Below are positions 1-32,000 of a stretch of 32,000 nucleotides of DNA, one piece after another. The translations under genes were made by a program, and so were the position numbers. The notes beneath the pieces are model-generated. The model did not search any database and was not told the origin of the DNA. It was given only the letters and a program-made list of their open reading frames with translations. Within the stretch, counting starts at the first letter, position 1. Every line of letters starts with the position of its first letter. Source of the DNA: Ignisphaera aggregans DSM 17230 (GTDB taxonomy: Archaea; Thermoproteota; Thermoprotei_A; Sulfolobales; Ignisphaeraceae); NCBI GenBank assembly GCA_000145985.1, contig CP002098.1:1241123-1273122 (forward strand), read 5' to 3'.

Positions 1-175
1 TATGAAGAACATCTACACCTAGAGATCTCAACTCATCTATGCTATATCTAAGTTCATAGCTATGAACCAAAACTACAACATCACTAAAAACACTAGCTAT
101 ATGAATAACATCGCTATCCAATGGCATTGGAGAAAAAGTTGCAAAATCATCAACAAACCTAGGATTTAAAACCAT
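1..175 (-). CDS. hypothetical protein, N-terminal part only (gene runs off the left edge)
   Basis: The reverse strand has ATG at 175-173, then an open frame to position 1: MVLNPRFVDDFATFSPMPLDSDVIHIASVFSDVVVLVHSYELRYSIDELRSLGVDVLH. It is absent from the ORF track because there is no stop in the window. No recognisable motif. Confidence 0.3.
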   Translation of the reverse strand, partial: MVLNPRFVDDFATFSPMPLDSDVIHIASVFSDVVVLVHSYELRYSIDELRSLGVDVLH

Positions 176-684
176 ATATACCTTATACAGCTAAAAACCA
201 TTCATATAGGGTCTAGCTATATACTATCAACTAAATCAGACAGCCTTTAATTCGTCTCCATTTATTAGCCCTACTCAACTTTCAGCTCATCTATAGAATT
301 TTCCTAGGAATAGCAATCCTATGTAGGTAAGCTAGAGTGTTTCAATATGGTGGATCTATATGCTTGGGGGTAGCCGTAAGATTTTCTTAATTGTCTATTC
401 TAGTAGTTGTTTGAATAGAAATGACTAAAAGAGGTGTGGTATGTATATAAAGGTGGAATAAGTTCATTAGCCATATTAATAGGAATCATAGTCATCATAG
501 CTGTTGTAGCTACCATAACACTCATACTTATAATCAAAAGATAAATCACTTAAACCAAATATTTTTAAATCCAATAAAGACTCTAATAACAAATATCTAT
601 CTTCTAGAAGAGAACCCCCAAACCAAATTATCAATAACCCTAACAGGAAAACCTCTATAGCATTCCCCAAAAGTTTTTCTATAC

Positions 685-1416
685 CTAGCTGAGAATCCTT
701 GAGAAATCAGGTTTATAGTAATCTCCCGTTGCTTTCAGAACCCATATGTTGTGTTTCTCTGCTTTTTCTACTAGTTCTGGTAGTGCTAGGCTTGTGTATA
801 TGACTAGAATTGTTTTTTGTCTCAATTTATCTGGATATCTCTTCCTAAGATCCTTAACCTTGTCTAGAAGTTCTTCGAGGATATTTGCACTTGCCCTAAC
901 ACTTGCTTCTCCAACAATGCATATATCGTCTCTACATCCATAGATATTGATCTCCATATCGGGTAGATGGAGAGATTTCAACTCTATATCTATACCAAGC
1001 TCATTCCTAAGCCTATACCTAATAATAGACCTAGCCTCCTCCTCAATATCCAAGGTAAGCTTCTCCAAAGTCCTCTCAACCCTACCCAACCTAGCATTCA
1101 TATTATCCAGCCTCTCCTCAACAGCCTCAAACCTTTTATCTATCTCCTCAAACCTCTTCTCAAATAACTGGATAGCTCTATTGAAATCCTCTCTAAGCTT
1201 GGCCAACTCTATATCATGTCTTTCGAATCCTCTATTCATATCCTCTCTTAATCTTGCAATTTCCTCCCATATCCTCTTAAGCTCCTCCTCATGTCTATCA
1301 AGTCTCTTGAGAATCTCTCCCAAACCTATAAGACCAGCTACAGCATATCGAAACTCTATATCCTCCTCCAAAAGCTTCAACAACCTTGCCCTAAGCTCAG
1401 CTGTCTCTATAGACAA
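685..1416 (-). CDS. coiled-coil protein with a C-terminal restriction-endonuclease-like (PD-(D/E)xK-type) domain; resembles the archaeal DUF3782-type family from memory
   Basis: 243-aa ORF. The N-terminal ~130 aa are heptad-like and E/R/L-rich (EELKRIWEEIARLREDMNRGFERHDIELAKLREDFNR...). The C-terminal block DMEINIYGCRDDICIVGEASVRA...ILVIYTS looks like a nuclease-fold core. The three + strand ORFs over it are low-complexity shadows. Confidence 0.6.
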   Translation of the reverse strand: MSIETAELRARLLKLLEEDIEFRYAVAGLIGLGEILKRLDRHEEELKRIWEEIARLREDMNRGFERHDIELAKLREDFNRAIQLFEKRFEEIDKRFEAVEERLDNMNARLGRVERTLEKLTLDIEEEARSIIRYRLRNELGIDIELKSLHLPDMEINIYGCRDDICIVGEASVRASANILEELLDKVKDLRKRYPDKLRQKTILVIYTSLALPELVEKAEKHNIWVLKATGDYYKPDFSRILS

Positions 1417-1483
1417 TGTTACTCAACCTCTAAGAAAAGATAAGCTAGAAATGCTTAATAAACATTCTTGTCTACAACAATAA

Positions 1484-1840
1484 TAGAATCTATCCATATA
1501 AACAAGACATAGTGCAACATACTATTCTATTAAAAGACTCTACACCTCCTGCAAAACCTCTAAAGAAGGGATTTCTAGAATATGAAAAGAATGGAAAGAG
1601 TTATGAATATACACCAACAAACCTGGCAAAAATGTTGCTATAACAATCAACTCTTTTCTCATTAGAACACCCATGTTATGGTTATTGTGTCTTCACAATT
1701 AGTACTGTTTCATTATTTCTATTCTTTTTCATTAGAACATCATTGTTATCGCTAATCAATGACTCTACGAATGTTCCAATAATATCCATTGGTAATGAAA
1801 TCATATAGACTTATAAACAGATATATAAACATAATACTCG
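1484..1840 (+). promoter_or_regulatory. putative CRISPR leader with a TATA-like box just upstream of repeat 1
   Basis: AT-rich, ORF-free stretch directly 5' of the first repeat. TTATAAACAGATATATAAAC lies at 1811-1830, 11 nt before repeat 1. A direct-repeat motif recurs about every 70 nt (1651-1681, 1721-1751, weaker at 1801). Degenerate repeats lie at the opposite end of the array. Confidence 0.5.
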
Positions 1841-4142
1841 GAAACTCCCAAAAGGGAGTAGAAAGGACTTTTGCCATGATTTTCCAGATTTTTGCGATAG
1901 AGATAGAAACTCCCAAAAGGGAGTAGAAAGATGGCTGAAAACGCATCGATTAACGCTGCAAGTGATGATACAGAAACTCCCAAAAGGGAGTAGAAAGATC
2001 CCGCAGTATACTACAGTAGTTTGTCAGCATGGGTATATGGATACCTAATGAAACTCCCAAAAGGGAGTAGAAAGGTCAAGATAATGCCGAAGATTAGGAA
2101 GACGAGGAAGCTCTACAGAAACTCCCAAAAGGGAGTAGAAAGAATGACGTTTAAGTATCCAAGCTTTGATAAACTCTGGCAGTTCTGAAACTCCCAAAAG
2201 GGAGTAGAAAGTCTTCTTATACTGATCTAGATACATCATAAGTATTGTCTCTAGCGAAACTCCCAAAAGGGAGTAGAAAGACCTCTAACACTCTTCCACC
2301 TATCAACCCATGTCTCTCAAGAGGAAACTCCCAAAAGGGAGTAGAAAGACTGAAATATTGTATACAATATGAATAGCCATATATACAATGCAACTGTAGC
2401 CAGAAACTCCCAAAAGGGAGTAGAAAGATACGATCCTGACTGTGTGGATCTAGATTGCTACTACGAGGAAACTCCCAAAAGGGAGTAGAAAGATCACAGA
2501 CGCAATGTCTATCGCATAATCTTCGCAGAGTCCTGCAGAAACTCCCAAAAGGGAGTAGAAAGTATCTATCACATAAAGCCTTGAGGCTACCAGCGCTTGT
2601 AGCGAAGTGAAACTCCCAAAAGGGAGTAGAAAGTATACAACTCTGTGTTTAGTGCTACATTTGATATTGCTGTTGTGAAACTCCCAAAAGGGAGTAGAAA
2701 GATGTTATACTTTGTGAAATAGTGTCTCTTCCCCCACTTTGGAGGAAGACCTGGAAACTCCCAAAAGGGAGTAGAAAGTAGGAGGAGGGAACATGACTAC
2801 TGTATTAAGATCAACGACGCTGTCTACGGAAACTCCCAAAAGGGAGTAGAAAGAGAGGACTCGGTCTATGAAGATCGCTGAGTGGAATTCTCCCTTCTTA
2901 AGAAACTCCCAAAAGGGAGTAGAAAGGTGAATATCACTAGGATTGAATCGCTCGACACGTGGCTCTGGATAGTCAGGAAACTCCCAAAAGGGAGTAGAAA
3001 GCTTTCTCACAGCTGTGATCATGGTGAGTATGGATTGTGGTATATAATCTGAAACTCCCAAAAGGGAGTAGAAAGCATCTTAGAGCTGCTGCTATTCTAG
3101 CCATTATGTCTACTCCAGCCTTGAAACTCCCAAAAGGGAGTAGAAAGGTTGAAAGAGATAGACAGAACTCATGATACGGCATACTATGCGAAACTCCCAA
3201 AAGGGAGTAGAAAGGTATAGTCCATGACATTCTTACAATTAGATCAGTATTTGTCGGTAGCCGAAACTCCCAAAAGGGAGTAGAAAGCTTAAAGAAATAC
3301 ATCTTCACATCACTTGCAAAAGCCTCTGGAGACCTTATGAAACTCCCAAAAGGGAGTAGAAAGGTCTGGGGAAATATAGCGTATTATATCAGGAAGCTTG
3401 GGATGAAACTCCCAAAAGGGAGTAGAAAGTTGTGATGTTCTTTAGATGTGATACGAACTGCTTTGTTGTTAGAGAGAAGGAAACTCCCAAAAGGGAGTAG
3501 AAAGATATATATTATATTAGGTAGAGAGAATAGTTTCTGTCGGGTCTGAAACTCCCAAAAGGGAGTAGAAAGTTATTGGACTTATATATACTGGAAAAGC
3601 ATCTTTCTCATAATCAAACATGAAACTCCCAAAAGGGAGTAGAAAGAGAGAACCATGTTGAAAGCTCCTGCATTCTAGCATATACCCATCCCTGGAAACT
3701 CCCAAAAGGGAGTAGAAAGCTTTCTCACAGCTGTGAGCATGGATTGTGGTATGTATTCCTGTGGGAAACTCCCAAAAGGGAGTAGAAAGAGATAGCAAAG
3801 TTTAAACTGATAAACATGATTATTGGAGCATGAAACTCCCAAAAGGGAGTAGAAAGCTTCCTTAGCATCTTTGTATTCCATAACATCTTTCAAAGCATTG
3901 AAACTCCCAAAAGGGAGTAGAAAGATCCCTATGATAGCCATTGCAATCAACAGCCATTCCAATCCTATACCACGAAACTCCCAAAAGGGAGTAGAAAGAT
4001 AAATCTATCTAGCCTAATTCCCGACTTATCTGACATTCTAGGAAAGAAACTCCCAAAAGGGAGTAGAAAGTCTACAGAACACTATGTATTAGTGCCAATA
4101 GAAACCTTGGTAGATGTGAAACTCCCAAAAGGGAGTAGAAAG
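1841..4142 (+). CRISPR. CRISPR array: 33 x 25-bp repeat GAAACTCCCAAAAGGGAGTAGAAAG, 32 unique spacers of 40-54 bp
   Basis: Repeats were counted by hand, starting at 1841, 1906, 1973, 2050, 2118 ... 3974, 4046, 4118, and every copy checked is identical. The repeat contains a perfect 6-bp palindrome ACTCCC-AAAA-GGGAGT. The + orientation is inferred from the 3' ...AGAAAG end, which resembles the Sulfolobus repeat GATTAATCCCAAAAGGAATTGAAAG recalled from memory, and from the position of the leader and degenerate repeats. Confidence 0.97.
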
Positions 4143-4515
4143 ACTTATATTATGTAGGTAAGTAATCATGAGTTTGTGCGGTTCCACTGTACTACTACAT
4201 TGTTACCTTCGAGTGTTTGAATCCGCTAGCCCCAGACTGGGTACTCGTAGGATATTGTTGCGGTATTTTTGTATTTGACAGTAGCGTCATGCGTAGCGGC
4301 ATGTGTATTTACTGGAGCAGGTGGATGTATATATTGGCATACTCGGGGGTGCTGCCAGTATATTGGGATCGCTAAATGCTTGTTATCAGAACTGTCCAGT
4401 AATGGATGTTTGTTTAAAAGTATTGTGGATATTTGGGTGGATAGCTATAGCATGCGCCAGGCTCTGGTAAAATTTAAAACCTTTTTAATTTAAATTTTTA
4501 GAAGGGTGAGATGAT

Positions 4516-4839
4516 ATGACTCTGCTCGGGGATCTACTTGCACAGAGGCAGATATGGGCAATTGTGGGTCTGACGATTGGTACTGCTAGTCTCCTATTCC
4601 TGATCTTATTCAGATCCCGGATAATAGTTCAGAACCGGCCAGGATCGAAGACGGCCTGGATCCTGCTGATCGAAATGGCGGTTTATAACATAGTGCTGGG
4701 CGCTTTGCACGGTCTCTCTCTGTACGGAGTCAACACGTGGATTGCATGGGGTTTGGCTGGATGGCTTTTCTTCTCTGCTATGTTGGCAACTATTATTGTC
4801 CTCTTGATTAATATATCAAGGGGCTCAAAGCATGGCTAA
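4516..4839 (+). CDS. small integral membrane protein (about 3 TM helices), unknown function
   Basis: 107-aa ORF with ATG preceded by GGGTGAGATGAT (SD-like GGTGA). Hydrophobic segments: IWAIVGLTIGTASLLFLILF, AWILLIEMAVYNIVLGALHGL, IAWGLAGWLFFSAMLATIIVLLI. G+C is higher than in the flanking genes. Confidence 0.6.
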   Translation: MTLLGDLLAQRQIWAIVGLTIGTASLLFLILFRSRIIVQNRPGSKTAWILLIEMAVYNIVLGALHGLSLYGVNTWIAWGLAGWLFFSAMLATIIVLLINISRGSKHG

Positions 4840-5113
4840 AGGATCCGCAATGCAGCAGTATTTCCCCATACCGCATCTCTCAGCTTTTACAATCGGATTT
4901 GTATACTTCTTCGTCTCAGTGAAAACAATTGAAATTTCTACAATTGACAATAGATTACTACTGTCACTTTTAAATTTCGTATTAATATCAATCCTAATTA
5001 TAATGCTAAGAAGATTCGGAAAGAATATTAGAGATGGTCTAATTATCACAGCATCACTCTTATCTGGCATCCTATTGGGATACCTTATATCTTCAGCTTT
5101 TTTGTGGAGATGA
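4832..5113 (+). CDS. small integral membrane protein (about 3 TM helices), unknown function
   Basis: 93-aa ORF whose ATG overlaps the stop of the upstream gene (ATGGCTAA, 8-nt overlap), implying translational coupling. Hydrophobic segments: LSAFTIGFVYFFVSV, LLLSLLNFVLISILIIML, LIITASLLSGILLGYLISSAFL. Confidence 0.55.
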   Translation: MAKGSAMQQYFPIPHLSAFTIGFVYFFVSVKTIEISTIDNRLLLSLLNFVLISILIIMLRRFGKNIRDGLIITASLLSGILLGYLISSAFLWR

Positions 5114-5128
5114 GATGTGTGCTACACA

Positions 5129-5152
5129 GAAACTTCCAAAAGGAGTAGAAAG
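5129..5152 (+). repeat. degenerate orphan CRISPR repeat (GAAACTTCCAAAAGGAGTAGAAAG)
   Basis: It differs from the array repeat by one C>T substitution and loss of one G. Both changes fall in the hairpin arms. It lies 986 bp after the last perfect repeat. Confidence 0.85.
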
Positions 5153-5392
5153 ACTTCCTAAGTGAGGTGTATCTGTATGGAGACCAAGACAAAGGGTGTA
5201 GAGGATCGGAGGCTTCAAGTGGAGCTAGGATATGTGAATACCATAGCTAGTAATGTTTCTCTCGCAAGGTAGTATCTATGAGAGTTTGGGAGGGGGAGAT
5301 TAATACCCAGAAAGAGCCTGTATTTCAAAGGAAATTTTTGGAAGAAAAATCTCGATGTTATTCTACCAGTTCTGCTCACTATTGTCGCTGCT

Positions 5393-6052
5393 GTGGGAGT
5401 ATGGATTTCCGAGCCAATCTATGTAAGAAATCATCTCCTTGGAAATTTGATCACTCATATGATCCTAGTAGTACTTGCTTTTTTAGGGACAACTGCCTCC
5501 AACCTTAGTTTAGTTGAAACCGGCATTATTTCACCTAATCCACGGTATAGCCTCTACTGGGGCCTCTATCTTTCGATGAGTGTATGTGTCCCTGCTCTCG
5601 TCTTTATTGGTACTCTTAATACATTGGGGTTAGTCTCGCTTGAGACCAGTAGACTCAGCATATATACACTTACTCGTCCCGAAGTCCTAGTTATTAATTT
5701 TGTGTTTAATGGTCTCTGCGAAGAGCTTTTCTTCAGGGGATATGTACAAGGATCTCTAAACAGATCAATAGGTCATGAGGCATCTCCTATAGTAAGCGGC
5801 ATAATCTTTGGGGCTATACATTTGAATAACTACGTCAATCCCTTTACTGGAAAATATAGCCTTGATACTGGTGCTGTGGTATGGGTGTTATTATGCTGTT
5901 TTATAGGTATATACCTCGGGTTATTGCGTAGAAAGTGTGGCGATATCTATTGTCCTACATTATTTCACGGGTCACTAGATTATACAATGGATGTTATGAG
6001 CATACTTAAATGTCCATCGAATATTTTAAACATGGCTATGGGTGTTGGCTGA
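5393..6052 (+). CDS. CPBP family (CAAX/Abi-type) intramembrane glutamic endopeptidase; N-terminus probably disrupted (possible pseudogene 5278-6052)
   Basis: Motifs are CEELFFRGY (EExxxR), FGAIHL (FxxxH) and LFHGSLD (HxxxD/N), in a multi-TM protein. The listed GTG start at 5393 cuts a predicted TM helix (NLDVILPVLLTIVAAVGVW). The frame is open back to 5282 with no ATG/GTG/TTG, and an ATG at 5278 sits in the adjacent frame. Confidence 0.8.
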   Translation: MGVWISEPIYVRNHLLGNLITHMILVVLAFLGTTASNLSLVETGIISPNPRYSLYWGLYLSMSVCVPALVFIGTLNTLGLVSLETSRLSIYTLTRPEVLVINFVFNGLCEELFFRGYVQGSLNRSIGHEASPIVSGIIFGAIHLNNYVNPFTGKYSLDTGAVVWVLLCCFIGIYLGLLRRKCGDIYCPTLFHGSLDYTMDVMSILKCPSNILNMAMGVG

Positions 6053-6509
6053 ATTATTTTCCTAGCTATAACCTACAGACAGTTTAAAAACTCCAAGGTA
6101 TATCATTAAAATTCGCATATAGGTCATGATAAGCCTATCGTCCTGATTATGAGGATATTCTCCGGCACAAAGCAATAAAAATGTCTTTGGAAGACCTATC
6201 ACCTCGCTACAACACTATATGTCAACTATAATGTCAGTTATTCATCCTCTATAAGGCTTGAGTGGATCAATGTGCTGCCAAGACTTCGCAATAAGCCTTA
6301 GTGGTTTTCTCGTCCTTCTATTTCCAGCTAAGGTTTTTCACCACTTCATCTAACGTACTCCACTCTCTCTAGATCTCTAAATTCACGGCCTACTGCTAGA
6401 AATTATGTATTGAGATGCTTCGCAAACATGTAGACTAGGATGTCTATGATGGATAAGTCACTGTCATGCTTTCTTCAGCTCAAGGCGGTAGTCGAGAGGC
6501 TCTGGCTGA

Positions 6510-6535
6510 GAAACTCCCAAAATTGAGTAAGAGAG
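6510..6535 (+). repeat. strongly degenerate CRISPR repeat remnant (GAAACTCCCAAAATTGAGTAAGAGAG)
   Basis: The first 13 nt are identical to the repeat. GGG>TTG destroys the hairpin, and the 3' end differs by one insertion and one substitution. It lies 1357 bp after the previous remnant, at the point where G+C falls back to the window norm. Confidence 0.6.
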
Positions 6536-6566
6536 GTGTTGTGTTGAGGGCTTTTTTGAGATCTCT

Positions 6567-6586
6567 TTGTTCAAGTTTCTGAACAA
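6567..6586. promoter_or_regulatory. inverted repeat TTGTTCA-N6-TGAACAA upstream of the 6652 gene
   Basis: The 7-bp arms are perfectly complementary. GTTCAAG recurs at 6591-6597. The element sits about 65-85 nt upstream of the GTG start at 6652. Confidence 0.25.
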
Positions 6587-6651
6587 ATATGTTCAAGCAC
6601 TAGGTTTTTAGTTCTTAAAAGCATATAGATGTTATCTAGAGGTGTGAAAAG

Positions 6652-7518
6652 GTGGAATGGATATACATAGCTCTACTTGTTATATTTATTGGTATAGTTC
6701 TAGGTCTTGTTATTGCTAATGAGCTAAATATTTTGAGGCTCTTTGACATAGGTATTAATGTTTATGTGCCAGAGGCGGAGGGTGTTATAGAGATAAAACT
6801 GGATATTAGAAATGCTTCAGGATCTGTATTATATCCCAATATAACTTCGCTGTATCTAGATAGAGATTCTAGAATACAGTTCAAGTTGTTGTCAGCTGAG
6901 GTAGAAGGAGATGTTAGGATAGCTCTAAGTGGAAGAGCAACTCTTGTTGGTGTTAATGGAGATAGATACTCAGTGTCTATGCCATGTCTATATACAAACA
7001 TTGAATGTTTTAGAATATTAACATTGATACCGGGTTACGATACCCCTATGCCACTGCCTAGAGATAGATACTCAGTATCACTAGAACTCTCTTGGTATGG
7101 AGCTTCAGGTGTAGGGAAAATAAGATTGAAGCTAGGTATAGTAAAAGAATCAGATATTGTGATAACCAAGATTGGTACAAAGCCGGAGAACACCACTGGT
7201 TGGATAACATTTGAGGGTTCGACAAGAACATATGCTGCATTGATAGAGCCTAGAGCTACTAGAGTTGGAGATAATACCTATGCAGTACATGTATGGATCT
7301 GGATATTTACACCAATGAATAATACAGATATACAAAGCGTTGATATAGCTATCGAAGATTATAGCGGTAGACAACTCTATAGCACAATGGTTAATCTAGA
7401 TAGGGTAGAGATCTATAGAGAAGCCTTAGTAAGAATTACATTGCCACAAGGTAGATATGTTGTTAAGATTGCTATAAATCCCGATATAGTTCTACAGACA
7501 AAGCTATCCATAGAATAG
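6652..7518 (+). CDS. membrane-anchored hypothetical protein (N-terminal TM helix, beta-rich extracellular part, internal repeat)
   Basis: 288-aa ORF with a GTG start preceded by GAGGTGTGAAAAG. N-terminal helix is WIYIALLVIFIGIVLGLVIA. The DRYSVS motif occurs twice, and a 16-nt perfect DNA repeat sits at 6959-6974 and 7061-7076. Confidence 0.6.
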   Translation: MEWIYIALLVIFIGIVLGLVIANELNILRLFDIGINVYVPEAEGVIEIKLDIRNASGSVLYPNITSLYLDRDSRIQFKLLSAEVEGDVRIALSGRATLVGVNGDRYSVSMPCLYTNIECFRILTLIPGYDTPMPLPRDRYSVSLELSWYGASGVGKIRLKLGIVKESDIVITKIGTKPENTTGWITFEGSTRTYAALIEPRATRVGDNTYAVHVWIWIFTPMNNTDIQSVDIAIEDYSGRQLYSTMVNLDRVEIYREALVRITLPQGRYVVKIAINPDIVLQTKLSIE

Positions 7519-7562
7519 TTCAACCGATATAGAGTAGATAAAAATAGATATTATTAATACAA

Positions 7563-7568
7563 TTTTTT
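7563..7568 (+). terminator. oligo-T tract after the 6652-7518 gene
   Basis: A T6 run lies 45 nt after the stop, in a convergent intergenic region. Archaeal terminators are oligo-T tracts. Confidence 0.3.
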
Positions 7569-7582
7569 ATCAGATTTGGGTC

Positions 7583-7918
7583 TTAGCCCCACTTACCCTT
7601 CTTCATATGAACCTCTAGTTCCGCCATTATCTTCTGTATTGTTAGTAGTGCAAACTCTTTCTCCTCGGTAAATATCTTTACACATGGTGGATCTAGATTA
7701 TCCTGTATACCCTCCTCAGCAATCTTTAAAAGCTCTTGTAGAAGGGTTACAGCCTTCATATGTAGATAGTTAGATTTTCTAGATCTTGTGACAAGCTGTG
7801 CTTCTTGATCTGATAACAGTTTGAATTGTTCTTTTGGTGCTCCACACCTTGGACATTTATCTGGTGGCTCAGGCCCTTCTAGCACGAGACCACAGACTTG
7901 GCATTTCCAGAGAGGCAT
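7583..7918 (-). CDS. rubredoxin-like (rubrerythrin-type CxxC...CxxC) domain protein with a helical C-terminal extension
   Basis: The N-terminus WKCQVCGLVLEGPEPPDKCPRCGAPKEQF closely parallels the C-terminal domain of the rubrerythrin in this window (WICPVCGHTYVGDEPPEKCPVCGVSKDKY). The gene lies 56 nt downstream of ferritin on the same strand. Confidence 0.7.
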   Translation of the reverse strand: MPLWKCQVCGLVLEGPEPPDKCPRCGAPKEQFKLLSDQEAQLVTRSRKSNYLHMKAVTLLQELLKIAEEGIQDNLDPPCVKIFTEEKEFALLTIQKIMAELEVHMKKGKWG

Positions 7919-7974
7919 ATGCTACCCCAAGATATACGTATTGTTGGATCTATATAAATATTCTCTTTATGACA

Positions 7975-8463
7975 CTATTTCCTCTCTGCCAATTGTCTAT
8001 CTAGTATCAGAACTATCTGTGGTGTTTCTCCAGCATACTTAAGTATCTGGAGTATTTCGCTAAATGTCTTCTCCTCCTCTACCTGTTCATTTATAAACCA
8101 GTGCAGAAATACCTCTGTAGCTCTATCGCCCTCAGATCTAGCTAAATTGAATAGCTCATGTATATATCTAGTAACATTTCTTTCATGTTCAAGAGCATAC
8201 TCAAATACCTCTGTAACGCTTTTCCACTCAATCTGAACAGCCTTTATATCCTCTAGAACAACTCTACCTCCCCTATCATTTATATATTCATAGAACTTCA
8301 TAGCATGTTCGACCTCCTCCCTAGCCTGAACCTTCATCCAGTGTGCAAAACCCTTGAGATTCCTACTATCGAACCATGAAGCCATAGCGAGATATAGATA
8401 TGCAGAGTATAGCTCTCTATTCAACTGTTTATTTAAAGCTTCAACAATTTTATCACTAATCAT
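7975..8463 (-). CDS. ftn: ferritin (non-heme, Ftn-type)
   Basis: 162 aa, with typical ferritin ferroxidase-centre context: ELYSAYLYLAMASWF...FAHWMKVQAREEVEHAMKFYEYINDRGG...ALEHERNVT...FLHWFINEQVEEE. Confidence 0.92.
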   Translation of the reverse strand: MISDKIVEALNKQLNRELYSAYLYLAMASWFDSRNLKGFAHWMKVQAREEVEHAMKFYEYINDRGGRVVLEDIKAVQIEWKSVTEVFEYALEHERNVTRYIHELFNLARSEGDRATEVFLHWFINEQVEEEKTFSEILQILKYAGETPQIVLILDRQLAERK

Positions 8464-8550
8464 ATTCCCACAGAAACAATATATTCATAGAATAATATAT
8501 AAGTCTAGCTATAGTGAAAATATGGAGCAAAGACTTATATAGAGAATCCA

Positions 8551-9321
8551 CTATATAGGAGTACCACTACTATCTATACCTTCGATAGATGCCTTCCTCA
8601 GTATATACATCAATGCATCTAGATATCTATCCTCTATCCCAAGATCTCTATATCTCTTAACAACAGATTCAACATCATATTCAATTCTATGTATCTCAAA
8701 AACATTTTTATCAAGATCTATAACCCCTATAGATGCCCTTGGATCTCCATCTCTAGGCTGTCCAAGGCTACCAGGATTAAACAGCTTAATCCCCTTGACA
8801 ACCTCTGTATTAGGTATATGTGTATGTCCATGAACAACAACATCTACATCAACAGGCCTTGGCCTTAGTGCAAATGGGCTCTCTGTAAGCTGAAGAAGCT
8901 TCTCATCATCGCTAAGACCTGGATAGAGATATCCATATAGAGGATTTCTAGGAGATCCATGTACAGCCATAACCCTATAGCCACCTATATCCCTAACACT
9001 CTTCCTCTCCAGACTTGAAAGCCACTTTATCTGTTCCTCGCTCAACAATCTATACGATATATTCTCCCTTGTATATACACTAAGCCAATGAATAGAAGGA
9101 TCACATCTACAGTCATCTCTATAAGCAACAGCATAGTCATGATTACCCATAAGAATTATATCAGGCTTAAGAGACTTTACAGTATCTACAACAAGATGGG
9201 GATCAGGACCATAGTCTACAAGATCTCCTAAAACCCATAGATAATCATATTCAACCCTATCTAAAACTGTTTTCAAAGCCTCGTAATTACCATGGATATC
9301 AGATATAACTAGGATCCTCAT
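8551..9321 (-). CDS. metallophosphoesterase (YfcE/MJ0936-like calcineurin-fold phosphodiesterase)
   Basis: Motifs: MRILVISDIHGN, GDLVDYGP, GNHD, VHGHTH. I place the start at the internal ATG (9321) that begins MRILVISD. The ORF track extends to 9354. Confidence 0.85.
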   Translation of the reverse strand: MRILVISDIHGNYEALKTVLDRVEYDYLWVLGDLVDYGPDPHLVVDTVKSLKPDIILMGNHDYAVAYRDDCRCDPSIHWLSVYTRENISYRLLSEEQIKWLSSLERKSVRDIGGYRVMAVHGSPRNPLYGYLYPGLSDDEKLLQLTESPFALRPRPVDVDVVVHGHTHIPNTEVVKGIKLFNPGSLGQPRDGDPRASIGVIDLDKNVFEIHRIEYDVESVVKRYRDLGIEDRYLDALMYILRKASIEGIDSSGTPI

Positions 9322-9423
9322 AGTAAACACAACAATATGTAGTATATTCCACAATATATACCTTATGTTTATAACATAATAGGGTTATAAAGTTGATGCG
9401 CAGAGAATCTGTAGAGTGGAATT

Positions 9424-10410
9424 ATGTCTAGATTCAGACTCGATATACATAAACCAATTAAGGATAGGTTTGAGGCTATAGTTATTGGTGCAGGTCCTGC
9501 AGGTCTTACAGCAGCTCTCTATCTAGCTAGATACGGTGTTGATGTATGTATAGTATCTAAAGATCTTGGAGGTAATATGGCTATAGCTCCACTCGTTGAT
9601 GATTATCCAGGTATTAGGAATATTAAGGGCTCTGAATTGACAAAGCTTTTTGCTGAACATGTTAAGAGCTATAATGTTCCACTCTATATAGGTACAAAGG
9701 TTATAAGTATTGCTAGAGAAGATAATATGTTTCGTATAACAACTGAAGATAATAGAAATCTCTATTCATATGCTATAGTTATAGCCATTGGATTAAGGAA
9801 TAAGAGACTTGGTGTTCCAGGTGAGGAGAAGTTTATCGGTAGAGGGGTTTCATATTGCGCTGTCTGTGATGGACCTATGTTTAGTGGTAGGGATGTAGCT
9901 GTTGTTGGTGGAGGTAATTCGGCTTTACTATCAGCTATATATCTATCATCTATAGCTAAGAAGGTATATCTAATCCATAGGAGGGATACATTTAGAGCAT
10001 TTGATATATATGTAAAACAAGTCAAATCATCTAGAAACATAGAGTTATTGCTTAACCATATAGTTACTGAGATTATAGGTGATGATAAGGTGAGAGCTAT
10101 TAGGGTAAAGAATACTGTATCTAGTGAGGAGAGGGAAATAGATGTAGATGGGATATTCATAGAGATAGGCTTTGAAACAGATAGAGAATTTTTAGAGTCT
10201 ATAGGACTGAAATTAGATGAGGATGGAAGAATAGTAGTTGGACCAGATGGTAGAACCAATATACCTGGAATATATGCCTGTGGCTCTGTAACAGGAGGGC
10301 CCTATAGATACAAATTTGATCAGATAATAACAGCTGCTGCAGAGGGAGCTATAGTTGCTGATGCTGTATACAAATATCTCATCGGGTTAAAATCTAGGGG
10401 AGGACTATAG
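9424..10410 (+). CDS. trxB: thioredoxin-disulfide reductase (low-Mr TrxR family flavoprotein)
   Basis: GAGPAGLTAALYLAR (FAD), redox-active CAVCDG, GGGNSA plus HRRDTFRA (NADPH site), and a C-terminal GD-type FAD motif (GIYACGSV). Confidence 0.9.
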   Translation: MSRFRLDIHKPIKDRFEAIVIGAGPAGLTAALYLARYGVDVCIVSKDLGGNMAIAPLVDDYPGIRNIKGSELTKLFAEHVKSYNVPLYIGTKVISIAREDNMFRITTEDNRNLYSYAIVIAIGLRNKRLGVPGEEKFIGRGVSYCAVCDGPMFSGRDVAVVGGGNSALLSAIYLSSIAKKVYLIHRRDTFRAFDIYVKQVKSSRNIELLLNHIVTEIIGDDKVRAIRVKNTVSSEEREIDVDGIFIEIGFETDREFLESIGLKLDEDGRIVVGPDGRTNIPGIYACGSVTGGPYRYKFDQIITAAAEGAIVADAVYKYLIGLKSRGGL

Positions 10411-10412
10411 CT

Positions 10413-11060
10413 ATGGATATAGTTGTAGAACTTGTTAAAGGGATTTATATAGATGATATAAAGATTTATGCATGTGAGAAAAGACATGGGAGATTTGTTG
10501 AGGAGATAGCTATAAACATATGTATAGAGAGGAATAGTTTTAAACACTATATATGTTTCATAAAGATATTTATGGGAAGGGATTTATATAGGAGATGGAT
10601 AGAGATATTCAACATTATCAACAATATAAGTATAGATGGATATACAGTAAACTTCTATGGTACGAAAATAGAGCAGTGGTTGCTAGATACAGCATCTCTA
10701 TGGCTTGGACCAGGGGAGAGAATATTTATAGAATATGTGAATGATATTGAGACTAGGAAACAGCTAGAGCGTGGATATCCAGTACCCGTTACTAGACTTG
10801 GATATGAGTTACTTAGAAGAGGATTTACATGGTTTAAGGATTGGTATTTTCCTGAGGGGTTTATGGAGGGAAACCCGAAGATACAAGGTGAAAAGCCTCT
10901 GGATAGAACTGTTATGGAGCGACAACTAAGGGATATTAGATACGAGGTTGAAGAATTTATCCGTTTGGTAGCAAGTAGAGGAGCTATAGATATATATGAT
11001 GAATATGCATTTCTAAGAGCTAAAAAAGTGTTGGAATATATAGAGAATTTAGGTATATAG
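10413..11060 (+). CDS. conserved-looking hypothetical protein, co-transcribed with trxB
   Basis: 215-aa ORF starting 2 nt after the trxB stop. Its composition is not low-complexity (GPGERIFIEYVNDIETRKQLERGYPVPVTRLGYELLRRGFTWFKDWYFPEGFMEGNPK). I cannot name a family with confidence. Confidence 0.55.
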   Translation: MDIVVELVKGIYIDDIKIYACEKRHGRFVEEIAINICIERNSFKHYICFIKIFMGRDLYRRWIEIFNIINNISIDGYTVNFYGTKIEQWLLDTASLWLGPGERIFIEYVNDIETRKQLERGYPVPVTRLGYELLRRGFTWFKDWYFPEGFMEGNPKIQGEKPLDRTVMERQLRDIRYEVEEFIRLVASRGAIDIYDEYAFLRAKKVLEYIENLGI

Positions 11061-11061
11061 A

Positions 11062-12009
11062 TTATCTAGATGTATCAGTGCTAACTATATACTCAGCAAA
11101 GAGCTTTCTAAACATCTCTCTATCTATTAACGGTTTTCCATCACGCTCTATAACTCTTTTAGCAGGTGGATTGACCAGATAGCTCTTTGCATATCTATTT
11201 ATTCTCTCCTCAAATGTCTCTACAAATGGATTTATATAGAATATCCCTATAGGAATTCTATCATCAGCTTTGTTAGCAATCTCAATAGCCTTTACAAGTT
11301 TTGTCTTTGCCTCATCCTCACTTCTAACCTCAGGATCCCAGCCAATCTCTTCAAGTCTATAGATATGTTTTCTATAGTAGTCAGGAGTAAAAATCTCGTC
11401 ATATGTAGCACAAGGCTGAAGAACATCTATAAATGCTGCTCCCTTATGCATTATAGCTCTCTTCAAAATCTCTTTAAGGTGTTCCCCAAGAAATGCATAT
11501 GATCTTGCTACAAATGTATATCCAGAGGCGAGAGCCAGGGCTATTGTGTTTATAGGGTCGTGGAGATTGGGTTTAACCATACCCCTACTCTTCGCATATC
11601 TTGGTAGTGTTGGCGAGGCCTGTCCTTTTGTAAGTCCATAGACCCTATTATTATGGAGAACAACAGTTATATCGAGATTTCTTCTACCTAGGGCTACAAA
11701 ATGGGCCATGCCAATACCAAGAAGATCGCCATCTCCTCCATGGACTACTACAGTAAGTTCTGGATTAGCTATCTTTATACCCATTGCAAATGGAATAGCT
11801 CTGCCATGCAAAGCGTGAACACCATTAACATTTACAAAGTGTGCTATCTTACCAGAGCACCCGATACCGGATACAATAACTGTTTTCGATGGATCTAAAC
11901 CAAGTTCTTCAAAGGCTTTGTATACAGATGTTACAATTCCATAATTACCACAACCAGGGCACCAGTCCTGCCATACATCAGTTCTATAGACATGTTTTCT
12001 AAGCTCCAT
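11062..12009 (-). CDS. 2-oxoacid:ferredoxin oxidoreductase, beta (TPP-binding) subunit
   Basis: WCPGCGNYGI, GIGCSG, GGDGD thiamine-PP motif. It overlaps the alpha subunit gene by 11 nt. Confidence 0.93.
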   Translation of the reverse strand: MELRKHVYRTDVWQDWCPGCGNYGIVTSVYKAFEELGLDPSKTVIVSGIGCSGKIAHFVNVNGVHALHGRAIPFAMGIKIANPELTVVVHGGDGDLLGIGMAHFVALGRRNLDITVVLHNNRVYGLTKGQASPTLPRYAKSRGMVKPNLHDPINTIALALASGYTFVARSYAFLGEHLKEILKRAIMHKGAAFIDVLQPCATYDEIFTPDYYRKHIYRLEEIGWDPEVRSEDEAKTKLVKAIEIANKADDRIPIGIFYINPFVETFEERINRYAKSYLVNPPAKRVIERDGKPLIDREMFRKLFAEYIVSTDTSR

Positions 12010-13918
12010 AGCTTAGAACCACCCTCTGAGTCTTTCCACTCATAATATCTTCTATAGCTTTAACAAGTTCAAATCTATACATAGGTCTGCCACTAAACTT
12101 CGCAATCCTCTTTTTAATAATAATACCTATATTCATAGCAATTAAATCAGCTATCTGAACATTATAGCTATGCTCAACAGCTATAATCTTCTCAATACCT
12201 ATACTCATCAACAATTCTCTAAGTCTCTTCTTGGGGAATGGAGACATAAACCTTATATGTATATAGGAAGCTTTAATGCCTCTACTAGACAAAGTCTCAA
12301 TAGCATCTAGAGCAACACCTTTTACAAAGCCCCACCCAATCAATGCTATATCTGGATTATCATCACCATAGTATATAAATCTTTCTTCTTCAGGAATATC
12401 ACTATCAATAATCTCCATCTTCCTCATCCTCTTTGTATACATCTCTATTCTATTAATAGGATCCTCATCTATATGACCATATTCATCATGTTCATCACCA
12501 GCATACCACATAATTACCTTACTACCTATGAAAGCTCTTGGAGAGATTGGTGAAGATTTATCAAATCTCCTATAATCTACAGAACTCTCTGTCACTATAG
12601 AACCTCTCTCAATTCTTATATTATCTAAATCTGGAAGAGGCACAGTCTTTAGAGAATTTGCCAAGAACTTATCAACTAAATGTATAACAGGCACCTGATA
12701 TTTTTCAGCAATATTAAAAGCATTTATAGCATCATAGAAAGCTTCTTCATGATCTCCAGAAGCTATGACAACCCTTGGAAATTCTCCATGTCCTGCAAAA
12801 AGCGAGAATAGGAGATCGCTTTGACTACCCCTAGTAGGCATACCTGTACTAGGTCCACCCCTCTGATAATACGTTATAACAACAGGTACCTCATTCATAC
12901 CTGCCCACGAAAGACCTTCAACCATTAGACTAAATCCTGGTCCAGATGTAGATGTACTAGCTCTAACACCAGCTAATGCAGCGCCTATAGCAGAGTTTAT
13001 AGCTGATATCTCATCCTCTGTCTGTATAACAGCAATACTACCAAGAGCTTTACCATCAACTTCAAGATTCTCAAACTGCTCTATAAATAGACTCTCATCA
13101 GCAGCAGGCGTTATGGGGTAATAAGCCTGATAACCAACACCAGCCACAATCTTGCCCATAGCTATAGCATCATTACCAGATACAATCATAGTCTCTCCAA
13201 CCCCTATAGAGGGTCTCTCAAGCCTAATACCCTCAGTAACAGATCTAACTCTAGACATAACACTATTAACTATAGCAACATTAGCATCAACAATATCCTT
13301 CCTACCCTTAAACCTCCTATTAAAAGCCTCTACAATAACCCCGATATCAATGTTAAGCAAACCACATACAGATCCAATAACAATAGAACTAAGATATCTA
13401 GATAACTGTTGTGGAACAATTCTATACATCTTCGAAACCTCGTTAAGTATATCCATGTATCTAAAACCTATTGAGACAACTCCTCTATTTTCACTTAGCT
13501 TCTTAATCAAATCCTTCAACGAACCATCTATACCAAGATCCTTAAACTCTCTAGATATTCTCTCCCTAAGCTCTTTCTCAATACTCGGAATCTGATCAAA
13601 TGTCTTATCCTCAACAGATGTATCATATACTATAAATCCACCTACATCAACGTCACTATAATGTGTAAATACTGTTTCTGCATCCATAGAAGCCAATATC
13701 TTTACTGGATAGTCTAGAGATCTAGGTATTCTATATGAAGATATACCTATATGTATATAGCTATGCCTACCCTTTATATTAGAGAAATACTCTCTATCAG
13801 CTATAACACCATAACCCATTCTAGCAAAGGAATATCCAATTATATTCATAGATGTTTCTAGACCTGCTCCCTGAGGACCACCTATAACTATATATACATC
13901 TCTATACAATATAGACAC
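11999..13918 (-). CDS. 2-oxoacid:ferredoxin oxidoreductase, alpha (fused gamma-alpha type) subunit
   Basis: 639 aa. N-terminal gamma-like domain (IVIGGPQGAGLETS), then an alpha domain (YPITPA, TSTSGPGFSLM, RGGPSTGMPT). This two-subunit architecture is known from Sulfolobus and Aeropyrum. Confidence 0.93.
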   Translation of the reverse strand: MSILYRDVYIVIGGPQGAGLETSMNIIGYSFARMGYGVIADREYFSNIKGRHSYIHIGISSYRIPRSLDYPVKILASMDAETVFTHYSDVDVGGFIVYDTSVEDKTFDQIPSIEKELRERISREFKDLGIDGSLKDLIKKLSENRGVVSIGFRYMDILNEVSKMYRIVPQQLSRYLSSIVIGSVCGLLNIDIGVIVEAFNRRFKGRKDIVDANVAIVNSVMSRVRSVTEGIRLERPSIGVGETMIVSGNDAIAMGKIVAGVGYQAYYPITPAADESLFIEQFENLEVDGKALGSIAVIQTEDEISAINSAIGAALAGVRASTSTSGPGFSLMVEGLSWAGMNEVPVVITYYQRGGPSTGMPTRGSQSDLLFSLFAGHGEFPRVVIASGDHEEAFYDAINAFNIAEKYQVPVIHLVDKFLANSLKTVPLPDLDNIRIERGSIVTESSVDYRRFDKSSPISPRAFIGSKVIMWYAGDEHDEYGHIDEDPINRIEMYTKRMRKMEIIDSDIPEEERFIYYGDDNPDIALIGWGFVKGVALDAIETLSSRGIKASYIHIRFMSPFPKKRLRELLMSIGIEKIIAVEHSYNVQIADLIAMNIGIIIKKRIAKFSGRPMYRFELVKAIEDIMSGKTQRVVLSYGA

Positions 13919-13921
13919 CAG

Positions 13922-14236
13922 TTAATCAGCAGATGGAATTTCCTCAGGAGCAACCTCATCTCTAATAAATCCATAGGTAACAAGATGTTTATTTATATGC
14001 TCTTCCAATTCGTCAATACTTGTTATAAATTTTCTACAAGTGGCACAATATACAAATCCATGTACTCTTATCTGCTCCTTTAAATCATCTATAGATACCT
14101 CCCTAAAATTGTCACATACACTAACGTTAGATGGATCAACAATAACATTGTTTTTTATACAATAGCCAAAGTTATCCATAAAATCATATGATCGGAAAAA
14201 TATACAGTTTCTACATCTCCTATCCATATATCTCAC
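13922..14236 (-). CDS. small Cys-rich protein with a C-terminal classical C2H2-pattern zinc finger, first gene of the OFOR operon
   Basis: 104 aa. N-terminal CRNC...C...C, then YCATCRKFITSIDELEEHINKH, which is exactly C-x2-C-x12-H-x3-H. The stop lies 3 nt before the OFOR alpha start. Confidence 0.6.
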   Translation of the reverse strand: MRYMDRRCRNCIFFRSYDFMDNFGYCIKNNVIVDPSNVSVCDNFREVSIDDLKEQIRVHGFVYCATCRKFITSIDELEEHINKHLVTYGFIRDEVAPEEIPSAD

Positions 14237-14277
14237 AATACCTATAATATATCTAGTTAGATAAATAAATTTAGATT

Positions 14278-14308
14278 AGAACAAATACAATTGTTCTCAT
14301 GTTCTCAT
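14278..14308. promoter_or_regulatory. inverted repeat AGAACAA-N6-TTGTTCT overlapping tandem GTTCTCAT x2, in a divergent promoter region
   Basis: Seen directly. It lies between the OFOR operon (-) and the ferredoxin gene (+), with TATA-like AT-rich boxes on both sides. Confidence 0.25.
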
Positions 14309-14393
14309 ATAAGGAGCTAGAGATTCTAAATATATAGATTCAAGATAGTAAAGTTTTTGTAGCAGGGGATATGAAGAATATTATGTGGTATAG

Positions 14394-14645
14394 ATGCCAA
14401 AGAGATATAGGGTTATAGTTGATAGAAATACATGTATTGCTTGTGGAGCTGCACCAGCTGCATGTCCCGATATATACTATCTAGCTGAAGATAATGGTAA
14501 GAATAGTGTTGTTCCCAAATATGAGGTTGAACATACAGATTCTATAAGTATAGGTATAATACCTGAAGAGCTATATAGCTGTGCAAAGATGGGGGCAGAC
14601 GTATGTCCTGTTAACGCCATAAAGATAGAGCCTATAGAGGAATAG
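14394..14645 (+). CDS. single-cluster ferredoxin (Thermotoga/Pyrococcus-type), with the third cluster Cys replaced
   Basis: 83 aa with CIACGAAPAACPD and CAKMGADVCPVNAI. The first motif is CxxCxxA...CP where CxxCxxC...CP is expected. Confidence 0.85.
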   Translation: MPKRYRVIVDRNTCIACGAAPAACPDIYYLAEDNGKNSVVPKYEVEHTDSISIGIIPEELYSCAKMGADVCPVNAIKIEPIEE

Positions 14646-14728
14646 CCACACCATATATTTAATCATCTAGCTTGTCATATACGAAAGGTATATATAAATA
14701 ATCATATATATTTTTACTTTGTGGAACT

Positions 14729-15289
14729 ATGCCTGTTCCAAGACCTATGACAAGAGACGCTCTATTATCAGCATTTGCAGGAGAGTCTATGGCTCATATG
14801 AGATATCTAATATTTGCAGAAATTGCTGAAAAAGAAGGGTTTCCAAATGTAGCAAGACTCTTTAGAGCTATAGCCTATGCAGAATTTGTACATGCTAGAA
14901 ATCACTATAACAATTTAAGAGATCTAAAGACAGATATACATGTATTCTCAGGAACACCTGTAGGACCTGGTAATACCTCTAAGAATCTAGAGCTTGCTAT
15001 CATGGGCGAGGTATATGAGATTACAGAGATGTATCCAGCATATATAGAAATTGCAAAATTCCAAAATGAAAAAGGAGCAGAACAGAGCTTTACATGGGCA
15101 TATAAAGCAGAACAAATACATGCAGAGCTATACAAAGAGGCTAAGAGCTATGTTGATCAAGGAAAAGACTGGCCATTAAAAGGCAAGGTATGGATATGTC
15201 CTGTATGTGGACATACATATGTAGGAGATGAACCTCCAGAGAAATGCCCTGTATGTGGAGTCTCTAAAGATAAATACATAGGTTTCTAA
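14729..15289 (+). CDS. rbr: rubrerythrin
   Basis: Di-iron four-helix domain (FAGESMAHMRYLIFAEIA, YAEFVHARNH, EVYEITEMYP, AEQIHAELY) plus a C-terminal rubredoxin domain CPVCG...CPVCG. Confidence 0.93.
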   Translation: MPVPRPMTRDALLSAFAGESMAHMRYLIFAEIAEKEGFPNVARLFRAIAYAEFVHARNHYNNLRDLKTDIHVFSGTPVGPGNTSKNLELAIMGEVYEITEMYPAYIEIAKFQNEKGAEQSFTWAYKAEQIHAELYKEAKSYVDQGKDWPLKGKVWICPVCGHTYVGDEPPEKCPVCGVSKDKYIGF

Positions 15290-15304
15290 CCTGAGGAGAT
15301 CAGA

Positions 15305-15310
15305 TTTTTT
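15305..15310 (+). terminator. oligo-T tract downstream of rubrerythrin
   Basis: A T6 run lies 16 nt after the rbr stop codon. Confidence 0.35.
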
Positions 15311-15507
15311 AACAACTCTTTAACACAATCATAAAATTTTGAAAGAAGTCTTTTAGTTCTATCTAGGGTTTCAATTAGCAAATCATCATTATCATAGGTT
15401 ATTGTTTTATTTCTAAGATTAATATATCAAGTGTTACGATTATGTATAAGTGTTGTTTTCTTAAATTTATTAACTCTCAAAATAGTTATACCTGTTATGG
15501 GATTGGT

Positions 15508-15891
15508 ATGAGGGCTGAAGATATAATGAAAAAGCCTATAGCTGTTAAGGAAGATGTTACTATAGGTGAAGCATCAAAGATTATGGATGGCAATAACATA
15601 GGCTCTCTACCTATAGTTGATGATAATGGTAAGCTTATTGGCATAGTTACAGAGAGAGATATAGTTAGAGCTATCTCTAGAGGTGTAAAACTTGATATAC
15701 CTGTAAAACACATTATGTCTACAAAGCTTATAGTTGCAGATAGAGATGAGAACATAGTTTCTATAGCAATTAAAATGATTGAGAATAACATAAGACATAT
15801 ACCAATTGTTGACAATGACCATAAACTTATTGGAATTATAAGCATTAGAGATGTTCTAAGATATGTATTAGCATCAAATATGTTTCCATAG
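15508..15891 (+). CDS. CBS domain pair protein
   Basis: Two CBS repeats (MKKPIAVKEDVTIGEASKIM...GSLPIVDDNGKLIGIVTERDI and HIMSTKLIVADRDENI...IRHIPIVDNDHKLIGIISIRDV). I place the start at the ATG at 15508 (MRAEDIM). The ORF track extends to 15442. Confidence 0.85.
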   Translation: MRAEDIMKKPIAVKEDVTIGEASKIMDGNNIGSLPIVDDNGKLIGIVTERDIVRAISRGVKLDIPVKHIMSTKLIVADRDENIVSIAIKMIENNIRHIPIVDNDHKLIGIISIRDVLRYVLASNMFP

Positions 15892-15912
15892 CCATACAAT
15901 TTTTATTCTTTG

Positions 15913-16698
15913 CTATCCAATAATATTGCTATAGTCATTAAATCTCCCTTTACATGGATTTCCATAGCAGTATAGAATTCTTGATTTCTTCACATTTTTT
16001 GTATTGAGCAGTACTATTGTTGATGAAGATGTTGTCCAATAGCTATCATGTAGACATATAGAGTCTATAGTCTCACCATATGTATGATCCCTCGCAATTG
16101 TTTTAAGACCATCAATAATCTTTTCAGGATCTGGATCAGCTCCAAGAGATGCTATTAGCTCTCTTGCTAACTCTAAAGCCCTTCTACCCCTCTTCTCAGC
16201 ATGTATAGCTATTTCTCTAACCTCATCAGAGATTCTCATATTTGGCAAAAGAGTAATATTTGTAGATACATGGGCTCCAGGCTTAAGCTCTCTAATAATA
16301 ATCGTATCATCGTATATTATGTGGTAGGCATAATTCTCATCAGCTATAATGAAATTGCCTTTCCTATAGCCACCCCCGGTAAGTTTATTAACAATATATT
16401 CCTTAGCTTCACCAGCATTTCCACAACTCCCCAAGGCATTTAGTATGAGAATACCTCTACTCTTAACAGGATTTCTAACACCACCTGTATGCTGATCTGT
16501 TACAGCTATAAAAAGACCCTTATCGTTAAACCCTATCCATGTACCTCTAACCCCTAGATCAATTGGACAGTAAACCCTATGTCTAAGGCTTATGACCTGG
16601 GGATGCAGTTCCTGTGTACCTATAGGCATATATCTATTGTGTAGTGCTACAATTGGATAACTGCTAAATACTTTGTATAGAAAGAGTAGTGTACACAT
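15913..16698 (-). CDS. NRDE/TANGO2-like (DUF833) family protein, Ntn-hydrolase-like with an N-terminal Met-Cys
   Basis: 261 aa. It starts MCTLLF, with NRYM at the position of the family's NRDE motif. The assignment is from memory of the family pattern. Confidence 0.55.
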   Translation of the reverse strand: MCTLLFLYKVFSSYPIVALHNRYMPIGTQELHPQVISLRHRVYCPIDLGVRGTWIGFNDKGLFIAVTDQHTGGVRNPVKSRGILILNALGSCGNAGEAKEYIVNKLTGGGYRKGNFIIADENYAYHIIYDDTIIIRELKPGAHVSTNITLLPNMRISDEVREIAIHAEKRGRRALELARELIASLGADPDPEKIIDGLKTIARDHTYGETIDSICLHDSYWTTSSSTIVLLNTKNVKKSRILYCYGNPCKGRFNDYSNIIG

Positions 16699-16823
16699 AG
16701 CCGATACCTATCAACACTTCACTTCCCATGCTATAAGATTTAAAATATTTTATCTAAACTCCTCGAATTCTTTAAATACAAAGAGTTTTTTATTCATCTA
16801 TCTCTCTCCCAATAGGGCTACAG

Positions 16824-18077
16824 TTGCTTAGAGATACAATTTTTCATCCTGTTGACGAGATAAGAGGTACTAGATCTAGGCATTTAGAGGGTATAAAGTT
16901 TGTATTTGGGTTAACAGGATCTACAGCTATATATAGAGCTATAGATGTTATGAGGGAGTTGATTAGGCGTGGAGCAGAGATATATGTTGTTATGAGTCAG
17001 AAGGCAACAGAGCTTATTGGACCTAAACTCATTGAGTGGGCCACGGGTTCTAAGGTCTATACAGATTTCGGTGGTGAGACAGGGCATGTAGCACTTAGTG
17101 TTGAGGGCAATTCCCTTACCGTTATACCGGCTACAGCTGATATAGTTTCAAAGATTGCTACAGGTATATGTGATAACCCTGTATCTCTACTTGCAACAAT
17201 GTTTCTAGGGATAAACAAACCCATTATAATTGTTCCAGCTATGCATGAAGGGCTATGGAGATCACCACCAATTGTAAAGGCTATAGAGTATCTGGAGAGT
17301 CTTGGTGTAACTATTGTATCTCCAGATATAGCTGGTGGTAGAGCTAGGATTGCTGGAGTAGAAGATATTGTTACTGCAATAGAGGCTGTAACACTTAGGG
17401 GCAAGGATTTAAAGGGTCTTAGAATACTTGTTACAGCAGGTCCGACAAGAGAGAAGCTAGATAGTATAAGGTTTCTCACAAATCCGAGTAGTGGTAGAAT
17501 GGGTGTTGCAATAGCTAGAGAGGCATATTTTCGTGGTGCAGATGTAACACTTGTCCACGGCCCCCTAACAGTGTCAAGACCATACTATGTCAGAAGCATA
17601 TATGTTGAAACAGCTGAGGATATGCTGAAAGCTGTTATAGATGAAGTTAGAAGTAGGAGCTATGACGCTATAATACTTGCTGGAGCTCCTAGCGACTTTA
17701 GGTTTAAGACTGTGTATAGAGGTAAGCTTAGTTCTGATGTGGATGAACTTACAGTTGTTCTAGAGAGAACACCTAAGATTATTGATAGACTTAGAGAAGT
17801 CTATAAAGGTCTTGTAATAGGTTTTGCGGCAGAGTTTGCAGAGGGTGATATCGGTAGACTTGAGGAGTTGGCAAAGAGGAAACTGTTTGAGAGAGGGTTT
17901 GACTATATAGTTGCAAATGATGTGAGTAGACAGGATATAGGATTTGTATCTGAATACAACGAGGTTCTGATAATAGGTAGAAATGGTCTGAGGATACATA
18001 TAGAGAAGAGCCTTAAGGATGTTATAGCACGTAGAATTCTTGATATGGTTAGAGATGAGCTGAGGAATAGAGGCTAG
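16824..18077 (+). CDS. coaBC: bifunctional phosphopantothenoylcysteine decarboxylase / phosphopantothenate-cysteine ligase
   Basis: N-terminal flavoprotein domain (GLTGSTAIYRAIDVMRELIRRGAEIYVVMS, PATADIVSKIA) and a CoaB domain (VTAGPTREKLDSIRFLTNPSSGRMG, AAEF, VANDV). TTG start; no in-frame ATG lies upstream of the Rossmann motif. Confidence 0.92.
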   Translation: MLRDTIFHPVDEIRGTRSRHLEGIKFVFGLTGSTAIYRAIDVMRELIRRGAEIYVVMSQKATELIGPKLIEWATGSKVYTDFGGETGHVALSVEGNSLTVIPATADIVSKIATGICDNPVSLLATMFLGINKPIIIVPAMHEGLWRSPPIVKAIEYLESLGVTIVSPDIAGGRARIAGVEDIVTAIEAVTLRGKDLKGLRILVTAGPTREKLDSIRFLTNPSSGRMGVAIAREAYFRGADVTLVHGPLTVSRPYYVRSIYVETAEDMLKAVIDEVRSRSYDAIILAGAPSDFRFKTVYRGKLSSDVDELTVVLERTPKIIDRLREVYKGLVIGFAAEFAEGDIGRLEELAKRKLFERGFDYIVANDVSRQDIGFVSEYNEVLIIGRNGLRIHIEKSLKDVIARRILDMVRDELRNRG

Positions 18078-18187
18078 ATCTCTCTATTCTGTACAGAGTC
18101 TCCCAAGGTATTAAGCAAAACTATTAGGATTGTTACTATTGCTGAACTTACCAACAGTATTTGTGGTACATGTAAAACATTCTGTAT
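18074..18187 (-). pseudogene. in-frame continuation of the DppC/OppC-type permease beyond a TGA stop (missing C-terminal TM helix)
   Basis: Hand translation after the TGA at 18190-18188, in the same frame, gives IQNVLHVPQILLVSSAIVTILIVLLNTLGDSVQNREI*. This matches the conserved permease C-terminus pattern (...P..A....V..FNLLGD.LRD...). Confidence 0.6.
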
Positions 18188-18877
18188 TCAACTATATATC
18201 ATTGTCCCCAAACTCGGTTCTGGAGGACTATATCCAAGCCCTAGAAAACTCAGTGATGCTTCTATCATTATAGCGTCAGCTAATCCATATGTAAACAGCG
18301 TTACCATTTCATTGAATAGTGCTGGAGCTATATATCTAAACCCTATATACAGTGTTCCCACACCAAGGACTTTCACCATCTCTATATAGGGTTTGACAAC
18401 TATGTCCATGGCACACGTCCTAAGATTTCTATAGAACATGGGTAGCAGTGTCAACATCTGTGCAACAATTATCACATGTGGACCTGGTCCATATATAATC
18501 ACTAGGATCATAGACAATACAGCCGTTGGGAATGCATAGAGCATCTGGAAGAAGGGGTCTATAGCCATCCTAAGCAGATATCTATCAACGCTAATCACAG
18601 TAGCGAGGAAAGATATTGACAATGCTAAGATGGTTGATATAGATGAGACAAGAAGTGTGTTTCTCAGCCCTCTCACAACTCTAATCAAAACATCTCTACC
18701 AAGCTCATCTGTACCAAGGATATGTTCTCTAGAGGGTCTGGAAAACCTGTTTGGAGGATCTATAGCGCTGTAACTATATGGATAGATAGACTCAAGTATA
18801 TAGCTAAAGGTGATGGGTATAGCTATAACTATTGCTAATAGGGATAGATATCTAGTGTAGCGATTCATAGGAGCCAA
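18188..18877 (-). CDS. ABC transporter permease, DppC/OppC type (truncated by an in-frame TGA)
   Basis: TM-rich 229 aa ending EASLSFLGLGYSPPEPSLGTMIYS*. The start region overlaps the upstream permease by 26 nt. It is shorter than the family norm. Confidence 0.8.
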   Translation of the reverse strand: MAPMNRYTRYLSLLAIVIAIPITFSYILESIYPYSYSAIDPPNRFSRPSREHILGTDELGRDVLIRVVRGLRNTLLVSSISTILALSISFLATVISVDRYLLRMAIDPFFQMLYAFPTAVLSMILVIIYGPGPHVIIVAQMLTLLPMFYRNLRTCAMDIVVKPYIEMVKVLGVGTLYIGFRYIAPALFNEMVTLFTYGLADAIMIEASLSFLGLGYSPPEPSLGTMIYS

Positions 18878-19778
18878 CCCTAGGATCTAGAACACTATGG
18901 AGAATATCTATAGCTATATACAGAGCTATTGAGATAGCTATAGCTGTAACACCCCAGCCGATGAGAACTGGATAGTCTCTTGATTGTAGTGCTAATGAGA
19001 ATAGACTTCCCATTCCAGGATACTGAAAGAGTGTTTCAACAACAATGGCAGAAGTCATTATGAGTCCAGCTCTATAGAGAAGAGCTGTAAGAAACTTTGG
19101 CAAAGCAATTCTCATAGCTATAAACACTATTCTCTGTTGTGAAAAGCCCATTGTATGGTAAAACTCTATGTAATGCTCATTAAATATATTGATAATACTA
19201 GCTCTTAGATATCTATAGAAAAATCCAAAGCCAACGATACTAAGTGTTATCAGTGGACCCACAATACTTCCAAATCCTATGGGGATACCAAGATATATAG
19301 ATATAGCTATCAGTAACGAGCCCCAGCCAAGAGTAGGCATAGAAGCTGATAGAGCTGATATCACCTTAAGGACATTTCTATATCTCCTAAGCACAAACTC
19401 TAAATATATTGCGGATATACATAGCAAAATCATCACAATTGTAGATACTGTTGCTAGTATAGCTGAAGAGAAAAGCCTGTTGATGATAAGTACTGAGACG
19501 GGGATTCCATAGTATATAGATCTACCTAGATCACCTCTAAACACCCTTGATATATAGCTAAGTATCTGTATATACAAAGGTTTATCAAGTCCCAACATCT
19601 TTTCTAGAGAAGATCTTACATTTGGATCAGGTCTGGTTTCCCCATATAGAGCTGTTATTGGATCACCGGGTATGACTCTAATGGATATATATAGAATGGA
19701 TATGAATAGTATGAATAACAAAAAAGAGGATAGAACTTTGATAAAATATCTATAGATCCTCTGTCTCATCTCTATCAA
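18852..19778 (-). CDS. ABC transporter permease, DppB/OppB type
   Basis: 308 aa and 6 TM-like segments. The N-terminus (VLSSFLLFILFISILYISIRVIPGDP) and C-terminus (VVETLFQYPGMG...SVLDPRV) are typical of DppB/OppB. Confidence 0.88.
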   Translation of the reverse strand: MIEMRQRIYRYFIKVLSSFLLFILFISILYISIRVIPGDPITALYGETRPDPNVRSSLEKMLGLDKPLYIQILSYISRVFRGDLGRSIYYGIPVSVLIINRLFSSAILATVSTIVMILLCISAIYLEFVLRRYRNVLKVISALSASMPTLGWGSLLIAISIYLGIPIGFGSIVGPLITLSIVGFGFFYRYLRASIINIFNEHYIEFYHTMGFSQQRIVFIAMRIALPKFLTALLYRAGLIMTSAIVVETLFQYPGMGSLFSLALQSRDYPVLIGWGVTAIAISIALYIAIDILHSVLDPRVGSYESLH

Positions 19779-21316
19779 CTTTTTATATATACATCGTATA
19801 GCTGTGTATATCCAAGAACAAATCTTAGTCCTTGAACCCTTGGGTTAACACCATAGATAAAATCTTCGAGGTATAGCCATATAGCTGGACAATCCCTCCA
19901 CAAAATCTCTTGTGCCTCTCTAAGAAGTTCAGCTCTAACAGTAGCATCACTCTCTAGAGCTGCTTTATCTAGAAGTTCATCGTATTTGGGATTACTATAG
20001 TTTGGACCATTTAGAGAAGAACCTGTTCTCCAATAGGATAACCCATAGTATACAGATGATGGTGATGGCCCATAGAGAGCAAGGTCAAAGTCATGTTTAT
20101 TGAATACCATGTCCAGAAAGGTGTTGTGGTCCATGGTAACAATCTTAACATCTATACCTATGTCTCTAAGATAGCTTTGTACAGCTTCAGCAACTGTAAT
20201 ATCCTTAGCACTTCTAGTTGATACAAGTAGTGTCAAAGTTCTATTCAATCTAAATCCTGCCTCCTCCAACAGCTTTCTTGCCTTTTCAGGATCATAGCTA
20301 TAGGGATTCATAGCAACTACATCTGGGGATAGAGGTGGTATAACCCATTGAGCAACCCTAGCATATCCACCAAATATATTTTTGACTATAGCTTCCCTAT
20401 CTATGGCATAGTTCATAGCCATTCTAACTCTAGGATCTGGAATCCTATCATTATTTATAGCAACAATCACAAGCCTTGTACCTGAAACATTAACTATTCT
20501 AAAACCTCTTGAAACAACATCTTTAGCATTATCTGGCGAAAGTCCTACAGCAATATCTATCTCATTGTTAAAGAGTGCAGCTAATCTAGCTGTAGAATCT
20601 TTCAAAACTTTGTATATAACAGTGCTTATCCTTGGTCTCCCTCCCCAATAGCCATCAAAGCTTTTTAGAACTATTGATGAGCCAGGCTCATAGCTTACAA
20701 ATCTATATGGTCCTGTACCAACAACATCTGATACACTTTCTATTGGTTTATCCATATACTTTTCAGCTATTTCCCTAGGCATTATAGATATAGATAGATG
20801 TGCAAGATGCTCAGGTAGAAATGCAAATGGCTTTCTCAGTATAATCATAAATGTTGTTGTGTTTACAACCTCTATTCTATCTATGATAGGAGTACCATTG
20901 GCATCCTTAAGAAGTATACTACCTATATACCCTTTCACAGCTCTCTCAATACTTGCTTTTACATCCCATGCATCAAGAGGTTTACCATTGTGAAACCTTA
21001 TATTGTCTCTAAGGGCAAATAGATATGTTGTCGAATTTATCTGTTGCCAATATCTTATAAGCCAAGGCTTATAGACAATTCTCCCAGATTCATCTGTATC
21101 TATCTTGAATAGAGCTTCATATACCTTTCCAAGAACCTCAAAATCTGCTACAGCTCTAGCAAAATGTATATCTATTGTTGATATATCTGTGGATAGCCCT
21201 ATCCTCAGAGTTTGCTCCTCTGTACCTCGTGATAGTGAGATGTATAGATATCCTATTGTTGCTAGGGCTATGGCTAACACTATAGCTATTGTTACAACAA
21301 TGAGTCTTCTGCTCAT
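19775..21316 (-). CDS. ABC transporter substrate-binding protein, family 5 (peptide/nickel/oligosaccharide type)
   Basis: 513 aa with an N-terminal membrane anchor (RRLIVVTIAIVLAIALATIGYLY). Family-5-like segments: IRFHNGKPLDAWDVKASIER, GTGPYRFVSYEPGSSIVLKSFDGYWGG. The start region shows a 4-nt overlap with the permease gene. Confidence 0.88.
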   Translation of the reverse strand: MSRRLIVVTIAIVLAIALATIGYLYISLSRGTEEQTLRIGLSTDISTIDIHFARAVADFEVLGKVYEALFKIDTDESGRIVYKPWLIRYWQQINSTTYLFALRDNIRFHNGKPLDAWDVKASIERAVKGYIGSILLKDANGTPIIDRIEVVNTTTFMIILRKPFAFLPEHLAHLSISIMPREIAEKYMDKPIESVSDVVGTGPYRFVSYEPGSSIVLKSFDGYWGGRPRISTVIYKVLKDSTARLAALFNNEIDIAVGLSPDNAKDVVSRGFRIVNVSGTRLVIVAINNDRIPDPRVRMAMNYAIDREAIVKNIFGGYARVAQWVIPPLSPDVVAMNPYSYDPEKARKLLEEAGFRLNRTLTLLVSTRSAKDITVAEAVQSYLRDIGIDVKIVTMDHNTFLDMVFNKHDFDLALYGPSPSSVYYGLSYWRTGSSLNGPNYSNPKYDELLDKAALESDATVRAELLREAQEILWRDCPAIWLYLEDFIYGVNPRVQGLRFVLGYTQLYDVYIKS

Positions 21317-21342
21317 TGAGGATCATGTCTATATTCTGAGTT

Positions 21343-21367
21343 TAAACAATTTAAATTTAATTGTTTA
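21343..21367. promoter_or_regulatory. inverted repeat TAAACAAT-N9-ATTGTTTA in the divergent ABC-operon / PhoU-like regulator promoter region
   Basis: The 8-bp arms are perfectly complementary around a near-palindromic TTAAATTTA core. The element is centred in the 94-bp intergenic region. Confidence 0.3.
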
Positions 21368-21410
21368 TTAGGTTAAAAGTATTTAAACTAAATAGCCTAT
21401 ATAGATACTG

Positions 21411-22433
21411 ATGTCTATGTCTATTGAGAGTAGGGTATATAGACTTCAAAGCATTGGTGGATCCATATATGTAGCACTTCCTAAGGAATGGATAAGAAGA
21501 TTTGGGTTAGACAAAGGCTCTCTAGTCGAAATATCTATAGATCCTGATGGAGCTCTAAGGATAGCTCCTCTAGATGTAAAGTCGAAGGAATCTAGAAAGA
21601 TTTTGAGGATCTCTATCGAGGTATCTAATCCCTCTGCTGTTATACCAGTTGTACTTTCACACTATCTCTATGGTTTTGATGTTATTGAGCTTAAATTTCC
21701 ATCGAGTATTTCTACAGAGGTTAGGAAATCTATTGAGAATATTCGTAGACTTCTACTAGGACTTGAAGTAGTTGAAGAGGGTGGTGGATCTATGGTTCTA
21801 CAAATATTTTCATCTGATGAAACATCTATAGAAAATCTCATTAGAAGCATGGGTAGACTTGCAAGAACCATGTATTACGATGTTTTAAGAGGTCTGTCTA
21901 GGGGGAGTATAGAGGATCTGAGGGTTGTAGAGCTCAAAGAGAATGACTTAGATAGACTATATTTCTATACGGTGAGAACGATAAGAAGAAATGTTATGTC
22001 GTCTCCAACACTTACTACATCTAAACAGATTCTTAGGTATATAGATCTTAGAATAGCTGCAAAGATCATTGAAGAGATTGGCGATCATGCTGAAAAAGCA
22101 GCTAGATATGGAATAAGATTGCTAGAGTTAGGCAATAGCATTGCATTTCTAGATAGGCTTCAGATATGTATGGATGATATTGATAATGTGTTTAGAAGCT
22201 CTATAGAGATACTAACATCATTTGAGAAACAATCTCTTTCCCAGGCTAAAGAAGAGCTTGTAGAACTTGCTGTTAAGGGCTCTGGATGTGTAAATATGTT
22301 GAGACAGTCGATTGAAGCTTCATCAACACCTCTACATATAGGTATAGCATCTGCATATGAAGGTATTGCTATAGGTGTATATGATCTACTTAGCCTAATT
22401 CCATTAACAGTAGATATAGCATCTTCTCCATAG
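21411..22433 (+). CDS. AbrB/SpoVT-domain + PhoU-domain regulator (archaeal PhoU-family phosphate-uptake-regulator-like)
   Basis: The N-terminus GGSIYVALPKEWIRRFGLDKGSLVEISIDPDG is a SpoVT/AbrB swapped-hairpin pattern. The rest is a helical repeat region of PhoU length (340 aa in total). Confidence 0.7.
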   Translation: MSMSIESRVYRLQSIGGSIYVALPKEWIRRFGLDKGSLVEISIDPDGALRIAPLDVKSKESRKILRISIEVSNPSAVIPVVLSHYLYGFDVIELKFPSSISTEVRKSIENIRRLLLGLEVVEEGGGSMVLQIFSSDETSIENLIRSMGRLARTMYYDVLRGLSRGSIEDLRVVELKENDLDRLYFYTVRTIRRNVMSSPTLTTSKQILRYIDLRIAAKIIEEIGDHAEKAARYGIRLLELGNSIAFLDRLQICMDDIDNVFRSSIEILTSFEKQSLSQAKEELVELAVKGSGCVNMLRQSIEASSTPLHIGIASAYEGIAIGVYDLLSLIPLTVDIASSP

Positions 22434-22527
22434 TTAGAGTTTAAAATTGTGGAGAGATATCTATAGTCTCCATAAACTTTTACTGTGTTATAGTAGTTAA
22501 ATTTAAAAACATATTTCTCTTAAAAAC

Positions 22528-23709
22528 TTGCGGGATAGGGCTTTGGCCAAACTCCAAACAGATGCTATACATGGGCACGAGTTTAGGGATCAATACGGAT
22601 CACATATACCGCCAATCTATCTCAGTGCTATCTATGAATATATAGATTATGAGCTTGGTATGGCGGTTTTTAATGATAGGGGTAACTATGTTAGATATGG
22701 TAGAGAGGATAATCCTACTACAAGAGCTCTTGAGAGAATATTGGCAAAGCTTGAGCTTGGCGAAGATGCACTTGCTTTTAATAGTGGTATGGCGGCTGAA
22801 TCAGCTCTATTTCTATCTCAGCTAAATAGAGATACAAAGATTGTTGTTCCCAAGGAAATCTATAGTTCAACATTTGTATTGCTGGAGAATCTGGCTAGTA
22901 AGATTGGTTTTAAGGTTGTTAGGGTATGGCCATCTGCTGAATCTATTGTTGAAGCTGTTGATGATAAGACTGCTATGGTATTTATAGAGGTTATGACCAA
23001 TCCTACAAATAAGGTTATAGATCTAGACTATTTATCGAAGTCTATAGATTTAGAGAAAACTATTCTTGTTGTTGATAATACATTTACAACACCTGTAGTA
23101 CTAAAGCCCTTAAGGTATAAAGCTAGATTTGTTTTACATAGCATGACTAAGTATCTTGGCGGTCATAATGATGTTGTTGGAGGAGCTATTATAGGGTCTA
23201 AGAAGGATATGTTGATTCTATGGGACTGGAGAAGAATTCTAGGTACAATTCTACAGCCACTAGATGCATATCTAGTAATGAGAGGTATAAAGACTCTTGA
23301 GATAAGATTTGAGAGAATAAGCAAAACTGCACAAACTATAGCTGAATATCTATCTGAGCATCCAAGGATAGAGGAGGTTATGTATCCAGGTCTAACAAGA
23401 AATCCATATCACGATATAGCTAAGAAACTCTTTGAAAAACCATTATATGGAGGTGTAATAAGCTTTAAGATAAGGGGGAGCTATAGCGATGTACTGAACT
23501 TTATTAGAAGGCTGAAGATTATAAAAAGAGCTCCTAGCCTTGGAGGTACAGAATCTCTGATAGTAATACCTATTAAAGCAGGTTCTATGTTTGTAGATCC
23601 AGAGGATAGACAAAAACTTGGTATAACTGAGAATCTAGTAAGACTATCTGTAGGTCTTGAAGATCCAGAAGACTTGATACAAGATCTTTCTCAAGCTCTA
23701 ACCTCTTGA
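22528..23709 (+). CDS. Cys/Met-metabolism PLP-dependent enzyme (cystathionine gamma-synthase/lyase or O-acylhomoserine sulfhydrylase family)
   Basis: 393 aa. PLP-lysine context HSMTKYLGGHNDVVGGA. N-terminus YGREDNPTTRALE. C-terminus SLGGTESLI...RLSVGLEDPEDLIQDL. TTG start. Confidence 0.88.
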   Translation: MRDRALAKLQTDAIHGHEFRDQYGSHIPPIYLSAIYEYIDYELGMAVFNDRGNYVRYGREDNPTTRALERILAKLELGEDALAFNSGMAAESALFLSQLNRDTKIVVPKEIYSSTFVLLENLASKIGFKVVRVWPSAESIVEAVDDKTAMVFIEVMTNPTNKVIDLDYLSKSIDLEKTILVVDNTFTTPVVLKPLRYKARFVLHSMTKYLGGHNDVVGGAIIGSKKDMLILWDWRRILGTILQPLDAYLVMRGIKTLEIRFERISKTAQTIAEYLSEHPRIEEVMYPGLTRNPYHDIAKKLFEKPLYGGVISFKIRGSYSDVLNFIRRLKIIKRAPSLGGTESLIVIPIKAGSMFVDPEDRQKLGITENLVRLSVGLEDPEDLIQDLSQALTS

Positions 23710-23801
23710 TAAATATTAAAACAGTTTTTATTTTAGCATTATATTCATGGCAGGAATATTTATTACTCTGTTAATGTCTAGATAATATAGTAGGCGAGAT
23801 A

Positions 23802-24173
23802 ATGTCTATAACGTATTGCGAGATTTTTACCCGATATATGCTTCCATCGATAAGAGCCTTCATAGCTAAGAAGCTGATTAGCGAATATGGATATACCCAG
23901 TGGTCAGCTGCAAAGAAACTAGGGGTCTCCCAGGCTCTTATAAATCATTATCTCTCTGGTAAGAGGGGTGCTAAGCTATTCAAGATTTTTGAGGAGGATA
24001 GAAACCTTATGAGCATTATAGATGAGATTACCAAAGCTATAGCGCTAAACAATGCTAATGCTGGAGATATACTGTGTAAGCTATGTATAAATTTGAGAAC
24101 AAGAAGTAAGGATTTTCTAGAGGCAGTAGGTATAAAACAGAGAGAGGTATCGTATCCACCATGCACTATATAG
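23802..24173 (+). CDS. HTH (Cro/XRE-like) transcriptional regulator with a Cys-containing C-terminal region
   Basis: YTQWSAAKKLGVSQALINHYLSGKRG is a helix-turn-helix pattern. The C-terminal part carries CKLC and a terminal PPC. It lies 9 nt upstream of the TusA-like gene. Confidence 0.65.
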   Translation: MSITYCEIFTRYMLPSIRAFIAKKLISEYGYTQWSAAKKLGVSQALINHYLSGKRGAKLFKIFEEDRNLMSIIDEITKAIALNNANAGDILCKLCINLRTRSKDFLEAVGIKQREVSYPPCTI

Positions 24174-24182
24174 GGGTTTGCT

Positions 24183-24413
24183 ATGAAAACCTATGATTTT
24201 AGATATAGAGAACCTGGCTGTACAACTCATCCTGTCGTCAAATTAGTGAATCTCCTAAAAAATACTGATGAAAATATCATAGAGATCTATGTCTTTAAAG
24301 AAGATATACCTCTACCAGTACTAAGACTCTTTGCAAATACAAACGGTTTTAGTATCAAAGAGGTTGAGGAAAGCGATGAATGGATAAGAGCAGTATTAGA
24401 GAAGAGATCTTAG
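24183..24413 (+). CDS. TusA/SirA-like small protein with a divergent active-site motif
   Basis: 76 aa with the same length and layout as TusA. It has YREPGCTTHPVVKLVNLL where TusA has (G)xxCPxPxxxxxxxL. Confidence 0.5.
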   Translation: MKTYDFRYREPGCTTHPVVKLVNLLKNTDENIIEIYVFKEDIPLPVLRLFANTNGFSIKEVEESDEWIRAVLEKRS

Positions 24414-24515
24414 TAGGGTTGTAGATGAATGTATATACATTTGGATAGCAGTTCTGTCATATCTAGAGAACTAATTTTCTAGCCATAGAAATAACATTCT
24501 GTTAGGTGTATACAG

Positions 24516-25748
24516 ATGAGCTTCTCAAAAAAGATTAGAGAGCTACTAGATCATCATGGAAAGCCATCTAAAGAAGTCTATTTTGATCTTGAGAATAGTG
24601 GATGGGTTCCACCAGAAGTTGTAGAGGCTATGAAGCCATATTATAACGTATATGGATATGGACATCCATCTATAACACATAGAATTGGATGGGAAGCTCT
24701 AGAAGTTGTTTATGAAGCTAAGGAACTCATAGCCTCATCAATAGGTGCTAAATCTATAGACGAAATAGTGTTTACACATAGTGGTACAGAGGCAAATAAT
24801 CTTGCTATAGCAGGATATCTCTTAGCCAATAGAAATAAGAGAGGTAAGGTTATAGTTTCATCAATAGAGCATCTAAGTGTGATATTCCCAGCAGAATTCT
24901 ATGCAAATATACTTGGGTTTAAGGTTATAAGAGTACCTGTTAATGGAGAAGGCTTTATAGATCCAGAAATATTTAAATACTATGTAGATAGGGATACAGT
25001 TCTAATAAGTATTCAGATGGTTAATCATGAGATAGGAACCGTACAGAACATAAGAGAGCTTGTAGATATAGCTAAATCAGTTAATCCAAATATAGTGTTT
25101 CATACAGATGCTGCTGATGCATATGGAAAGATGGCTATAGATGTAAATAAACTTGGAGTAGATATGATGACTATAAGTAGCCATAAAATACATGGTCCAC
25201 GTGGAGTCGGAGTACTATATGTTAGAGAAGGTATAAATCTAGAATCACCTATAAGAGGACAACTAAGTGTTGAAAAACTGTGGCCAGGTGTTGAAAATGT
25301 GCCAGCTATAGCAGGTTTCAAGAAGGCTATAGAACTAGCATTCAATGATTTTGACTATAATATAAACCATATGAAGAGATTGAGAGATAAGCTTATGAAG
25401 GGGATAATGGATAATGTAGATGATGTATTGATAAATGGTCCTATAGGGGATAGGAGAGCTCCAGATAATCTAAATATAAGCTTTCTCTATGTCGAGGGTG
25501 AAGCTATAACAGTTGAACTTAGTCTTCATGGAATCTATGTATCTAGTGGAAGTGCATGTACATCTAGAGTTCTTGAGCCTAGCCATGTTCTTCTAGCTAT
25601 AGGAAGAAAACATGAGGAAGCACATGGAAGTATATTATTTAAGACATCTAGATATCATAGTGAAGACGATATAGACTATGCTATTGAGATAATTCCAAAA
25701 GCTATAGATAGACTTAGGAGTATAAGCTCTATAAAACCAAATAGGTAG
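24516..25748 (+). CDS. iscS: cysteine desulfurase (IscS/NifS class I)
   Basis: PLP lysine in TISSHKIHGPRGVGVLYV, catalytic loop SSGSACTS, HTDAAD, and the N-terminus FTHSGTEANNLAI. Confidence 0.92.
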   Translation: MSFSKKIRELLDHHGKPSKEVYFDLENSGWVPPEVVEAMKPYYNVYGYGHPSITHRIGWEALEVVYEAKELIASSIGAKSIDEIVFTHSGTEANNLAIAGYLLANRNKRGKVIVSSIEHLSVIFPAEFYANILGFKVIRVPVNGEGFIDPEIFKYYVDRDTVLISIQMVNHEIGTVQNIRELVDIAKSVNPNIVFHTDAADAYGKMAIDVNKLGVDMMTISSHKIHGPRGVGVLYVREGINLESPIRGQLSVEKLWPGVENVPAIAGFKKAIELAFNDFDYNINHMKRLRDKLMKGIMDNVDDVLINGPIGDRRAPDNLNISFLYVEGEAITVELSLHGIYVSSGSACTSRVLEPSHVLLAIGRKHEEAHGSILFKTSRYHSEDDIDYAIEIIPKAIDRLRSISSIKPNR

Positions 25749-25810
25749 AAAAGTCATATTAAACATCTTTAATAACTCTGTAATAGCTGTAGAAACTTAG
25801 GTGCTAATCT

Positions 25811-26335
25811 ATGAGCACAAGAATACCTCTTCCATATAGCCCAAAGGTATTAGAAATATTTAGAAATCCCAAGAACCTAGGTCCTTTAGAAAATGCAACA
25901 GTTGTAGAATCTGCTGGAAGTCCTGCTTGTGGCGATATGATAAAGCTTTATCTAAGGATTGAAAGAATTGATAACATTGATGTTATAAAGGAAGCAACTT
26001 TTGAGAGCTATGGATGTGCAGCAAATATAGCTGCTGCAAGTATAGTGACGGAGATGATAAAGGGTAAAGATCTTAGATATGCATGGAATATAACATGGAA
26101 ACAGATATCAGATGAGCTAGGAGGTCTACCACCAATAAAATACCATTGCAGTATCCTAGCTGTAGGAGCATTAAAAAGAGCTATTAGAGCATATTATAAG
26201 AAGATAGGTGAACATCCAGAATGGTTGCCAAAGGAACTTGTACAAGAGGAGAAACTTGTTTTAGAAGAAGAGGAAATGATAGAGAGATACCACAAATCTA
26301 TGAAAGAGGTTATGGGAGTGGTAGATAGGAAATGA
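25811..26335 (+). CDS. iscU: IscU/NifU-type Fe-S cluster scaffold (with a C-terminal extension)
   Basis: GSPACGDMIKLYL, FESYGCAANIAAAS, LPPIKYHCSILA, giving the three conserved Cys. About 45 extra acidic C-terminal residues. Confidence 0.9.
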   Translation: MSTRIPLPYSPKVLEIFRNPKNLGPLENATVVESAGSPACGDMIKLYLRIERIDNIDVIKEATFESYGCAANIAAASIVTEMIKGKDLRYAWNITWKQISDELGGLPPIKYHCSILAVGALKRAIRAYYKKIGEHPEWLPKELVQEEKLVLEEEEMIERYHKSMKEVMGVVDRK

Positions 26336-26589
26336 TATTAGACTTTAGAGGAGAGGAATGCCCAGGACCACTAGTAAAGACACTTAGAAAATTAGTTAAT
26401 GCAAAGAAGGGTGAGGAGATTATAGTTTTAACAGATTCAAAAGAATGTGTAAATGTATTGAGAGAATCAATAGTTCCACTAGGTCTAGGAAGCTTTGATG
26501 TTAAACAGGAGGATTCATACTATAAGATAACAATTATAAAACTGGTTGATAAACTGGATGAGCAAATAGATATCGTTAAAAGATGCTAA
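26332..26589 (+). CDS. tusA: TusA/SirA family sulfurtransferase
   Basis: LDFRGEECPGPLVKTLRKL carries the canonical CPxP motif. The ATGA start/stop overlap with iscU indicates coupling. Confidence 0.85.
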   Translation: MILDFRGEECPGPLVKTLRKLVNAKKGEEIIVLTDSKECVNVLRESIVPLGLGSFDVKQEDSYYKITIIKLVDKLDEQIDIVKRC

Positions 26590-26602
26590 AATTAATATAT
26601 TA

Positions 26603-26608
26603 TTTTTT
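26603..26608 (+). terminator. oligo-T tract after the iscS-iscU-tusA operon
   Basis: A T6 run lies 14 nt after the tusA stop, at the convergent junction with the ferredoxin gene. Confidence 0.3.
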
Positions 26609-26900
26609 ATGGCGTATTTCTAAGAAGTGATCTACTAGTTAATTCCAAATTTTTGAGAAGTTTATCTAAGGTCAAAGATCTTAGAATGCTATTATCAAAA
26701 GGTTCTGCTTCTCTATAGACAAGTTCTATTGCATGTGAAGGACATACAGCTATACATGAACCAAATCCATCACACATTCTTTCATTTATTAACATAGCCC
26801 TTCCATCTATTATAGCTAATGCTTTTGCGAGACATGCTTCAACACATTTGCCACAACCTATACATCGCTCTCTATTGATGCTAACAATAAGTCTCTTCAT
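26607..26900 (-). CDS. 4Fe-4S dicluster ferredoxin-domain protein
   Basis: CIGCGKCVEAC and CDGFGSCIAVCP motifs, in 97 aa. Confidence 0.8.
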   Translation of the reverse strand: MKRLIVSINRERCIGCGKCVEACLAKALAIIDGRAMLINERMCDGFGSCIAVCPSHAIELVYREAEPFDNSILRSLTLDKLLKNLELTSRSLLRNTP

Positions 26901-26956
26901 ATATTATCACAGTTCATGTCCATGGGCTTCTTTTTCAAATTCTATCATTGTCTCAT

Positions 26957-27178
26957 CTACATAAGATGTTTACCAAACTTTATACTTTGAGCCGATTTTC
27001 TTATTATCTGTTCTTGATTTCTAATCCACTGTGAAATCCATTTCTGGGCACATTGCTGACTACAGAATATAGCTGCTTTGTTCATACAACACGTCTTGTA
27101 GAATATAGGATTACTTGTAAGTTTACCACAGACAATACATCTATATACACTTTCAATACCTTTAATTTCTAAAGGCAT
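26957..27178 (-). CDS. TRASH-domain metal-binding protein
   Basis: C14-x2-C17-x21-C39-x3-C43 (CIVCG...IFCSQQCAQKW) fits the TRASH signature C-x2-C-x19-22-C-x3-C. Confidence 0.6.
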   Translation of the reverse strand: MPLEIKGIESVYRCIVCGKLTSNPIFYKTCCMNKAAIFCSQQCAQKWISQWIRNQEQIIRKSAQSIKFGKHLM

Positions 27179-27224
27179 CTAAATCACTTTCTACACCTAC
27201 ATATATAACTACCTATATTAATCA

Positions 27225-27245
27225 TTATATAACTTAGTTATATAA
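27225..27245. promoter_or_regulatory. 21-bp palindrome TTATATAAC-TTA-GTTATATAA in the divergent promoter between two Cys-rich metal-protein genes
   Basis: Perfect 9-bp arms, checked base by base. It lies 47 nt from the TRASH gene start and about 100 nt from the 27344 ATG. Confidence 0.35.
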
Positions 27246-27343
27246 GACATTTTAATTAAAGGAAATCAATGTTTTATCTTAGTAGTGTCACTATCTTAAG
27301 ATATATTAAGCTGTAGATATACAACATATCTTTGGTATTGAAT

Positions 27344-27595
27344 ATGGTTAAAGAAATTGTTTATAATGGTAAAAGGTATTGGGTATGTGAGATATGTGGT
27401 CTAGTATACCTAGATAGAGAAACAGCTAGTGAATGCGAAGAGTTTTGTAAGAATAATCCAGGGTCATGCTCTATTACAACTACATCAAAAGCTATAGGCA
27501 GAATCATTTTAAGAGAGGGTAGAGAGTATATAAAATTCTATAGGGGTAGTAGAAGTAGTCATCTTTATGACCTGTACTCATGTGGATGTTGTTAG
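27344..27595 (+). CDS. small Cys-rich protein (CxxC-x12-CxxxC zinc-ribbon-like motif, C-terminal CGCC)
   Basis: MVKEIVYNGKRYWVCEICGLVYLDRETASECEEFCKNNPGSC...YSCGCC*. I place the start at the ATG at 27344. The ORF track uses TTG at 27332. Confidence 0.55.
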   Translation: MVKEIVYNGKRYWVCEICGLVYLDRETASECEEFCKNNPGSCSITTTSKAIGRIILREGREYIKFYRGSRSSHLYDLYSCGCC

Positions 27596-27611
27596 AAATA
27601 TTTTATTAGGT

Positions 27612-28145
27612 CTAAAGATTTAGATACTCTCCAAGGAGTTTATAGTCTATATTCAACTTCTTTGAAATTTCTACTATATCTCTATACATATTCTCAATAA
27701 TATCACTCACCTCAAAACCTTGTAATCTATATATAGAGCCAACCATATATGTAGCTATATAGTCACATAATTTTGCTATATTTGATTCAAGACTCTGCTG
27801 CTCTCTATATTCTTTGAATAAGTTTCTTATATATTCATTATCTATGTTTTTCTCTAAAACTTCAATCTCTAAGGACTTCTTAATCCTTTCTATTTCAGCA
27901 TTAGAATATTTAGCTATATCGCCTATGAAAGCCTCTGGCAAATCATGTACTAGAGCCATTACTACAATTCTATCTATTGTTGTTTTATCTAAGCCAAGTT
28001 TTGTACATAGATCTAAACATATTAATGATGCTATAAAGCTATGTTCAGCTATATTCTCAGCAATACCTGGTGGCACCCCTCTTAACATCCATCCACTTCT
28101 AGCAACATTAAGTAATCCTCTTAATGCCTTAAATATATAGTTCAT
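27612..28145 (-). CDS. HD-domain hydrolase (YfbR-like 5'-deoxynucleotidase family)
   Basis: NIAEHSF...ALVHDLPEAFIGD gives the H...HD...D metal-binding pattern. 177 aa. Confidence 0.8.
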   Translation of the reverse strand: MNYIFKALRGLLNVARSGWMLRGVPPGIAENIAEHSFIASLICLDLCTKLGLDKTTIDRIVVMALVHDLPEAFIGDIAKYSNAEIERIKKSLEIEVLEKNIDNEYIRNLFKEYREQQSLESNIAKLCDYIATYMVGSIYRLQGFEVSDIIENMYRDIVEISKKLNIDYKLLGEYLNL

Positions 28146-28281
28146 CTATATCACATACCTCTTTGTATTAGTTAAAGATATTTAAAGCTATACAACAAGA
28201 AAAGCCTAGAACATCTCTGAATTCTGTCAAGGGCGCTATACATATATCTCTAGCTGTATACCATATTCATTGGCGATATAA

Positions 28282-28449
28282 ATGATTGTAATAGATCCTG
28301 TATGTGGTATGGAGATAGATACCTCTAAAGCGAAGTATAAGTCTATTTATAAGGGGAAGATATATTATTTCTGTAGTGAAAAATGTAAAAAAGAGTTTGA
28401 AGCAAATCCAGAGTACTTCATTGTTCACGGACCTAGAGGACATATGTGA
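28282..28449 (+). CDS. YHS/TRASH-domain small copper-binding protein (CopM/CopT-like metallochaperone); not in the ORF track (<60 aa)
   Basis: Hand translation: MIVIDPVCGMEIDTSKAKYKSIYKGKIYYFCSEKCKKEFEANPEYFIVHGPRGHM*. It has the DPVCGM...YYFCSxxCxxxF signature. Its stop overlaps the copA start (ATGTGATGG). Confidence 0.75.
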   Translation: MIVIDPVCGMEIDTSKAKYKSIYKGKIYYFCSEKCKKEFEANPEYFIVHGPRGHM

Positions 28450-30842
28450 TGGTTAGAGTTAGTGAAAAGATTAGGATTATAGGTATAGACTGCCCCTCAT
28501 GTGTCTATTCAATAAATTCTTCGTTGGCTAAACTTAAATATGTATACAATGTTAGAATAGATATCAATAGTGGTGATACAGTAGTAGAGTATGATGATGA
28601 ATATATAAGTCTTAGAGAGATCGTTAGAGCAATTAGATATGCAGGATATGATGTGTATAGAGAGTATATAGTATTATCAATAGATATTGATGAAGATGAT
28701 GTTAGAATTCTTGAAAAATATTTGAATAGTTATAGAGGTGTTATAGACTATAGGATTTCTCCAATAACAAAGATTTTGAAGATTGCATATAATCCTTATA
28801 CAATCTCTAGAGATGAGATATTAAGATATCTATTATCAAAAGGCTATAGAGTTTCTATACCTAAAGGCCAAGAAGCTAAGATAGATAGTGGTAGAGGGAG
28901 ATGGGAGCTATTTTCAGCTATAACATCATTTTCATTGGGATTACTATTAATAGTTATCCATACATTTAAAACATTTGGATTTGCAATTCCTTACTTTCTT
29001 GATAATATCTTTATCCATTTTATACTAACGTCAATAGTCATAGGGCTTAATATCAGAGTGTTTACTAGAGGGTTCAAAGGGCTTATCCTTTTAACACCAT
29101 CTATGGACTCATTGATTGCTTTATCAACAGGGTTTACATATGTTTATAGTACACTTGTTCTTACTGGGATTCTTAGAGGAGATATATTTTTTGAAGCTTC
29201 TGCAGGTGTATTGGGTTTCGTCTCTATTGGGAGATATATTGAAAATAGGTTTAGGGCTAGAGTTAGTGAGGCTATTAGCAATCTTCTAGAGTTTCAGAGG
29301 GGTAAGGTTAGAAAGGTTATTGGAGATTTTGAGGAGGAGGTTGAGATAAGTAAAATTTCTATAAATGATATTATTGCTATTAGAGCTGGAGAGATAATAC
29401 CTGTAGATGGTATAGTTGTTGATGGTTGGGGCTATGTAGATGAATCAATGTTTACAGGAGAGCCTATACCCATATACAAGTCTTCTCAGAGGAGGGATCC
29501 TGTATATGCTGGAACAATACTTACATCGGGATATATAAAAGTTAGAGCTACAAGAATTGGCAGTGAAACACTTCTCTCACAAATAGTAGAGTTTATTAGA
29601 GAGGCACAGACATCTAAGCCATCTATTCAGAGGTTTGCAGATAGGGTTGTAGGGTATCTAACATGGCTTGTTATAGCTATTAGTATTGCAACATTTCTTT
29701 ATTGGATGTATCTTGGTGGAGTTGGTATTGAGAAAGCTATAATGTTTACAGCTTCTGTTCTTGCTGTTACATGTCCATGTCCATTAGGTATTGCTATACC
29801 TATGGTTATAGCTATAGCTATTGTAAAGGCTGTTAATATAGGGGTTATGGTCAGAGCATCGGATGTTTTTGAGAGAATAGAAAAGATCTCCATGGTCATG
29901 TTTGATAAGACAGGTACTCTAACTATTGGGAAACCTATAGTTGAGGAGGTTGTTTTTCTCAATAACAGTAATAGTAATATCCTCGCCTATATATGTAGTG
30001 CTGAGAAAAGAAGTGAACATGTATATGCAAAGGCAATTCTAGAATATTGTAAGGAGAATAGGGTTGAGAGTTTTGAGCCAGATGAATATGATCATTTCCC
30101 TGGTCTAGGAATTATAGCTAAAATTAATGGTGTGGAGATTGCTATAGGCTCTCATAAACTTTTGGAAAATCTAGAGATATATATTGATAATAATATTGAT
30201 GAGATTGCTAATAAATATAGGGAGAAGGGAAGGGCTGTGATATTCGTATCTATGAATAGAAAACTTGTAGCTCTTATCATAGTCCATGATAAGATTAGAG
30301 ATGATGCTAGAGAGCTTGTAACATTCCTCAAGAATATGGGTATAAAGACAGCGATTGCAACAGGCGATAATAGAATATCCGCTAAGGCTGTTGCAGAAGA
30401 ACTTGGTATAGATTTAGTATTTTCTGATCTAAGACCAGAAGACAAGGCTAAGCTTATCGATGAGCTTCAAGATAGGGGTGAGAGGGTTATGTATATAGGT
30501 GATGGAATAAACGATGCTATAGCATTGAAAAAAGCCTATATAGGTATAGCTATGGGCAGTGGTGCTGAGGTATCTAGACAGGCTGGCGATGCAATAATCA
30601 TAAGCAATAAACTACGCTCTATAGAAAATCTCTATAAACTGTCTTATGCTGTAAAAAGAAAGGGGTTAGAGAATCTTTTCTGGGCATTCATCTACAACAT
30701 AATACTAATCCCTATCGCAATGGGCATACTATATAGACCCCTGGGAATAGCACTAAGACCAGAATATGCAGCTCTAGCAATGATATTAAGTGACATCTCT
30801 GTTGTAGCAAACTCGCTAACATTATTTAGATGGAAATCGTAG
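28449..30842 (+). CDS. copA: copper-translocating P1B-type ATPase
   Basis: N-terminal HMA domain with CPSC, a second HMA-like domain without Cys, TM CPC motif (VTCPCPLGIAIP), DKTGTLT, SEHVYAKAI, GDGINDA. Start is the ATG at 28449, or GTG at 28446 as in the ORF track. Confidence 0.93.
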   Translation: MVRVSEKIRIIGIDCPSCVYSINSSLAKLKYVYNVRIDINSGDTVVEYDDEYISLREIVRAIRYAGYDVYREYIVLSIDIDEDDVRILEKYLNSYRGVIDYRISPITKILKIAYNPYTISRDEILRYLLSKGYRVSIPKGQEAKIDSGRGRWELFSAITSFSLGLLLIVIHTFKTFGFAIPYFLDNIFIHFILTSIVIGLNIRVFTRGFKGLILLTPSMDSLIALSTGFTYVYSTLVLTGILRGDIFFEASAGVLGFVSIGRYIENRFRARVSEAISNLLEFQRGKVRKVIGDFEEEVEISKISINDIIAIRAGEIIPVDGIVVDGWGYVDESMFTGEPIPIYKSSQRRDPVYAGTILTSGYIKVRATRIGSETLLSQIVEFIREAQTSKPSIQRFADRVVGYLTWLVIAISIATFLYWMYLGGVGIEKAIMFTASVLAVTCPCPLGIAIPMVIAIAIVKAVNIGVMVRASDVFERIEKISMVMFDKTGTLTIGKPIVEEVVFLNNSNSNILAYICSAEKRSEHVYAKAILEYCKENRVESFEPDEYDHFPGLGIIAKINGVEIAIGSHKLLENLEIYIDNNIDEIANKYREKGRAVIFVSMNRKLVALIIVHDKIRDDARELVTFLKNMGIKTAIATGDNRISAKAVAEELGIDLVFSDLRPEDKAKLIDELQDRGERVMYIGDGINDAIALKKAYIGIAMGSGAEVSRQAGDAIIISNKLRSIENLYKLSYAVKRKGLENLFWAFIYNIILIPIAMGILYRPLGIALRPEYAALAMILSDISVVANSLTLFRWKS

Positions 30843-30900
30843 AGATGATCTAAGGGCTGTTGAGTACAGAATGTCTATAATTCAGTTACAGTGAATAATT

Positions 30901-31485
30901 ATGATGTCTCTTAGAGCTTTTAGAGATATTGTTGAAAGAGTTAGAAGACTTTCAATTGAGTATGGTGTTCCAAGTATTGGGATGGACGATGGAGTAGTTC
31001 TATATCTGGTGGTATTTCTCTATGTTCCTCAGCAAGGCAGTTCTATAACTGTTGTTGATGGTGGTGCTGGTATAGGTTTTTCAACTATATGGATGGCTAA
31101 AGCTCTAGAGGATTCATGTAGATCTAGCTGTAGGGTTATAGCTGTTGAGGTTAATGATAAGAGGGTTAAGATGCTTAGAAGGGTTATAGATGAGCTTAGC
31201 TTGAAGAGGGTTAGTATCGAGATTTTCCATGGAGATTTCATAGACTTTATAGAGATGATGCCGGAGGAATCTATAGACATAGCTTTTATAGATATAGACA
31301 AGCATCGATATCTAGAGGCATTTAGAGTTATAAAGAGTAGAGTCAAGCGAAAAGGATTTGTGATGTATCATAATGCATACATTGGAAGCATTATTGAGAG
31401 AATAGCTAAAGAAGCTATCGATGACGGATGGATCTCTACAGTTGTACCAACAACCGAAGGAATTCTCCTATTAATTAAACCATAG
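30901..31485 (+). CDS. class I SAM-dependent O-methyltransferase (catechol-OMT / YrrM-like family 3)
   Basis: VDGGAGIGFSTIWMA (SAM motif I), VIAVEVNDKR, AFIDIDKHRY. 194 aa. Confidence 0.75.
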   Translation: MMSLRAFRDIVERVRRLSIEYGVPSIGMDDGVVLYLVVFLYVPQQGSSITVVDGGAGIGFSTIWMAKALEDSCRSSCRVIAVEVNDKRVKMLRRVIDELSLKRVSIEIFHGDFIDFIEMMPEESIDIAFIDIDKHRYLEAFRVIKSRVKRKGFVMYHNAYIGSIIERIAKEAIDDGWISTVVPTTEGILLLIKP

Positions 31486-31710
31486 CAATAGCATAAATTT
31501 TATTGTTTCAGTCTCGGTAGAGACCCTAATACGAACATTATTTGTCTCTAGCTGACTTAGGGATATATAATGAATATCGATATGAAATATTCAACCCATA
31601 GATCTTTTCCAGGCAATAAATTGTATAGACAGACTCCAAAGGTTTTAGAGGTTCGTGAAATCGTTATAGAGTTTAGGAGGGACATAAGGATTTCTGGTGA
31701 TTAGTCTGCT

Positions 31711-32000
31711 GTGGAACTGGGTCGAGAGATATCAAAACTTTATGAGTATCTACTTGGAAAACTTGTTGAGATTCTTAATCTGTTTTGGATTGATAGAGAG
31801 AGCTTTGCTGAGTATCTACTGAGATCCTCAGATAACAATATATCTAAGCTGAACATAGTTGTTTTTGATCCTCTATCTCCAGATACCTATATCAATGAGA
31901 TAGATATTTCAAGACTTCAGGTTGTTTTTTCTAAGCGTAGATGGAGAGCTAGATGGGGAGAAAGGAATAGGGCTAGATACCTACTCATAGGCTTTAATGA
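31711..32000 (+). CDS. hypothetical protein, partial (runs off the right edge); possibly the downstream part of a gene starting at 31570 and interrupted by TAG at 31702-31704
   Basis: The frame is open from 31705 to the window end (SAVELGREISKLYEYLLGKLVEILNLFWIDRESFAEYLL...). Its only start candidate is GTG at 31711. The same frame upstream holds a 44-codon ATG-initiated ORF (31570-31701). Confidence 0.35.
   Translation, partial: MELGREISKLYEYLLGKLVEILNLFWIDRESFAEYLLRSSDNNISKLNIVVFDPLSPDTYINEIDISRLQVVFSKRRWRARWGERNRARYLLIGFN

What the first reader, a model, noticed from the sequence alone, without database searches (positions are those of the whole stretch)
4143..6535. Gene-carrying, compositionally foreign DNA sitting between CRISPR repeat copies ('gene-sized spacers')
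Seen: the last perfect repeat ends at 4142. A near-perfect copy (1 substitution, 1 deletion) lies at 5129-5152 and a decayed copy at 6510-6535. The two intervals are 986 bp and 1357 bp, against 40-54 bp for real spacers. They contain two membrane-protein genes and a CPBP protease gene respectively. Hand-counted G+C in 60-nt samples inside the segment is 29/60 (4541-4600), 26/60 (5581-5640) and 25/60 (6301-6360). Outside it is 19/60 (9421-9480) and 21/60 (20401-20460). The shift begins just after repeat 33 and ends near the last remnant. The mutations in both remnants fall in the hairpin arms. Both 4143 and 5153 begin ACTT. Inference: foreign cargo entered the trailer end of the array at repeat sequences. 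Possible routes are recombination with a repeat-bearing mobile element or aberrant integration at repeats. Alternatively these are array-linked accessory genes. I know of no described system with repeat-bracketed gene cassettes like this.
Basis: partly seen in the sequence, partly recalled or inferred. Interest (0 to 1): 0.8.

Follow-up and report, generated by a model that had tools for sequence, protein, structure and literature searches.

The report
Gene-sized inserts in CRISPR array tail
The tail of an archaeal CRISPR array holds two kilobase-sized, partly decayed pieces of horizontally acquired DNA between old repeat copies, and related strains carry a different piece or almost nothing at one of these spots, so the repeats mark places where foreign DNA gets swapped in, not a new defence system.

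Summary
Downstream of 33 perfect repeats (1841-4142) lie two repeat remnants (5129-5152 and 6510-6535). Both score far above chance. They enclose 986 bp and 1357 bp of compositionally atypical DNA.

The window is Ignisphaera aggregans DSM 17230. The array is orphan: no cas genes occur in the window.

The gene content needs correcting. Interval 1 holds an intact 107-aa membrane gene and a 93-aa membrane gene. Interval 2 holds a CPBP/Rce1-like protease gene with a -1 frameshift and a TGG>TGA stop. It also holds a dead 3' fragment of a vapC (PIN) gene cut off at the second remnant.

Related loci show one site with several alleles:
- A 99%-identical strain has the same tail but shares no spacer.
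- A second strain has a different 2-kb block (475-aa gene) in interval 2.
- A third locus has only 35-40 nt there.
- A fourth has leader + one degenerate repeat + an intact CPBP gene.

Both blocks also occur without repeats in other, higher-G+C crenarchaea at 76-84% nucleotide identity. An unrelated array with the same repeat shows the same architecture.

Best reading: this is a decaying trailer end where repeats mark the borders of block exchange of horizontally acquired DNA. It is not a functional cassette system. Aberrant Cas1-Cas2 integration of long DNA is not excluded.

The parts
685..1416 (-). Coiled-coil + PD-(D/E)XK-like gene upstream of the leader. Truncated paralogous fragments of this gene lie next to the 107/93 block in related loci.
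   Evidence: ORF. Only weak Pfam hits: coiled-coil families and ERCC4. It is 35% identical to the DUF3782/PDDEXK_10 gene that precedes CPBP in Infirmifilum. Fragments 74-80% identical sit in L017 1666-1796, L188 436-664 and L014 6962-7016.
1417..1840 (+). CRISPR leader: A+T-rich and non-coding.
   Evidence: G+C 0.297. It is 99% identical in L016 and 84% identical (1711-1845) in L184 and L185.
1841..4142 (+). Active array: 33 perfect 25-nt repeats and 32 spacers of 40-54 nt.
   Evidence: Rfam CRISPR-DR17 scores 38.8 bits, just below its gathering score. The repeat hairpin folds at -9.7 kcal/mol. No spacer is shared with L016 or L017.
4118..4146 (+). Last perfect repeat plus ACTT. This is the left copy of a 29/28-nt direct repeat that brackets 4147-5128.
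   Evidence: Family D4.
4143..4502 (.). Block A: 360 bp of unknown origin with no convincing gene.
   Evidence: The only homolog is in L016. The start codon of the 74-aa ORF is lost in L016. The 55-aa ORF differs from L016 only by 2 non-synonymous changes. No Pfam or PHROG hits. In L017 a different sequence (68 nt + PDDEXK fragment) takes its place.
4503..5128 (+). Block B: a 107-aa membrane gene (4516-4839), an overlapping 93-aa membrane gene (4832-5113) and a 15-nt tail (5114-5128).
   Evidence: The 107-aa gene has dN/dS 0.3-0.4. The 93-aa gene is frameshifted in L017 and L014. The block is 76-84% identical to L014 and L015, which are about 52% G+C and carry no repeats. It lies next to remnant 1 in L016, L017 and L188.
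5129..5152 (+). Repeat remnant 1 (GAAACTTCCAAAAGGAGTAGAAAG). The 8-nt 3' tag is intact and the hairpin is weakened.
   Evidence: Score 41/50. Fold energy -2.9 kcal/mol. Orthologous copies are identical in L016, GAAACTCCCATAGGGGGTAGAAAG in L017, TAAACTCCCGAAAGGGAGTAGAAAG in L188 and GAAACTCCCAGAAGGGGGGAGGAAG in L184.
5153..5219 (+). A 67-nt segment between remnant 1 and the start of homology to CPBP loci that lack repeats.
   Evidence: Conserved with L184 and L185. Absent upstream of CPBP in L011, L012, L013 and L009.
5278..6109 (+). CPBP/Rce1-like intramembrane protease gene, disrupted. There is a -1 frameshift in the A-run 5345-5349 and a TGG>TGA change at 6050-6052.
   Evidence: Pfam Rce1-like, E 1.7e-18. 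Homologs are 265-276 aa and align to two reading frames of the window. The same lesions occur in 8 independent read assemblies and in L016. NCBIfam gives only weak, far sub-threshold myxosortase-type hits.
6346..6507 (-). Dead 3' fragment of a vapC (PIN-domain) toxin gene. It has 2 internal stops and is cut off at remnant 2.
   Evidence: Translation. The counterpart in L011 hits Pfam PIN. DNA homology to L011 ends at 6506.
6510..6535 (+). Repeat remnant 2: probably the ancestral terminal repeat, degenerate at its 3' end.
   Evidence: Score 35/50. Its 13-nt 5' half is perfect. The tail TAAGAGAG followed by GTGTTGT is conserved in L188 and, more decayed, in L017.
6536..6651 (+). Conserved trailer flank and upstream region of the 288-aa gene. 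It contains the palindrome TGTTCAAGTTTCTGAACA (6568-6585).
   Evidence: Conserved in L017 and L188.
6652..7518 (+). 288-aa membrane-anchored protein: the first gene of the conserved chromosomal flank.
   Evidence: It has a 27%-identical homolog 1.9 kb downstream of CPBP in Infirmifilum.

Best explanation
The region 4143-6535 is the old, decaying trailer end of an orphan CRISPR array of Ignisphaera aggregans DSM 17230. Remnant 2 (6510-6535) is the ancestral terminal repeat, degenerate at its 3' end, and it abuts the conserved chromosomal flank. Remnant 1 (5129-5152) is the repeat that preceded it.

In one related locus a spacer-sized stretch still separates these two repeats. In this strain that stretch has been replaced by a 1.36-kb piece of horizontally acquired DNA. 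It carries a CPBP protease gene, now broken, and a truncated vapC gene. A ~1-kb stretch carrying a two-gene membrane module lies between the active array and remnant 1.

I infer that the blocks were placed and exchanged by recombination in which the repeats, plus a few adjacent bases, served as crossover points. The same 25-nt repeat occurs in many arrays, in several Desulfurococcales lineages of the same springs, and on at least one virus-like contig. It therefore provides portable homology.

Such inserts survive only at the trailer. There they do not interrupt crRNA production, and degenerate repeats no longer delete them efficiently. The cargo has no role in CRISPR function and is decaying.

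Shown: the remnants, the alleles, the foreign composition, the cross-lineage relatives and the gene decay. Inferred: the crossover mechanism and the argument for why inserts persist at the trailer.
For: - Remnants are real and orthologous in L016, L017 and L188.
- Interval 2 has three alleles whose differences start at the first base after remnant 1 and end at remnant 2: 1357 bp with CPBP, about 2 kb with a 475-aa gene (L017), and 35-40 nt (L188).
- L184 and L185 carry leader + one degenerate repeat + the same 67 nt + an intact CPBP gene. This is the product expected from a crossover at or just upstream of repeats, that is, array collapse (concept in PMC8047081).
- L016 is 99.3-99.4% identical in both flanks and shares 0 of about 30 spacers. 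The repeats therefore recombine and turn over quickly.
- The blocks look foreign: tetranucleotide distance is 5 sd above background and third-position G+C is high. Block B is 76-84% identical to 52%-G+C contigs without repeats. CPBP is 77-80% identical to Infirmifilum (58% G+C) and other contigs.
- Gene decay: CPBP frameshift plus stop, a vapC fragment with internal stops, a PDDEXK fragment in L017, and the 93-aa gene frameshifted in L017 and L014.
- Remnant 2 has a perfect 5' half and a decayed 3' half, as is typical of terminal repeats.
- An independent array (L043) has 57 perfect repeats, then 1742 bp with a 337-aa ORF, then a 1-mismatch repeat that truncates another ORF.
- A virus-like contig from the same metagenome ends in two exact repeats.
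- There are no transposase or integrase genes and no terminal inverted repeats.
Against: - No donor was found in which the CPBP block or the 475-aa block is flanked by repeats on both sides outside this locus. The origin of the first repeat-block-repeat unit is therefore unexplained.
- 25 nt is short for efficient homologous recombination.
- The block genes have no viral, plasmid or defence hallmarks.
- Whole-unit replacement with exact repeat borders, with genes cut at those borders, is also what integration by the adaptation machinery would give.
- L184 and L188 are short metagenome contigs with mixed G+C. L184 is confirmed only by one further assembly, L185, and L188 is a single contig.
- No syntenic locus lacking the array was found in more distant relatives.
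Confidence: 0.5

Rival explanations
1. Giant spacers. The adaptation machinery (Cas1-Cas2, perhaps without proper Cas4 trimming) or repair of an aborted integration at a repeat border inserted kilobase-long DNA fragments. Each insertion duplicated the repeat. Normal spacer uptake then pushed these units to the trailer.
For: - Blocks are bounded exactly by repeat copies, with no shared spacer remnants between alleles.
- Blocks have arbitrary ends that cut genes: vapC at remnant 2, a PDDEXK fragment 68 nt after the last perfect repeat in L017, and an ORF truncated at the terminal repeat in L043.
- The 982 bp at 4147-5128 are flanked by a 29/28-nt direct repeat (repeat + ACTT). This looks like a staggered-cut duplication 4 nt longer than the repeat.
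- L184 shows that a state with leader + single repeat + CPBP flank exists, into which such an insertion could have gone.
Against: - Spacer length is normally set tightly: 40-54 nt in all 32 spacers here.
- No kb-sized integration by Cas1-Cas2 is known to me.
- The junction of the 107/93 block with remnant 1 also occurs in L188 with no array upstream. A weak repeat-like trace (13/24 matches) follows the block in L014. The block therefore seems an old neighbour of remnant 1 and not a captured fragment.
- The shared ACTT is not reproduced in L017 or L043.
- No cas genes are nearby.
Confidence: 0.2
2. Two neighbouring arrays plus ordinary illegitimate rearrangement. Interval 1 is the gap between the active array and a dead two-repeat mini-array (remnants 1 and 2). 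The blocks arrived through unrelated insertions and deletions, and the repeat borders are incidental.
For: - L188 has PDDEXK fragment + 107/93 block + repeat + 35-40 nt + flank, with no array in the 1.4 kb upstream.
- The PDDEXK fragment + 107/93 unit is shared by L014, L017 and L188.
- Multi-copy PDDEXK paralogs flank the leader, the 107/93 block and, in Infirmifilum, CPBP. They offer longer homology than the repeats.
Against: - Three alleles of interval 2 change exactly at the repeat borders.
- L184 joins the leader directly to remnant 1.
- L043 repeats the architecture. Incidental borders would not recur in this way.
Confidence: 0.2
3. Functional array-linked accessory cassette. The genes are co-transcribed with the pre-crRNA, and the remnants act as Cas6 processing sites or cr-like regulatory RNAs.
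For: - All intact ORFs in the blocks (107 aa, 93 aa, CPBP, the 475-aa gene in L017, the 337-aa ORF in L043) point the same way as the array.
- Remnant 1 keeps the GTAGAAAG tag.
- The 107-aa gene is under purifying selection.
Against: - CPBP is broken here, and the other block contents are fragments.
- The hairpin of remnant 1 drops from -9.7 to -2.9 kcal/mol.
- The 48 nt after each repeat copy have no meaningful second match in the window.
- No cas genes are in the window.
- Block content is not conserved among strains.
- A T-A-rich, TATA-box-like stretch with a GGTGA motif lies just upstream of the 107-aa start codon (my reading), so the gene may have its own promoter.
Confidence: 0.05
4. Remains of a site-specific mobile element that targets CRISPR repeats: an array-targeting transposon, or an integrative element or virus that uses the repeat as its attachment site.
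For: - Such elements exist: Tn7-like array-targeting transposons (PMC11837452).
- A virus-like contig with the same repeats exists in the same community.
- A 29-nt direct repeat brackets interval 1.
Against: - There is no transposase, integrase or other mobile-element hallmark in any block.
- There are no terminal inverted repeats.
- There are no PHROG, phage, plasmid or IMG/VR relatives of the block genes.
- Truncated genes at the borders do not fit a discrete element.
Confidence: 0.07

Closest known systems
Degenerate terminal repeats, with array collapse and repopulation by recombination between repeats (reviewed in PMC8047081)
   Same: Remnant 2 has an intact 5' half and a decayed 3' half next to the flank. 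L184 is a collapsed state of leader + one repeat. Strains 99% identical in the flanks share no spacer.
   Different: Here the units next to the terminal repeats are 1-2 kb gene-bearing blocks and not spacers. They are allelic among related loci.
Tn7-like transposons that target CRISPR repeats in cyanobacteria (Chacon Machado & Peters 2025, PMC11837452)
   Same: Gene-carrying foreign DNA sits inside CRISPR arrays at a position defined by the repeats.
   Different: There are no tnsAB, tnsC or tnsD genes and no transposon ends. The inserts replace the whole inter-repeat stretch, whereas those transposons sit at a fixed point within a spacer. The host is archaeal and the contents are fragmentary.
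Virus- and plasmid-borne mini-CRISPR arrays and solitary repeat units (PMC6858448, PMC10651486, PMC11656645)
   Same: Mobile DNA can carry host-type repeats that could recombine with host arrays. One virus-like contig from the same metagenome ends in two exact repeats.
   Different: No block gene is related to known viral or plasmid genes. No element carrying these blocks together with repeats was found.
CRISPR repeat-like regulatory RNAs and mini-arrays, such as CreTA, CreR and cr-like RNAs (bioRxiv 10.1101/2023.03.03.530964)
   Same: Degenerate stand-alone repeats lie outside the main array.
   Different: Those elements flank spacer-sized pseudo-spacers, lie in or beside cas operons, and match a nearby promoter. 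Here the intervals are 1-1.4 kb, no cas genes are near, and no target was found.
Integron gene-cassette arrays
   Same: Strain-variable, gene-sized units are separated by copies of a short recombination site at one chromosomal locus.
   Different: There is no integrase and no attI or attC structure. The units contain gene fragments and pseudogenes. There is no evidence of site-specific recombination.

Membership tests
CRISPR array trailer (degenerate terminal repeats) | Copies of the array's own repeat, on the same strand, downstream of the leader-distal end | tested here: met
   Scores are 41 and 35 of 50 against null maxima of 18-28, both on the + strand. The leader (G+C 0.30, conserved) lies on the opposite side.
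CRISPR array trailer (degenerate terminal repeats) | Degeneracy concentrated in the 3' part of the terminal repeat | tested here: met
   In remnant 2 the first 13 nt are perfect and all changes lie in the last 13 nt. This pattern is described in PMC8047081.
CRISPR array trailer (degenerate terminal repeats) | Spacer-sized distance (here 40-54 nt) between successive repeats | tested here: not met
   The distances are 986 and 1357 bp. The related locus L188 has 35-40 nt at the second site.
Canonical Cas1-Cas2 spacer | Unit bounded exactly by repeat copies, with whole-unit differences between lineages | tested here: met
   The alleles of interval 2 differ from the first base after remnant 1 up to remnant 2.
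Canonical Cas1-Cas2 spacer | Length fixed by the ruler of the adaptation complex | tested here: not met
   The intervals are 20-30 times longer than the 32 spacers of the array.
Tn7-like array-targeting transposon | TnsA/B, TnsC and TnsD genes, and transposon ends with TnsB-binding repeats | tested here: not met
   Pfam finds only Rce1-like and PIN domains. No inverted repeats lie at the block ends.
Integrated virus or plasmid recombined through a mini-array | Mobile-element hallmark genes or relatives in virus or plasmid collections | tested here: not met
   No PHROG hits. No blastn match in the phage or plasmid collections. No IMG/VR relatives of the 107-aa or CPBP proteins.
Integrated virus or plasmid recombined through a mini-array | Mobile elements in the same community that carry the same repeat | tested here: inconclusive
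   One IMG/VR contig (L187, 7.4 kb, metagenome 3300020567) ends in two exact repeats. It may be a virus-borne mini-array, a provirus next to an array, or a chimeric contig.
cr-like regulatory RNA (CreTA/CreR type) | Degenerate repeats flank a spacer-sized pseudo-spacer, lie in or beside a cas operon, and partially match a nearby promoter | tested here: not met
   The intervals are kb-sized, no cas genes are in the window, and the 48 nt after each repeat copy have no trans match.
Integron | Tyrosine-recombinase integrase with attI, and attC sites flanking promoterless cassettes | tested here: not met
   No integrase lies within 32 kb. The units hold fragments and pseudogenes.
CPBP / Rce1-like intramembrane glutamic endopeptidase (for the gene at 5278-6109) | Rce1-like domain with EExxxR, FxxxH and HxxxD/N motifs in an intact multi-pass membrane protein | tested here: inconclusive
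   The domain is present (E 1.7e-18) and the motifs CEELFFRG, FGAIH and LFHGSLD are retained. However, the reading frame is broken after codon 24, and the last 19 codons are cut off relative to the 265-276-aa homologs.

The most novel reading that the evidence does not exclude
CRISPR repeats, or the adaptation machinery acting on them, capture kilobase-sized DNA as repeat-bracketed units that behave like spacers. Such units would be inserted at repeat borders, swapped or deleted as whole units, and carried between strains and even genera together with their repeats. Array trailers would then be a previously unrecognised gene-capture and exchange site, integron-like but without an integrase, in hyperthermophilic archaea.
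Probability: 0.2. Interest if true: 0.8.

Novelty: new variant of a known kind. Interest (0 to 1): 0.45.

Why it matters
CRISPR arrays are usually described as growing by about 40-nt spacers and shrinking by deletion between repeats. This locus shows the same whole-unit behaviour, bounded by repeats, for 1-2 kb gene-bearing DNA. Several alleles occur at one site, including an almost empty one, and a second independent array has the same architecture. Pieces of the trailer, repeats included, also occur in contigs of quite different G+C content.

If general, array trailers would be hot spots where horizontally acquired DNA enters archaeal chromosomes. Orphan degenerate repeats far from arrays would be scars of such events. 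This matters for annotating arrays, for using trailer spacers as phylogenetic anchors, and for asking whether Cas1-Cas2 can integrate long DNA.

If not general, it remains a clean, well-documented example of trailer decay and array turnover. It also corrects the annotation of the 'Abortive infection protein' of I. aggregans, which is a truncated gene.

Tried and rejected
- Syntenic 'empty site' in more distant relatives. The metagenome scan with the 288-aa flank protein found nothing. The scan with the 111-aa rubrerythrin-like neighbour returned 80 loci (at most 86% identity). None of the 31 closest had repeats or synteny.
- Virus or plasmid origin. There were no blastn matches in the phage or plasmid collections, no IMG/VR relatives and no PHROG or PADLOC hits.
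- Self-targeting or virus-targeting spacers. None of 444 unique spacers from all arrays with this repeat matches the blocks or the virus-like contig L187 beyond 14-19 nt, with 23 nt at 91% as the longest.
- Transposon ends. No inverted repeats lie at the block borders.
- A third decayed repeat around 5180-5205, noticed by eye, scores below chance.
- A duplication of the trailer start. The motif TAAGNGAGGTGT occurs after remnant 1 and at remnant 2, but the similarity is not significant (p = 0.06).
- A cr-like RNA target. The 48 nt after each repeat copy have no meaningful second match in the window.
- Homology between the 475-aa gene of L017 and the 492-aa gene next to CPBP in Infirmifilum: none.
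- The region upstream of the window could not be fetched, because the 243-aa product is not on record.
- The genome-contig scan listed 80 of 86 stretches. I. aggregans DSM 17230 was not among them, so its other arrays were not examined.


Full report
**Observation.** The window carries 33 perfect copies of GAAACTCCCAAAAGGGAGTAGAAAG at 1841-4142, with 0 expected by chance. The 32 spacers are 40-54 nt long. Two further copies lie downstream on the same strand:
- 5129-5152, GAAACTTCCAAAAGGAGTAGAAAG (one substitution, one deletion);
- 6510-6535, GAAACTCCCAAAATTGAGTAAGAGAG (first 13 nt perfect, 3' half decayed).

In a semiglobal alignment against the repeat they score 41 and 35 of 50. Twenty Markov-1 simulations of the non-array sequence, both strands, gave maxima of 18-28, and nothing else in the window exceeds 21. 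The intervals are 986 and 1357 bp, and both begin ACTT.

**Context.** The CPBP product is 100% identical to a protein named 'Abortive infection protein [Ignisphaera aggregans DSM 17230]'. Three features make + the transcribed strand and the 4143 side the trailer:
- the repeat ends in GAAAG;
- a 424-bp non-coding stretch of 0.30 G+C lies upstream and is conserved in related loci;
- the degenerate copies lie downstream.

No cas gene occurs in the window. The remaining 25 kb encode ferritin, rubrerythrin-like proteins, 2-oxoacid:ferredoxin oxidoreductase, an ABC transporter, IscS/NifU-like proteins, a P-type ATPase and other housekeeping functions. Rfam recognises only the 33 perfect repeats (CRISPR-DR17, 38.8 bits).

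**Anatomy of interval 1.**
- 4143-4502 has no homolog except in one sister strain and no convincing gene.
- 4503-5128 carries a 107-aa gene and an overlapping 93-aa gene for small membrane proteins without family assignment.
- The 107-aa gene is intact in all five lineages seen, with dN/dS of 0.3-0.4. The 93-aa gene is frameshifted in two of them.

**Anatomy of interval 2.** The 'CPBP protease gene' is disrupted.
- Homologs are 265-276 aa.
- The window matches their N-terminus in one frame from 5278. It then switches frame at the A-run 5345-5349, where it is one base shorter than relatives.
- It carries TGA where relatives have TGG, at 6050-6052, 19 codons before the ancestral stop.
- Eight independent read assemblies and a metagenomic sister strain share these lesions, so they are not sequencing errors.
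- Positions 6346-6507 on the minus strand are the last ~54 codons of a vapC (PIN) gene with two internal stops. Homology to the full-length counterpart stops at 6506, three bases before remnant 2.

**Composition.**
- G+C of 4143-6509 is 0.406, against 0.357 +/- 0.020 for equal-sized windows elsewhere (maximum 0.400). This alone is a modest shift, and the spacers are themselves 0.39.
- Tetranucleotide usage is clearly atypical. The distance is 0.34 against 0.184 +/- 0.029, and none of 231 background windows reaches it.
- Third-position G+C is 0.55, 0.32 and 0.36 for the three genes, against 0.20-0.29 for housekeeping genes.

**Relatives of the blocks.**
- The CPBP region (5220-6506) is 77% identical at DNA level to a MAG contig (L011). 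There the gene is followed by vapBC.
- It is 80% identical to Infirmifilum sp. NZ (L009, 58% G+C) and 79% identical to L186 (59% G+C). None of these has repeats.
- The 107/93 block is 76-84% identical to L014 and L015 (52% G+C, no repeats). In L014 a fragment of a PD-(D/E)XK gene precedes it.
- Both blocks are therefore shared across lineages of very different base composition, which indicates horizontal transfer.

**The same locus in relatives.**
- *L016* differs at 10 of 1606 positions in the cassette and 6 of 796 in the left flank. It has the identical junctions, remnant 1 and CPBP frameshift, yet shares no spacer with the window (30 repeats).
- *L017* has 23 perfect repeats. They are followed by 68 nt, a PDDEXK fragment and the 107/93 block, and then GAAACTCCCATAGGGGGTAGAAAG. 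A different ~2-kb block with a 475-aa ORF comes next. The flank homologous to 6533 onward follows, preceded by a weak repeat trace (score 15, p about 0.02 at a fixed site).
- *L188* has a PDDEXK fragment and the 107/93 block, then TAAACTCCCGAAAGGGAGTAGAAAG. Only 35-40 nt then separate this repeat from ...TAAGAGAG|GTGTTGT..., which is the tail of remnant 2 plus 60 nt of flank. This is a nearly empty allele of interval 2.
- *L184* is confirmed over 2116 bp by the independent assembly L185. It joins homologs of the window's left flank and leader directly to one degenerate repeat. The 67 nt and an intact 265-aa CPBP gene follow. All of this sits between a GTPase gene and an RtcA gene of higher G+C.
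- The junction of remnant 1 with CPBP is therefore old, about 83% identity between lineages. So is the junction of the 107/93 block with remnant 1. What lies between remnants 1 and 2 is allelic.

**Generality.**
- The same repeat occurs in arrays of many Ignisphaera and Desulfurococcales MAGs.
- One of them, L043, has 57 perfect repeats. A 1742-bp interval follows, with a 337-aa ORF and a short ORF truncated by the next repeat. A 1-mismatch repeat and a chromosomal gene come after that.
- Other arrays end in a degenerate repeat at normal spacing (L019, L058, L079, L087). Two loci have solitary inverted remnants 6-7.5 kb from the nearest array repeat (L089, L097).
- An IMG/VR contig from the same metagenome as L014-L017 and L188 ends in two exact repeats.

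**Interpretation.** The data fit a decaying trailer end. Remnant 2 looks like an ancestral terminal repeat, with its 5' half kept and its 3' half decayed, the pattern reviewed in PMC8047081. Remnant 1 is the repeat before it. Four observations point to repeats as the operative borders:
- alleles of interval 2 differ as whole units from repeat to repeat;
- the leader is joined to remnant 1 in L184;
- spacer turnover is complete between 99%-identical strains;
- 4147-5128 is bracketed by a 29/28-nt direct repeat (repeat + ACTT).

I infer recombination at repeats with repeat-bearing DNA: other arrays, other strains' alleles, or mobile elements. Inserts would survive at the trailer because they cost nothing there. 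The decay of the cargo argues against a function in CRISPR.

This explanation does not account for how the first repeat-block-repeat unit arose. Exact borders and genes cut at the borders are equally what aberrant integration by Cas1-Cas2 or repair of an aborted integration would leave. I rate that rival at about 0.2.

The conserved association of the 107/93 block with remnant 1, also seen in a locus without an upstream array (L188), suggests interval 1 may be a gap between two arrays and not an insert.

**Comparison with known systems.**
- The locus is not an array-targeting Tn7-like transposon (PMC11837452). It has no Tns genes and no transposon ends.
- It is not a cr-like regulatory mini-array. 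The intervals are kb-sized, no cas genes are present and no target was found.
- It is not an integron, as no integrase is present.
- It is not demonstrably a remnant of a virus or plasmid.
- It is best filed as a new variant of known array dynamics (terminal-repeat decay, recombination between repeats, array collapse and repopulation), extended to gene-sized units.

**Caveats.**
- L184, L185 and L188 are short metagenome contigs with mixed G+C.
- No syntenic locus lacking the array was found in more distant relatives.
- The other arrays of I. aggregans and the region upstream of the window were not examined.
- Compositional tests used only this 32-kb window.

Noticed in passing
window 1841-4142 vs L016 797-2893: Two strains that are 99.3-99.4% identical in both flanks of the array share none of their 32 and 29 spacers, not even at the trailer end. 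This points to array collapse and repopulation, or to wholesale array replacement.
   Followed up: partly
window 3002-3050 and 3720-3764: Two spacers of the same array derive from the same protospacer region. Both start CTTTCTCACAGCT and share GTGAxCATGGATTGTGGTAT, and the alignment needs a 9-nt gap. They look like two acquisitions from variant invaders.
   Followed up: partly
L187 1-95 (IMG/VR UViG_3300020567_000043): A 7.4-kb predicted viral contig ends in two exact copies of this CRISPR repeat separated by a 44-nt spacer. It encodes two paralogous ~120-aa proteins, a 346-aa protein that looks like a glycosyltransferase by eye (no domain scan run) and a large repetitive protein. It may be a virus-borne mini-array, a provirus next to an array, or a chimeric contig.
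   Followed up: partly
L043 4436-6227 (JAWCDI010000047, binned as Aenigmatarchaeota): An independent array with the same repeat has a 1742-bp gene-bearing interval between its last perfect repeat and a 1-mismatch terminal repeat. A short ORF (start 6115) runs into and is cut by that repeat. The Aenigmatarchaeota binning looks doubtful for a repeat typical of Desulfurococcales.
   Followed up: partly
L184 881-2479 / L185: An island of 0.36-0.45 G+C sits between a NOG1-type GTPase gene (0.46 G+C) and an RtcA gene (0.53 G+C). It comprises an Ignisphaera-like left flank, the CRISPR leader, one degenerate repeat and an intact CPBP gene. A CRISPR leader and trailer fragment therefore seems to have moved between organisms.
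   Followed up: partly
window 6652-7518 and L009 12716-13618: The 288-aa flank protein has a 27%-identical homolog (E 7e-23) 1.9 kb downstream of the CPBP gene in Infirmifilum sp. NZ. CPBP itself is 77% identical between the two organisms. This could be a conserved protease-substrate neighbourhood with very unequal divergence, or a coincidence.
   Followed up: partly
window 6568-6585: A perfect palindrome, TGTTCAAGTTTCTGAACA, lies upstream of the 288-aa gene. It is conserved in L017 and largely in L188, and is a likely regulator-binding site.
   Followed up: no
window 5220-5270; L011 9942-9990 and 8206-8254: A conserved ~50-nt element lies directly upstream of the CPBP start codon. It is ~120 nt long in L011, where a second copy lies 1.7 kb upstream. 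In the window it is truncated on its 5' side.
   Followed up: partly
window 5459-6052 (GenBank protein P0001, 197 aa): The public annotation 'Abortive infection protein' of I. aggregans is an internal-start call on a frameshifted and prematurely terminated CPBP gene.
   Followed up: yes
L097 6382-6406 and L089 7755-7779: Solitary degenerate copies of the repeat lie in inverted orientation 6-7.5 kb from the nearest array repeat in two other MAGs. They may be scars of former arrays or of inversions.
   Followed up: no
window 27202-27251: A 25-nt tandem repeat of 2 copies at 76% identity (TATATAACTACCTATATAAAACAT) lies in an A+T-rich intergenic region.
   Followed up: no
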